Origin: a virus
Lineage: Duplodnaviria > Caudoviricetes
Strand: one strand, 5' to 3'
Virus record (IMG/VR): IMGVR_UViG_3300020577_003313
Length of the DNA: 64,000 bases
The notes below the pieces were generated by a model. It ran no database searches. It was given only the letters and a program-made list of their open reading frames with translations, and had not been told where the DNA came from. Both the position numbers and the translations under genes were made by a program. Below, piece by piece: positions 1 through 64,000 of this stretch; positions within the stretch are counted from its first letter, which is position 1; the number at the start of each line of letters is the position of its first letter.

Positions 1-412
1 TATCTAGAAGGGGGAAGCTGTCGATCAGTCTTCCCCATAGCTGTAAAGCTATTTGAATAAAGATAATGATCTCGATGTCACTATTCTTTGCTGCAAAATC
101 TTCTATTTCGGAACCATCTGTTGACTCTCCAGTCTCTGGATCTATCATTGACAAGACTGAATGGAAAGTCATCGAATAGAGTTCTTTTTCTGGGTTAAAG
201 TCTGCCCAGATCTTGTCATTATCAAATCCTAATCTGGAAGTCTTGGCATCATAGCGACTAGGAAACCTAACCGCTACAAAGTCTACCTTCCTCTCAGAAT
301 TTTGATTCGTTACTATACCGTAGGACATTTCAATCTCTGGTATATTCAGAGATGCGTCTTCTGGTATAGTAATAGAACCTGTTATTGACTTGGGATAAAC
401 AGAAGCTGTCAC
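1..412 (-). CDS. Hypothetical protein, truncated by window edge
   Basis: Frame open from GTG at 412 (overlapping the stop of the upstream gene) to position 1; my own translation VTASVYPKSITGSITIPED... Confidence 0.6.
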   Translation of the reverse strand, partial: MTASVYPKSITGSITIPEDASLNIPEIEMSYGIVTNQNSERKVDFVAVRFPSRYDAKTSRLGFDNDKIWADFNPEKELYSMTFHSVLSMIDPETGESTDGSEIEDFAAKNSDIEIIIFIQIALQLWGRLIDSFPLLD

Positions 413-993
413 GTGGATGTCTGAGCCTTTACAGAACCGTTGACTAGCTCGATCATTTTTCTGTAAATGCTGATCGAGTATTCTAGGTCAGATATTGCTC
501 TATGATTCTTAGAAGGGCTTTCGCCTTCTAGGAAAGTCTTGAAAGCAAGTCTGAAAACACTTACATCAAAGTTTCTGTAGTGAAGCCTAGAGTAGATGTT
601 TGGCCAATCTATCTTTACCCACTCCTTATCGAAGTGGATAGAAGAACCTGCTATGATTAACTGATGGTTCGGCGGTAGCTTAGTATCAATCAATTGAGCA
701 ATCGCGGCCTCTTCTGTTACTATAGAATCCTCGTAGTAACAGTTCCTGCTCTCAATAGTGAGTAGGTCGAGAAGCCTATTCTTAGTATGCATCTCAACAA
801 TATCTGGATGCATTAAAGACTTAGCAGATTCGACATTCTGTCGAATTAGGTTATCCTTTCTGAAGATCTCTCTTAGATTTAAGTCTGTACAGATACAGGC
901 GTATTCTAAGATTCGACCGTTGTCTACATCGAGACCCGTGGTCTCTAGATCAATCCAGAGTAAGAACTGCGGGATATCAGTTTTATTTGTCAT
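409..993 (-). CDS. orn: Oligoribonuclease-like DEDDh exonuclease
   Basis: Motifs WIDLETTGLD, GSSIHFD, RLHYRNFDVS, HRAISDL match Orn. Confidence 0.85.
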   Translation of the reverse strand: MTNKTDIPQFLLWIDLETTGLDVDNGRILEYACICTDLNLREIFRKDNLIRQNVESAKSLMHPDIVEMHTKNRLLDLLTIESRNCYYEDSIVTEEAAIAQLIDTKLPPNHQLIIAGSSIHFDKEWVKIDWPNIYSRLHYRNFDVSVFRLAFKTFLEGESPSKNHRAISDLEYSISIYRKMIELVNGSVKAQTST

Positions 994-1520
994 GACAATT
1001 CAGCCTTAACCTTCATTAGTAAAGAATCTATTTCCCTTCTAGGAATGTTCATCTGCTCGGAAACTTCTTCAACACTTTGTTTGTCTATGGCTATCCTAGT
1101 AAGGATAGCTTTCTCAGTATCATTAGAAGTTAGATCCTCAAGAATAAACTCCAGGCTATGGGCAATACCGTTAGTATGGGTAACTACCATAGATTTGAAG
1201 TCAGTTTCTCGACGGCGCCTAACTGCAACTTTTCTGTATTCATCAATACAGAAATTCTTCACTGCATTAGTAATGTAAGAAAGTACATTCTTATGCTTCT
1301 GAAGAATGTCGATGTTGTTAACTATCTTGGTCAATGTCCAGTTGATAGAAGACATTAACTCATAGTTAGTTATAGATAACTTCGAAGATACCTTAACCTT
1401 CCAGGTTAAGAAAGGAGAAAGTATTGCTACAAACTCTTCTCTAGAACCTGGAATTCCATTCTTGATGTCATCAATTAATTGATGAATCCTTACTTGGACT
1501 TCTTTCTTATCAGAGAAAGG
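990..1520 (-). CDS. ECF-type sigma-70-like factor (start uncertain; track start 1355, frame open to 1520)
   Basis: C-terminal region-4-like HTH (EKAIL...SVEEVSEQMNIPRREIDSLL); upstream in-frame LIDDIKNG...REEFVAILSPFL resembles an ECF N-terminus. Confidence 0.55.
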   Translation of the reverse strand, partial: PFSDKKEVQVRIHQLIDDIKNGIPGSREEFVAILSPFLTWKVKVSSKLSITNYELMSSINWTLTKIVNNIDILQKHKNVLSYITNAVKNFCIDEYRKVAVRRRRETDFKSMVVTHTNGIAHSLEFILEDLTSNDTEKAILTRIAIDKQSVEEVSEQMNIPRREIDSLLMKVKAELS

Positions 1521-1854
1521 TTATTGGGGCAGCGCCCCCATTTGTCACTGCTGGGGCCTTGCTAGAAGTTTCTACTTCAGGCGTAGGACTGTCTTTCTTA
1601 GTTTCAGTCTTGATAACTGGGCTTCCGCCCACCTCAATACTCATACCAAGAGCAGACGCTACCGAGATGTAGCTAGCAATGTTAGCAGTTTCACCCTTCA
1701 AGATGGTCTTGATGGAGTTAGAAGACAATCCAGTCTCCTTAACTAGGGTACCCATTGAGATGTTCTTGGAAATAAATCCAGCACGAAGTGCTACGGAAAT
1801 TTCCTTTACCTGCTGCAAAACTTTATCAGAGTGTGTCTTTGTCTTATTAGCCAT
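1510..1854 (-). CDS. XRE-like helix-turn-helix protein
   Basis: ISMGTLVKETGLSSNSIKTILKGE...IASYISVASALG pattern. Confidence 0.65.
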   Translation of the reverse strand: MANKTKTHSDKVLQQVKEISVALRAGFISKNISMGTLVKETGLSSNSIKTILKGETANIASYISVASALGMSIEVGGSPVIKTETKKDSPTPEVETSSKAPAVTNGGAAPITFL

Positions 1855-1889
1855 AATTTTGACCTTTATTTATTGAGTAATACGGTTCA

Positions 1890-2612
1890 TCACAAATTAA
1901 TGACAACCGGCGGCTGTAGTGTTTTGTAATCTCTTTTCAAAGAGCAAACATTATACAGATCCACATTGCCTAACTTGGTGCTACCATAAGCTTCGTGGAT
2001 ATGTCCAAATATCCCCGCCTTCAGCTTAGGTAACTGCTTAATTCTTTCTAGTAATCTAGTAGAGCCTACACGATTGCCTTCTAGGCAATGATCTAGTGGC
2101 GATAACCTAGGAGGACCATGACAAACAAGTACTTCAGTATCATCTTCTATAGCAGAGTAAATCTTTCTTAGAAGAGGATGGTTAGTATCTGGTTCAGCAG
2201 AAGGCCCTGGACCTCCGTGGTATGCATTATCCTTACCAGGATCGTGCTCTAGTCCATTAAACGCCCAATCAAAAAAGAAAGGTGTCCACGGTGTACCATA
2301 TACCTTTAGACCTTCTAAAGTAACGCTCTTATCTACAAGATAGTGAACATTACTAGGAATGTAATCCTTTATTTCTTTATTGGTATACTTATTGGTTAAA
2401 GTTTTACCAGTAAAAAAGAAATCATGGTTACCAGGTATAAAGACTTTATGCTTAGCTTGATCTAAGCTAGAAAACCAGTTCAAGAAACTTGATACTTCCA
2501 TTTCAGATCCATGAAGAGTAGCATCTCCTGCATGAATTAGAATGTCGCATTCCTCTATTTGAATTCTGGAATGATTGTTGTGAGTATCACTGATACAAAC
2601 TAGCTTAGTCAT
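1890..2612 (-). CDS. Calcineurin-like metallophosphoesterase
   Basis: ISDTH, HAGD, PGNHD, HGPP, GHIHE motifs. Confidence 0.9.
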   Translation of the reverse strand: MTKLVCISDTHNNHSRIQIEECDILIHAGDATLHGSEMEVSSFLNWFSSLDQAKHKVFIPGNHDFFFTGKTLTNKYTNKEIKDYIPSNVHYLVDKSVTLEGLKVYGTPWTPFFFDWAFNGLEHDPGKDNAYHGGPGPSAEPDTNHPLLRKIYSAIEDDTEVLVCHGPPRLSPLDHCLEGNRVGSTRLLERIKQLPKLKAGIFGHIHEAYGSTKLGNVDLYNVCSLKRDYKTLQPPVVINL

Positions 2613-3511
2613 GTTATTTATGGTTGCTGAGTGTTACTAGGATCGGTATACTTACCGTGATTAACTAAATCTTCTCCTAGTTCTTTTTTAAGAGCTTCTA
2701 ACTTCTTCTGCTTTCTCTTAAGAGCAGCAGCAGCTTTTTGTTTCTGGCGCTTAGCTTCAAGTTTTTCAAACCTTTTTTCGCGCTCTTTTTCTTCTGCGTA
2801 GGCTTCTTTAGCTTTCTCAACAATACTGGCATAGTCTATTTGTTCAGCTAATCTTAGCCCAAACGATTTATTGGACGAGCAGTAGAATTTAAGAATCTCG
2901 TATTCCTCATCTGTTACCTCTTCCCAACTACCTAAAGATGTAACCACATCAATATTTTCATAATAAGTTGATGGTAGAGGGGCAGTTTGATACAAGATGA
3001 TTCTACGCATCTTCGTCTACCTTATATAGCCAAGGATTACTATAGAAAAATTCTGTAATGTTTAGAGCACTCTTAATAGCCTTACTAACTTTTGCGTGGA
3101 ATAAGGTATAGTCTAAACCAATGTCCTGGCAAACTGCGTCAGTACAATACTCAACTATTTGATCTCTAAACTCATTGAGTTCTTTTCTATTTATCTTCTT
3201 GAATTTTTTAGCAGCCATCTGATGCCTCATCAAATTTACTAGGTCTTAGGGATAAATTAAACTCGTGAGCCTGCTCACTAGTTAACTCTTGTACATTAAG
3301 TACATCTCTGTAAAAGTCAATAGCGTTCTCACCTATTCCAGTTGATGATCCTGCATTGATACAGTTCTCAATATAGTCCATAGTTTCTGGATCTGATGAA
3401 TGAACCATATCAATAAGTTTATTGAACGCGCTGTCTGTATCCTTAGCTTCAATGACTACATCAAAGTCGTGAGTAGTAGGTATCCAGCATGGTATTTTGA
3501 AAAAAGGCATA

Positions 3512-3988
3512 TCAAGACTCCGGTAAGAACGTGTAGGTTGTTCTAAGTAGCTCTTGAGCTAGCTTGTATTTATCAAGCTTAGCTCCTTTCTGAAGCTCTA
3601 CAGAGTTATTCTGGATGTCAAAATATTTGACAATCGCGACGATCTCGTTATTAGAGTCAATTATACCTCTAATGTACTCAGTGTAGTCGCCGTAGTTCTT
3701 CTTATTAAGAACATTACAGTTCACAATGACTGAAGGTCTTACATTGAACTTAGTTCTTAACTCTTCTTGAGTAACTTCACAATCTTCTAGCACGTCATGA
3801 AGAATAGCAGTCTGGTATACTACATCTTCGTCTACATCTAGGTAGGCACAATTATTGACAAAGCTTAGAGCCTCCTTAGCTACTGCTATAGGATGTACTA
3901 TGTAAGCTTCTCCGCCCCATCTAGTTTGACCAAAATGTAAACTGGCGGCTATGTTCAGGACTTGTGCGTTTGTAGCGTATTCAGTCAT
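3512..3988 (-). CDS. HD-domain protein, RelA/SpoT hydrolase (small alarmone hydrolase)-like
   Basis: HFGQTR..GEAYIVHPIAVA, AILHDVLED, VKYFD.QNN. Confidence 0.75.
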   Translation of the reverse strand: MTEYATNAQVLNIAASLHFGQTRWGGEAYIVHPIAVAKEALSFVNNCAYLDVDEDVVYQTAILHDVLEDCEVTQEELRTKFNVRPSVIVNCNVLNKKNYGDYTEYIRGIIDSNNEIVAIVKYFDIQNNSVELQKGAKLDKYKLAQELLRTTYTFLPES

Positions 3989-4808
3989 TGTTCCTCGGGG
4001 GGAGTTAATTCGGTAACCCAGTATTCAGAATTTCTGATGCTGTACTCAGCATCAGCGTACTCTAATGCTTGCTCTGCATCCTCGAAAGGACCGTAATAGA
4101 AGAATCCGTCTACTGGATTACCGGAGATAATAATATGCAAGCGTCAATCCTTAAAGATTACGTCCACATTAATTCTACCAAACAATTTTTTAAGAAGCTC
4201 TTCTCTTTCCTTACCCTTAGGCTCCGCAGCATCATTGATCCTGATAGCTTCAGATTCTATCTCGACCAATTTATCATACATCTTTTTTGCTTTCTTATTT
4301 TCTTTTAGATTAACTGTTTCGACATAAGTTAACTCGGAAGGAACTCCATATCCTTCTATGTCATTATTTTCTAGCTCGCAAAGCTGCTTGCAAGCAAAGC
4401 CTAGACAACACATTGATCCATATTCATTTCTTAGTGTTGAGTTGCAGAATCCTGCGCGATCTTCTCCACGCAGCCACTTCTTACGTCTAATAACTAACTT
4501 ATTCTTTTTAGCCATGTTTTGTTTCCTCAGTAAATCTTTCGTCAAAAACTATTCTTTCTATCTTCGTTCTCTTAATAAAGATGTTTCTAGCTTTAAGAAC
4601 GAACATTAACTGACTCATTTTAGAGCGAGCAATATCAAATTGCTTCGCGTGAGTAGTGAAATAAAAGTTATCACCAGATCCTAAAATAGGATCATCTGTA
4701 ATAGAACTAGTGTGCCATCCATAGGTCTTTGCTAGCTTAATGTACTCTTTCCTAGCAAGTTCTACAGAGTAAGGAACTGTAATATGTATTTCGTAAGTGT
4801 ACATTTAT

Positions 4809-5240
4809 TTAATCACACCTACCAAAGTCATCAGCGAGTCTGACTATATCAGACTCAGATAGAGTAGAGTACATATCTGCTCTTCTCCATACTTCAATTA
4901 TCTCTAGCTCTTGCTTATTGCTGATGTTCTCTAATCTATGTAAGCATTTTCTACCTAATTGAAGTGTACTATGAACTTCATTGATAAAAAAGCTAGATAT
5001 TACGAAGTCTGAAATAGTTGGATGTTTTAAGTTAGGATGAGTTAAATGTCCTACTAAGACTAGACCCTCGCCGGACTTATGTATCCAAGTCTCTGTTCTG
5101 TCTTTGTGATACTGGAGACTAGTCCTCGCTTTAGCGAAGACCTTTATTGTCTTAACGACAATCTCAGGGGAAACGTGAATAACACGCATTTCACCCCATG
5201 GTCTATTTATTTGCATTCCGACTTTTAAATTGTCAGTCAT
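4809..5240 (-). CDS. Cupin, mannose-6-phosphate isomerase type II C-terminal-like
   Basis: RPWG, SLQYHKDRTETW, HRLEN, ESDIVRLADDFGR; start placed at MTDNLK. Confidence 0.75.
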   Translation of the reverse strand: MTDNLKVGMQINRPWGEMRVIHVSPEIVVKTIKVFAKARTSLQYHKDRTETWIHKSGEGLVLVGHLTHPNLKHPTISDFVISSFFINEVHSTLQLGRKCLHRLENISNKQELEIIEVWRRADMYSTLSESDIVRLADDFGRCD

Positions 5241-5689
5241 CTTTTTTCTCAGTATGATATTGTGATATAAGGACCACAAGGAGGCAAGATCATAGGATCT
5301 TTTCTTTTAAAATCGCACTCCACTGTTCTGTAAGCTTCTACAGGTTTATCTCCAGGTTCGTAACCAACATAGTCTATTCGACTTCCTGTGGGCCATTCCC
5401 CATATAACCTTACATCTAAGTCTCCATACTTATACTTGAGGTTATTAAGCTTTTCTACTAGTTCTGTGATAGTCATTGTTGAGCTGATTCAAGTCTTTCT
5501 ACCCTATACTTAAGTTCTAATATCAAATCTACAAGCTCGCAATAGTTTCTTTCCATTTGATAAAAAGTCCTAGGGTCTTTTCTTTTGAGTTCAATATCAG
5601 CTAATCTTTGTTTTTCACGGTCTGCTTCAATTAAGTCGTCGTAATGTCCCATTTAGTCTTTTGCCCTCGGATACTATGTCTAAAGTAAT

Positions 5690-5718
5690 AAAAAAAGAGC
5701 ACCATTTCTGGTGCTCTT
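5690..5718 (-). terminator. Rho-independent terminator after nrdJ
   Basis: Minus strand GAGCACCA-GAAA-TGGTGCTC followed by a T run. Confidence 0.8.
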
Positions 5719-5751
5719 AAAGTGACTCCCCACTAAGGTTACTTTTTACTT

Positions 5752-8703
5752 TTAAATGGAGCACGAGTCATTCGTGCAAAATCTTTCGCCTTTGCTCTCT
5801 TCTTTACCATCTCTCAGGTCTAATTCTCCTAGAGAATTAACATATTCATCATACTCTTGTTCTGTACAAGTTTGATACGGAGCCTGAGGATAGTTGTGAT
5901 TATCCAATGGTAGGAAAGACAGAGTCTTTACATAAGGAGCGAAATATTCAATCGCGCCTAATAGATCTTTCACCTCTTCAGGTTTAAAAGTTATCGTGCA
6001 AGACACTGAGTTATCCGACCAATAATATTGTAGTTCTTTTACTAGAGTAAGCTGTTCCCATAGAGAGATGTCATACTTGCTCTTAGTAAAGTTACTTTCC
6101 CTTACAGGGAAGTAAACTACCATTGTATTCTTGTCCGTTAAAGAAGGTTCTATTCTATACCTTGCTGCTGCTAGTTTCTTTAGCAGTGGACTATTTGCGG
6201 CAACTCTAATAGTTCTCATATAGAACTCACTGTGGGTACAGTGTACACCAGGAGTCGCGCCTGCTAGTAAGCTAATAGTTCCACTAGGCTTAATAGTAGT
6301 AATCTTAAGTGATGTAGGTACGCCTAACCATCTAGAATAGATGGTATCCCAGTAATCTACAGTCTCGTAACCCTTGTCACAGAACTCAGATAGATACTTC
6401 TGAATACCAAATTTCTTAATAGCTTGCTGAATACCTGACTGAGAAGTTCCAATGCGACGATTACGGAGCATTACTTGATTAGTAGCTTCGCAGTGAGTAG
6501 GCACAAGAGTTACACTCTTCGCATACAGATACGCATACTTTAGCGTCTCGTGATAGTCTTCTGAGTTATCATGATTAGCCGGGAAAGTCTCTACTAAGCA
6601 GCACATCTCTTTGTCGTGTAGAGTCATCTCCGCGCACGGATTTACTCCAACACAATCGTCATACTTCGGATGCTTAATTTCTCTTCTTCCATCCTTAACT
6701 CGTCCAAAATGTTGGCAGTTTTCCAGTAGAATAATTCCTGGCTCACCATTCTTAGTGATGTTACCAATAATTCTGCTGAAGTTTGAATCAGGATTTGCAG
6801 TAACAGAGTTGTTACTCATCCATCTTCTATCAGCACATTCGTCTGGATACTTTGTATAGTCTTTCATTTCTATGAACTTAGTATCTTCGATACGACCCAT
6901 AGAAAGTTCGGCGCTTCTTCTTACATTACCAGCTACAACAAACTTACCGATATAATTCATGATATCGGTAATACCTACAGAATCTAATATCTTACCATCA
7001 TAGCTATCTAATAGTTTTGTGATGTTTGCGTGCCCTTCCCTTAAGGGGGCAGGACCGCTAGCTGTTCCGCCAAAGCCTTTAATAGGCGCACCTGGTCCTC
7101 TTATTTGATCATAATTGAATATGAACCATTCTTTTCTATCTTTCTGTATGTAATTATTTAGTAACAGTCTAATAGATTCTACCCAGCCTTCTCTTGAATC
7201 TGGTATAACGTAAGTAGTTAGAGGTATAGCTACATTGTAATCAGTAGGACACTTACTTATTTGTACCTTACCAGCGCCGAGTGTATCATATCCTACACCA
7301 ACACCAAGCATTAGCATGTCACAGGCCCATGCAAATGGGCCAGCAAAGTCCTTATCTATATCCTTAGTGCTAACAGTCGCACAATTAGATGTTAGTATAT
7401 TATCAGCAAGAGTAAATTTTTGATATCCTGGAACAGTTGCACAATATACTATCTCTTTTCTATCTGTTTTCTCTACAGATATAACAGTCCAATATTGTAA
7501 TTTTACTTCTGGATTATCTAAAAATCTTTCTCTGTGCGAATCTATTAAAAAGAAATCTTCAGTAAGTGCATTTCTATGCAAAACTATGGACCATAACCTA
7601 GAAGGTTTGTTAGTTAAGTTAGATATTCTATCTTCTTTAGTTGGTCCATATATAGGAATACCTAAAACTGAACAAAGTTCTCTTACCTTTAAGATATTAT
7701 TTTCATTTGTACTCTCTATAGAACAGCATCCAGACTTAGATACTGTACCATCAGCAGCAAAATATCCTGCTAAGAATCCATACAGATAAGATTTATTTTC
7801 TTCTAAAGATGGAAATTCTTTAAAATAATTTGGTAGTCCGACTACTCTAATATCCTGACCTGCCTTCTGGCGGTTACAATTATTAAAATAATCTAATAGC
7901 TGTAAGTTCTTTTCTCCACACAAAGTAACTCCGGCGGTAGCTCTTAAAGAAGCAGAAGAAAGGTTACCGTCTCCATATGTAATGCCATGGGCTATTCCAA
8001 ATGCAGAAGGGGTAATATCTTTTACTCCTTGTCCAAAGCAATATTGTAGTCTATGTATTCCCGGTCTTAATTCTACTGTAGTGAATCTAGAATAACCTTT
8101 ACTTCTATATTCCTGTCTTCTATCTTTAGCAAACCAGCCATGGTCTGCTGTGGCAAATATTTCCTTTCTTAATCCAGAACGACTAAGAGTTATTTTATAT
8201 AGTTCTTGGGATCCAAATGCTGTAATTGGAGCTTTTACCCACTTGCCGCCTTCTGTTAAAAGTGTAGGCTCAGTTCCTTGTAACTGAGATATTTGTTTAA
8301 TGCCTTCTGAAGTAATAACTTCAGTCTCGGCAGCAAAGCAGTTATTTAGTGCAGCAGAGCCAATCCTATCTACAATAGGAGTGCCCATAATCCACAGTCC
8401 TCTGCCAGGAGGTAGGAACTTAAAGTTCCACATCCTCTCGAACATAGCCTGTGCAGATTTTTGAGCTTTAGCAGCATCCCAAGGTAGATGAGAATTTTTA
8501 CAGTGTCTCATCTGGATAGTGAAAGAACCTTCTACACAACGCTTAATCGTGTCAAAAAATTCTTCACTAGTTCCATCTTCTTTGAGTCTTGAGTAGGTTC
8601 TCTTATAGGTAAAGTAACTGAGGGTTCCAAACCCCCAAGATGGTTGCTTACCTTGATATTTTCTTAGAAAATTTTCAGTTAATTTGAATCTAGTTTCGGT
8701 CAT
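5752..8703 (-). CDS. nrdJ: Class II (B12-dependent, monomeric type) ribonucleotide reductase containing an intein
   Basis: FLPPGRGLW, MLGVGVG, GNVRRSA, GVNPCAE, TTIKPSGTISLL, C-terminal CTNDSC. Confidence 0.93.
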   Translation of the reverse strand: MTETRFKLTENFLRKYQGKQPSWGFGTLSYFTYKRTYSRLKEDGTSEEFFDTIKRCVEGSFTIQMRHCKNSHLPWDAAKAQKSAQAMFERMWNFKFLPPGRGLWIMGTPIVDRIGSAALNNCFAAETEVITSEGIKQISQLQGTEPTLLTEGGKWVKAPITAFGSQELYKITLSRSGLRKEIFATADHGWFAKDRRQEYRSKGYSRFTTVELRPGIHRLQYCFGQGVKDITPSAFGIAHGITYGDGNLSSASLRATAGVTLCGEKNLQLLDYFNNCNRQKAGQDIRVVGLPNYFKEFPSLEENKSYLYGFLAGYFAADGTVSKSGCCSIESTNENNILKVRELCSVLGIPIYGPTKEDRISNLTNKPSRLWSIVLHRNALTEDFFLIDSHRERFLDNPEVKLQYWTVISVEKTDRKEIVYCATVPGYQKFTLADNILTSNCATVSTKDIDKDFAGPFAWACDMLMLGVGVGYDTLGAGKVQISKCPTDYNVAIPLTTYVIPDSREGWVESIRLLLNNYIQKDRKEWFIFNYDQIRGPGAPIKGFGGTASGPAPLREGHANITKLLDSYDGKILDSVGITDIMNYIGKFVVAGNVRRSAELSMGRIEDTKFIEMKDYTKYPDECADRRWMSNNSVTANPDSNFSRIIGNITKNGEPGIILLENCQHFGRVKDGRREIKHPKYDDCVGVNPCAEMTLHDKEMCCLVETFPANHDNSEDYHETLKYAYLYAKSVTLVPTHCEATNQVMLRNRRIGTSQSGIQQAIKKFGIQKYLSEFCDKGYETVDYWDTIYSRWLGVPTSLKITTIKPSGTISLLAGATPGVHCTHSEFYMRTIRVAANSPLLKKLAAARYRIEPSLTDKNTMVVYFPVRESNFTKSKYDISLWEQLTLVKELQYYWSDNSVSCTITFKPEEVKDLLGAIEYFAPYVKTLSFLPLDNHNYPQAPYQTCTEQEYDEYVNSLGELDLRDGKEESKGERFCTNDSCSI
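7384..8340 (-). mobile_element. Intein (319 aa) with LAGLIDADG endonuclease
   Basis: ALNN|CFAAET... and ...ADNILTSN|CAT junctions; ATADHGW block B; FLAGYFAADG motif. Confidence 0.92.
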
Positions 8704-9138
8704 TTTATTGTTAACAACTATTGAAAGGTTACTTATTTGTTCGGTTCTTTTTCTATTTGAAAGTAATCAATCAAATCCCCAGTCGCAATCAGAACTCTTT
8801 CTGGAAGAGAAAAGTACGTGTCAAGAAATGCTTCTATATAAGCAGTTTTCCAAGTATAGTACATATCAATCACGTCTGGCGTGGTATATGTCATATCCTT
8901 GTATTTAGAATAGTCAAATATTTTACCACAATGATAACATTTTGATGCAGTAAATTGCGTCTTATTAATCCTTATTGCTTTCATTTCATAGTGCTTACAA
9001 CAATAAGGACAGATGACTTTAACATCTCTTATGGCATTATAGTCGTAGTCATCGTCTTGTGAATTATAACACTTAGTAATCTGAACTATACTATCTAAGT
9101 TTATACCTTTAGTAAATTCTCGAAACTGGTCTAGAGTG

Positions 9139-9525
9139 TTAAATAGACAGAATTTGTTTTTCTGTTCTGGAGTTCTTAGAGTCATTGTACATAATAGCCA
9201 TTATGGTGTAAACGATAGCCCCGATCGCATCTGTGCGCCACTTGTTACAGCTTACATTAAACTTCTCGATAGAACCATCTTCTAAGGCTTCATCAATGTT
9301 TTTTGAATGGGTCTTAAGTTCCATTAACTTTTTAATGGCTTGACCAATTGAAAATCCATTGCCTACATTATCTGCAATGATTCTCCACGGCTGATCTTTG
9401 AAGTCACAGTTATGCCCGTGTCTTTCTTTGCCTTTTCCTCTAGTAACTTGATTTAATACTTCAGAGAGTATGCTTTCAAAATGTTTCTCCGAAAGCAGCT
9501 CAATCTTATCCTGTGCCTTGTCCAT
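9139..9525 (-). CDS. Conserved phage protein (GKGKERH family)
   Basis: GKGKERH...GQAIKKLME pattern; function not assignable. Confidence 0.45.
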   Translation of the reverse strand: MDKAQDKIELLSEKHFESILSEVLNQVTRGKGKERHGHNCDFKDQPWRIIADNVGNGFSIGQAIKKLMELKTHSKNIDEALEDGSIEKFNVSCNKWRTDAIGAIVYTIMAIMYNDSKNSRTEKQILSI

Positions 9526-9945
9526 TTTATTCTCCGGGCCTAATAATCATCTCGTCACATTTTCTAATGAGAATGTAGAATTGTTCTCTAGGTTTATTAT
9601 TCTCATTGAGGTTCAATTCAATGAACCAATTAGGAGCTTTATTTAGAATATCTTGTAGTGTCTTAGACACCTTGTCTCCTATTTCTATATCCAGAAAGAG
9701 ATCAGCTTTTGTAAAATCTTGTTCTTCATTTCTGTCAAGATGATCTCCTATTGAGGAGATCACAATACGCTGGAAGTTAGGAGCTCTTCTAGCATAGCGC
9801 ATAAACATATTATTGATGTAGTATTGTTTAATAATATCATACATCTCTGCTTCCTTCTCGACTTCTTTAGAGAAGTCAAGAACTAGAGAGAAATGTTTAG
9901 TATCAAATCTACCCGTTATTTTATGCATTCATCCCATGTTGTTCA

Positions 9946-10554
9946 TCAGAAACTCTGATCAAACTGTTTCGCAAAAAAACAAGCTAAGCGAACAGGATCA
10001 TTTTTCTGTGCTATCACAGCGATAGAGCGGTATGTTTCAAATGGTGGTCGCGCTCTATCTTTTACCGCTTTATAGTAAAGCAGCTGAACCTGGTCTCTGA
10101 TATCTAAATCAGAGATATACTTGATAGACTGTTCTGCATAATCTTTCAAGTATCCAGGTAACTTTAGTTTTAGATTTGACACAGTCTGAAACATGTCTGC
10201 TCGTTTATCAAACCAATCCTTCAGATTGGCTAAAGGCATGATAACAAACTGATCGTCAAACGTTGTAATTGGATTAACTATTTGGAGAGACAGCACAAGA
10301 AACTTTACATCCTTATGCCGTCCCTTCATCAAATTTTTATACTTGTTGATCCAAGGTTGTTTTGCTCTATATTTACATTCTGCTACTAGACCTACAGTTG
10401 GAAACGCCTTAGTCATTGTCTGATCTAAAGGAGCAATCACGTCAGGCAAGGACTCACTAAAGTCCCCGCCTCTGTGAATTCTTATACCCTTCAAGATCTC
10501 GGCCGTTGTCTTTTCAAGGTTTTTCCAAGCTGTAGACCTAGGCATAGCTATCAC
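9946..10554 (-). CDS. PD-(D/E)xK nuclease, resolvase-like
   Basis: WKNLEK, PDV, ECKY motifs. Confidence 0.55.
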   Translation of the reverse strand: MIAMPRSTAWKNLEKTTAEILKGIRIHRGGDFSESLPDVIAPLDQTMTKAFPTVGLVAECKYRAKQPWINKYKNLMKGRHKDVKFLVLSLQIVNPITTFDDQFVIMPLANLKDWFDKRADMFQTVSNLKLKLPGYLKDYAEQSIKYISDLDIRDQVQLLYYKAVKDRARPPFETYRSIAVIAQKNDPVRLACFFAKQFDQSF

Positions 10555-10952
10555 CAGTCAGACTTGGAAGAAGTCTTTGAGCTATTTTTAGCAGGAGTGC
10601 TATTAGAGTTGCTTGGCTTAGTATTGCTACTATTCTTAACAGAACCTCCAGCATCGCACTCTCTCTTTACTTGTTCAATAATGGCTTTTACAGATTCACT
10701 ATCTCTTTCTGAAGGAAATAGCTTGATGAATTGGATCTTAGCATCCTCGCCATCCTTAGTCTTGAAGTCTCTGTAAGGAGACGATACATATAAGGCGCCA
10801 GCCTTAGACTTAGATAGCTTAAGATCTGAGAGAGCCACGATGCAGGTACCGTCTACATAGACTTCTAGTCCGAATGTAGCTAGGATACCGAACTTTCTTT
10901 GATTCTCATTGCCAGATCTGGCTTTGACTACTTTAAACTCAACGTCACTCAT
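10551..10952 (-). CDS. SpoVG-like nucleic-acid-binding protein
   Basis: LATFGLEV...LSDLKLSKSKAGALYVSSPYR resembles the SpoVG fold; low-complexity tail; next to recA. Confidence 0.5.
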   Translation of the reverse strand: MSDVEFKVVKARSGNENQRKFGILATFGLEVYVDGTCIVALSDLKLSKSKAGALYVSSPYRDFKTKDGEDAKIQFIKLFPSERDSESVKAIIEQVKRECDAGGSVKNSSNTKPSNSNSTPAKNSSKTSSKSDW

Positions 10953-10960
10953 GGTATTAA

Positions 10961-12929
10961 TTAAATTGCTTGTTCTTCTGTATCTTCTGCATCATCTTCA
11001 GATAATGCTTCTTTGATTACACCTTTTTCAAGGCTAACCTTGTCAACTAACTTTCCAAGTTCAGCCAGCAAATTGCTATCCTTGGAAAAAATTGATATTA
11101 CTTCCTCTTTGCCCTGTACTTTTTCACTAAAGAGAGGACACTCATAGTAAGCTCCTCGTCTTGTAATGATATCAAGTCCCATGGCAGCAGAGATAGTACT
11201 TAGTACGGAATCAAATCCTCTTCCGTAGTAGAATGGAAGTAGAATCTCTTGAGATTCTGATCCATTAAGTCTTGTCTTATCTACCTTTAGGGCGCAGGCC
11301 CAGCCTGGATGTTTCTCTCTAACTTTACCGTCTAGTCCAGAAACTTTGATTGGCTTCGGCCAATCATTCTTAGGACCTCTGCGCATCTTAAGTCTTAGAT
11401 GTGCCCAGTGCTTTACTGAGTTACCACCCTTGACTTCCTCAAGGGACACATTTGCAGATGGTACAGTGTATCATTTATGTTCAGTAAAGCTCGTTAGTTC
11501 TTTACCCGGATAGTTAATCCAGCTATACATTACTGTATAGATCAGACTATATCTTGATCCTTTCGGATCTCTTCCATTTCGGATCACTTGATCCTACTCC
11601 CTTTCGGGATAGTCGTTGAAGTTTCTAAGATACACTTTTTTAATCCATTCCTTCCATTCCGTCAGCGACATATCATTTTTTGAGATGTTACAGATAGAAC
11701 AACAAGGAACGCAATTTTTAATTGTGTAGCCAACTGAAGAATCTATTCTGTCTATTCCTGAATAGATAAAAGTCTGAGACCTTTCAGGTCTAAATATTCT
11801 ACCTTTTCGTTTTTTAGAAGATACCTTATTTGAAGGTGCTGATCCACAGTATGAGCAATTTTTAGATAATATATCTAATATCTGTTCTTCTGTGAGATCA
11901 AACTGTAATCCTTTTTTACTAGCGTTAGCTTTGTAAGATAGTATCACAGATCTTTTTAGCGAAAGTTGATTTGGTAGTGTATTTAGTATCAAATGTGAGC
12001 AGCCACAGCTAGGGTACTTAGTAGTTTTTAGATTTGTAGATGATCGCATGGTTATTTTGCCACACTTACATCTACATCTCCATAAAGACTTACTAGTATC
12101 GTAATCTAGTACAGTAACTGCTCCAAAAATTTGATTAGGCTGTATAGAACGTTTGCTCATTGGTTCAGATACCTCTGTGCCATTTGCAACTGTTCTATTC
12201 ATCTTAGCTTACCTGCTGATTGTCCCAAGTTTGTACCTACTTTCTTGGGAGTTTCCAGCAATTAAAAAGAATTCACGCAGCACATTTCTGTACTGGTGGG
12301 CAATTATTTACCTGGCCAATCATTACAACGGCGCAGCCTTTGTACCCACTAGACAGATTTCTATTGACGATAACGTTAGCCTTTCTAAAGAACTCGCCGA
12401 GCTTTCTCTGAAGATTCAACATGTTGTTGTCCTCTAGAGACTTTTCTTCCTTACCTGACATCACGTCTCCCTTAGGGAGCATGGCTCCAATGGAGTCAAT
12501 TACCCACATGTCAATGGCTTCGCTCTTTAGAAGTTCAAGAGCTATGTCCATCATTTTTTCCATAGTATTGATTTCTTTGGTATACTGATGGAAAATAGTT
12601 CTCTCTAGATCCAGACCTAGCTTTGCGGCCCAGCTTTTATCAAAGCTGTTCTCAAAGTCACTCCACATGACTACGAAATTTGGATCAATAGATTGATTGT
12701 GCGCAGCTAGCTGTACGCAGAATGCGCCCTTACCAACGTGCTCTGGGCCAGCTATGACAGTATAGCGTCCTCTCGGGACGCCTTTTATCAAGGCGTTTAC
12801 AGAAGCAAACGGTGTTGAGATTGTTTCAAAATCAGAAAGCTCTGAACCTAGAACTAGAGTCTTAGCTTTATGTTTTGTGTTAAGCTTTTCAGCTAACTTC
12901 GCAAGTTTATTTTGTTTATCTTTATCCAT
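10961..12929 (-). CDS. recA: RecA/UvsX recombinase, two exons (12929-12310 and 11471-10961), 376 aa after splicing
   Basis: Walker A GPEHVGK, VIDSIGAM; splice restores VMIGQV-YTVPSANVSLEEVKGGNSVKHW in frame (620+511 nt = 377 codons). Confidence 0.9.
11472..12309 (-). mobile_element. Group I intron (838 nt) in recA
   Basis: Exon ends in U and intron ends in G; P AATTGCTGGAAA (12252-12263), Q AATCAGCAGG (12212-12221), R TCAACGACTA (11610-11619), S AAGATATAGTCT (11544-11555). Confidence 0.92.
11594..12202 (-). CDS. Intron-encoded HNH-type homing endonuclease
   Basis: WRCRCKCG, CSYCG, GIDRIDSSVGYTIKNCVPCCSICN; lies between the intron Q and R elements. Confidence 0.85.
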   Translation of the reverse strand: MNRTVANGTEVSEPMSKRSIQPNQIFGAVTVLDYDTSKSLWRCRCKCGKITMRSSTNLKTTKYPSCGCSHLILNTLPNQLSLKRSVILSYKANASKKGLQFDLTEEQILDILSKNCSYCGSAPSNKVSSKKRKGRIFRPERSQTFIYSGIDRIDSSVGYTIKNCVPCCSICNISKNDMSLTEWKEWIKKVYLRNFNDYPERE

Positions 12930-13733
12930 AATGATTATACGAAAACTGTTGCGTTGATTATTTCTGAAGAAATCGACGCGCTTTGAAATCCTTTTTGCTT
13001 ATGCAACAATACATGGCAAAGAGTTAGTAGTAGCTCTAATAAGCTGGGTGTTATCTTATTCCTAATGTAGAATAATTTTGCTGCCAGTAAAATTTCATCT
13101 GGTCCGAATCCTGTATCACAACGACGGCACAATCCTTTATGAGCTAAGTATATGCCATTTGGCAATGGGTGCCTGCTGTACGCTACTTCTCTCAGAAGTA
13201 AATCTAAATTCTTTTCTACTCTAGTGCCACTATAAAATGTTGCGTAATTTGCACTACAATATTTACATACAATCGGTAGATTATATATTATTTCGTGGTT
13301 CTTTCTATATGTATAACTATTGTATAGGTCTATCAAATTATACTTCGATCTATAGGGAAAATCACTACCTAGGAAATGCTTATCGTTAAAACAATAGTCA
13401 ATATTATCTACACTAAGTTGTTTAGTTTTACCCATAACATTTATGATTTATGGTTTTTAATGATATGAAGAGCTCTGTTCCTCTGTGCTTCGTCTGCTTT
13501 TTCTAGAATCCAAGTAGAGTCATTACTTGGTCTCTTAGCACATACTACATCGTAGCTGAGATAGTTTAGGTTCTGTTTGTCATAGACAGATACATGTCTT
13601 ACTTTCTCTTCGTTAAATGTGATAAATATTAGACCGTTCTTTACGGTCTTAGAATTGATAATGAAATTAATCATATCATCTACAGATGAGAATCCATCTT
13701 TGTTTATTCTTTGAATAACTTCGTCTACTGTAT

Positions 13734-16278
13734 TCATTGGAACCTAACATTAACTAGGTAATCTCCAATTTTAGGAGTACCAATTATTGCACTTCTTATA
13801 CATTCGCCACTATCGTCTACTTCTTTAGCTAAAGCAAATATGTTAAAGTTGCAAGTGACGCAGACACTTTTTACTATAACATTATAGAGACAGTCACAAG
13901 TCCCAGATTGGCACGGGCAGTAGTAACTATACACTATATTAGATACTTCTCTATAAGTTTTGCAAGAACTACAGTACATTAAATCCCGAATTATTCCGGG
14001 AAGATTTTCTCTCAAGATATCGAAAAGAGTACTAGACATACATGATATTATTTATGTACTCAGAAACGGTAGGTAAGGCGCTCATATCTATTTTTGAGAA
14101 TGGACTAAACTCCATAATTATGATTCTCGAACCACAATCAGGACAGCTAAAGCTTGCAAAGAATAAATAAGAAGGCGGAATCTTTTTGTGTTCTTTACAT
14201 ACATTGCAATAGCTAGTCCCTAGACAAACTACTTTGTGATTATTAATAATCTCCTCTACATAAGTAGTTCTTGGTAATTTCTGCATTAGAAATGGTACCT
14301 TATTCATATTTAATACTGTTTATATATTGAGATAAAGGAAGAAACAAAGACTTCTTACAAAAATTTTGCACGAATAATTCTTTCCTCTATAGTAGGCAGA
14401 GATGTGGGAGCAATGTACTTATTATCTTTTTCGTATAGCTGAATCCTAAGTTTACAATGAGTACACCAATATTCAAATACAGAATTTTCTTCCTGTACCC
14501 CTAGGTACTTAGTTGTTATGTAAGACATAGGAGTATAATCATGGCATCTACTACAATATATTTTTGGTTTACCGAAAGTTCCTCCTACTAAAACTGGAGG
14601 TATAGTTTCCTTTAAAAACTTAGGCATACTGTATAGAGTTAATGTACTGATAGAAGCTGGGGAGCTTAAAGTTACTAACATATTCTATACTTGTTTCTTT
14701 ATCTATAAGTCTAATTTCATCAAACAATGTTTTTTTACTACAATCTTTACATGTATACCTATATTTAGTTACTATGGTAAGCCGAGTAAGACCAGTCTTC
14801 AAGACTTTTGGGTCATCTAATGCATAAGCATAAATAGGATAATATTTTACGTATCCTATACAATGAACACAATATATTTTGCTTCCATCTGGTGCGCCGT
14901 AGATGAAGAAAGGTATATCTTTAGACAAGAAAGGTACATTAGAGTTGTTCATACTTACTTAAAGTCTATAGAATTAATGTACCTACTATAAGTAGGCATC
15001 TCGAATTCAATCGGTGAGTATCTTATACTGAGAACAGCTTTTAACTTGAGGCAAAAACTGCAAGTTTCTAAGTAGCGCCCTGTCTTTTTACAACAATTAC
15101 ATAAGTAATCAAATTGAGTTATAGTAACTTTATTATCGTCAATGGTCTTTGTTTCATTTATTCTAGGCACAATATTTTTGAAGTCATAATTAGTATAAGT
15201 CTTGCAGAGTGAACAGTATATAGTAGTATGTCCGTAGCCAATAGATGTAAAACCCCTTTTTCCATCATAAGAAAATATTGGCATTTCTTCTTCTAGAATA
15301 GAGTATTTGTTGTTATTCATATTTAGCAGCGCAAATGTATTCCATTACAGTCTGTACTACTTCTTCTACTATTCTGTTTCCTACTCCAGATATAATCTCT
15401 ATTCCGAATTCTCTGTTACATTCTTTGCATGTATAAATATAGTTATCCGGCATAAATATACCGTATCTTTCAAATCTATGTAGTTTATTAACCAGATATA
15501 TACTATAGTCTTTGCAGTGAGGGCAGTAAACAAAATATCTAGCACCTCCGTCTACTCCTTTTAGTATAAAAGTAGGCATATCATCTTCTAAAAACTTCAT
15601 AGACCTTTCTCGAACTTCGTAGCCTCTTGGGATCACAAGTTTCATAAAAACTTTACAGATATAATGTGTTCCTGAATTGTAGGAATTGGGTAATTCTCGC
15701 ACTCTACTGCTTCTTCTCTGTACATATCCCATCTTATAGTAGCAGGACTAGAGCAGCTAACACAACTTACATAATAAATAATAGAGTTATATTGCTTAAT
15801 ACTATGAGTGTGCTGTTTGTATCCTCTGTAGGTACTGCATTTTGTGCAGTAGAAAATACTTCTTCTAGGTATATAGGGTATAATTTTTTCTAAAATGAAC
15901 ATTCTAGAAGAAGCGAATATTTGTAATTTTTTCTTGAACTGTGAGAGGGACGGGTCTTTTCAGTGAGTTAGCTTGGTATTCGCTAATCTTTCTGAGATCA
16001 GATAAAATCTGTCCGTTAGTATTTATAAAGGATGCTGTGTAGTATTTACAGTGGTTACAGGTTAGATAGTATACAGGGCTATCAATACTGTTCTGAGATA
16101 CTTTAGTGTAAAAACTTATATTGTAATTAAGATTTTTCTGTAGCGCCAGTCTGTTATACTCACTAAGTATAGTGTAACGTTCGCAACGTACACAAAATAT
16201 TAGGGTATCAGAGTTCCACTTTCTAGGGATAACGATTATATATTCGTCTAAGAATGATCTGGATGTTTTGCTTTCCAT
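13734..16278 (-). repeat. Tandem array of about 8 small paralogous zinc-ribbon proteins (13734-14039, 14032-14307, 14355-14627, 14620-14952, 14955-15320, 15313-15600, 15642-15902, 15904-16278)
   Basis: Shared (F/I)L.e.(I/M/L)P start, two CxxC pairs, C-terminal PT..eyI....F. Confidence 0.75.
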
Positions 16279-16562
16279 AGTTTCAAGAAGAGTTCTATGT
16301 CGACAAGAACCTGTATCCCCCCGTCAGTTTTCTGTATATATAGCCAATCTTTAAATCTTTTCTGAGCTTGCTCTTTTAACTTATTGAGTTCTTTATTGTC
16401 TACATGGAAGTTCTTCTTTCCATTCTTTACTTTACATTCAACTATGTAGTCATAGTCACCCATGTCTGCATTGTTAAACATTGCCCCGGAGTTCGCGGTC
16501 TTTCTAAGACCGAGTAGCTGGGCAATCTCATCTTCTAGCTCATCCCCGATTTTTCTAGACAT
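16248..16562 (-). CDS. Holliday junction resolvase-like PD-(D/E)xK nuclease
   Basis: GDELEDEIA, NSGA, D...IVECK. Confidence 0.65.
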   Translation of the reverse strand: MSRKIGDELEDEIAQLLGLRKTANSGAMFNNADMGDYDYIVECKVKNGKKNFHVDNKELNKLKEQAQKRFKDWLYIQKTDGGIQVLVDIELFLKLWKAKHPDHS

Positions 16563-16642
16563 AAATCAAAATCCAAAATTTTTTCTCATTGCAAAAACGA
16601 TTTTTTCGGTCTATTTGCAATTTTTTGACAATACTGCGCATT

Positions 16643-16691
16643 AAAAAAATAAGCTAGATTAGCCATGTATTTCTACATAACTAACCTAGCT
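16643..16691 (-). terminator. Long-stem terminator
   Basis: Minus strand AGCTAGGTTAGTTATGTA-GAAA-TACATGGCTAATCTAGCT then TATTTTTT. Confidence 0.7.
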
Positions 16692-16696
16692 CAAAA

Positions 16697-17080
16697 TCAG
16701 ACTTCCATCGTCTGTAGCTGATTTATCCAGTTCTTGCTATATGCAGCCTTCATGAGGCTGTCAATAGACATTGTGCGCTGGATCTTGTTACCGTGCTTAT
16801 CTCTCTTGTAAAGAGACACGCGGCCACTCCCGTGATTGAAATCCTTAGGAGTTAAGCAGTAACCAGTTGTCAGATTAATGACAACTCCAAACGCCGAAAT
16901 CCCGTAATTAGTAAAACCAGGGACTTGACGATACCGAGAACCATTAACACGAACTGTCTTTGGATTATTAGCCATACTATTCTTAACCATTTTATTAGGG
17001 GTTCCATTGGAAACATATTGATAGAGACCTCGCGGCACATAAGTGCCGTTTAGTCTAAATACTAGTGTGCGTCTTTCCAA
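16697..17080 (-). CDS. NUMOD4-motif protein without a visible nuclease domain
   Basis: YRQVPGFTNYGISAFGVV resembles NUMOD4. Confidence 0.5.
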   Translation of the reverse strand: MERRTLVFRLNGTYVPRGLYQYVSNGTPNKMVKNSMANNPKTVRVNGSRYRQVPGFTNYGISAFGVVINLTTGYCLTPKDFNHGSGRVSLYKRDKHGNKIQRTMSIDSLMKAAYSKNWINQLQTMEV

Positions 17081-18909
17081 GACTTACCAAGTCTACCGTC
17101 TACTTCCATTGGAACTGAAAGTACAATAGCATTTCTCATAATTTCAGTAATATCTGGTAAGATAGACTCTTCGCTAGGATGAACGTCAAGCACGAGCTCA
17201 TCGTGAACTTGCATTATCATCTTGGATCTTAAAGACTTCAGGTATTTGTCAATACCGATCATAGAGATCTTGGCTTGATCAGCAGCAGTACCTTGCACTA
17301 TGGCATTAGGACCCTCTCTGAGAGCCTCGGCTCTGATGAATCTTATCGGCGAGAATACCTTGGGTATGTATCTACGTCTACCCGTCAGGGTAGAGACGAA
17401 TCCGTGCTTTGAAAGATAAGTGCGCGACTCTTTTATCCAAGAAGACACATGAGTCATCTTGCTCATGTACTGCTCGATAAGAGCTTTGGCCTCTTCTACA
17501 GTGATTCCTAGCTCATTACTGAGCTTCTCTGCTTCCATACCATAGATCAGACCATAGTTAATAGTCTTGGTCTTATTTCTTTGATCCTTCGTTACCTTGT
17601 CTTCGGCTACTCCAAAGATTGAAGATGCCACAGTAATGTGGACGTCCTTATTATTGTTATAGGCCGTTACAAGTGAAGGCTCTTGGCTTAGATGAGCCAT
17701 GATTCTCAGCTCCTGCTGAGAATAGTCAAACGATGCTATCTTGCCATTCTCGAACCTAGATACAAACGCGCCTCGGATTCTTTCTCCAAGAGCTTCTCTC
17801 TTGGGAATGTTCTGAAGATTAGGATCAGAAGACGCCAGTCTTCCAGTAGAAGTTACATGCTGATTGAAGCTAGCGTGTAGCATCTTATCATACTTACTGA
17901 TAGCCTCTGGAATAGGCTCTACATAAGTAGACATAAGCTTATTCAGCTTCTTGACCTGCAATATATTACCTACCACTGGCTCATCCTTGATGAGCTTTAG
18001 GGTCTTCTCGTTGGTAGATAACTTTCCGGTCTTGGTCTTCTTTACTTTAATGCCTCTTTTATCAAAGAGGTTAAGCTGATTATATACTAGCTCTCCGATC
18101 TGATTAGCATTAGTAATTGTGATCTCTTTGCCAGCAATGTCATTTATTTGAGACTTGAGTATATTGATCGAGCTGATTAGCTCTTCCTTGAGTTCTGAAA
18201 GAACTCTAGTATCTATTGATACTCCGTTACACTCCATCTCAGCTAGGATGGGAGTCAGCTTACTTTCAATCTCGTTAAATAACTTCCGAGCATACTCATT
18301 TTCTGGAAGAGTAAACAAGTATGAATAATACTCATACAGACGCATCGTGAAGTCAACGTCTTCCATGCAGTAAACGCCGACCATATTGACAGGACTGTCC
18401 AACATAGTTGGACTTTCTGCTTTTGGTTCTCCTCGTTTCTTCGGCTTTTTAGCAGGAATTACAGACTTGGTCCTAATCTTAATATGACCAAAATGGTTCA
18501 TAGCCATTTCGTCTAATTTATGAGAAACCTTATCACAAAATAGACAATAACTGGCTACCATCGTGTCCATCTTTATATTCTTGATTTTTATGCCAAATCG
18601 AGAATACACACGATAGTCATACTTTATGTTCTGACCTATCTTTCCAAGATTTTCGTCCTCCAGAGGGACTGAAATAGCCGAAATTATATCTTCTATCGAA
18701 AATTCAGCTGTGGGATCATTGAATGGGATATAAAATGCTTCCCTAGGTTTTACAGAAAATCCCGCGCCGACTATCTTGATCTTATCGCTATGAGTTTCTA
18801 AGCTAGTAGTTTCTAAGTCAGTACAAAACGATTCATTTCTGTACAAATAGGAAACGAGCTCAGAAAGTTCACTCTTTTTCCTGATTATCTTGTAATTCAG
18901 ATTCGTCAT
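17062..18909 (-). CDS. polA: Family A DNA polymerase with 3'-5' exonuclease
   Basis: DLETT, QNIKYD, TGRLASSDPNLQNIP, DYSQQELR, KTINYGLIYG, QVHDE. Confidence 0.95.
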   Translation of the reverse strand: MTNLNYKIIRKKSELSELVSYLYRNESFCTDLETTSLETHSDKIKIVGAGFSVKPREAFYIPFNDPTAEFSIEDIISAISVPLEDENLGKIGQNIKYDYRVYSRFGIKIKNIKMDTMVASYCLFCDKVSHKLDEMAMNHFGHIKIRTKSVIPAKKPKKRGEPKAESPTMLDSPVNMVGVYCMEDVDFTMRLYEYYSYLFTLPENEYARKLFNEIESKLTPILAEMECNGVSIDTRVLSELKEELISSINILKSQINDIAGKEITITNANQIGELVYNQLNLFDKRGIKVKKTKTGKLSTNEKTLKLIKDEPVVGNILQVKKLNKLMSTYVEPIPEAISKYDKMLHASFNQHVTSTGRLASSDPNLQNIPKREALGERIRGAFVSRFENGKIASFDYSQQELRIMAHLSQEPSLVTAYNNNKDVHITVASSIFGVAEDKVTKDQRNKTKTINYGLIYGMEAEKLSNELGITVEEAKALIEQYMSKMTHVSSWIKESRTYLSKHGFVSTLTGRRRYIPKVFSPIRFIRAEALREGPNAIVQGTAADQAKISMIGIDKYLKSLRSKMIMQVHDELVLDVHPSEESILPDITEIMRNAIVLSVPMEVDGRLGKSWKDAH

Positions 18910-19241
18910 CGTTTTCTTCTTCTTCGTCTTCTTCCAAGATTTCAGCGTAGATTACGTCTAGCACATCTTTAGGAGTAGAATCAAGAGATTCTACCATTTG
19001 TAGTAAATCTGGCTCTATTTCTACCAAATCACCGGAATCCTGTGACTTCATAGAGCTAACTTGAAAGAATTCGTTTATAACTACTGACTTTACATCTTGC
19101 TCGTTTTTTATAACTGAAGCATAGCAAAGTAATAGACTGCCAAGCGGCAGAGGCTTATCAGAGGTTACAATTCTAGTTGTAGACTCATCGTCTGACGGCA
19201 TTCTTAGTAGATCAGACGAGTTGACACTTATCTTATAAGTG

Positions 19242-19856
19242 TTATTCTCCTGTATCTGAACTACCTGACACAGAAATCGAAGACTTTCTGCTTTCTTTTT
19301 GGTGGTCATATTCTTGCTTTCTGCCTAAATCTGCGCCAAGGCTGAACATTCTTTGTAGTGCTTTGTCTAAATATTGAACATGATCTTTAAGTGCATAGTA
19401 TACATACTTAATAAAAGTACTAGCAATCTTTAGATCTTCATACTTAGAAGATAGCTCTTCTGTAAGAGCTATGGAAGCATCTTTAATATCATCGGCAGTA
19501 ATTTTAGTCGGAGTAGTAGCATCTGCGCGATTTTTTAGTTCTTTAAGAGCTAATCTAACTTTTGATCTAGCTACCTTTACTTTATCTTCTTCAGATTCTT
19601 GAAAAGAAGATGCCATAGATAGCTTTTCTGCGAGCATTAGAATAATTCCCTGGATCTGGATAATATCTGACTGAATCTCAGATTCAGAGATGTCGGCCAT
19701 CCATAAAGGATTTCTATACTTGGTAACTATATCAAAAGCTTCCTTGATTAGTAAATAATCTGCATCTTCTAAGAGCTCTCTGGGCGCTTTAAGTCTTAAA
19801 CTGCTATCCACTTGAATAGCTTTCATTAAATCGTGGATAGTAATTTGTTGGCTCAT
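19242..19856 (-). CDS. Hypothetical helical protein
   Basis: ORF in operon, no motif recognised. Confidence 0.5.
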   Translation of the reverse strand: MSQQITIHDLMKAIQVDSSLRLKAPRELLEDADYLLIKEAFDIVTKYRNPLWMADISESEIQSDIIQIQGIILMLAEKLSMASSFQESEEDKVKVARSKVRLALKELKNRADATTPTKITADDIKDASIALTEELSSKYEDLKIASTFIKYVYYALKDHVQYLDKALQRMFSLGADLGRKQEYDHQKESRKSSISVSGSSDTGE

Positions 19857-21826
19857 ATATTTTCTCTTAGTGTGCCGAACTCGTAGCTAAAGGTAGCCAT
19901 AGCATAGTCTACGTAGTTTGATATGTTTTTGTTTTCAGGACCTTCGGTTTTAGTCTTAGGAGACTTTAGAGTCGGAAACTGAAGACGCTGGAACATACTA
20001 CCGACTGTGCCAAAAAAAGCATCCTGATTATATACTCGTGTTATGTCCTGGGCATCGGCTCTGAATATGTTTTTTTCTTTACAGAAAGTATACTGAGAAT
20101 CTACTATCGACAATAGATACCCATTCATATCATCGGTAGTTTCTTTTACATTTACTCTAGATCTATTGAACCCAAAACTCATAAGGCTCCCTAAATACAG
20201 AGACATAAGAGGAGATTCCTCCATGTCTGTTTCGCCGAAACCAAAACTTTCCATAAACTTGTAATACAAGTAGAACTTACTAGTATTGGTCTCTGCTGCT
20301 TGTTTTTCTAAACTCTCTATGTATTTAGTAGAAAATTTACTAATCCAAGTATCAAAATCTTTGTAAGACTTATATCTAGTTTTTATGTTAGCGAGAATTG
20401 CTCTTGCTATTGGAGGAGGAACTGAGCATGGCTCATTGCCAAAAACTAAAGTAGAGACTACTTGTGAACTGAACTTGTTGAAGTAATTACTAGTACCTAC
20501 AATAGGAGAAATCTTCTTAAGAAGAGATTTCTCGCACATGAAAAAGTTTCTAACTTTTTGATATATTATGTCTAAAGATGGTAATTTTTGTTCTAAGTTG
20601 GAAAGCAGATAAGAACTACCATAAGAAAATATAAGAGTAGGAATTGCGTGCTCTTCTATCTTATATGTTACTTTCTTGTAGCAAGGAGCTTTGAAAAACT
20701 CTATTTTCTGTTTGTCTTCTGGGTAGAGTAGCGCAGACAGTGTTATTAGGTTTTCCCTCTGTACATATGAGGGATGTACATAAAGAGTTTCAGCGTTAAT
20801 CCAGTGAGACAAATAAGAATTAGATAAATACCTAGGAGCTATTTTCTTAGTTTTCTTTTCGATTTCATACCCTAAGCTTTCTAGATAGGTTTCTTCATTA
20901 AACAGTAAACGAAGTACTTTTTCTAGATTATTTATCTTAATTGAGTAACAACCTACAAGGTCGCACCCTTTTGTACTTAGATCTGGATCATCATCAATAT
21001 GTTGCGGAGAAGTGTTAATGAATTTACCAGTATACTCTTCCTTCAGTATCTTTCTAATTACAGAAATATCCAATACACTATCCACGCAGATAAATTGATT
21101 ATCCCTATTGTATCTTATGCTATACTCAAGTGTTTTACCGTCAACAATTGTCTTTAGCCTTATAGGAACATAATGTTCTGGGGAATCATAAGAAAATACA
21201 AAATTGATTCCTCCAGGCTCACCTGCTGCTAGCGGGAATCCGCCAGAGAATTTTTCTAGAGTTTCTTTGTTAATCTTATCGAGAAAAAATCTCGAAAGAT
21301 TTGATTTCTCATGTGCAGAGAGATTTAATACAGTTCTAGAACCAACAGGTGGAGTCGCTTTTTTTAGAAATTCTTCGTTATAGAAAAACTTATTCTTAAG
21401 AAGAGTTTTCTCTTCTGCGGTTACAGAAGGATCAAGCAATAGGTCTAATATTTCTCCAATAATATTCATCCACTCTTTAACCATATGGTTATGAGTATTT
21501 TGAAAAGTGGCACCCTTATGGGAGAACATTAATACAACTTCTGTTCCTGCCAAAGCAGGCCCCAGAATACTATTTAAGCAGTTTACTGTATAGTTTGTTA
21601 TGTTTCTTGAAGATCCAGGATTATCCGGATACATCGAGCTTTCTTCACTATTCTTTAGATAGTTAAGAATATCATCCACACCCCCAGGTTCTCCTGGGGG
21701 ATTTCTTTTCTCTCTAGCTAGGAACGAAACACCAGAAATATTAGTTGTTCGTACTGTTTTCAGTTTGAGAAGCAGATTCTTCTGTATCTTTGGCAGAGTT
21801 TTCATTCTTTGTCTGTCCTGATTCAA
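19853..21826 (-). CDS. Large hypothetical protein (657 aa)
   Basis: Long ORF downstream of the ATPase; no motif recognised. Confidence 0.6.
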   Translation of the reverse strand: MNQDRQRMKTLPKIQKNLLLKLKTVRTTNISGVSFLAREKRNPPGEPGGVDDILNYLKNSEESSMYPDNPGSSRNITNYTVNCLNSILGPALAGTEVVLMFSHKGATFQNTHNHMVKEWMNIIGEILDLLLDPSVTAEEKTLLKNKFFYNEEFLKKATPPVGSRTVLNLSAHEKSNLSRFFLDKINKETLEKFSGGFPLAAGEPGGINFVFSYDSPEHYVPIRLKTIVDGKTLEYSIRYNRDNQFICVDSVLDISVIRKILKEEYTGKFINTSPQHIDDDPDLSTKGCDLVGCYSIKINNLEKVLRLLFNEETYLESLGYEIEKKTKKIAPRYLSNSYLSHWINAETLYVHPSYVQRENLITLSALLYPEDKQKIEFFKAPCYKKVTYKIEEHAIPTLIFSYGSSYLLSNLEQKLPSLDIIYQKVRNFFMCEKSLLKKISPIVGTSNYFNKFSSQVVSTLVFGNEPCSVPPPIARAILANIKTRYKSYKDFDTWISKFSTKYIESLEKQAAETNTSKFYLYYKFMESFGFGETDMEESPLMSLYLGSLMSFGFNRSRVNVKETTDDMNGYLLSIVDSQYTFCKEKNIFRADAQDITRVYNQDAFFGTVGSMFQRLQFPTLKSPKTKTEGPENKNISNYVDYAMATFSYEFGTLRENI

Positions 21827-23390
21827 TCTTCTTTACTGCAATAACTTTTTCAGTCTTTGACAAGAAGTTTCTTAGAGAGTTGATTCCAATCAACGCTTCG
21901 TTGTCGTTAGAAACAGTTCTATTCAAATAATTAATTACAAGGACCGCGCAAGTGTGTAAGAATGCACTCTTGCTAGCATATTGATTTCTAAGAGTTAGAA
22001 TTTCTTCAGACCACTTTTTCAAAGTGGGATTGAACTCTTGTACAGCTTTGATAGAACTTGCTACGAAATTCTTGGCCTTAGTTCTTCGATCTTCGTTTAC
22101 AACGTGCTCCGGAATTGTATTACCTAGAGCATCGTAAAAGCTGCAAATAATTACATTAACTTCGGGGTCTTTTTCTACAATCTGATTCCAGGTAGTGTTT
22201 ACTACCAGGTTATCAATGTTTGGATGCTCCAATAACATGGAGATCTTGTCAATCGGATTTGTAGTGTGATACAAATCGTGCGAGAAATTGGTATGCTTGT
22301 CATCATCTGTTAGCACAGATGTCGACCAGAAGTCAATCACATCCTTGACAATCTTGTTGATTCTAGTTACAGTATCGCTAGTAGCAGGCTTGTCAATGCC
22401 GTAAGGCAGTGACGAGGTGATTACAGTTGTCAAACTGTTAGCGATTGTTTGTGGCTTGACATTGATTTCCTTAGCACGAGCAATGTCTACTGCTCTATAG
22501 GCAATGAAAGCTCTGGCCATCTGGCCAGCTCTACGACCAGAGATATTCAGGTCTCTGACCTTGCCTTCCTTCTCTCCCTTAATCTTAGAGACTACGGAGC
22601 AGATAAGAGAACAGATAGAGTTGTGATACTGCTTATATAGATCTTCATAGATCGAAGCAGCATTCTCGATAATTCTGATGAGACGATCGCCCTGATCGGC
22701 TAGGTAATCATTGATGATTACATTACCTTTTTCATCATAATCCTTAAGAGCGTCAAACTGGTACTTCTTTCCAGTCCAGTATCTGATACCGATACTGTCG
22801 AAGTTACCGACGCGCTTCATAATCTTGACTTGCTGTTCTGCATCTAGCTCATCAAATGGCTTAAAATGGATGAAGAACGTGTGACGGTCAGCTAGAGCTT
22901 CGCTCATATCGTTGGTACCGTTATCACCGAACGGATTGATACCGCTCATGATGAACTTACCACGAATGGGCTTGCCCATGCAGGTTCTATGACGAAGAAC
23001 CTCTAGCACGTTTGCCTGACGATCAGACGCGCATCTGTTTAGCTCGTCTAAACCAATGAAATCCTTATCCCAGATAGTGGTCGGAGACTGAATAAAGTCT
23101 ACCCTATCTTCATTCAAAGCCTTCGGAGAAGGCCATCCAATTAGATCTTCAAAGTTCAGCTTGGAAGTATCGTAAATGTTGAAATTGAACCACTTAGAAC
23201 TATCTTGTGGGTTCTTTCTCTTAGAGCTCTCTCTGAAGAGAAGAGCTGTCATATACATGATTTCAGTTTTTGCAGTTCCAGGAGGACCGATAAATAGAAT
23301 CGGCTGAGCATCCAATAGGCTGCTCAGAATGCAGGTTTCATCAGATTCGGGGATGGCAAAAATGCCCATGTCTTCAAAAATCTTGCTCAT
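21741..23390 (-). CDS. MoxR-like AAA+ ATPase
   Basis: GPPGTAKT, LDELNR, GINP, ALADR, ISGRR. Confidence 0.8.
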   Translation of the reverse strand: MSKIFEDMGIFAIPESDETCILSSLLDAQPILFIGPPGTAKTEIMYMTALLFRESSKRKNPQDSSKWFNFNIYDTSKLNFEDLIGWPSPKALNEDRVDFIQSPTTIWDKDFIGLDELNRCASDRQANVLEVLRHRTCMGKPIRGKFIMSGINPFGDNGTNDMSEALADRHTFFIHFKPFDELDAEQQVKIMKRVGNFDSIGIRYWTGKKYQFDALKDYDEKGNVIINDYLADQGDRLIRIIENAASIYEDLYKQYHNSICSLICSVVSKIKGEKEGKVRDLNISGRRAGQMARAFIAYRAVDIARAKEINVKPQTIANSLTTVITSSLPYGIDKPATSDTVTRINKIVKDVIDFWSTSVLTDDDKHTNFSHDLYHTTNPIDKISMLLEHPNIDNLVVNTTWNQIVEKDPEVNVIICSFYDALGNTIPEHVVNEDRRTKAKNFVASSIKAVQEFNPTLKKWSEEILTLRNQYASKSAFLHTCAVLVINYLNRTVSNDNEALIGINSLRNFLSKTEKVIAVKKIESGQTKNENSAKDTEESASQTENSTNN

Positions 23391-23393
23391 TTC

Positions 23394-24941
23394 TTAGCCC
23401 TTAATAACTTCTTCGAGATCGTGAGTATTTTCGTAATTCTTAGAAAACCAATTTTCTTTAGTTGATTGGTCAGTTAATACTGTAACAATGCTGTTTATGT
23501 TAGGATGTTTTCCTTGAACTGGGAAATCTCCATAACCATCTGTAACAACCATAATATCTTTGAATTCATTCTGTACTGCGTGATCTACAACGCACTTAAA
23601 TGAAGTGCCACCTGTTGTAGTAATCTTTCTTTCTATAAGATCATCAATTGTATGTCTCACTACAACAGTAGAGAAGCACCATACATGGTTAATTCTTCCG
23701 TCGATGTTACAGATCAAATCAATGATCATAGGAATATATTTATCCATACTTCCAGATACATCGAAGTAAATAGGTACCAAATTAGGCACAAACCTATTGA
23801 CTTCTTTGTAGTGCTTCCAGAGAAGAATTGGTATCCCTGCTGCAATCTTTACTATATCTGGTCTAGTAAACTTTGGCGGCATTACTGGACTTGTATTCCA
23901 TTTACCTTCTCTTACAGTAGAAGAGAGAAGCATATTTGCAGCTAGGTGTCTAATGGCTACTTTCTTAAGAAAAGCAGCATTTATTGTCTTGTTCTCATAG
24001 CCTTCTGTTTCTTCAATAATTCTGGTAGCTATAGAACTACCACTTCCGCCTTCTTTCCCGGCGTAACTTCTTTCTTCATCTTCTTCTCCTTCTGCTAGCT
24101 TTCTACCATAAGTACCTTTTTCTATTTCGTTACGGATGTTTCTTCCAATTTCTTGACGGATCTTTTCAATCAGATCCTTCATTTCTTCGGGTATGTCACC
24201 GTGGTTACCGATGAACACGAACTTATTTTCAGGAGGAGCATTCTTTCTGAAATACTCTAGTAATACAGTATAGAGAGCAAAGTAATCTTTGATCTTATTG
24301 CTAAGATTGATCTTCTCGTAAAGATCTGCTGCTTCCGCGCCAATTTCTTTCTCAATCAGTTCCTTATTGGAAGGATCGAAATACAGTAGAGCATGAAGTG
24401 GTTCCTTATGGGGAGGCTCTCCCTCTTTAGTTCTGCTCTGATCTATTCTCTTATAGATGGACGCAATATGAGTCCCGGCGTTTATGCTCTTGTATAGATA
24501 TCTAATAGCAGAATTGATTCTGCAATCCATAGCAAGATTAGCTGCCAGTTTCTTGATCTTGAATTCTTTATCTTCAGGATCTAGAGACTTAATAATATTG
24601 ACGTCTCCGAGAGACGAGTGAAATAGCTCGTGTACTAATAGAGCCGATAGTTCTTCATTGCTTTCTACATACTTTTCAAGAAAGCCAGGATTATAGTAGA
24701 TAGTTCTACTATGATCAATGCCGATAGTGGCAATTGAATTATCTTCGACTACTTTCTTAATCAAGGTAGGCAGCACGAAGCTATGCCTACCGAGTACCTT
24801 TTCTAAATTTTTATATACGACTTTTAGATTCAGCTTGTTAATCTTCATTGAATCGACCAACGGCCTTCGCGTTGTCTTTAAGTTCGGCTTCTCTGATAAG
24901 ATCTCGTAAAAACTGTTCAGTTGAGCTATACTTGTAAGCAA
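23394..24941 (-). CDS. HEXXH metallopeptidase-like + vWA domain protein
   Basis: LVHELFH; MIDAS DVSGS, GGT, TDG. Confidence 0.8.
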   Translation of the reverse strand: MLTSIAQLNSFYEILSEKPNLKTTRRPLVDSMKINKLNLKVVYKNLEKVLGRHSFVLPTLIKKVVEDNSIATIGIDHSRTIYYNPGFLEKYVESNEELSALLVHELFHSSLGDVNIIKSLDPEDKEFKIKKLAANLAMDCRINSAIRYLYKSINAGTHIASIYKRIDQSRTKEGEPPHKEPLHALLYFDPSNKELIEKEIGAEAADLYEKINLSNKIKDYFALYTVLLEYFRKNAPPENKFVFIGNHGDIPEEMKDLIEKIRQEIGRNIRNEIEKGTYGRKLAEGEEDEERSYAGKEGGSGSSIATRIIEETEGYENKTINAAFLKKVAIRHLAANMLLSSTVREGKWNTSPVMPPKFTRPDIVKIAAGIPILLWKHYKEVNRFVPNLVPIYFDVSGSMDKYIPMIIDLICNIDGRINHVWCFSTVVVRHTIDDLIERKITTTGGTSFKCVVDHAVQNEFKDIMVVTDGYGDFPVQGKHPNINSIVTVLTDQSTKENWFSKNYENTHDLEEVIKG

Positions 24942-25276
24942 TAATCTTATACATCATTGCCTTGAGCTCTACATAGCGCCTGATAATCAAAGAAGTATCA
25001 GACCCAAGAGACTTAATCTCTTCATACAAATATCTGTATGAATCCTTTAGGTCAATAACTTGAACAGCGCCATAATTATTAGGATTGAAATTTTCAACCT
25101 GTCTAGTTGAATATGCTGAAACAGTAATTTGATCAATCTTAGTATTGATCTCTATATTGATTAAATCAAGTAATTGAGATCTAGTTAGAGAAGTTAGAGG
25201 AAGATTAAGAACACTGCTGGATAAACCGTCCAGCTTCTCTAAAATTCCTTTCTCTAATACCTTGACATCAATGTCT

Positions 25277-26506
25277 TTAATTAGTAGTAAGTTGCTTGAG
25301 TCTTGCATATTCGTCTGCCTTATTTTTTACTTCAATGAATCTTTCTAGATAATCTTGTTTGATCAGATCCTTCTTATCAGGATCTCGTTCAAAATTTAGC
25401 TGTCTAATAATGTAGCTAGGATGATACATCATATAAACAGAGTAATCGCCAGTTACCGGTAACCATCCTAATGCGTTACCGATAGGTCCTTTTAGGAATC
25501 TACCAAAGAATGCTTTATAGGCTACAGCTCCTAAGAGAACAATAACCTTAGGCTTAAGAATAGCTAGCTCAGTCTTTAGCCTAGAGCTACAGAGAGAAAG
25601 ATGATCGTCGCCAGGCTTACCGTTCTTACTGGGATTATCATCTTCTGCTGGAGGCCAGCACCAAACGGAGTTTGTGATGTAGCAGTCAGTATCTTGATTG
25701 AGGCCCGCCCTGTTCATGACTCTGAAAAGAGTCTCTCCAGCGGGCGCAGAAGGATTAAAAGGAATCCCTGTGTCTCTCTCAGTAGTGCCAGGAGCTTCTC
25801 CGATGATGAATACCTTAGGGTTAACCTTGTTACCTCTACCGAAGGTAACATTGCATCCGAGCTTTATTCTAGTATCAGAGAGGCTGCAACGCTTACAGTT
25901 CTTATACTCTTTTTCTAGAGTAGCTATTGACTGCTTAGATTTGTCCTCAGCAACAATAGGCTCTGGAGTTTGAATAGTATATGTATCTTCTAGCTGATTA
26001 GTAATCCTGCATATCCTCTTGGAGACTTTCCCAAGGACTGGCAAATTTTTGATAACTTCCCAGTCTGTGTCTGGTCTTTCAAGGATGGAGGACAATTCTG
26101 GAATTGTCCAATTGACGCCCTTGTATGCTTCAAAAACCTTGATTACATCCTGTAAAGCAATAGGCTTTCCGCTCACTGGCTTTGCATTTGGAACAACAGT
26201 AGTTGCTTCTTCTGAAACAGTTTCCATGTTTACCTTAGTAATTCGGCGCCTAGATTGAAAAATATGATCAACTGGAACTACTACCGGTTGCTGAATGAAT
26301 GGAGAGTCAAATGTATACCATACATTGACCTTAATAATAGCTCCCGGAGCTCTCTTTTTAGGAGAGTAGAGAAGACCTTCAACTATGTATTTAGTTTTTG
26401 GATCTAAAAAGCTAACTGGAATGCCGTAACCAGACCATTTTGCTTTTTCCTGAAAAAGAAAATCATAATAAAGTTCAAGAGGAGCTTCGACTTTTGCTTT
26501 TGCCAT
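25277..26506 (-). CDS. Family-4 uracil-DNA glycosylase with long N-terminal extension
   Basis: CKRC, GEAPG, GIPF, TNSVWCWP, YHPSY. Confidence 0.85.
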   Translation of the reverse strand: MAKAKVEAPLELYYDFLFQEKAKWSGYGIPVSFLDPKTKYIVEGLLYSPKKRAPGAIIKVNVWYTFDSPFIQQPVVVPVDHIFQSRRRITKVNMETVSEEATTVVPNAKPVSGKPIALQDVIKVFEAYKGVNWTIPELSSILERPDTDWEVIKNLPVLGKVSKRICRITNQLEDTYTIQTPEPIVAEDKSKQSIATLEKEYKNCKRCSLSDTRIKLGCNVTFGRGNKVNPKVFIIGEAPGTTERDTGIPFNPSAPAGETLFRVMNRAGLNQDTDCYITNSVWCWPPAEDDNPSKNGKPGDDHLSLCSSRLKTELAILKPKVIVLLGAVAYKAFFGRFLKGPIGNALGWLPVTGDYSVYMMYHPSYIIRQLNFERDPDKKDLIKQDYLERFIEVKNKADEYARLKQLTTN

Positions 26507-26508
26507 TA

Positions 26509-27834
26509 TTAACCATCAGCTACTGCTATAGCTTCTGCAATTGCATCCCAATTACCATATAATTTGGAAACCATAGCTTGTTCTTTACTTACTTCTCTAC
26601 CATATGCAGTATACTCTACCTTAGAGTCAGGTAATAATTCACCTGGATTGTTTGTACCGGTGAGGACTGATTCCCAAAAACTTGTAGCCACTGTATGATA
26701 CCTATATCCTATAGGATCGTAGCTTGATACTTGGTTAATTGCTTTTATATATTCATTTTTATCTAGAACGGCCCAATCTCCCTTATCACCGAGGAAGAAT
26801 TGCCCGTCATATGCAATTTCCCAGCTCAATGGAAGGATAGTGCGATTGCCACCAGATCTTGGACAGTCACTATTGGCTGTATGATCTGTGAAGATAAGCG
26901 GCATTCCAAATCTTGCTGCCTCTCTTAAGGGCAGATTATATCCTTCTGCTTTTGAAAAGCAGACATATGCGTGAGTATGATACATATCTCTGTATACTAC
27001 TTCACGTGAAGGAGTAGGCGGCATTAGAACAATATTCTTTTCTCCTTTGGAGAAAATCTTAATTGATGGATCTACAGAAGATACTGAACTAGCCCAATTA
27101 GCTGCAATAAGTTTGCTATAAGGCATTGGTACTTTCTGAAATGGATTATACCAGTAAGCTATTAGTGTAACTTTGCCTTCGCAATTTTCAATAATTTCAA
27201 TAGCTTCGTCAGTTCCTTTTCTTGCTTCATACTTTCCAATATTGCAGATAATTCTGTGATCTGTGAGACTTAAGCCAATTCTTGCTTTCCAGTAAAACTT
27301 GGTGTGAATTGATTTTTTCTTTAGCTCAAAGAATTTAGGCCAGAAATAAGTTGCGTGCTCAATAACTTTATTGTTTACTCTGATTGGATTTTTTGTTTGA
27401 AGGTGAACAGATGAGTCATTACAAAAAACGCTATGGTTAAACTTACAACAAGCTATATACTTAATAGGTTGTGTCACATAATGTGATAAATCTACTAAAG
27501 ATTTCTTCTCTCTCTCTGAGAGAAGAGTTTCAAAAGTAGACATAAGCAGTATCTGTTTAGTGTCTTTGTATGGGCCTACTTGCTCGTTGATATGAGAGAT
27601 ATGCCAAAATATTAACGTGGATGCTTCATTATTAATAGGTCTGGCAAGAGTCTTTTTTAGATTTTCCTTATAGAATCCGGTGAAGATCTCAGATCCATCA
27701 TCATGGATTCCTCCAATTGGTCTGAAGATTACTTCATACTCTTGGCTATACTCTAGAGCATTAAGATAACCAATGACCGCATGACCGTACCCTGTGTTGT
27801 TGTACGGTCCTACTAGATTTATCTGCTTTTTCAT
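26509..27834 (-). CDS. GT-B (GT4-like) glycosyltransferase
   Basis: TGYG, GKYEARKG, EGYNLPLREAARFGMP. Confidence 0.75.
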   Translation of the reverse strand: MKKQINLVGPYNNTGYGHAVIGYLNALEYSQEYEVIFRPIGGIHDDGSEIFTGFYKENLKKTLARPINNEASTLIFWHISHINEQVGPYKDTKQILLMSTFETLLSEREKKSLVDLSHYVTQPIKYIACCKFNHSVFCNDSSVHLQTKNPIRVNNKVIEHATYFWPKFFELKKKSIHTKFYWKARIGLSLTDHRIICNIGKYEARKGTDEAIEIIENCEGKVTLIAYWYNPFQKVPMPYSKLIAANWASSVSSVDPSIKIFSKGEKNIVLMPPTPSREVVYRDMYHTHAYVCFSKAEGYNLPLREAARFGMPLIFTDHTANSDCPRSGGNRTILPLSWEIAYDGQFFLGDKGDWAVLDKNEYIKAINQVSSYDPIGYRYHTVATSFWESVLTGTNNPGELLPDSKVEYTAYGREVSKEQAMVSKLYGNWDAIAEAIAVADG

Positions 27835-28081
27835 TGTTCTTATGAGTTAATACTTTCTACTACTTCTTTAGTAGCTTTAGCTACTACCATACTTTCTTTA
27901 GAGATTCTTACAAACCAATGGTTATCTTCTTTGCCAGCTTCATAAAGATACCAGACCACTCCGTCTCTTTTTATTCCTTTCAGGAACTTTACTTTATTGG
28001 CAGATTTATCCAATTCTGTTACTTGGCTAGTTACCTTATCTGTGATAAATTTTATCTCTGGTAACTGTTCGTTATTGTTTG

Positions 28082-28708
28082 TCATATGATCTTAAATACT
28101 TCTTTTGTCCAGTTCTCAAAATTTAGACCACTTGTTTTAAGTGATTCTAAGCTCATCATAGAGCCAGAAATCTTTTCTGTTTCTTTAGGAGTTACGGAGC
28201 TATAAGGAGTATCATACAAAAATACCACTCCAAGATGCACTTGTCCGACTGCATTACTATCATCATAGATGATAGCTCCGTCTACTTTAGACAGATGTTT
28301 TACGTCACTTAATCCTGGTCCAATCTTAACTTCTTCGTTAAGTTCTCGCATGCATCCATGCAATACAGCAGACCAGTGATCCATACCTTCTATGGAGTCT
28401 CTGCTTTGTTCTATATGACCGCCGATACCTACTGAATACTTACTGTGTAATCTTGCTTCTGTACCAGCTTTAAGTCTCTTGTAAGCAAAGACTTCTGGAT
28501 AGCTTTTCTTGTCTTTATCAATGGTAGGAGCGTTGTTAATAATAACAACGTAAGGTATAATCTGAAGGAAATTTGGATTCTCTTCAGCATTAGATCTTAC
28601 TAGATACTTACCATGATGATTGATAATAGACTCAATGCTACTGCCCTTCTTTATGGAAGATAGCTCTTCCTTCGGAATAACGAGAACACATTCTTGTAAT
28701 TTGTCCAT
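28082..28708 (-). CDS. NUDIX-family phosphoesterase
   Basis: QIIPYVV, E.RLH.KYSVGIGGH, RELNEE, VGQVHLG. Confidence 0.8.
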   Translation of the reverse strand: MDKLQECVLVIPKEELSSIKKGSSIESIINHHGKYLVRSNAEENPNFLQIIPYVVIINNAPTIDKDKKSYPEVFAYKRLKAGTEARLHSKYSVGIGGHIEQSRDSIEGMDHWSAVLHGCMRELNEEVKIGPGLSDVKHLSKVDGAIIYDDSNAVGQVHLGVVFLYDTPYSSVTPKETEKISGSMMSLESLKTSGLNFENWTKEVFKII

Positions 28709-29102
28709 CTAATATTTCTCCTATGCTATTGATTTCTTTTTGTTTTATTCTGGAGAACAGAGATTGTTTCTTTTCTTCATCATAGAAGTCACTGATTTTA
28801 TCAGTCTCGTCTGATTTGTATAGTTTGTGCTCAATAAATAACTGGAGCACATTACCTACATCATTTAGGGTATCTATTTTATGCTCTGAGAGCACAAGAT
28901 CCCAGAGAAAACCAAAGTTAAAAAGTATTAGCTTTGGTATATCTTCTATGATTTCTGAAGAAGTTAACTTCTTTTTCTCTGTTCTTACACAAATTGTGTA
29001 GACAATACTATCTACTAACGCGAATGACTTGTAGTTATACTTAAGACCTAAATTTTCACAATGAGTTACCAGAGCTTGATAGTCTTCAACAACATTGCTC
29101 AT
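28638..29102 (-). CDS. Protein resembling the Planctomycetes/Verrucomicrobia conserved family (Minf_1886-like)
   Basis: FGFLWDLVLSEHKIDTLNDVGNVL..FIEHKL...ETDKISDF matches the recalled family pattern. Confidence 0.5.
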   Translation of the reverse strand: MSNVVEDYQALVTHCENLGLKYNYKSFALVDSIVYTICVRTEKKKLTSSEIIEDIPKLILFNFGFLWDLVLSEHKIDTLNDVGNVLQLFIEHKLYKSDETDKISDFYDEEKKQSLFSRIKQKEINSIGEILDGQITRMCSRYSEGRAIFHKEGQ

Positions 29103-29522
29103 TTAGCTACTGCGTTTAGTTCTTTAATTATCATCTGGGCATAGCCCGGATCTAGCATGCCGTGTAGAATTCCGTAGGTATGTCTATCCTTCCAGAGAAG
29201 ACTGGCCCATTCTTCTGGTACATAGGTAAATCCATTATCTTCTGGTAGGATATCGAACTGTCTTTGCAAGATAGTATGTAGTCTGTGCTTTAAAGGATAG
29301 ACCACGCTCTTGTCACTATCAGGTGTAGGATTGTAGTTAATGGCTACAGCCACAAGTAGCTTGCCAGTAAATTTACATATAGCTACAGTTCGATCTCCGT
29401 AGCCCTGAAGCTTTGTATTACTTTGTCTATATATTTGACCGTAATCATCGACGCCAACCATCTTGATGTAGTCTTTGTATAGAATGACGTCGCCTAAAAT
29501 CTTATCGTTAAACTTCTTCATC

Positions 29523-30209
29523 TTAGATGTTCCAGCTGTTTTTTTCTAGTGCGCTAATGGCCAAAGGTGCTATATTTTTACTTTTAACTTGGTCCATCAT
29601 GAGTTGAGCTATTAGCTGTATCTCTTTCTGAGCATTAGGCTTTGATCTAAGTCTGTAATAATTACAGAATGATCTTAAGTTTATGGTAGTGACTCTTTCA
29701 GTCATGTTGTGCTGAGGTAACATTCCTCTATAGAACTCTCTAAGACGTTTATATTCATCATTAGTAATGAGTCCTTTATCTTTGAGATCCTTAAATGAAG
29801 TTATACTATCTTGGTACGCTTCATTAGCTAGCTCACAAATCTCAGAATATACTGCACCAGTTTTGTCGAAGGCACCTTTTGATAGTATATTTCTAACATC
29901 TTCTGGGATAGAAAGATATTCGGAAGGCATAGTTCTATACCTCCCAGACATCCCAGAATGGGACGCAATTCTATGCGTCATGTGCTGTCTATCAATTGCT
30001 ACAGGCAATCTTATCCAGAATCTAAATACTACCGATTCGAATGGTGTAGAATGCTTCTCATGCGCGAGAAGCTCTATAACCCGTTTAACGTCGTCATCGG
30101 TTCTGCTAATTTTTTTGATTAAATCAGCAGAGCTAGTCCATGCTGCATCGGCTATAGCTCTGTCGCTTCCCATCCATTCTTGCAGCTCTACTTTTATTTG
30201 ATCAGTCAT
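29523..30209 (-). CDS. thyX: Flavin-dependent thymidylate synthase
   Basis: HSTPFE, RQHMTHR..S.S..SGRY, NLRS, AQKEI. Confidence 0.92.
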   Translation of the reverse strand: MTDQIKVELQEWMGSDRAIADAAWTSSADLIKKISRTDDDVKRVIELLAHEKHSTPFESVVFRFWIRLPVAIDRQHMTHRIASHSGMSGRYRTMPSEYLSIPEDVRNILSKGAFDKTGAVYSEICELANEAYQDSITSFKDLKDKGLITNDEYKRLREFYRGMLPQHNMTERVTTINLRSFCNYYRLRSKPNAQKEIQLIAQLMMDQVKSKNIAPLAISALEKNSWNI

Positions 30210-30574
30210 GTCTTATTTTTATCTGAGTAGAACACTTTAGAGATACCAGCTTTCTTAAGAAGTTCCATGCAGTATTTACATGGCTTAGAAATGTTCTGCC
30301 GTTCTCTGAATATGTACATTACGAGACCCTTGGTCTTAATCCCAAGTTTCTCGCAAGCCCAGAGGGCGTTGCCCTCGGCGTGCAGCATTTTATAGGGACC
30401 AGAACCCCATCTTGGATGGGTAGAGTGCCTATTGTAGCCTGTGGCTACGATCCTGCCTTTTCTATCACAGACCAGCGCGCCAAATCGGAATGCCTCGTCA
30501 CTTCTCTCTGCGAGCTTTACGGCGATCCCGTTTGGGTCTACTGTTTCCCAATTTTTTATCGGTATCAGTTCCAT
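30206..30574 (-). CDS. Zinc-dependent cytidine/deoxycytidylate deaminase-like protein
   Basis: TGYN, HAE, KPCKYC. Confidence 0.8.
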   Translation of the reverse strand: MELIPIKNWETVDPNGIAVKLAERSDEAFRFGALVCDRKGRIVATGYNRHSTHPRWGSGPYKMLHAEGNALWACEKLGIKTKGLVMYIFRERQNISKPCKYCMELLKKAGISKVFYSDKNKT

Positions 30575-30794
30575 CTGGATATCTAATGACGCCTTTCTTG
30601 TCAGTATAGAAGCACTCAGAGCAGATATAATTCTTGTTATACAGCTTCATTGACCTGGGATTCCCACAGGCCGCGCATCTCTTGTCTAGGCAGTCTAATT
30701 TATTTATTGTAACCTGGTCCATAGTACACCTTTATATAGGTGTACGCTAATAAAAATACTCGCAAAAACAATAGATCTCTATTATGTCCAGACC

Positions 30795-31373
30795 ATGATC
30801 CTAGAAGAACTCACCAAGAACGAATTTCCAAGTTTACTTGAAGCAGTAATATTCGTTCTCACTTCTGTAGCTGTATCTGTAATAGTTTCTCTCAGAGAGA
30901 GAAAACTGAAAAAAATGACGGATACAGTCAATACTCAGCTAAACAATAATGGCGGGTCTTCTTTGATAGATAAGTTAGACCTAATCGTCAAAAAAATTGA
31001 CGATCTCGCCACCTCTGTAAGTAAGCTTGAGGTTTGGAAGACTGCATGGATGCAGCTATATGAGCATCCTATATTCATCACCAATACAAAAGGGTTCTGT
31101 ACTTGGGTGAATAACGAATATCAAAAAATTACTGGATGTACTTTTGCTGAGTTAGAAGGAGCTAACTGGTCAAAGATAATACATCCAGAAGATAGAGATC
31201 AAGTTACCAAAGAATGGCAAACCTGTGTAGACACAGGTACCCTCTTTGATAAGAAGTATAGAATAATAAACCAGCAGACTCTCACAGTTCATAATGTGAG
31301 ATGCAAGTGCAAACCTCTAACCAGGGGGCTAGAGGTTGTCGGGTTTATAGGTATCTGGGAAGTCCAGACCTAA
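30795..31373 (+). CDS. Membrane-anchored PAS-domain protein
   Basis: N-terminal hydrophobic helix, NNGGSSL coiled coil, PAS signature (WVN...ITG...W..IIHPEDR). Confidence 0.7.
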   Translation: MILEELTKNEFPSLLEAVIFVLTSVAVSVIVSLRERKLKKMTDTVNTQLNNNGGSSLIDKLDLIVKKIDDLATSVSKLEVWKTAWMQLYEHPIFITNTKGFCTWVNNEYQKITGCTFAELEGANWSKIIHPEDRDQVTKEWQTCVDTGTLFDKKYRIINQQTLTVHNVRCKCKPLTRGLEVVGFIGIWEVQT

Positions 31374-31818
31374 TCTCACTCGTAGAAGTTGCCCAACTTA
31401 AAGGCAGTGAGAATTGCCTCTAGCATATCCTTCTGAGTCACTTCAGACTGGCCAAAGACCATAATCTCGTAGGCAATCTCTCCATTCTTTGGATGGAAGT
31501 AGCACTTAATAGTCAGCGGAACTGACTTTGTACCACCATCCGGGAGCTTGACTACGGAGATATAATTAGAAGTGGTTCTGATGTGGTAAGCACCAGAGTG
31601 GGCGATACATTCTCCGTGAATGTACTTTCTAAAGTCAGCTTTACTTCTACCAGAGTCTCGTCTAAACTGATCGAGAGTAGAGCAGACAGCCTTAGTGACT
31701 AGGAAGCAACGCTCGTCGGTCTGCTCAATTCGCAATGTCATTCTATTGCCGGTGAGCTTAGAGTTGATTCCATTGTAGTGAATACTGTGACAGTATTGAA
31801 CGGGAAGCAGAGTCGTGT

Positions 31819-32286
31819 TCATGATGTAGCAACGATTACGGTTGGTTCTTCTTCAGCAGCCACGATAGTGGCATAAGGTAAGCAAACAGAAAGGATAACG
31901 TCGGTAATGATAAATCCTAAGCCTAGGACTAATCCGGTTCCAAGGAATGTACCAAGACCAGCAGTGGCTAAGCCAGAGATAACCAGATCAGAAACGAGCG
32001 GATTATCGTGGATAACCTTCTTTAGTCTATTAGGTAACTTTTCAATTAAGAAAAGCACGCTAACTGAAAGCAAAATACCAATTATTGCCGCAGGCAATAG
32101 GATATAGCTTGCGGTAAATGGTAAGATAGCTACAGCGATACAGCTAAGGATTACTCTAGGCTTAGAGTAATCTAGATTGATTAGCCAATCAAGTAGTTTG
32201 AGGGCTTTTGTTGTCAGATCGTTCAGAAGTATTTGTAGATTCATTGTTTTGTCCTCTTTGTTTCTCGAAGAACAGGATCTTGTCAT
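31819..32286 (-). CDS. Multi-pass membrane protein
   Basis: Several hydrophobic segments. Confidence 0.55.
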   Translation of the reverse strand: MTRSCSSRNKEDKTMNLQILLNDLTTKALKLLDWLINLDYSKPRVILSCIAVAILPFTASYILLPAAIIGILLSVSVLFLIEKLPNRLKKVIHDNPLVSDLVISGLATAGLGTFLGTGLVLGLGFIITDVILSVCLPYATIVAAEEEPTVIVATS

Positions 32287-32632
32287 AGACAGCTTTGATC
32301 ATATTCTTCGTGAATTCCCTTCTAAGTTCCTTAGACTTGGGATTATCTCCAGGAAAAAATGAAGTGTAGTAAAGAGGCTTTACTGCTTCATTGTCTGGGA
32401 TATCTTCTGGAGCATACTCATCATAGATTACCTTAAACGGGCTTGAGATCATTTTAGTCTGACCCGCGCCTCGTCTAATGGTAAAATGGTTGTTAGCAGA
32501 TAGGACTATTCCAGATTCATGCACTACGTTAAAAGAAAACCAGGCAAGAAGACCTTGGTTTATTTGTGCTTGGTTAGCTCTAAATGCTCTTGTAATGACT
32601 ATGTTTAAGTCAAGTGCTTTAAAGCTACTCAT
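32189..32632 (-). CDS. Second SpoVG-like protein
   Basis: GLLAWFSF...FTIRRG...MISSP parallels 10551-10952. Confidence 0.35.
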   Translation of the reverse strand: MSSFKALDLNIVITRAFRANQAQINQGLLAWFSFNVVHESGIVLSANNHFTIRRGAGQTKMISSPFKVIYDEYAPEDIPDNEAVKPLYYTSFFPGDNPKSKELRREFTKNMIKAVYDKILFFEKQRGQNNESTNTSERSDNKSPQTT

Positions 32633-33962
32633 TATGAATTGACTTCCTCAATTCTCTTTCTGAAAGAGTCCTTAACAGCAGAGATATTATTGATTAGTTC
32701 TTTTCCATTCTTGCAAGAACTGATAATATTCTTGATTATCGTGTTCTTCATGCTCTTCTTAGAAGACATGAATTTATTAAGTTCTAATCTAGCTGCTCTA
32801 GCTTTAGCAAAGCACTCTACCTGTTCTTTTCTAAGTCCACCAAAAGGACTGTTAGGCTCCGGTACTTGACGTATAGTAGCAGAAAAATACGTGCCAGATC
32901 TACTGGTACCAGGTCTAGAATCAAATTCTATTAAGAATGTTACCAGTACATTTTTGTACGCGTCTTCGTCTGTATTGTAAGTAGTACAGAATTTCTTCTT
33001 TAGAGAAGCCTTAGAGTTTTGTAGCTCCAAAGCCTGAGAATCGTTAAGTAAAGCCGAGAATTTCTTTGCTATCTTTATATTCTCTTGAGAGAACCCAAGA
33101 GCAGGCATAGCCTTAATAGCTTTATCTAGATCATCGAATTCACATTCTGTGTATTCTTTAAAGAACTTATTTAAAGCTTCTTCAGAATCTTTTTGTTCCT
33201 TTTCTGCTTTTTCACACTTAGAGGTTAACTCCTGCTCGATGTCATCAATAATTAGATCAATGACCTCTTGCTTGGTAAGCTTAAAATCTTCTGTATGAAG
33301 TAAGCTAAGGTTAGGAGACTCGGCAGAAGGAATAATAGACTTGTTAGACATTATACTGCATCCTCATGAACAGAACTTTTTGAAGCTTCCAACTGAAGTT
33401 TAAGACTGGCGACTTCTTCTTTAAGCTCGATGATCTTCTTATTAAGATCAGCGTTGATTGGGTTCTCTACTGGAACTTTAAGGACATCAGGATTTAGCTT
33501 AGCTAATCCTAGTTCTTTTACTTCTACAACAACTAATTTTCCAGTAGCAAAAGCGTCTCTGACGAATTCTTGCAAAGATCTAAGAGTATCACCGTGTATC
33601 TCGTGTATATCACTTATCTTCTTAGACATCGGATAAGCTGCTATGTTCTTATCAATTTCTTCGTTGTAGAAGCTTATGAATGCAGAAGCCATGTGTCTAT
33701 ACAGATGCTCTCTGATACCTTTTTCTACATTGTATTTAGACACTCCAGTTAGTTTCTTAGCAGCAACTATACTGTTAGTCTTGGTATTGACACAAACATA
33801 TCCATCAAGAAATGGATACTTAGTGTTGATAAAGCTAGATTCTCTAGTCTTATCAATTAGCTTAGCTGCTATTTCTTTATCCGCTAATGGATAATATGCT
33901 AGCGGTTTACCATCTTGAGTTTCGTCAGTCATATGTTTTATTTAATTTCTCTATACTACAGC

Positions 33963-33996
33963 AAAAAAATAAGGGAGAGGGCCGGAACCCTCTCCC
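33963..33996 (-). terminator. Rho-independent terminator
   Basis: GGGAGAGGG-TTCCGG-CCCTCTCCC then TTATTTTTTT. Confidence 0.8.
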
Positions 33997-34007
33997 ATCT
34001 ACATCAA

Positions 34008-34652
34008 TCAGATGATGTCACTGATATCCGCACCCTTGGTCTTCGTTGCCGAATCCAGGGACTCGCGGGTGACTCCGCCCATCTTGGCGTAGCTCCAGTA
34101 TTGGCTGGAACCTTGAGAGCCCGAAGTGACATTGAGGATAATGCACTTTCTCGGGTTCATGAACGCCAGCTCCCCATCAGCAGTGGGAACCTGGACACCT
34201 TCCAGGGTCTGAAGCTGAGGAACCTCGTCGATGATATCGACGACAGGGGCAATGTAACCCTTGAGCTCAGGGCAGGCTTCGATGATTCGATCAGCGAACG
34301 CCTTAGCGTCGCTGCCACCTTCCCCATACTGAGTGTACAGCATGAGACCGGAGTTAGCGCGCTGGTTCTTGTCGGTGCCAGGCACCTTGAGGGGCTTACC
34401 GTCGTCTCCGAGACGGATACGGTTCAGGGAGAAGAGAGTCGCGCCGAGTTCACGAAGAACTTTGCCGAACTTCTCGTTGTTGAACACGATGGGACTCTGA
34501 TTGGTCTTCCAGCGAGCAAGCTGGAAAACCTGAGCACCTCCGATGTTCGAGACGCTCTTGGTCTCTCGATTGTAGGTCTCGATGCCACGGGCAAAGAGAG
34601 TCTTGGAGTAGGTGATAACAGGATTGACGGGATTGGACATATTAGTCAGCAC
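34008..34652 (-). CDS. Hypothetical protein with GC-richer codon usage
   Basis: ORF followed by a strong terminator. Confidence 0.6.
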   Translation of the reverse strand: MLTNMSNPVNPVITYSKTLFARGIETYNRETKSVSNIGGAQVFQLARWKTNQSPIVFNNEKFGKVLRELGATLFSLNRIRLGDDGKPLKVPGTDKNQRANSGLMLYTQYGEGGSDAKAFADRIIEACPELKGYIAPVVDIIDEVPQLQTLEGVQVPTADGELAFMNPRKCIILNVTSGSQGSSQYWSYAKMGGVTRESLDSATKTKGADISDII

Positions 34653-36030
34653 TTCTTTCTATGAAACGTTGTTTAGCAGTTAACAGATCATTCCTAACGA
34701 AGGAATACACGATAGCACCGAAATCATCGTGAGATGATTTAGATGCAAAAACATAACCGAGATTTTTGATTTCTGTAATCTTCTCTATGAGTTTAGATTC
34801 CAGTAGTCTATTGAATGGCTTCTCTGCCTCACTTGGATCAGAAGATCTGATCTTGTAGGCAACGATATACCTAGCGCCAGTCTTGTAAGTCTGATCCCAG
34901 ACTTCGGTGACTTGAGGCCAGATGACTCTTTTTCTTCCGAACTTCTTTTTACTGATGTCTCTGTCAGAGACATAGACCCAGTAGACACCGTTATGGACTT
35001 TTCTAGAGAGAACGACCTTCTTGGTCGCTGCTCCATTGTCAATCCATTCCCACGAGGATTCTTCCCATTCGTGATATGGATTTTCTTTCAGAGATATGAT
35101 CAATCGACGCCCGACTGGGCTATCGTTATCTATCTTGATGTAGTTGACAGGATCAGGCTGAAACTTCTCATTGACAGAAGGTGTAAATCTTAAGTCATAC
35201 TCCCATTTGATGCTATCTTCTGGAGTAATACATTCTACAGTGAAGTTACTACAGCCTCTGCTTCTAAGCAAATATTTGAGATCTTGCTCAGTAGTGTAGT
35301 CTTTCTGATCTTTGCTTTTCTTTTTAGGTCTAGAGATATAGCTCTTTTCATTGCCTTTATCTGTGATCTTAATAGAAAAGGTCAGATCATACGGACGACT
35401 CGCTGGAAGGATGAGGAACCCGCCCCTGCTCTTATTACTAAGAGAAAGCGGATTCATGAAGTCAGGATCCTGCGAAGGATCCATGAACGCCCAGTCAGAT
35501 GCAAAGCTGTCTAGGTTCCTACCAACCATCTCAAGCGTGCGCTTGTCTGCAAATTGATCAAGCTCAACTATGCTTCTACCAGAGGTAGAAGGAGCAAGAT
35601 CAGTGATCTTTGCTTCGGTAAACTTAGGAGTAGAACTAATGACCAAGAATTGATCAGTTCTTTCCCTAGAGTTTTCTTGATCTTCAATTTCTTTTACTAG
35701 TGTAGTGTAGGTCTTGAATTCCTCAAGCTCTTCAGATGTAAAAAATAGAGAAGCTAGATCGTCTACTTCTAAAGACTCGATCCACTCAACCCAGATCTTC
35801 TGGGCCTGCTTGCTTTCCTGCATCATAAAGAGACTAAGATTAGTAGACATCTTATCAATGTCTAGGTCATCTTTTTGAACATAATCTCTTCTAGGAATAA
35901 AGATCTCCGGGGCGGAGATCATAGCAACCATGTCCTGATACTTTTGTCTTGCAATAGCATCAGAAGGTAGTTTTAGTTCTTTAGCTTCGACTCTTGCTCT
36001 AGCTGGACGATCAATGATGTCATCAGACAT
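34642..36030 (-). CDS. Hypothetical protein (462 aa)
   Basis: Long ORF, no motif recognised. Confidence 0.6.
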   Translation of the reverse strand: MSDDIIDRPARARVEAKELKLPSDAIARQKYQDMVAMISAPEIFIPRRDYVQKDDLDIDKMSTNLSLFMMQESKQAQKIWVEWIESLEVDDLASLFFTSEELEEFKTYTTLVKEIEDQENSRERTDQFLVISSTPKFTEAKITDLAPSTSGRSIVELDQFADKRTLEMVGRNLDSFASDWAFMDPSQDPDFMNPLSLSNKSRGGFLILPASRPYDLTFSIKITDKGNEKSYISRPKKKSKDQKDYTTEQDLKYLLRSRGCSNFTVECITPEDSIKWEYDLRFTPSVNEKFQPDPVNYIKIDNDSPVGRRLIISLKENPYHEWEESSWEWIDNGAATKKVVLSRKVHNGVYWVYVSDRDISKKKFGRKRVIWPQVTEVWDQTYKTGARYIVAYKIRSSDPSEAEKPFNRLLESKLIEKITEIKNLGYVFASKSSHDDFGAIVYSFVRNDLLTAKQRFIERSAD

Positions 36031-37240
36031 TGCAGTTGTTGAAGTTATTGCCGAAAGTACGGTTAAGTTCTTGTGTTAAAGCGTAAACCTGTACTGCGTC
36101 ATAGACAATGAATGATGTGTCTATGATAATTGGAAGAATTACTAAGATAGCAGAACAAATGAGACCGTAGGATGCAAAAATATATCCAAGTCCCAAGAGA
36201 GTGGTTAATTTAAACCAATAAGACCAAGTCTCTAGAAACTGTCTAATTAGAACAAACCAGTTTACTTTTAAGTAGCGAAATATTTCTCTCATTTGTTGTT
36301 ACTGTATCTTGTAGCTTAAAATTAGCTCGCAACCTCTGAGGAATTACCTTAAAAGCATTGACATACTCTTCCAGTAGCTTAACTGTGAAGACGTCTAGTT
36401 CTTTATCTTTGCTAAGCGTTACAATATTTCTAATAGCTGCTTCAGCAGTAAACAATACTGCATTCTCAATAATTAGAAATCCTTCATCGACATCTTTAGT
36501 GTCGATATTTATCTCTTCTTTCCTTAAGTCTTCTTCAATGTAGACTACTGTAACAAACAGATTAGCCAGTGATTTAAGCTGGTCAATTGTTTTAATTGTT
36601 TGCCTATAGATTGGAGCGACTAACAAATCTGAGACCTCTCCCAGCCTGAATATTCGTCTGGTGTTGCAAGATTCAAATCTGAAAGGAACTCTCTGAACTC
36701 TTCGGCATTTTCTCTTTTCCACTTCTCAAAGAAAGATTGAGGAGTGTACTTATTGCCTAGCAGACAGACTGTAAAGTCGTAAGCAATTCCTTCTTCGTCG
36801 CAAATCTTTATGAGACCTTTGATGTCGTCAATGATCTGATTTTGTTTTTCTTCAAGTATTTGTGATACTCTATGATATGCCTCAACATACTTAGCAGAAG
36901 TATCATCTACATTGTCTAATATAAGCTTTTCCGGATCTTCTGGCTTTTGATCTTCGGGTTCGTTGCTGTTCATCTTTTATCCTTTAGCATCCGCTGGAAT
37001 ACCAACTTTCACTCTCTTCGTCGATTATATCTTGTCTATATTCTTTCGCAACAGTTTTTAGATTTTCTGTAGTTTCTCTTATCTTACTAATGATTTTACT
37101 TTTGTCAACCACACTAATAGTTGTGCATTCGAAGATAAAATCTTCAAGAGCATTCATATGCTCTCTAATCTTAACATTGACGTCCATTTTTTAAATCTTG
37201 GCTGGAAACTTGAAAATTTTTCTTCTTTTAGAAGAGGAAA

Positions 37241-38443
37241 TTAAGGGTTATTTGCAATTTTTTGATAACGCCTGACCTTCCCTCGCGAGATAGCGTCTTC
37301 AAATTTTCTTACATAGTTATGGTTTTTTGCTTTTTTAAGCAAAACAGGAATGTGCTCATATGCAAATTCTCTAAACCAGCCTCCAGTAATGCTACTGGAA
37401 ACTTTGCTTAGAGCAACTTTAAAAGCTTGATGATGATCTAGGACACCTCTAAAAGGTACTATGCTTCGCTCTATAGCTAGAACAAAGCATTCTTCTAGGA
37501 CGCCGTTTAGTCTTGTCTCTAAGGGAAGAGACAAGAACTTTTCTTTATCGCACATGACCTCTTGGCCTTCCTTCATATACAGAGTATATGCTGGAACATT
37601 GCCAATCTTTACAGCTTCGTGAATATCGTCATGCTCGTAAGTGTAGTTTACATTACTAGTAAAGAATTTATTTTTAGCTACATTGAGCGCCGGAGTAGTA
37701 TGGGTGTAGCTTTCTCTTTCTCTAAGCCTTAAGAACTTTTCAGCATATTTCGGCACTTCTGCGCCGAAATGTTTCATTGTGTGATAGTCTTTAGCAGTCT
37801 TCCAGAAGTGAGGCGAATCTTTCTTGAATCTATGAGATTTCTTTATAGTATACAATAGATCCAAAGAAGGAACATACGTGTCCTTAAATGGTCCAATGTT
37901 ACTACCAGAATCAACATAGATAGGATAAGGGAAACCATTCTCCCTAAAGAAATCCTTCTTGTGTTCTTTTAGAATATTGAATAGCTCGTCATTAGACGAA
38001 CCATCACCTGGCTCGAAAGTTTCAACCTCGTAGATTAAGGAAAAATTGAATACGCAAGATCTAAATTTAAGAATCCACTTATTAGCAGAATCTTCTAAAA
38101 TTTCTGGAGCTGAATTAGTATATTTTCCTAATTTATCTAAATAGTCTTTAGACAAAAGGGCTAAATCAGCATTATTTTTCTTAATAAAGCAGTCAATGAT
38201 ATATTGTTTTGTTTTTTCTAGCTTTTCCTTGGTCATGATCAAGTCTGTATCACTTTCAGGACCATAAGCTCTTTGCATTAATTTATTAAGCAAGTCTGAC
38301 ATTCTCTTTATAAGAGAATCTGGTTGGCCATAATTTTCAGCAATAGCCTTCATTAAAGCCATTCTAGAATAGAATGCCTTACTGCCAATAAGGATAATGC
38401 TATTGTATAGCGGACTATCTACGCTTGGATATGATTCTTTCAA
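37241..38443 (-). CDS. Conserved phage protein, possible nucleotidyltransferase-like N-terminus
   Basis: IGSKA...SDTDL; C-terminal YEHDDIH...EECFVLAIER...ITGGWFREFA. Confidence 0.45.
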   Translation of the reverse strand: MKESYPSVDSPLYNSIILIGSKAFYSRMALMKAIAENYGQPDSLIKRMSDLLNKLMQRAYGPESDTDLIMTKEKLEKTKQYIIDCFIKKNNADLALLSKDYLDKLGKYTNSAPEILEDSANKWILKFRSCVFNFSLIYEVETFEPGDGSSNDELFNILKEHKKDFFRENGFPYPIYVDSGSNIGPFKDTYVPSLDLLYTIKKSHRFKKDSPHFWKTAKDYHTMKHFGAEVPKYAEKFLRLRERESYTHTTPALNVAKNKFFTSNVNYTYEHDDIHEAVKIGNVPAYTLYMKEGQEVMCDKEKFLSLPLETRLNGVLEECFVLAIERSIVPFRGVLDHHQAFKVALSKVSSSITGGWFREFAYEHIPVLLKKAKNHNYVRKFEDAISRGKVRRYQKIANNP

Positions 38444-38951
38444 TCTGCTTAAGTATCCTTTGTACTGTTAATTTTTCATTATCAGAACAATCATCTAAGA
38501 GTTCTATATTTGGAGGAATATAGTCCTTAGAATCGTTTACTCGATTAAGGATAAAGTATACTAGCGCCAAACCTTCGTTGCCTGAGATTCTTACTTTTTG
38601 AACTATGTCAGGAAACTTTTTGAGCAGAACAATAGCAGGCTTAGATTCCTGAAAACTATTGTTATCTGGTTTTGCATTCTTCGATACTGTGATTATCATG
38701 TCCTTGCAGCAATCTCTTTTCTTCTTCTCTTAGGAACTCTAGAACTGTATTCCACTTTCTAATTAGCCCCCCTTGTAGGGGGGCCTTATTTCCGTCCTGA
38801 TCTATGTAATTTACTTCATAGTCAGTAATTTGCCTGTAGTACTGACTAAATAGCTCATAAACAAAAGTGTCTATGAATCTTATTCCAGTATTACTGAATG
38901 TTCTTTTTACAGTTTTACCAGATAAGTTGTATTGTAGTTCCCAGTAACCCA

Positions 38952-40409
38952 TTAGTCTCTAATTCTATCTCTAATTTCCTGTAGAGAAAGAGGATAAAGC
39001 ATGTTACCATTGATAAACACTGGCTGGAGCATGTTCTTACCACTATAGAAAGCTTCAGGAGTTGCTTCATCCATATAGGCAATCTTACCATTAGTGTCTC
39101 TGTAGACAACTGGCAAGCCCTTGATGCTATTCTTAGTTCCATCATCAGTCTTTGGCTTCTTGAAGATGTTATAGCCTTGACCGTTGTTGATACAGTGAGT
39201 AGCTTTAATTGCAGAACCGAGCGTGTCTCTAGTATTGTACTGGTAGCTATAGCTACCAATTCCTAGAACAATGTTGGTACTGGCAAATCCCTTCTTCTTC
39301 AAACCTTCGAGGATGTTAATCTGGCGTTCCAGTGTAATGCTATCTCCGTAGATAGCACCGATGTGCTGATCGAGCACCTTATAACCCTTGGAGTTCACGT
39401 ATCCTCCAAAGATATTGAAAAGAGTCTCAATCAACCCAGCCCGAACCGCAGGTTCGGTAGAAGTTGGATCACCAATCAAAATCTTGACAGGATCGCCGCT
39501 GTCTGGACGGATCACAACCTTACCTTCTCTAGACATAATTTCAGTCTTGAGAGCAGGAAGATACTCAGTGACGAGCTTCCAGAAGTCAAAGCTGTCAGAA
39601 ACAACAGAGACAATACCAGTTGGGTGTGTCTTAGTGATAAGTCTCTGAATGCTATTGAGTTCTCCTTCAACGCTTGCACTAGCACACATGACTGCGTGCT
39701 CTGTTGCAGGAACAGATCCAGCTACCAGTTCTGTAGGGCTAGCACCATAGTACTTCCTCAGATAGGCGATAGCCGGTAGCGTATCGGAACCGACAAAGCT
39801 AGTAAGGTGAGCCATAGCAGAAGTGATGGCCGCCTCAATGCTAAACATACCTCTAAACGAGAAGTCGTGGCCCTGCCACGCACAGAACGACTGGTCATCC
39901 GAAGTCTCTTTAGCGTAGTAATCAAAATTTCTACGGTAAATAGTAGCAATTGTGGCAGAATTCATCATTCCCCACAATGTTGCAGACATCTGGGTTTCCA
40001 AAAAGTTAGGAAGCCAGAAGAAATCTGGATGAGTATTAGCAATCGTGTAGAGAGGAACTCTGATAGGAACTCTTGTTCCTTCCTTCAAAGCTCTGATCTC
40101 AATTGGCATGTAGCCAAGCTTATGAAGTTTCTCTAAGTGAGAAACATCATTCTTAACAGAGAGATAGGAATCAATGTAGTCCTTGTATTCCTTGACAGCA
40201 TCCTTGTTATCAAAGAAGTTTGTCTGCCACTGATTCAGCAAGTACTCAGAAATGTAATACTGAAGACCGAAGAATATGGCTTCATTGAATGGCAGTCTCG
40301 TACTACGGCAAACCCAGTTGCTAGTAATAAAGTTTGTGCCAGAAGGATACTGATGGACGTGGCCAATCTTGTATCCATCAATAAGAAGCGAAGGGTTAAG
40401 GTTGAGCAT
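38952..40409 (-). CDS. Nicotinamide phosphoribosyltransferase family protein (NAMPT/Namat-like)
   Basis: DGYKIGH, HDFSFRG, VPATEH, SVVSDS, IRPDSGDP, IYGDSIT, TRDT. Confidence 0.92.
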   Translation of the reverse strand: MLNLNPSLLIDGYKIGHVHQYPSGTNFITSNWVCRSTRLPFNEAIFFGLQYYISEYLLNQWQTNFFDNKDAVKEYKDYIDSYLSVKNDVSHLEKLHKLGYMPIEIRALKEGTRVPIRVPLYTIANTHPDFFWLPNFLETQMSATLWGMMNSATIATIYRRNFDYYAKETSDDQSFCAWQGHDFSFRGMFSIEAAITSAMAHLTSFVGSDTLPAIAYLRKYYGASPTELVAGSVPATEHAVMCASASVEGELNSIQRLITKTHPTGIVSVVSDSFDFWKLVTEYLPALKTEIMSREGKVVIRPDSGDPVKILIGDPTSTEPAVRAGLIETLFNIFGGYVNSKGYKVLDQHIGAIYGDSITLERQINILEGLKKKGFASTNIVLGIGSYSYQYNTRDTLGSAIKATHCINNGQGYNIFKKPKTDDGTKNSIKGLPVVYRDTNGKIAYMDEATPEAFYSGKNMLQPVFINGNMLYPLSLQEIRDRIRD

Positions 40410-40410
40410 T

Positions 40411-41217
40411 TTACGACTTTACTTTAACTGTGTAACTGTCTGTGGTATAAATATTACCAAAATATCTGTATAATTCTTCCATTCCTTTGGAATAGATACC
40501 ATGCGTGGTATACAGATTCAGCGTAGCGTTCTTATATTTTTCTTTGATGACTTTTGCTGCGCCAATGAAGGTTCCTCCTCCATCGCAGATATCATCCAAG
40601 ATTAACATAGTATGAAATTCTTGTTCTGTACTACCCATAGCACCATCATCAAGAATCTTGAATTGACTAAGATTCCCGGTCGCCGGGTCTCTAACTTTGC
40701 ACATTACAATGGTTCTCATAGAACCAATGAATGGTTTGTATCTCTTGGCAGCTCCCTCATCTGGGAGAATAATACAGTCTGCGTTAGTCTCTTTGATAAC
40801 CTTATTGATGATAAGGGTCAGAAGATCTCTTCGTACAGAAAATACAGATTTGTCGAAGCAAGCAGCAAGAACATTAGAATGAGGATCAATTGTAGCAATC
40901 TCTTTAACACGACCATCAAAAAGCTTGGCGATCGTTCTAACAGATAATCCGGCTCCGTCTTCTGTGGCTCTGTCTTGTCTTGCATAAGGAAAATATGGAA
41001 TGAACAGAGTCTCTACGTCTAAGCCCTTATCTTTTAGGATATCCAAGGCTAAAATTGCCCGCATAATTTTAGTTGGATTTTCAATATCAATCCTAATAGT
41101 ATAAGGAATTTCGGCTACTTCACGGAGCCGCGCTCCTATCTCTCCGCCAGGAAATTCCCAGAATTCAAACATCTCTTCAAGACGACAGGTATTTCCTAGA
41201 CCGATGACAGATTTCAT
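40411..41217 (-). CDS. Ribose-phosphate pyrophosphokinase family protein (Prs/Adps-like)
   Basis: FPGGE, PYFPYARQDR, DPHS, PDEGA, DDICDGGGTF, THG. Confidence 0.9.
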   Translation of the reverse strand: MKSVIGLGNTCRLEEMFEFWEFPGGEIGARLREVAEIPYTIRIDIENPTKIMRAILALDILKDKGLDVETLFIPYFPYARQDRATEDGAGLSVRTIAKLFDGRVKEIATIDPHSNVLAACFDKSVFSVRRDLLTLIINKVIKETNADCIILPDEGAAKRYKPFIGSMRTIVMCKVRDPATGNLSQFKILDDGAMGSTEQEFHTMLILDDICDGGGTFIGAAKVIKEKYKNATLNLYTTHGIYSKGMEELYRYFGNIYTTDSYTVKVKS

Positions 41218-41622
41218 AGTTAATTAGAGAGAGGATTGTTGATTAGATTAGTTAGAGCTTCAACCACAAGACTAGCTTGCTCTTTTGTCATAATCAGCCT
41301 AAGACTTGACTGACTAGAATCATTGATCTCAATCAAGTCAAGCCCGTCACGATCGGGCATAACTGTAATATGAGTTCCGTTTTTGTTATCAAAAATTCGG
41401 TAGTGAGTCTCAAGCTCAAAATTAGGAACGTTTGTCATTTAATTTCTTATTAGGTGGTGATATAACTTTATAGCACATTCCGCACTCAGGACAGTAGGCT
41501 ATATTTGGGGTATCCTCTATCATCTTAGTATTTCTAAGACCACAGTAAGTACACATATACCCCACTTCATCTATTTCCGGTATTTCATCTTCTTCTTCGT
41601 TCATAGAAAGTCAAGATTTAGA

Positions 41623-41699
41623 TGGTGGCTCGGATGGGACTTGAACCCATACTTGACTGATTTTAAGTCAGTTGCCTCTGCCAATTGGGCTACTGAGCC
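41623..41699 (-). tRNA. tRNA-Leu(UAA), short variable loop
   Basis: Cloverleaf, loop CT-TAA-AA, TTCAAGT T-loop, encoded CCA. Confidence 0.85.
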
Positions 41700-41700
41700 A

Positions 41701-41806
41701 TGGTAGGCCGGGTGGGACTCGAACCCACGATCATCCGCAAATCAGGCGGCTCCATTTCTGGGCCGGATTATAAATCCGGTGCATTAACCAACTATGCTAC
41801 CGGCCT
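41701..41806 (-). tRNA. tRNA-Ile(UAU), 106 nt with 34-nt variable region
   Basis: Perfect acceptor AGGCCGG/CCGGCCT, stem CCGGA-TT TAT AA-TCCGG, TTCGAGT, ACCA. Confidence 0.8.
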
Positions 41807-43282
41807 TTATTTCCGGTCAATGCACCCGAGCAGTTGAAGCTCTATCAGTCTCTAGAACGCTTAACTATATCTCTACCAGCAAGAAGAACTGAAACATTCA
41901 ATCCTATTACAACTAATGTAACCATACAAAATGATATGAATTCGTTAGAAAATTCAATTTCTGGAATTCCTAATCTATGTAAGGTATGTACATATATTCC
42001 ATTGGTAAAAGCAGTTAATGTCCCTACTAAGGCTAGATAGAATAGCCAAGGATGATTAGTAGCTTTCATCACTCTTTTAGAACTTCTTTAAGAAAGTCTA
42101 CGAAAATGTTTAAGTGATCTTCTGCGAACTTTCTGTCAATTTCTTTCGCTTCTTCAGAAAGTTCTGAGTAAGGCTTGAAATATCCTTGCCATCTAGTCAC
42201 TATACTTGGGTTAAGTTCTGGATGTGCTTTTAGCACAGTCTCTGCCCAAAACCACCAGTGCTCATGAACTTTCTTTGCTAGTCTTTCTTTTAGAACTTCT
42301 TGGATAGGGTTCTTCCACTTCTTCATTGTAGTAATTTAATAGTTAACCGATCGCTCGCATAGATAAATCCATTAAGAGGATCAACTCTTAATGCTTGAGC
42401 TTCTACGAAACAATCTAAAAGCGCCGGATCCGGATACACTTGCATTACTACTGAAAAGATATCATGAAGGTAAGGACCAACCTGAACCTGCTGCACTACC
42501 ATAGGTAGTGCTAGAACATAATCCTGTGCAGAATTGACAAAAAACTCGTCGAATCCAGGAAATCCACCTGGTATTAGAGTAGAATAAGCAATAGGATAGC
42601 AACCCCAGGACCATGGTTGGTTAAACCCTATAGCAAATACAGGCATGTAAATGCCTGAAGTATTGCAGTTCAGGTAAGGACAGATAAACCCCATACTGTA
42701 AAAGTATAGTAGACCGCCCAGGGACACCCCAAGATGTTGGGTAGGGCACCCTACAGGAGCTGGAGTATCTGTATAACACTGAATAGTCTGGGCACCAGCA
42801 ATATTACTAGTTATGTATTGATGATTAGTTATCATCCCTACAGAAGTTAAATTATTCTGTGCTGAGCATGTTATTGCCAAAACTAACGATAGAATCAATT
42901 TATTGATCATTGTATTATTCCAATTTATTCCCAGCACAAAAGAAAGCTCACTCAGGCTCAAGCCTGAGGAGCAGCAGCTACAGCACTAGAGAGTGAATCC
43001 GTGATTGACTGAAGACTCTGTGTAACAGAGTTGATTTCAGCTGGGCTTGGAGCACTAGCTAGCTTAGCTGTTAGACTCTGAAGGGTAGCTACAGCTTGGC
43101 CTACTGTGGCCTGTAAGGCTGTAACTTGGCTTACTAACGCTTGAAGTTCTGTGGTCATGGTTTGATCTCTTTTTTGAATTTCCCTAAGTGCTTTGAAAAT
43201 ATTGTCTAATCTTCTCCCAAGAGGAGCGATTAGCCAACAATACTTAGGGTTATTAAATTTGCTCATGTTTTACTTACTGAAA

Positions 43283-43356
43283 TGGTGCCGGATAAAAGAA
43301 TCGAACTTTTGATTGAGGTTTACAAAACCACTGGTATGCCACTTACCTAATCCGGC
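43283..43356 (-). tRNA. tRNA-Thr(UGU)
   Basis: Cloverleaf, TT-TGT-AA, TTCGATT, ACCA. Confidence 0.85.
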
Positions 43357-44026
43357 GCAGTTAAGCTAGTCTATTAGAAATTTACCCGAAATCCCAAAAT
43401 AATCAAGAATAGCTCTTCTAACTTCTGGAGACTGTTTTTGTGCCCATTCAATTAATTTGATTTTCTCTTTATTGCGTCCGATATCACTAGCAATAACCCA
43501 GACACATAAGGCTGCCATAGCCACCATGAATATACAACATAAAAGCTCAATCCCCATAAGGTTTTCTACCTACTTCGTATTGAAGCGCAAGAATAGGCCA
43601 TGTAAAAAAGATTACAATTGATATAGCAATTAGCTCATAAACAGGAACTTTCTTATACTTTGTTTCATCAATAATTATGAAAATCGAACTAATTAGCCAA
43701 CCAAGAATCCAGACGGCCAGTCCAATGTAAAAAAGCATTATGTTTTCCAGGTAGTGTCTGCTAGTTGTTTTCTGTCGATCCAGGGATTTCTTCCATCACC
43801 TGATCCCCAGCATTGATTGCAGATATCCATAGTAGGTTTACTAACACCCATGCCACCTCTCCAGGTGGCACCATTTGGATAGCAACAAACACCAGATCCA
43901 AAACACTTCAAACAAGGATGCTTGATATTTCTAAGAGCCAAAAGATCATTGTATGAGTAGTTCTTATCATCTGGATTTGAAGGTATTCTAGTAAAGAATC
44001 TCATACGGATTAAGAATTAGAAAAAA

Positions 44027-44247
44027 ATAGATCGAAGCTAAATCAGTGCTAAAACTAATTTTTGAGGAATGAGTTTTAGTTGCGCACAGGAACCGGTGAG
44101 CTAATTTCGGTGTTTATGAGATTCTGAATCATTTTACATCCTCGCCGAACGGCGATTATGCTGGTTTATTCAGATATCGTATATCATTTATTTTTATCTA
44201 GCTTTTTCAAGCTAAATAGAAATAAGCACCGACTAGCTTCGATCTAT
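44027..44247 (-). ncRNA. Putative 221-nt structured RNA
   Basis: Perfect 14-bp closing helix ATAGATCGAAGCTA/TAGCTTCGATCTAT followed by a T run, several internal hairpins, no ORF. Confidence 0.6.
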
Positions 44248-44255
44248 AGATGTTG

Positions 44256-44696
44256 TTACTCGATATGAGTCACAACATTGTACTCGTCAATCTCGTCTTG
44301 AAGCGCGGCAATTCGCGCCTCGATATCCGAGATCATAGATGCTTGGGTTGCCTTGTCGATACCGACAAGGACATCAACATAGACTTCACTGGAATAACTA
44401 CCCTTCGGCACTGGAGTGCCACTAGTAGTCAGGCCCTTGATCAGTCCCAGGGTAGATCTAAGCTGGTCCATCCTGGCCAGCTTTTCGGCAATAGGAGCCG
44501 ACGCCTTGGCAATTTTGCCCTTTAAGGTAGCCAGCTGAACACTGGCTTCTGTGTAAGAAGCATATGCCTTCTTAATGTCGGTCTTTCCGCCGACATCGTC
44601 CACTCTCTGGACGTTTTCCTTGGTAATCAACTCCTTGAGAGAGTTGATGGCCTTGAGATAGCGATTCTTTTCTTTAAGAGCTCGTGCGATGTTCAT
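44256..44696 (-). CDS. DIP1984-like coiled-coil protein
   Basis: MNIARALKEKNR...LKGKIAKAS...IAALQDEIDEYNVVTHI resembles that family as recalled. Confidence 0.5.
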   Translation of the reverse strand: MNIARALKEKNRYLKAINSLKELITKENVQRVDDVGGKTDIKKAYASYTEASVQLATLKGKIAKASAPIAEKLARMDQLRSTLGLIKGLTTSGTPVPKGSYSSEVYVDVLVGIDKATQASMISDIEARIAALQDEIDEYNVVTHIE

Positions 44697-44728
44697 ATAA
44701 ACGTGATATGTGTATATTATTATTTATG

Positions 44729-44808
44729 TGGTCCCTAGGGTGGGAATTGAACCCACATGTATCCAATTAACCTTTCTATCGCGTATCAGGCGAAGGGTAT
44801 ACCTAGGG
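44729..44808 (-). tRNA. Atypical D-armless tRNA-Ile(GAU)-like RNA
   Basis: Acceptor CCCTAGG/CCTAGGG+ACCA, TCGC-CT GAT AC-GCGA, T arm GTGGG-TTCAATT-CCCAC; only 8 nt where the D arm belongs. Confidence 0.65.
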
Positions 44809-44815
44809 TAAAACT

Positions 44816-45286
44816 ATGAATCAATGTCAAAATAAAGACTGCAACAAAGAGACTAAAAATCCAAGATTTTGCTCAAAATCCTGTTCTGCAATAGTAACAG
44901 GATCAGAAAGTCATAAACGAAAAAGAACTAAAACTTGTAAAGTATGTAGTGCTTTAATTACGTCAGAAAAAACTTTCTGTAGTAATCTCTGTTACTCTAA
45001 AGGTAGAGCAAAACGAAGAACTACTAAGCCAATTGGTTATGAGAGAGTAAAAAATTTCAGAGCTAGATTGAAGCAACAAAGTATTGACTACAAAGGCGGA
45101 AAATGTAGTATTTGTGCTTACTCTAAATGTACAAAAGCTCTTGAGTTTCACCATTTAGATCCTACTCAAAAGGATTTTGTAATCAGTAGTGTTTCTAAAT
45201 CATTTGAAGCAATAAAATATGAACTAGATAAGTGTATTTTAGTTTGTGCAAATTGTCATAGAGAAATACATGACAAAATGCTCTAA
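44816..45286 (+). CDS. HNH endonuclease (tRNA-Ile cassette)
   Basis: YKGGKC..C, LEFHHLDP, KCILVCANCHREIH; N-terminal FCSKSC zinc fingers. Confidence 0.88.
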   Translation: MNQCQNKDCNKETKNPRFCSKSCSAIVTGSESHKRKRTKTCKVCSALITSEKTFCSNLCYSKGRAKRRTTKPIGYERVKNFRARLKQQSIDYKGGKCSICAYSKCTKALEFHHLDPTQKDFVISSVSKSFEAIKYELDKCILVCANCHREIHDKML

Positions 45287-45305
45287 CCAACTGAGCTACC
45301 CAGGG
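45279..45305 (-). pseudogene. Orphan tRNA 5' fragment (acceptor 5' strand + D arm)
   Basis: CCCTGGG-TA-GCTC-AGTTGGTTA-GAGC-A; pairs 7/7 (one G-U) with the 3' acceptor strand at 44733-44739. Confidence 0.8.
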
Positions 45306-47893
45306 TTAAGAAGAAGTCCTTAGACTTCTTCGATCACTTCGAAACTGTCATTGTCGAAGATGGTAAGACTAACGTTCTTAGTCTTAAGTTCGTGAAACCT
45401 TCTGAAGGTATTGATGATACTCTTCAGTTCCTTCATCTTAGCTTTGATGAACTTTTCTCCCTTTACCTTTTCCTTAAGGTTCTTGGAGACATAGTTAGTT
45501 CGCTCATATCCGAGATCATCGAGCATGATCACGAAATCTGAGTGAGACATTCCACTGTTCAAACAATTGAGAATTGTAGCTTGATTGTTCTTGAAGAACG
45601 TGCTGTGCTGAATCTTAGCACAGATCTCAATGCAGCTAAGCTTAGCTGCGTTGTAGTTTACCTTGTGGTCATTGAGGAACTTACCCCAAATATAACAACG
45701 AGGCGCGCTGATCTTGTACCTAGCCTGAAGGGCTAGACACAGCGAATTAACAGTGTGGGGGGTTTGACCTTCGAGCATACCTTCAACGAAGGTATAGACT
45801 GCCGTGCAGAGGGTACGCCAAGAATTACGCTCCTGTCTATGCGCAACCTTGTAAATTCGTGCAGCGTCTTCGATCTTAGTTAGAAGTTCGTTCTTAACGA
45901 GAGTCGTCATATTTTAAGTATCTAGAAATTTCTCTATATCGTTGATAGGAATGTATCCTAAATGATAAAGCCTATCAGCAATTACCTTTTTAACAGCATT
46001 AGCATCTAGGTTCCTTTCAGATAGATATTCATAAATATCTAAAAGTTCTTCCTTGATGTCTTGAGGCTTATTGAAAGGCCAATTGTGATCTTTATCCATT
46101 AGGTCCATAAGTGAAAGAAAATTTCTGAAAAAGCTTGCAGCCCTTCGTCAATTTCTTTATTTCCTGCTTTAACGAGAGGATCATAGTAATTTTCCATTGA
46201 GTTCAGAAAATTAAACACTCTCTTGGCTAATTTTAGCTTTCTTTGAAACTCTGGATCTGGGCATGCATGTTCAAAAGCATTCAATCTTGGAGCGATGAAT
46301 CTGACGAAAGTTTCATCAAGATTCCATAGCTCGGTATCATCAAAGCCGCGCTTCTTTAGTTGCTTCCTATATTTCTTGATTCTTTTATCATTCTTTGGAA
46401 GGGTATGGAGATACCCATGGTATCTAACTGGCTTTTTCATTTTACTCTGATTTCCATTTGATAAACTTTCTGATGGATTTAGCTACTTCTTTGGCAGTAG
46501 TTTTGTTGCTCATAGGAATCATCTCTTTAGCCCATGGCATATAGAGAGTTCCAGGAACAAATAGCCCATTCAGCTCGCTGCCGGTAATTCCAAAGAAATC
46601 ACATACTTGCTCATGCCAATCTTCACCTCTTTTTTCAGGAAGATCCTTACGGGCTACTAGAAGGAAGTCGTAGTACTCTTCCCATTTCCAAGTCTTTGGG
46701 AAGACTTTTGGAGTCCAGCCAATAGCGCAGCATACTGTGCCGCACTCATGGCCTCTGACCTTCTTACTGAAGGTTACGATTTCAGAGAAATCGAACTTAC
46801 TTGCTGGAAGCTTCTCAAGAAATCTTGCGAGCTTTAGAAGTCTTCTTCTTTGTGTCAGGTTCATGTTTCACCAAAGACAGATATGCGACGCGCCTGACGT
46901 TAAGGTCAAGCTCTTCTCTAAGCTGATAAGTACTTAAGTAACTCAGAAGACTTTTACCAATTTTTAGATAAAGGTAATCGTTATAACCTGGTCTGCGTTC
47001 AAATTTTACACAGAACCCCTTTGGTTTTCTGTTAGAGATTCTAACTTTGAACCCTGTTGGATTCTTTTCCAAGGACTTCCAAATTCTTTTTGGAAGATAT
47101 TTTTTTAGCCCTGCTGCACAAAAGCTTTGAATACAGTCATTAGGTTTAACGCCCAGCTCCCAGAATCTAAGCTTGCAAATATTATCATTAATGTATCTAA
47201 AATCTACAAGAATTTGATTCTTCACTAGATTTCCTTCTTCTTATTCCAAGAAATCTTTAAGATATGCTGTTGACGTATACTAGGATCGTCTAGTACTGCT
47301 CCATCAATTACATTATATCCAAGTTCTTTCAGTTTTTGTGATACATTATTTGTGATGATTAGAATATCATCAGAAAAAAGATATTGCGCGCCGGAACAAG
47401 TGTTCCAAATATCAATAGATGTTGAGTCGCATCCTAAGTTAGCTAACTTGGTGATACAATTAAAAGCTTCTTGGTAAGCTTTATCTTGATAGCTAATTAG
47501 CTCCTTGATTTTCAGCTGTTCCCGCTCTTTTCTCTTTTTCTCTGCAATAGCTTGAGCGTCTTTAGCGGTAATTAAGTTCTTCACTTCTTTGCAGTTCCTT
47601 CCCAACGCACATCGCGCGGGATGTAGGTTACAGAAGAATGGACGGCCGACGCGCCGTCCCTGTCAAGAACAAGAAAGATATAGCCCTGCTTGCTAGGGAG
47701 CTCAAACATGAACATCCCATCAGTAGTAGGCAGATCGGAGATCTGCTTAAACTCAAGATGAGGAGGAGCAGCCTGCGGAGCGGGCGGCTTTTGTGGGTAA
47801 GCCATACCCACGATTCCAAAAATCGTGAACAGAATCATCACAAAGAGAAGACAGCCTTCAAGTTTAGGACGGTAGTTCATAATTTTGATTAAA

Positions 47894-47970
47894 TGGCGCT
47901 TCCCCTAGGAATCGAACCTAGAACCCCCAGATTAACAGTCTAGTGCTCTAACCAGTTGAGCTAGGGAAGC
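47894..47970 (-). tRNA. tRNA-Asn(GUU)
   Basis: Cloverleaf, CT-GTT-AA, GCCA end. Confidence 0.9.
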
Positions 47971-47976
47971 AAGAAA

Positions 47977-48411
47977 TGGCGGGAGTGATGGGACTCGAAC
48001 CCATCTACTTAGCGTGCTCTATTCTGTGACAGTTAGCACACAAAACTATACATTTAGCTATCTCATTTTTGAGACGCTCATCTGACCATGTTTTAGATAC
48101 AGCTTTAGATACATCTAGGTCTTTTTGACTAGGGTCAAGATGATGAAATTCCAATGCTATTGGATTTGAGAATCCACATTTAAAGCACGGATGTTGTAAT
48201 TTGTACTCATTGATTAGAGTCTTTAGTTCTAATCTTCTTTGTCTTGTCCAATTAGTGGATCTTTTATGATGAGTACTCTTATGGTTTTGATACCATTTAT
48301 TCCAAGTGGCTTTTCTTACTTCTGGATCTTTACTGGGCATACAACCATATACGATTGTACTACACAAAAAGATCGACAATCTATTGCACTAACCAATTGT
48401 GCTACACCCCC
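47977..48411 (-). pseudogene. tRNA-Asp(GUC) split by an HNH gene (5' part 48411-48370, 3' part 48004-47977)
   Basis: GGGGGTG pairs with CACTCCC; D arm and TT-GTC-GA loop on one side, T arm + GCCA on the other. Confidence 0.85.
48005..48340 (-). CDS. HNH endonuclease inside tRNA-Asp
   Basis: PCFKCG, LEFHHLDP, KCIVLCANCHRIEH; ATG at 48340 preferred because the track start lies inside the tRNA. Confidence 0.88.
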   Translation of the reverse strand: MPSKDPEVRKATWNKWYQNHKSTHHKRSTNWTRQRRLELKTLINEYKLQHPCFKCGFSNPIALEFHHLDPSQKDLDVSKAVSKTWSDERLKNEIAKCIVLCANCHRIEHAK

Positions 48412-48415
48412 AGAT

Positions 48416-48488
48416 TGGAGCGGTCTAAGGGATTCGAACCCTCTTCATTTGCTTGGAAGGCAAAGTCCTCTCCCAGGAGAAAGACCGC
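48416..48488 (-). tRNA. tRNA-Gly(UCC), shortened D arm
   Basis: GCGGTCT/AGACCGC, CT-TCC-AA, U73 + CCA. Confidence 0.8.
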
Positions 48489-48491
48489 ATA

Positions 48492-48606
48492 TGGTGGGTT
48501 GAACGTCACCACTCCTAGTCCCAGTATTAAGAGATGGGCCTCTATCTAGATGCGAATAATACGCTTAATGTTGGTCAAGAGAAGCTAGTAACGTGATTAG
48601 GAACCC
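48492..48606 (-). ncRNA. Putative 115-nt CCA-ended non-tRNA RNA
   Basis: GGGTT/AACCC+ACCA ends, TCAC/GTGA and CTAG/CTAG helices, three internal hairpins, no T or anticodon arm. Confidence 0.45.
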
Positions 48607-48649
48607 AGCTTCACCGTCCGTAGTTCTCCTACGGCCCTATTTTAAGCAT

Positions 48650-48734
48650 TGGTGGGAATGGCAGGACTCGAACCTGCGTAAGTCAGAGACGGTGGATTTA
48701 CAGTCCACTGGAATTGCCGCTATCCCACATTCCC
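48650..48734 (-). tRNA. tRNA-Tyr(GUA)
   Basis: CT-GTA-AA, long variable arm, ACCA. Confidence 0.9.
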
Positions 48735-49029
48735 GTGCGTCACTATTCGGTAGTGACGGGATAATTTGTCTTACCATCAAGATTTGCAAGATACTCAGCT
48801 ATAGAAAGAATAGCAACTTGCCTAGTACTTGAAAACATATCTTTACTTACAGCAGAATCAAACCATTCCGCTGCTTTTTTAATGTATTTATTTTCCATAT
48901 TGGGCTCATTCTTAGAGAAATATAATTTGATGGCATCTTTGGGACATTTAGGGCACGTTCCTTTGTATGTGCCTTCAACATGTGCTCCACAATAAATGCA
49001 TTTCGTTTTTCCCATATAGAAATCAAGTC

Positions 49030-49875
49030 TCAAACATAGAGCTTGATGTGCATCTCAATGTCTTTAGGATCCATAATGACCGCGCATTCGTCCTGACGGA
49101 CGCAATCATGTGTCATATCACGCTGGAATTTAAAATCAAAGCAGGCGCGATTTGGAACATCTCCAATCTTAAGGTGAAGACTACCAGGTTCTTCGTCGTT
49201 ATCGTAGATAAGGAAGTATTTTCCACGAGGAATATCGCCGATCCTCATTAGAGAAGGCTTATTCTTGCGAATATATTGAATTTTAACGCTCATTTTTATA
49301 TCCTAGAAAATAGAGTTCAGTTCTCTAAATAGAGAATTTGATATCCATCTCAATGTTTTCAGGCTGAACAATGATTGCGCAGGTATCAATTCGAGCATCA
49401 AGATGATCTACGTAAATACCTCTTCTCAGATCAAAATTGGCTCTGTTTGAGATAGGTCCAACCTTAACGAAGAGTTCTCTTCCATCTGAACTACAAGAGC
49501 CATGTGTAATAGTAAAGTACGATCCTTCGGGAATATCGTCAATTCTCCGCAGTCTAGAAGCTTTACTAGGAAGACGTTCAATTTTTACGTTCATTTTTAT
49601 ATCTTATAGGATTTGACTATTTACATAGAAAACTTAATATCCATTTGGATATTATCGTTTTTCAGAATAACCGCGCAAGGATCTTTGAAGCAATCTTCGT
49701 GACTAAGAACTGTCCCAAGTCCCAGACAAAAACAAGTCCGAAATGGCGGTTCTTTCATCTTGAGATAGAGATTAGTAGGACCTCCGCAGGCAACAGTAAA
49801 AAACCTGCCAGCAGGAATGTCACCAATAGAAATTAGCTTAGGATGGCCAGGAATACACTCGATTTTTACTTTCAT
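49030..49875 (-). repeat. Three tandem paralogous ~85-aa genes (49030-49293, 49325-49594, 49621-49875)
   Basis: M.VKI...I(G/D)DIP.G.(Y/F)F...CA.I....I.M.IK. Confidence 0.75.
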
Positions 49876-50327
49876 GTTTGTATATCAAAGAATGAATTTC
49901 GATTTTATTAAGAACCATCCGCACCCGAAATCCTAACTTCAGATGGTAATCCCTGTGTACTATAATCTCAGAGGAAGCCGGGCTGAAAATAGCTACTAGC
50001 AGTTCCCCAGATCACTTTAGAATCTTCTTGTTTATATTCTGGCTGAAACAATTTATGCAGAATATTGTATTCGCTTTCTGTAATCGGCATTACAGTAATA
50101 TCTGCTATCCATTGACTAAACGAAAGATCATCCCAGCCTTCATTAGTACCAAAATAGATACTAAAAAGACCGTGCTGAAGGTAATGCTCTTTAATTTGAT
50201 CTTGAAGTTCTTGCCACTCAGACAGTGGCATAGCTGCAAAAGCACTACTAGTAAATTCGTCTGCCCAATCTTTTTGAACTGTAGCAAGAATATAGCTTTT
50301 TTCAGACATGGATCTAGTTTATAGAAA

Positions 50328-50404
50328 TGGTGGAGCTTCCGGGTACCGCCCCCGGCTGATACCTGCTTGCAAAGCAGGGGATCACTCTTGCAATCCCAAG
50401 CCCC
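50328..50404 (-). tRNA. tRNA-Ala(UGC) with non-canonical T and D loops
   Basis: G3:U70 pair, TT-TGC-AA, T-loop GGCGGTA, ACCA. Confidence 0.8.
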
Positions 50405-50411
50405 TCGGTAT

Positions 50412-50487
50412 TGGTACCCTGTAGGAGATTCGAACTCCTTTCTACAGATTGAAAGTCTATTATTCTAGCCGATTAAACTAACAGGGC
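50412..50487 (-). tRNA. tRNA-Glu(UUC)
   Basis: Cloverleaf, CT-TTC-AA, ACCA. Confidence 0.88.
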
Positions 50488-50491
50488 GCCC

Positions 50492-50932
50492 TTAGGCTTT
50501 AAGACAAGCATTTAGCTTCCAAGCTAACTTGCTTTGGTCCATTAACTTGCCTTGCAAGTAGTTCTGTAATCCAAGTTTCTTTTCTTTGCCTGCCAGACCA
50601 GATAGCTCAGTTCCTAGTTCGATAATTTTTTGATTATCATCTCTTAGTAGACTTAGCATGGTCGGCGCGTCTTGGATTGCGTTAACCTGATCATCTATAG
50701 TAGTGAGTTCTTTGAATCTAGCCAAAGAACCGGGAGCATAGCTCCCTAGCTGTCTGATTTGCTCAGCAATATCATCTACAGCTTCATAGTAGTCTGTATA
50801 GATGTCACTTAAAAAAGCGTGCATCTCGTTGAAGTTTATACCTTCAACATTCCAGTGAAAATTATGAGCTTTTAGGTATACACTAAAGCAGCTAGCTAGG
50901 TACACCTTCATTTTTTGTATTAGTTCGTCCAT
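50492..50932 (-). CDS. dps: Dps/ferritin-like protein
   Basis: KAHNFHWNVEG.NF.EMH, DDIAEQIRQLG. Confidence 0.88.
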   Translation of the reverse strand: MDELIQKMKVYLASCFSVYLKAHNFHWNVEGINFNEMHAFLSDIYTDYYEAVDDIAEQIRQLGSYAPGSLARFKELTTIDDQVNAIQDAPTMLSLLRDDNQKIIELGTELSGLAGKEKKLGLQNYLQGKLMDQSKLAWKLNACLKA

Positions 50933-50995
50933 ATTACTATCCTACCGATATAATCGGTATACGAACTAGAATACAAGCACTGGAAATTTTTTTGC

Positions 50996-51728
50996 TTACT
51001 TATAGTAAGCCTTGAAAGGACCACGGATAACCGTGTACTGGTAAGGATCCTTACAGATAAGAGTCCTACTTTTGACTCTGACATTAGGCCAGTCCTTCCA
51101 AGGACTGCCATCTTTGCATTCCAGAGTGTTCAGCATACGATATGGCTGACCCCATCTAGCAATGAGAAATTTACCGCTGATAGGATTTTCGTAGTAATTT
51201 GAGACTTTACAAGAACCTTCGAACATCCTACCGTCTTCGAGAATGTAACGAATAGGTTCACCCTTGATTTCAAGGGTATAAGAATTGAGAACCTTCGGTT
51301 TCTTCTTAGAAACCTTAGGAAGTTTCAAGATCCCGTATTGATCGACATACAAGCTATGCCTTGGGATCCAAAGGCAAAAGAATGCGTTGCCAGCTAACTC
51401 TGCAAGGAATCTTCCCATCATAGATGGGATATCTTTCAACCCAATCATTGATGTGATCTCTGATATGGTTGCCAGCCATGCCTCGGAAGTCGAGCTCAGA
51501 GATCTCAGACCAGACCTTATTCCAAGGTCTGTTCACTTGCTTCCACAGCCATCGCTTGATGGGAGGAAGACGATCGAGAAATCGTGCTCGGACACTCTCG
51601 CTCTTACCCCGAATGGGGTCGCGCATCGACTCTCGTTCAGGCAGATCTTCCAGATCTTTATCCCGACCCTTCCTGATGATATACTTGTACCGACCCGCTT
51701 CAGTGACGATTTCGTGAAAGTCTTTCAT
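50996..51728 (-). other. Probably one gene split over two frames (51354-51728 and 50996-51448)
   Basis: N-part RWLWKQVNRPWNKVWSEI...HIRDHI; the expected LYVD..GIL motif continues in the +1 frame at the TAG. Confidence 0.35.
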
Positions 51729-51738
51729 AGAAAAAAGA

Positions 51739-51805
51739 TCCTAGATAAAAATTGATAAGAGTGTTCATCATTAATGGTAATGTACTCCTACCGAGCATTC
51801 TAGGA
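51739..51805 (-). ncRNA. Minimal Y-RNA-like gene (67 nt)
   Basis: 7-bp terminal stem, ATGCT/TTTTTA internal loop, second stem, TACAT; same scaffold as 53123 and 53322. Confidence 0.7.
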
Positions 51806-51807
51806 AT

Positions 51808-51886
51808 TGGTAACGGGGGCGGGATTTGAACCCGCGAATGCTAGGTTATGAGCCTAGAGACTTGGACCAGACTTGTCGACCCCGCG
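51808..51886 (-). tRNA. tRNA-Met(CAU), initiator-like
   Basis: C1:U72 mismatch, CGCGGGG start, CT-CAT-AA, ACCA; only two of the three typical G-C anticodon-stem pairs. Confidence 0.8.
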
Positions 51887-51948
51887 GTACTAACTGTCTA
51901 ACACAGATGTACGCTTACTAAAGCATACATCTATATTTTTTTAGCAAA

Positions 51949-53073
51949 CTAGTTGCCGAGGTTCTTCAGCGACTGTCCAGTGAAGTACAGCACCTCTGTA
52001 CCTGCAACTAGCTTGCGGTTCCAAGAAGTCGATCTGACATAGACCGTCCACTTGGCACTAAATGCTGGATTCAGCTTGATAGTCCCACCAGCTGGGATAC
52101 CGAGCAGATCACGTGCGTGTTCCCCTGCATATAGGGAACCAGTTGAGTTTTCCTTGATGACAAGATCCTTGAAATCCTGAACGGTTTCAGCCTTAGTAAG
52201 CTGGTAGAAGCCTCTACCAACTTCATAAGTGACACCCTTCTTTCTGAAGAAATCAGAAATTACAAGGTTGTCATTGGCTTTCACAAAGAAAGCCATAAAC
52301 TGGTTACTGACATTAGTCAGATTTCTCTTTACATCAGTCTTAGTCAGGTCTTCGACCTGAGGAATGAAGAAAGATCTATTGCTAAAGCTATCGTTAGCAT
52401 AGCAAGCATATGTAGCTTGGATGCCTCTAGTGACATTCTTGGCCACTTCAGAGTATCCCTTCTTAGACTGTTCCCATTCGGTAATACAGCCTTTTGGAAT
52501 ACCGAAGTTAGCCGCAGTATCTGTAGCTCCAGGAGGAACACAGAAAGCAAACGTCCACTTATCAGTAGCAAGGGCAGTCAAGATTGCATTCTTGCAATCT
52601 TCAGTAGTGTTCTTAGAGCAATTCTCTTGACCATCAGTCAAGACAATCAGCATGTTAGCATCGTTCTTGGAACTATGCTTTTCGATATGCTGGATGCTCT
52701 CAACAACTGCATCACGAAGCGGCGTTCCGCCATCAGTGATATAGCTACTTTCATCGACCTCGCCGAGGTCCTTGATATTCTCGAACTGAGAAAGTTCGAT
52801 GTTAGCTCCGGCCTTCCAAGTCAATCCTCTGCCAACTTCAACTGTGTTGAATGTGCCAATTGCAAGAAGAGTTTCCTTGAGACCAGGAATCTTCTTCTCG
52901 GAGTTTTCCTTGATAGCTTGGAGCTGAGTATTCACAGCATTCAGGGTATCCTTAGTCCAAGATCTCATGGAACCCGATGCATCAATCATGATTACAACAT
53001 TAACGTTGTAAGGAGCATTCTTTGCCTTCTTCTTAAAGGCGATAGTCTTATTCTTCTTCTTAGTCTTGATCAT
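51949..53073 (-). CDS. vWA-domain protein with C-terminal GRGFYQLTK...STS.NRKL domain
   Basis: DASGS, GGTPLRDA, LTDGQEN. Confidence 0.8.
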   Translation of the reverse strand: MIKTKKKNKTIAFKKKAKNAPYNVNVVIMIDASGSMRSWTKDTLNAVNTQLQAIKENSEKKIPGLKETLLAIGTFNTVEVGRGLTWKAGANIELSQFENIKDLGEVDESSYITDGGTPLRDAVVESIQHIEKHSSKNDANMLIVLTDGQENCSKNTTEDCKNAILTALATDKWTFAFCVPPGATDTAANFGIPKGCITEWEQSKKGYSEVAKNVTRGIQATYACYANDSFSNRSFFIPQVEDLTKTDVKRNLTNVSNQFMAFFVKANDNLVISDFFRKKGVTYEVGRGFYQLTKAETVQDFKDLVIKENSTGSLYAGEHARDLLGIPAGGTIKLNPAFSAKWTVYVRSTSWNRKLVAGTEVLYFTGQSLKNLGN

Positions 53074-53122
53074 TGTTACCTTAGCGCAAAGTTATTTCCT
53101 AAAAGTATTTAGGAAAAAAGTA

Positions 53123-53252
53123 TCCTGAATAAAAATTGATAAGTCGTTTACGCGTTCTACCAATTGAACTACGACCGCATGGTGCGGTCGGTAGGACTCG
53201 AACCTACAACCTCGATCTCCAAAAGATGTAGACCTATCGGAGCATTTCAGGA
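53123..53252 (-). ncRNA. YrlA-type Y RNA with circularly permuted tRNA-like domain (130 nt)
   Basis: Order T arm (GTAGG-TTCGAGT-CCTAC), closed acceptor CGACCGC-ACCAT-GCGGTCG, D arm (GTTC-AATTGGTA-GAAC) inside a terminal stem; near Ro60. Confidence 0.85.
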
Positions 53253-53253
53253 A

Positions 53254-53314
53254 TGGGCGGGTGTGCTAGATTTAAACTAGCATAGCTAAGCTGTTTTGAT
53301 TAAACTAACACCCG
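53254..53314 (-). ncRNA. 61-nt anticodon-less mini-tRNA
   Basis: CGGGTGT/ACACCCG+CCCA, D-like and T-like arms, anticodon arm reduced to AGCTTAGCT. Confidence 0.6.
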
Positions 53315-53321
53315 AAAAAAA

Positions 53322-53437
53322 ACTCAGATAAAAACGTTGAGATGATTGCCTCCCCGGAACCGTCCTAGGCATGCACGAGTCGAACGTGCTCAGGGTTCTA
53401 TTCTAAGTAAAATGTAATCCCAACAAGCATTCTGAGT
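53322..53437 (-). ncRNA. Y-RNA-like gene with T arm (116 nt)
   Basis: ACTCAGA/TCTGAGT stem, ATGCT/TTTTTA loop, TACAT, GCACG-TTCGACT-CGTGC; 19 nt after the Ro60 stop. Confidence 0.75.
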
Positions 53438-53456
53438 ATACTCAATACGATTCTGA

Positions 53457-55115
53457 TTACTCAGAATCGTTGTCTTGTGAATTGGAAGCCTGGATAGATG
53501 TCTTGATGAGATCCACCCAGCTAACTCCCTTTGGCCTAGACACGAACGCCGACATGACATTGAAGATTACATTGCTGAAACCTCCAATATTCATCACATC
53601 ATCCGATGTCGAAGCCTGTGACATTGTGTTTGGGCTCAAGTCAATGAGGACAAGCTTCTTGTCCCCAGACTTGTTATAAGCTCTCCACAATTCTTGTGTC
53701 TTCGTTTGAGCAGCTCTAAGACCTGCGGATACAGTTGCACTGTACCGACTGTAGTAGTCAGCCCAAGATTCGTTATCACTGATAACAATGACGATGTCAT
53801 AGTTATCGTTCTTGATGTGCTCTAGACAGCACGAAACGCTCGTGCCACCTGATTGAGACTTGCTTTCAACGAACGCAGTGATTTCACCAAGTCTCTTGGT
53901 GCTATCAATCGCGCTGTTCCTACTAGCACTATCGAACTTGATGTTAGTATCAAAAATATGAAGATCAGCGTTACCACTGTTCTTCTTATAGATACCAGCA
54001 CCAATCAAGCAAGCTGCCTGTAGGCAGCTCATAGAGCTAGTAGCACCTTCTCTATTTCCAGTTACAGAAGTGCCCATAGAGCCACTACCGTCGATGAAGA
54101 TTGCAATCTTACCCTTCATCTCTGGAATGTTCTTGACCGTAAGGTCAAGCGCATCCTCAAGAGCGTTCTGAATTGCCTTCTCCTGGACAGTGTTGTGCTT
54201 GATCGCAGTGTAGATTTGGTATGGGAACACGCGCGAACGTGCTACCATAGTCTCATCTTTGAGACGATCTGCAATTACCTTGACCATCTTCTTGTCCTTA
54301 AGGACATTATGACGATCAAATGTATTGAGATTCATTCTCGTGAAATGCCAATTACCATTGGCAGCAAGCTGCAACCAATGATTATCGGTCAGTTCTTGAC
54401 CAGTGATTAGCTGGAAATCAACAACTGGGATCGTGCGCGTCTTGTCCTTCTTCCACTCTTCAAATTCCTTGAAGATGCTAGGAAGATCGTCGTAGCGGTA
54501 AGTCTTCTTTGAATCAGTATTCCCCGCCGGGTATCCCATGATCCACTTGAACGCAGCCTGACGGGCTGCATCCTTGGGCTTTGGATGAGCAAGTCTGATG
54601 ATATCCTTCAACGAAGGATCATTACCAACAGTTGCGTTAAGCAACTGCTGATCCGTCATCCTATTGAGATGAGCAGCAACAGAGTTGGAAATGGTAGAGC
54701 CGAGGCTCTTTCTACCAACCTTACCAGATCGAACCATCTGGATAAGATTACGAATCATCTTCGCATTATTGATAACGCGAGGATAAAATTGACGGAACAG
54801 AGACGGATCTCTCACAGAGAGAATTGCCATAAGCAAAGCTGGCATATCCTTCATGAAGCCAAAGCTTCTCGAATAGACAGCCATATTTGCCAAGGTTACA
54901 TCAGTGCATCCCAAGGACAGCTCAATTACCTTATCCAGCTGCTCTTCAGCAGTCGAATAGAAAGTATTGTTAAAGCAGCCAGTTACAGCTAGCTGAGCCA
55001 GAGCCTCTTCCTTGCCCTTATCATAGCTAAGGCCGCCGCTCTTGTTGACGACAACTACAGCGCGCGTCGCCTTCTTAGCCTTCTTCTTGCTACCAAATAA
55101 ATTCTTGTTAGACAT
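53457..55115 (-). CDS. rsr: Ro60/Rsr TROVE + vWA RNA-binding protein
   Basis: LAQLAVTGCFNNTFY, MKDMPALL, RSGKVGRKSLG, DIIRLAHPKP, RMNLNTF, VFPYQ, DGSGSM, ISDNESW; start at MSNKNLF. Confidence 0.92.
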   Translation of the reverse strand: MSNKNLFGSKKKAKKATRAVVVVNKSGGLSYDKGKEEALAQLAVTGCFNNTFYSTAEEQLDKVIELSLGCTDVTLANMAVYSRSFGFMKDMPALLMAILSVRDPSLFRQFYPRVINNAKMIRNLIQMVRSGKVGRKSLGSTISNSVAAHLNRMTDQQLLNATVGNDPSLKDIIRLAHPKPKDAARQAAFKWIMGYPAGNTDSKKTYRYDDLPSIFKEFEEWKKDKTRTIPVVDFQLITGQELTDNHWLQLAANGNWHFTRMNLNTFDRHNVLKDKKMVKVIADRLKDETMVARSRVFPYQIYTAIKHNTVQEKAIQNALEDALDLTVKNIPEMKGKIAIFIDGSGSMGTSVTGNREGATSSMSCLQAACLIGAGIYKKNSGNADLHIFDTNIKFDSASRNSAIDSTKRLGEITAFVESKSQSGGTSVSCCLEHIKNDNYDIVIVISDNESWADYYSRYSATVSAGLRAAQTKTQELWRAYNKSGDKKLVLIDLSPNTMSQASTSDDVMNIGGFSNVIFNVMSAFVSRPKGVSWVDLIKTSIQASNSQDNDSE

Positions 55116-55165
55116 CTCAATGTCCTTGAGTAAATTGTTAGGAACTATACGAACCAGCCCGTCAA

Positions 55166-55507
55166 TCAGACGGGCGGAGTATCTTTGTAGATCGTCTTGT
55201 TGGCACGCTCGATCCACTCTTGAGCCTCACGCAAGGCCGCGATGAGCACCAGCACATTGTTTTCGTTGGCCGATGCCGACCGACCCCAGGTGCCATCCTT
55301 CTTCATGAAGGCTCGCTCGAAGGTGACGGAGAAGAAATTCTTCCCGTCCTTCGTGGGATTGGTCCAGATCGCCACACGGAATGGTGACATACGAACCACG
55401 TGCGTGGGCTTCGTGCTCCGTTCCATAGGAACGGGGATCTGATTGACCTGAACTTGGGTTTGGGTCTTGGGAGCAGAACGACGAGACTTATTGAGAGAAA
55501 CAGTCAT
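55166..55507 (-). CDS. Small PC4-like putative ssDNA-binding protein
   Basis: VAIWTN..KDG...SVTFERAF..KDG.W. Confidence 0.45.
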   Translation of the reverse strand: MTVSLNKSRRSAPKTQTQVQVNQIPVPMERSTKPTHVVRMSPFRVAIWTNPTKDGKNFFSVTFERAFMKKDGTWGRSASANENNVLVLIAALREAQEWIERANKTIYKDTPPV

Positions 55508-55975
55508 TTTTGTTACAGAGTTGTGAAAAAATTGATGATCAGAGATGTGTTACTTAGGTTCGCTATCAGTTGTGTTTGTTTGAGATTCTTCTTGTTTGTC
55601 TCCAAGATAGCTTGAAAGAACAAATTTATGCCACTCAGGATTTTCCTTCTCACACTCTCTAATTGAGATCAAGAGCGGCATTACTTTATTCATATTGAGT
55701 AGAGATAGTAGTTCAAAAATTGCAATACCTCCAATCTCAACGAAAGGAGACAAATGAACACCAATCTCGTAAGCTGGCAAGAGCAAAATTGCCCAAGCAA
55801 TTAGCTCGATCATGATCATTGTAAACCATGACGCGCCTGTAGTTTTCTTGAAATAGCTATAGCCATACCAGTAGTCAGTTTTCCATTCTATGGTTCTGAT
55901 ACCATAGTGAAAAACAATGTATACGGCAAAGAGAAGAGTCGCGATTTGTCTCGGATTTTCCATGTGTATAGTTGG

Positions 55976-56385
55976 CGGAAGTAATAGTATACTATGTTCC
56001 TAATCTTTTATACTTGTCTTTTCTTATTTGTCTGTATTTTTCTCTATTTCTGTCACGCCACTGTTTTTGATAGTCTTTAGGCGTAAGCTTACTTTTTTGC
56101 TTATTGGTTTTAGCAGAACAATTACATGATAAGTGGCTGAAAGATATGTTAGTTATATCAAAGAATTTTTCTACAGGATTTTGGCTATTTAGCCAAGGTA
56201 TCTTATGTTCTATAGAAAAATCTTTCCTTGTAAGAGGAAGTGAACAACGAAAACATATATTTTTGCCAATTTCAAGTAACAAACTAAAAAGTATATCTTT
56301 CATTAGTCTGTAACTTGCTGTACCTGGATTCATTCCAAGTTGTATTTCTTTTTTAGATTTCACAAAAAGGATACGGAAGTAATAG
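55976..56385 (-). repeat. 12-bp direct repeat CGGAAGTAATAG (55976-55987 and 56374-56385) flanking an HNH gene
   Basis: Repeat equals the 3' end of tRNA-Ser(GCU); only the distal copy is followed by CCA. Confidence 0.85.
55992..56363 (-). CDS. HNH endonuclease at the tRNA-Ser 3' end
   Basis: CFRC, SIEHKIPW, NISFSHLSCN. Confidence 0.8.
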   Translation of the reverse strand: MKSKKEIQLGMNPGTASYRLMKDILFSLLLEIGKNICFRCSLPLTRKDFSIEHKIPWLNSQNPVEKFFDITNISFSHLSCNCSAKTNKQKSKLTPKDYQKQWRDRNREKYRQIRKDKYKRLGT

Positions 56386-56460
56386 GATTCGAACCTATGG
56401 ACTTTTTACAGTCTCATCTTTAGCAAAGATGCGCCTTAAACCAAACTCAGCCATACTTCC
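56374..56460 (-). tRNA. tRNA-Ser(GCU), CCA not encoded
   Basis: TT-GCT-AA, long variable arm, G73. Confidence 0.88.
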
Positions 56461-56465
56461 GTATG

Positions 56466-56554
56466 TGGCGGTGATGGTGGGGTACGATCCCACAGAGCTT
56501 TTTACACTCGCATCCTTTCCAAGGATGTTCCTAAATCCATTTCGGCTCATCACC
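56466..56554 (-). tRNA. tRNA-Ser(GGA)
   Basis: TT-GGA-AA, long variable arm, T-loop ATCGTAC, GCCA. Confidence 0.8.
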
Positions 56555-56901
56555 AAAAGGTGGTAGAGCTATTTCCAGATTTCTTTTCTAAGAAGTTCAC
56601 TCATGTATTTGATAGCTTTGGCTTGAAGGATTTGCCATTTCTTAAGCTCGCTGTCAGTAGCTGGTCTCAAGCAATGTACAAATTGACTAGATTGCCCTCT
56701 TTCTATGTGAGTAGCATGACCATGCCAATTACCATTTTCAATGGTAAATGAATGGTAGTATCCTTCGTATGGTCTGTCAATCTTTCTTTTTCCGTCACCG
56801 GTTGAATAAGTAGATCCTACGGTTGTCTTTCTAGGTAGATCTTGTGGAGCAACATCCGGTTCGATATGCCAGTAGTCCATGATTATTTGTACTAATCTGA
56901 A

Positions 56902-56945
56902 TGGTACCCTTACCAAGACTTGAACTTGGAACCTACGGTTTAGAA
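56902..56945 (-). pseudogene. 3' half of a resident tRNA-Arg(UCU)
   Basis: T-TCT-AA-ACCGT-AGGTT-CCAAG-TTCAAGT-CTTGG-TAAGGGT-ACCA. Confidence 0.85.
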
Positions 56946-56977
56946 TCTTGAATTCTAATTTGTAACACGTAAATTAG

Positions 56978-57065
56978 TGGTACAGCTGGTAGGATTCGAA
57001 CCTACAATTTGGTTGCCCAACCAGATTAGAAATCTGGGCCGTTATCCATTTCCGGTCACAGCTGC
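56978..57065 (-). tRNA. tRNA-Arg(UCU) with long variable arm (88 nt)
   Basis: CCAGA-TT TCT AA-TCTGG, variable arm TTGG-GCAA-CCAA, A after the D-loop GG, ACCA. Confidence 0.85.
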
Positions 57066-57073
57066 ATGAAATT

Positions 57074-57421
57074 ATGAATACGTGTACAAAATGTAAATGT
57101 TCAGGACCCTTCTACAAGAAGGGTAACAGGAATACTTCTTATTGCAAAAATTGTTTCAATTCTTATTGTATGGAAAGATGGAAAGAAAAGAAACAAAAAG
57201 CAATAGTATACAAAGGTGATTGCTGTTTTGATTGTAAACAGCAATATCATTACTCAATATATGAATTTCATCACTTAGATCCAAAAAGTAAAGACTACAA
57301 TTGGTCTAAATTGAGAATGAAGTCTTGGGCTTCCATAGTCAAAGAACTAGACAAGTGCGTAATGTTGTGCGCTAATTGTCATAGATCTAGACACTGGGAC
57401 AAAGATAACTCATCCAGTTGA
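57074..57421 (+). CDS. HNH endonuclease (tRNA-Arg cassette)
   Basis: YKGDCCFDC, YEFHHLDP, ELDKCVMLCANCHRSRH. Confidence 0.88.
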   Translation: MNTCTKCKCSGPFYKKGNRNTSYCKNCFNSYCMERWKEKKQKAIVYKGDCCFDCKQQYHYSIYEFHHLDPKSKDYNWSKLRMKSWASIVKELDKCVMLCANCHRSRHWDKDNSSS

Positions 57422-57432
57422 GCTATAAGGGC
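57409..57432 (-). pseudogene. 5' fragment of the resident tRNA-Arg(UCU)
   Basis: GCCCTTA-TA-GCTC-AACTGGAT-GAG; GCCCTTA pairs 7/7 (one G-U) with TAAGGGT of the 56902 half. Confidence 0.85.
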
Positions 57433-57748
57433 TTATGTATAGACTACATACGCGCTTAGTCTACATGATATCTAGCACAATGCAATTCATCTTTTACATG
57501 ATCCCAGATACACAGCCAAAACTCAGCAGCCTGAGCCTTAGTGAGTTCTGAAGCTATTTCATTAGCCAAGAACATAGCAAAAGCAGAACGGCAAGCACAA
57601 AGGAACAGAAGTACAGAACCTGGATTCTCTAGATACTTATCTTTTAGCTCCGTAGCCAAAAGGCGCAAGCTATTTGCAGACAAGATAACCTCGTCTGTGC
57701 TTTCTCTAGTTGGCAATGGTGGTAAGGATGCCATTTTTTTTAGGAAAT

Positions 57749-57795
57749 TGGTAGACCGGGTGGGAGTTGAACCCACACGAATAATCCGCTTAAAA
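57749..57795 (-). pseudogene. 3' half of a resident tRNA-Lys(UUU)
   Basis: T-TTT-AA-GCGGA...GTGGG-TTCAACT-CCCAC-CCGGTCT-ACCA. Confidence 0.8.
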
Positions 57796-57828
57796 ATTGT
57801 AAATTTTAAGATGATCAGGTCGCAAAAA

Positions 57829-57917
57829 TGGTGGGACCGGTGAGATTCGAACTCACGGTGGACTTTCGTCGCCCGCTTAAAAGGCGGATACCATCGACCA
57901 ACTCGGTACACGGTCCC
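57829..57917 (-). tRNA. tRNA-Lys(UUU) with long variable arm (89 nt)
   Basis: GGGACCG/CGGTCCC, CT-TTT-AA, variable arm GAC-GAAA-GTC, ACCA. Confidence 0.85.
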
Positions 57918-57924
57918 ATACAAT

Positions 57925-58455
57925 ATGGACATCCAAGATCAACTTAAGAAATTATACATTGATAACAGATTATCAATACTAGATTGTTCAGAAAAATTAG
58001 GTATTTCTGCAACAAAAGTTAAATACTATCTTAGTAGATTTCAAATCAAACGAAATCAATATACTAAAATAGACGGTACGTCTGAAGATAGAATTTGTAC
58101 AAAATGTAAGACGTTAAAAAACGTTTCAGAGTTCTATTTCCAGTCTTACAAAACTTCGGATAGAAAATCTAGACAAGGTTCTTGGTGTAAATCTTGCATG
58201 TCTAAACAAGTTATTGAAAGACAACGCAAGTATAAACAGCAAGCAGTTGACTACAAAGGCGGAAAATGCCAGAATTGTGGCTATAGCAAATATCTAGGAG
58301 CACTAGAATTTCATCACTTAGATCCTACTCAAAAGGATTTCGAGATGTCTAAATTTACTAAATCTCCCTTAGGAGATTTTGCTAAGGAAGAACTAAATAA
58401 GTGCATATTGCTTTGTGCTAATTGCCATAGAGAAGCACACGAAACAAAAGTGTAA
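57925..58455 (+). CDS. HNH endonuclease (tRNA-Lys cassette)
   Basis: N-terminal HTH-like + CxxC; YKGGKCQNCG, LEFHHLDP, KCILLCANCHREAH. Confidence 0.88.
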   Translation: MDIQDQLKKLYIDNRLSILDCSEKLGISATKVKYYLSRFQIKRNQYTKIDGTSEDRICTKCKTLKNVSEFYFQSYKTSDRKSRQGSWCKSCMSKQVIERQRKYKQQAVDYKGGKCQNCGYSKYLGALEFHHLDPTQKDFEMSKFTKSPLGDFAKEELNKCILLCANCHREAHETKV

Positions 58456-58828
58456 GCTTTGCTCTACTTGGAATAAAGCATTTCGATCAATCTTCCAAGA
58501 GGCGCGGCGCCTTCTGCAAGATTTGCGAAACCCTTTGGCATTGATTCACCAACAACAACAAAAAGTACAACAGCAAGACTAATCTTGCTTACAGCTTTAG
58601 CAAAGCCAAAGTCTGTCAGATAGCCTCTTGCATCTTTTTCCAAATTCTTATCCGCTCCAGCAAACAGAGCGATCATAAGAATTATACACAAAAATGCCAA
58701 TGAAGTATGGCATATACCAATACTGGTACAGTATGTACCGCGTTGCTGGATTAGCTCTTGCCATGCGGGATTGACGCCCTCTTTCATGGCTTTGAGAATT
58801 TCCAGCATTTGCTTTTGTAGTTCTTCGT

Positions 58829-59591
58829 TCATTCTGAAATCTCTAGGTAGCCGAGGATCTCAACACAGGTATCAAAAATAATTTGACTAACTGACTGTAC
58901 AGTCAATTTATCCTCTTCAAGAAGAGATTTCAAAACAAGGTCCTGGGCTTGGTTGCAGGAGTTCTTTACAGCAAGCCAAGTTACCTTACTGTTACAGGCA
59001 GTAACATATCTGAAGATAGTGCCTATCTTTAGAGATCTCCTTTTAGGGAGATCATTATTTGGCTTTACAATGGTGATATTCATTGCGTGATCTCCAGTGT
59101 TCCGATGATTTCGACCAAAAGGTTAGAAGTGCCGCCCCCAGGGAGTACCGTGCATAAGTCTAGCATTCTGTGGTTCAGGCTGATATCGGCGGACGGGCCA
59201 GCGCACATCTTCCCTACCACGTAGGCTTGATTCTCCCCCATATAGCGGAAGATTGTGCCACATGGCAGATCCTTTCGATAGATCTTTGGAAGCTGGGGAG
59301 GGACAATCTTGATATTCATTGTGTGACCTCCATTTCCCCTAAGATTTCAACAGCTTCATTGTTGAAGGTTTCGTAGGTTATCCAGTTTTGGACATTGACG
59401 TCTTTCATTAAAACCTCATTGATTGCAATGAATACCATTCGATCTTTGCATCGGGATCCGGCAGGAGTATTTTCCGCCCCTGTAATATATCGGAAGACAG
59501 TTCCAGGCTTCAAAGAAGCCCGATAAATCTGTGGAGGAGGAGAAGACTTCATCTTGATATTCATTGCGTGTATCTCCAGGCATCCAAGCAT
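58829..59591 (-). repeat. Three tandem paralogous ~80-aa genes plus the tail of a fourth
   Basis: MNI...R..L..GT(I/V)FRY...VEI(L/I)G.LE; junction sequence TTCATTG(C/T)GTG recurs near 59079, 59315 and 59560. Confidence 0.7.
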
Positions 59592-60163
59592 TCCCCTCTC
59601 AATCTGAAAGGACCGTAGAAATCTGATTCAGATTCGTCGTAGAAATACCAGTTATTGCAGTAAGCAATATTCTTCTTTTCTCTATTAGAATCCCACTTAC
59701 GATCTCTATCATCGGTTCCTGACACAGAACCAATGAAGATTTTGCTATTTTTGGTATCTCTTGTAACTTTCATATTACTTGAACTTGCCTTGAATATCCT
59801 TCCAGTCAGCCTCATTGGCCTTAGCTACAAGACTATTAAGGCAGTGAATTGTATGTTCGATCTCATCTTGAAAAGATGGATGAAGCTTATTGAGAATCAT
59901 TGCGCCAGGAATCAAAACTCTGATTCTGTGGATTGCAGATCTCAGTTCAGATTCAGTAGGCTGATTACTCATCGTGATGAAGATTTAGGCCGTAAAACCT
60001 AACGCGAGCAGAACAATTACACTGAGTTCCGTCACCAGTAAGGTAAATACATCCTTTATCGTGCTTGAGCAGAACTTCTTGACCAAAGCACGGGTCATGG
60101 TCTGTGCAGGAATCTGCATACGTTGTTTCCTTGGTACACGGAGGATGAATTCCGTCTCTGAAT

Positions 60164-60538
60164 TCACAGATTGCCATTTGCGTTTATGTGCATGTAGACA
60201 ATTAGGCGCGCCAGTGCTTGAGGCAAAGTATCTCCATAGATCTCCTGGAATTCTAGACCAGAATAGTCTGGTCGAACAAGACAGCCCATCGAACTAACCG
60301 AAATTTGAAGCGAACTAAATTGCTCAATATATTTGAGCATCATTGGGACTGTCTTTGCATCGCAGTTAAACCTTGGCAGGGTTCTCTTTGGTGCAGGCCC
60401 AGGATGTTCTAATGGCTTATTGTCGTGCCATTTCTTTGATTGACCAATTCTACTCCAACCCATAGCAAGAGCAGTATTGGTGTCTAGCTCATCGCCAAAC
60501 ATCCTTTCAACCAAATCTTTGCTACTGTTTCTTGCCAT
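60164..60538 (-). CDS. Possible phage ABA-sandwich-domain protein
   Basis: LD...A..MGW, LPRF..D, GDTLPQALAR. Confidence 0.4.
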   Translation of the reverse strand: MARNSSKDLVERMFGDELDTNTALAMGWSRIGQSKKWHDNKPLEHPGPAPKRTLPRFNCDAKTVPMMLKYIEQFSSLQISVSSMGCLVRPDYSGLEFQEIYGDTLPQALARLIVYMHINANGNL

Positions 60539-60747
60539 GGTATTGGTTAGTTAGAACAGGATTCTTGTGCAGGCAACAATTCCTACACAGATCCCAAACA
60601 TTGTCGTTGCTATGACAACAGAAACTGTTGTAACAAGTAACGGCTCCCAGATTTTCGTGTCTGTGTAGGTATTGAAAATCAGTCCCACAAACAACCAGAA
60701 TAGACACCAAAAAGCCACTAAGCCTACTATGGCTATGATTTTCATGA

Positions 60748-61068
60748 TCATGTAGACTTCATTCCTACACGATTGTAGATGGATTGAATTGCTTGTTCCA
60801 TACGAGCGCGCCCTGCTGGATTGTCCGAATGGACAATCAACTCAGGCGCCCCTTCGTGCCAGATGTAGCTCTTGTGAACTTGTTCTTCCAGTCTACAGAT
60901 TACATCGTAGCCATTGAAACTAACATCATCCCCAAAATCGTGATCGAAAGAAATCAGATCAGCGTGCTTGGCGAGATGGTAGAACATGCCCATATCAGTC
61001 TTTGGACGAAAAAGCAGGAAATCGCTCTCTGGAATAGAGCGAACATCATCCAAGAACAACTTGAGCAT
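60748..61068 (-). CDS. Cyclic-phosphate-processing receiver-like domain protein
   Basis: LFLDDVR, ISFDHDFG, NGYD, VHSDNPAGR. Confidence 0.75.
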   Translation of the reverse strand: MLKLFLDDVRSIPESDFLLFRPKTDMGMFYHLAKHADLISFDHDFGDDVSFNGYDVICRLEEQVHKSYIWHEGAPELIVHSDNPAGRARMEQAIQSIYNRVGMKST

Positions 61069-61372
61069 GGTATTACCTATTCTTTTTCTTTGTTTTTTCT
61101 TTTTCTTCTTCGAAGAAATCAGGGATTTTTGGAGCAGCACAATGAGGGATGATCCAGTTCCAAGCCTGAAGCTTGGATCCAAACTTCTTCAACAGGCTGT
61201 AGTCATTGATGCCGTAGGCAATTCTTTTCCTCTCGTTACAAATCCTACAAGAAAGAACTGCGGATGCACTGTAGTAACAGCATCCACTCGCATCACCATA
61301 TGTTTTGGTGATATCGTATGAGAGTATCTCGTACTTATGCCAGAATGGCAGAAAACCAAAACAATTCATGGT

Positions 61373-61831
61373 TTACCTTGTTGAGTCAATAGACTCAAAC
61401 AATTGCACTACTCGCTCGTAGTGGTGTCTCTGAAGACCAGTACTGAACTCAGTCTTCACAATATGCGGCGCATGGTGCGTATTCATGTCACTGATCTCGT
61501 CATCCAGGATGACATAGCTAGTGACTTCAGGATGCTGGCTGAGCCAAGCATCAATCTCATCACCGCGACGCGTGGAAGTTCCACTTCCATGAGGAGTAGC
61601 ACCAAGCAATCTACCTCGGTACTTCCCTTGCTCACGCAAGATGCCACAGAGGTCTGGGATCTTGTAGAGAAGTCTCCAAGTGCTAGAGACTACAACCTCG
61701 CATTGAGTTTCTTGAACAATGAGATTGAGATACTCGACGGCAGTGGGATCAAGAATATCCCACCGCTTGTAGGCTTGCAAGAATTGTACGGAGTTGAGCA
61801 CTCCATCGAAATCGAGAAAGAGAACTCTCAT
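61373..61831 (-). CDS. HAD phosphatase, Swiss-Army-Knife RNA-repair type
   Basis: LFLDFDGVLN, VVSSTWR, RGDEIDAWL, YVILDD. Confidence 0.8.
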   Translation of the reverse strand: MRVLFLDFDGVLNSVQFLQAYKRWDILDPTAVEYLNLIVQETQCEVVVSSTWRLLYKIPDLCGILREQGKYRGRLLGATPHGSGTSTRRGDEIDAWLSQHPEVTSYVILDDEISDMNTHHAPHIVKTEFSTGLQRHHYERVVQLFESIDSTR

Positions 61832-61859
61832 TTTTTTCCTATTGAGAGAAGAAGTCACT

Positions 61860-63289
61860 GCCTGGTGTTAAATGAGGACCAGCTTTCGTACCCAGTCGTA
61901 GCTCTCTTACGACTTTATTCCAAGCAGCAACATTGTGAGTAAGAAGCTGCAAGATTTTACTTGCATCTACGCAGAGAACATCTGGTAAAAAGCCAGTATT
62001 ATTTTATCTGCGGCGGTTTAGTTAACCTAAGCTTCTAGAATATGGATGGGGCTATAGGATGCTCCCTAGACGCTATTCCCCAAAACGTCATCTCAGGTCC
62101 AGTTACGCTAAAGACTGACCGCTACTGAACTGGAACTAGCGGGTCTATGATCCAGCCACATTTTTTTGCTTCGTATTAGCCCCATGGATTACGTCCATGG
62201 ACCTAGCTAACACTAGACAGAGAAAACGTAGCCAAACTACAATATGCTAGCTGTCACGGTTTTTTGCTAGCTTCCCCAGAGACCACCTCTTGGTGGCTTA
62301 CCGAACGATCTGATCCATTGGGGATAAAAGAACAATTGTCCTGGTGTTATGGTCCCAAGACTATCTCGCCATTCATAGCACGTCCGGTTTACCGGCATGG
62401 TGTATTTACCAAGTCCCTGGGCATGCCACATTACTGTGGACAATGCTTACCTACTTGATAAGCTAGGACTCTCACCTTAGCAAGCAAGATCAACCCATTT
62501 GTTTTTGTCCAACGGACCGATAAGCAGCTAGTTAGGCTGCCCCCATCATCCGCTCTGTTCGCTTTGACGGACAAAATTAAGAGCCTATCGTCTCATGCAC
62601 TACATGAGGATCTCGACTCAACAGTCCTGCTAATCCTATCCAGTGTCACCACTGGCTTATACTAGCAGTTATCCCGCCCTTAGTTAGGCTAAGGCTTTAG
62701 GGTACACCTTTTTTTATTCCGAACATTTCGGATCGGATATCCTAGGCCCTTACGGGCCAAGTATGTTGGTGGATTCTTTATGAGACCACTCGGACTTGAT
62801 ACCACCTACACACCGAGCTTCTTTGGTCTTAGCTTTTGTTCAGATCCCATACCGTTTATTGTCTATTAAACTTACACGGCTTTTCTGGTATGGTAGCCAG
62901 CTGGTCTAAACAAGAGCTTCTCTCATTTTCACTTCGGGTTGAAGGCCCGCGCGTGTTGAGAGTTCTGGTATGGGTTTGTCTCCGCAGGTTTAGTCTGTAA
63001 GCACTCCCATCGTGCTCACAGCCACTAACGTGTCACTAGGACTCCGTATTAGTTTTTCCATGAAGGAAGGAAAAGCTCCGTATTGGCACAAGCGACATTG
63101 CTGTCGTGAGACTTTTCTTGCTACTAGTATATTGGGTTTAAACCAATATGTTAGCAAAGAATTTGTGTCTCGGCACTTAGAGCCTTACCTCAATTAAATA
63201 AAAGACAACGCCTCATACTAATGAGGCCCGATGTTTCTGTGCTTTTATAGTCGGCACTTCATCAGTTATCACGACTCAGTGCTGTTGAA
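61860..63289 (-). ncRNA. Putative very large structured RNA(s), about 1.4 kb
   Basis: No credible ORF in a gene-dense genome; many hairpins, with GNRA loops reading on the minus strand. Confidence 0.6.
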
Positions 63290-63580
63290 TCAGCACTTAT
63301 CGAGGCTAGAAGCCTCGTACCTGTAGACTAGCTGACACCTCTGCGCAGTCATGCTACAGAGATCATCGAAGAGCTGCTTCGTGTGAGCAGTGAGATGAGA
63401 ATCATCGAGGAAGCTTTCTTGAGACTCCCCGCGCACAGCGCGGAGAATCCCAAGCTTACCAACTCGATTGACGAACTGAGCTGTCACAATGACAGTCTTC
63501 AATTCTTCCTCTTCGAAGATCGCCAGCCCTGCTACCGAGTCCTTGCTCGGTAGATTGGTGACAATCAACTGTGCATGCAT
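63290..63580 (-). CDS. Hypothetical protein
   Basis: Start at MHAQLIV overlapping the stop of the upstream gene. Confidence 0.5.
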   Translation of the reverse strand: MHAQLIVTNLPSKDSVAGLAIFEEEELKTVIVTAQFVNRVGKLGILRAVRGESQESFLDDSHLTAHTKQLFDDLCSMTAQRCQLVYRYEASSLDKC

Positions 63581-63858
63581 CAGTTGTCGTCCTCGTCCTT
63601 GCCCGCGATGATCGCGTTCGCCTTCTCTTCCAGCTTGCTGATGGCGTCCTGATACTCCTTCTCGCGGCGGCGACACTTGCGGATCTCGCTCACCATGGCG
63701 TTGATCTGACTCGCCACCGAGCGCAGCTTGTTCTCGATGAGCAGCGCCTTCTCCTGCTGCATCTTCTGCTTGAGGGCCTCGACGGCCGCGCTGCTGACCG
63801 CCTCGTTCTGCTTGTTGAGGAGATTGGAGAGGAACTTGCCGAAGTCTTGGTTCTTCAT
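63580..63858 (-). CDS. Coiled-coil hypothetical protein, high GC
   Basis: Heptad-like sequence; GC-rich third codon positions. Confidence 0.55.
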   Translation of the reverse strand: MKNQDFGKFLSNLLNKQNEAVSSAAVEALKQKMQQEKALLIENKLRSVASQINAMVSEIRKCRRREKEYQDAISKLEEKANAIIAGKDEDDN

Positions 63859-64000
63859 GTGATCGTGTGATTGGTTACAAACGTGAGTCTAAGACACCAA
63901 TAGCTTGACAACGTATCAAGCTCACTGATTCTTAGTTAGATCTAATCAGTTGCCTAAGCCAACTACCGAAGTGGACTAGCTAAGGACTAGTATCTGTCAA

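Follow-up and report, generated by a model that had tools for sequence, protein, structure and literature searches.

A conserved, structured candidate non-coding RNA locus beside predicted RNA-repair genes in a large phage genome

Structured non-coding RNAs of very large size are uncommon in bacteria and phages, and the known large classes, GOLLD, ROOL and OLE, build unexpected RNA-only assemblies whose functions are still unknown. Stable RNAs other than tRNAs also sit within phage tRNA clusters, the species 1 and 2 RNAs of T4 being examples. GOLLD and ROOL are large, ornate phage RNAs of unknown function that are often found near tRNA islands, and GOLLD combines a well-conserved part with a 5' part that is less conserved and a linker that varies (PMC12286853). 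The stretch of phage DNA analysed here (64,000 nt, hereafter the window) carries a gene-free element in a similar phage-island location, with phage genes all around and 13 tRNA matches between 41.6 and 57.9 kb, the closest of them 3.9 kb from the element. The window belongs to a large phage genome, and its proteins are also found on a 176,613-bp JGI/IMG contig. Nearly all of its genes lie on the minus strand, and they include a family A DNA polymerase, an intein-bearing class II ribonucleotide reductase, a Ro60/TROVE protein and an NAPRTase.

The element occupies positions 61846-63275 on the minus strand (about 1430 nt) and aligns with a gene-free stretch of about 1270 nt in a related phage contig (L003:1365-2638). 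Its longest start-to-stop ORF is at most 64 aa, each of the six frames is interrupted by 19-36 stops with all three stop kinds present, and recoding any one stop as sense opened a long frame in none of the six. With ORFs counted from stop to stop at a threshold of at least 70 codons, no other part of the window is free of ORFs over so great a length (837 + 267 nt, the runner-up having 297 nt). These results bear out the preliminary description of this DNA, which had pointed to a 1.4-kb region with no credible ORF as the longest non-coding stretch of the window.

Immediately downstream in the minus sense lies a gene for a HAD phosphatase of the 'Swiss army knife' RNA-repair family (HAD-SAK; 61373..61831, minus strand, gene call P0001; Pfam PF18143, E = 4e-31), whose protein is spanned end to end by its Pfam model. 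Two genes downstream of the element is a cREC (cyclic-phosphate-processing receiver) gene (60748..61068, minus strand; Pfam PF20274, E = 1e-15), which is also found downstream in the related contig L002. Members of both families are predicted to process RNA ends in phage RNA repair (PMC7824862). On the upstream side, a conserved 92-aa coiled-coil gene (63583..63858, minus strand) shares 52% amino acid identity with a 94-aa gene at L003:1063-1344. Between this gene and the element lies an orphan 96-aa ORF (63293..63580, minus strand) that is strongly structured (z = -5.0), absent from L003, without a family and the one member of its cluster. Another structured RNA, at 44 kb, is preceded by a coiled-coil gene as well, and the suggestion that the 92-aa protein is a paralogue of that gene product was rejected. 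No clear promoter was found for the element, and 9-mer enrichment over intergenic regions gave only tRNA T-arm words.

Comparison with a divergent relative provides the main evidence on the nature of this element. A search of 5.8 billion clusters returned one close relative of the HAD protein (P0002, 54% identical), carried by three Logan contigs (L002-L004). In the related phage represented by L002 and L003 the neighbouring proteins are merely 52-54% identical to those of the window (52% for the coiled-coil protein, 54% for HAD), and the same gene-free element is held in the same place, with the coiled-coil gene on one side and HAD on the other. Nothing is called in L003 in the 1.39-kb gap between the 94-aa gene and a 132-aa ORF that precedes HAD, and this gap aligns with the minus strand of the window. 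The first downstream gene differs accordingly, being HAD in the window and the unrelated 132-aa ORF in L003. Nucleotide identity between the two reaches 77% (62370-62830) and 79% (62047-62241) in two cores and 74% in the 3' domain, against 57% in the 5' third and 60% in the HAD coding sequence. Mismatches in the cores are spread over the codon phases as 37/34/33, versus 47/36/94 in the HAD gene, and no reading frame is conserved, the open stretches of the window and L003 occupying different frames. Given these even mismatch phases, unshared frames and higher nucleotide identity, we conclude that the element does not code for protein and is nonetheless more conserved than its neighbouring genes. 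The linkers between its domains are among its best-conserved parts and include a 38-nt invariant run.

A third lineage is represented by a 512-nt ENA contig (L006) that is 97% identical to the window. It was reached by translating a spurious open frame within the RNA core and using it in a predicted-protein search, which returned P0122; a second spurious-frame protein search returned P0122/L006 again and nothing further. The comparative set thus consists of two divergent sequences, the window and L003, and this one 512-nt fragment. Across the three lineages, whole hairpin modules have been gained or lost, the flanks on either side being invariant. Two modules occur in the window only, an 88-nt hairpin (62831-62918) and a 103-nt multibranch module (61944-62046). 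An 80-nt module (62242-62322) is common to the window and L006 and absent from L003, and between 62336 and 62335 the window lacks a 105-nt module that both L006 and L003 carry.

The preliminary description had proposed covariation as a check on an RNA reading, and compensatory changes were indeed found in the comparison with L003. Each full sequence was folded alone and its pairs were then scored in the other sequence, a design that avoids circularity, with a control in which the 3' partner was slid by 1-3 positions. Double-changed pairs were kept or lost in a ratio of 32:13, whereas sliding the partner gave 22:59 (Fisher p = 2e-6), and the reciprocal fold gave 33:20 against 32:51 (p = 0.008). 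Within the cores alone the kept:lost ratios were 15:2 and 16:4, and double changes there were 3.8-fold commoner at paired than at slid positions. A substitution-shuffle control agreed, with 41 observed versus 18.4 +/- 3.9. One-sided pair changes, by comparison, were preserved no better than in the slid control, and for this reason much of the predicted 1.4-kb minimum free energy (MFE) fold is unverified and support attaches to particular helices. Those with at least two compensatory pairs are 62627-62668 (with its inner GUGA hairpin), 62762-62812, 62503-62576, 62518-62545, 62338-62361, 62155-62232 and the hairpin 63210-63227. Every covarying helix spans at most 130 nt, and no helix spanning more than 300 nt was predicted consistently in both the window and L003. 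A long-range helix joining the two cores was considered and rejected, having one compensatory pair and a probability of about zero in single-sequence ensembles.

The individual structural elements named at the outset were all located in the minus sense: the GNRA hairpins CCACA-GTAA-TGTGG (62426-39), CCAGTG-GTGA-CACTGG (62640-55), GGCCC-GTAA-GGGCC (62745-58) and CGACA-GCAA-TGTCG (63093-106), the T-loop-like AGG-TGAGAGT-CCT (62465-77), the 7-bp closure 61942-48/62030-36 and the AT-rich stem at 63115-63160. All four GNRA hairpins are kept in L003, where two of them retain their tetraloops on altered stems (GGCCC/GGGCC becomes GGCUC/GAGCC, and CCAGUG/CACUGG becomes CUGGUG/CAUCAG). The window element has four GNRA-capped hairpins in the minus sense and none in the plus sense, shuffled sequences giving an expectation of about 1.0, and counts in other tiles of the window reach 6; the L003 element has six and none, respectively. 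Minus-strand MFE z-scores over 300 nt range from -1.1 to -5.2, values that the flanking genes equal. Judged from one sequence alone, structure therefore exceeds chance weakly; comparison with the relative makes the predicted structure clearly more than chance. The two-sequence consensus energy was -278.5 kcal/mol in the minus sense versus -224.7 kcal/mol in the plus sense, and single-sequence MFE values, minus versus plus, were -481 versus -452 and -447 versus -396. Since GNRA loops and folding energies both favour the minus strand, we take the sense strand to be that of the surrounding genes.

From 5' to 3' in the minus sense, the element resolves into a series of local domains. A nearly invariant 5' motif (63233..63275) and a 7-bp hairpin (63210..63227) are followed by a 5' region of low conservation (62920..63209, 57% in the L003 alignment) with retained hairpins. 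These comprise the GCAA hairpin at 63093-63106, with two compensatory pairs, the AT-rich hairpin at 63115-63160, and a conserved hairpin at 62920-62962 with the loop CCUUCAA, whose stem 62949-46/62938-35 has one compensatory pair. The first optional hairpin module (62831..62918), closed by a 13-bp stem, is a clean 88-nt insertion relative to L003 with invariant flanks. Core 1 (62494..62830), the most conserved block, shows 77% nucleotide identity without codon periodicity and 2-3 compensatory pairs per helix; it contains the GUAA hairpin 62745-58, the 38-nt invariant run, a nested GUGA-loop hairpin (62627-62668) and a multibranch structure (62494-62583). Next comes a 128-nt four-way junction (62363..62490; covariance model R2) of 41 pairs with 97.5% of cells paired, which contains the T-loop-like hairpin, the GUAA hairpin 62426-39 and an invariant bulged hairpin. 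It has 11 compensatory pairs versus 0-1 in slid controls, and none of 500 shuffles scored as high. A variable linker (62242..62362) carries a hairpin with three compensatory pairs (62338-62361) and, by three-way alignment, optional modules. Core 2 (62048..62241, 79% identity) comprises a long hairpin (62155-62232) and hairpins at 62092-62139, 62069-62089 and 62048-62066, with 2-3 compensatory changes and several that preserve pairing through G-U. The second optional module (61944..62046) corresponds to the multibranch domain of the preliminary description and is absent from L003, and the element ends in an 88-nt three-way junction (R1). All of these features lie on the minus strand.

The R1 junction (61846..61935, minus strand; covariance model score 88.9 bits) has a 12-bp closing stem, a purine-rich hairpin loop (GAGAG in the window, GGAGAA in L003) and a pyrimidine tail to which that loop is complementary. 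Over three copies the closing stem shows seven compensatory pairs and none broken, and 11 of the 22 pairs in the motif as a whole are compensated. L003 carries R1 in two tandem copies, the second with its closing stem almost wholly rewritten and its pairing kept. The terminal copy ends 15 nt before a start codon in the window and 11 nt before one in L003, the genes in question being different. A second copy in the window (48554..48651, minus strand), directly after tRNA-Tyr in the tRNA island, was matched over its full length by cmsearch (36.2 bits, E = 2e-7). It shares the three-way fold, its GUAGGAGAACUAC hairpin is identical, and what follows it is a tRNA rather than an ORF. No paralogue of R2 was found within the window, nor did nhmmer detect any for the remaining parts of the element. 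On the strength of their covariation, R1 and R2 are small, well-supported predicted motifs. That the 3' R1 is an independent motif recurring elsewhere speaks for a composite locus.

At the opposite end, the 5' motif consists of CUGAUGA, a 4-bp covarying stem (63257-54/63242-39) with one compensatory pair (UA to GC), and GAAAC, a core that resembles a hammerhead or a tandem-GA motif. The elements of a type I hammerhead occur in order between 63262 and 63205 (CUGAUGA, a covarying stem II, GAAA, a stem III hairpin and GUC/UUC), whereas inspection reveals an A-A mismatch at 10.1-11.1 and a weak stem I in the window. The Rfam hammerhead models matched neither a 161-nt stretch of the window nor L003. 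The adjacent 7-bp hairpin (63210..63227) is followed by a U-rich tract, appeared terminator-like in our scan and has three compensatory pairs relative to L003; it may serve the upstream genes as an intrinsic terminator, or else belong to the RNA itself as a stable 5' hairpin. Other catalytic RNAs were also considered. Two short words of the element, GCUUAUCGGUC and AGUCC, resemble parts of E. coli M1 RNA, but they occur in the wrong order and no RNaseP model matched the 531-nt core, so RNase P RNA was rejected. A group II intron was dismissed as neither Intron_gpII nor group-II-D1D4 matched, the HAD gene is unsplit and the flanking ORFs differ between lineages, and a group I intron because there was no Intron_gpI match and no split host gene.

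Searches for known families and further homologues define how isolated the element is. No relevant match was obtained among the 4227 families of Rfam 15, at gathering score or at E <= 10, with stretches of 2.2 kb, 0.5 kb and 0.16 kb of the window and with L003. This cmscan comparison, which had been suggested as a first check, covers GOLLD and ROOL, and it agrees with the initial reading that the region has no group I or II, rRNA, tmRNA or RNase P signature. As none of the 4227 families matches, 'new class' is a fair description. Neither 50,697 phage records nor 72,556 plasmids gave a blastn match to the element, and exact-pattern scans with five conserved 21-27-mers gave no matches in IMG/VR or in GTDB genomes. 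A single match to these words in a JGI metagenome lay inside the glycoside hydrolase gene of an unrelated bacterium and was judged to be chance. The flanking proteins, searched singly in IMG/VR, had no match, and a search with the 92-aa neighbour found only itself. At the loci of distant HAD homologues (at most 45% identity; 80 from IMG/VR and 4 from Logan/NCBI) the element was absent by nhmmer and by both covariance models. Most of these loci are tightly packed with genes.

Taken together, comparative sequence evidence identifies a conserved, strand-specific, structured non-coding RNA locus outside Rfam. We regard it as about an even prospect that the locus is the gene for an undescribed large, modular structured non-coding RNA, read, like all its neighbours, from the minus strand; we infer its transcription, its existence as a single molecule, its tertiary folding and its action in trans. 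In such an RNA, about a dozen locally folded domains, including GNRA hairpins, the 128-nt four-way junction, long bulged hairpins and the 3' 88-nt three-way junction, would be joined by highly conserved linkers and decorated with lineage-specific optional hairpin modules. Most probably, the conserved linkers and tetraloops would knit these domains into one compact, stable RNA, which would work in trans while the phage infects, serving as scaffold or decoy within an RNA-centred programme that would also involve the tRNA island, Ro60 and the end-healing enzymes. More tentatively, and at less than even odds, we suggest that all 1.3-1.4 kb form a single RNA molecule whose three-dimensional architecture is defined, either a GOLLD/ROOL-type RNA-only assembly or a scaffold or substrate coupled to HAD-SAK and cREC, with ends that may be self-made by the hammerhead-like 5' motif. 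Were it one molecule, it would be the largest non-ribosomal structured RNA known from a phage. The preliminary description had envisaged a giant RNA of possibly new class; a structured, conserved non-coding RNA of no known family is what we find, while the covarying helices of at most 130 nt and the self-standing R1 speak against a single giant molecule.

These same observations underlie the main rival to a single large RNA, a polycistronic array of separate small structured RNAs, R1, R2 and the long hairpins among them, that would be co-transcribed and then cut apart, like the neighbouring tRNA island and its non-tRNA RNAs. The covarying helices are all local, R1 occurs in tandem in L003 and alone after tRNA-Tyr, and modules are gained and lost as units, all of which such an array would explain. 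Mere spacers, however, would not be as highly conserved as the linkers are, the 38-nt invariant run included; R1 alone has a paralogue, with none for R2 or the rest; and neither internal terminators nor tRNA-like punctuation occur between 63200 and 61970. We accordingly rate an array as rather unlikely, if a serious contender, and the remaining explanations as less likely again. A very long cis-acting leader of the HAD-SAK/cREC operon, responding to a signal (damaged RNA or tRNA ends, for instance) and controlling the downstream genes, would fit the close apposition of the element to the first downstream gene in both phages, the lack of a terminator between the RNA and HAD, and the position of R1 just before a start codon with its purine-rich loop complementary to its own pyrimidine tail. 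The predicted function of the downstream genes, RNA-end phosphoesterases, suits such a signal (PMC7824862). That first gene is nevertheless HAD in the window and an unrelated 132-aa ORF in L003, and within the tRNA island R1 is followed by a tRNA, not by an ORF. The length of 1.3 kb, which to our knowledge far exceeds that of any leader or riboswitch, counts against a leader as well, and we consider this explanation improbable.

A catalytic or mobile RNA, in the form of an ORF-less self-splicing intron or an RNA self-cleaved at the hammerhead-like 5' motif with ends handled by the neighbouring enzymes, appears more improbable still. The hammerhead word order at 63262-63205 and the variation of the flanking ORFs between lineages are what it would predict, and cREC and HAD-SAK are predicted to act on RNA ends of the self-cleavage type (PMC7824862). 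Against this, ribozyme and intron models failed to match the window or L003, short stretches at E <= 10 included, stem I of the window reads as weak, the 10.1-11.1 position is an A-A mismatch, and the flanking genes are complete rather than split exons. The slightest probability falls to a DNA-level element, a replication origin, packaging site or recombination hot spot with hairpins forming in DNA. Watson-Crick compensation does preserve hairpins on both strands, the plus strand showing as many double changes, and a break in one Logan contig of the same phage falls at the element's edge, 21 nt ahead of HAD. The strand asymmetry of GNRA loops and folding energy is at odds with such a role, as are the conserved, non-palindromic linkers, the lack of direct repeats or iterons in the element and a cumulative GC skew without a turn.

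A large modular RNA from the minus strand, our preferred reading, invites comparison with the described classes. The proposal that the element is of the GOLLD/ROOL type holds as a likeness in kind, a large ornate candidate RNA in a tRNA-rich phage, and fails as family membership, no model having matched. As in GOLLD (RF01998), a less conserved 5' part (57%, versus 77-79% in the cores) is combined with a variable linker bearing optional modules; unlike GOLLD, the element has no model match at E <= 10, measures about 1.3-1.4 kb versus about 800 nt, and lies 3.9 kb from the nearest tRNA, flanked by RNA-repair-type genes. ROOL (RF03087) is similarly a phage-borne, protein-free ornate RNA found near tRNA islands, with many hairpins and multi-way junctions (PMC12286853). 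The element differs from ROOL in having no model match at E <= 10, in being about twice as long and in having no pseudoknots established from two sequences. Placed right after tRNA-Tyr, R1 resembles the small stable RNAs that are co-transcribed and processed with phage tRNAs, as in T4-type clusters, although it is also found just before start codons. The phage that hosts the element carries a tRNA island, Ro60 and RNA-repair genes as well, and the R1 and R2 motifs can be used for covariance-model searches and structure work. Questions about GOLLD, ROOL and OLE could be tested on a wider set if a further class, unrelated to them and longer still, were added.

The 88-nt three-way junction that terminates the large RNA recurs elsewhere in this phage, with a further copy on the minus strand at 48554-48651 that is directly preceded by a tRNA-Tyr gene and followed, 66 nt beyond its end, by tRNA-Gly. 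In the related phage the motif is duplicated in tandem: the copies lie at 2553-2638 and 2640-2727 of L003, our main comparison contig, and the same arrangement is present in the related contigs L002 and L004. The closing stem of the second L003 copy is fully compensated, and a 132-aa orphan ORF starts 11 nt past the end of that copy. The motif, absent from Rfam, thus appears in this phage lineage as what is probably a small structured RNA that recurs. At the 3' edge of the large RNA itself, a 17-kb Logan contig of the same phage from a different run (L001, SRR32380193) begins at approximately window position 61852, exactly at the end of the element and 21 nt upstream of the start codon of the downstream HAD phosphatase gene. 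This starting point suggests that strains vary, or that read coverage breaks, at the boundary between element and gene.

Across the conserved core of the RNA, a plus-strand frame at 62207-62866 is open over 208 of its 220 codons, in runs of 83, 67 and 58, and part of it was called as a protein (P0122) by a gene caller in a relative. We rejected this frame as spurious because L003 does not conserve it. It nevertheless provides a handy probe for homologues of the RNA in protein databases.

Upstream of the element, a minus-strand ORF of 96 aa at 63293-63580 forms a one-member cluster assigned to no family and is missing from the related phage. Its G+C content of 53-59% exceeds that of its surroundings, and the region is unusually structured, with a folding z of -5.0 over 315 nt, reaching -7.6 in one 300-nt tile, and a predicted hairpin of ~17 bp. 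This interval may be an inserted element or additional RNA instead of a gene.

Elsewhere in the window, the minus-strand class II (B12-dependent) ribonucleotide reductase gene at 5752-8703 is split by an intein that contains a LAGLIDADG endonuclease domain. Inside the tRNA island, a vWA-domain-containing Ro60/TROVE protein adjoins a second vWA protein, the two being encoded on the minus strand at 51949-55217.

Near the 5' end of the large RNA, a minus-strand motif at 63233-63262, recognised by no Rfam model, combines CUGAUGA, a 4-bp stem and GAAAC; it is invariant across lineages apart from its stem, which covaries. The core of this motif looks like that of a hammerhead or a tandem-GA (kink-turn-like) motif.
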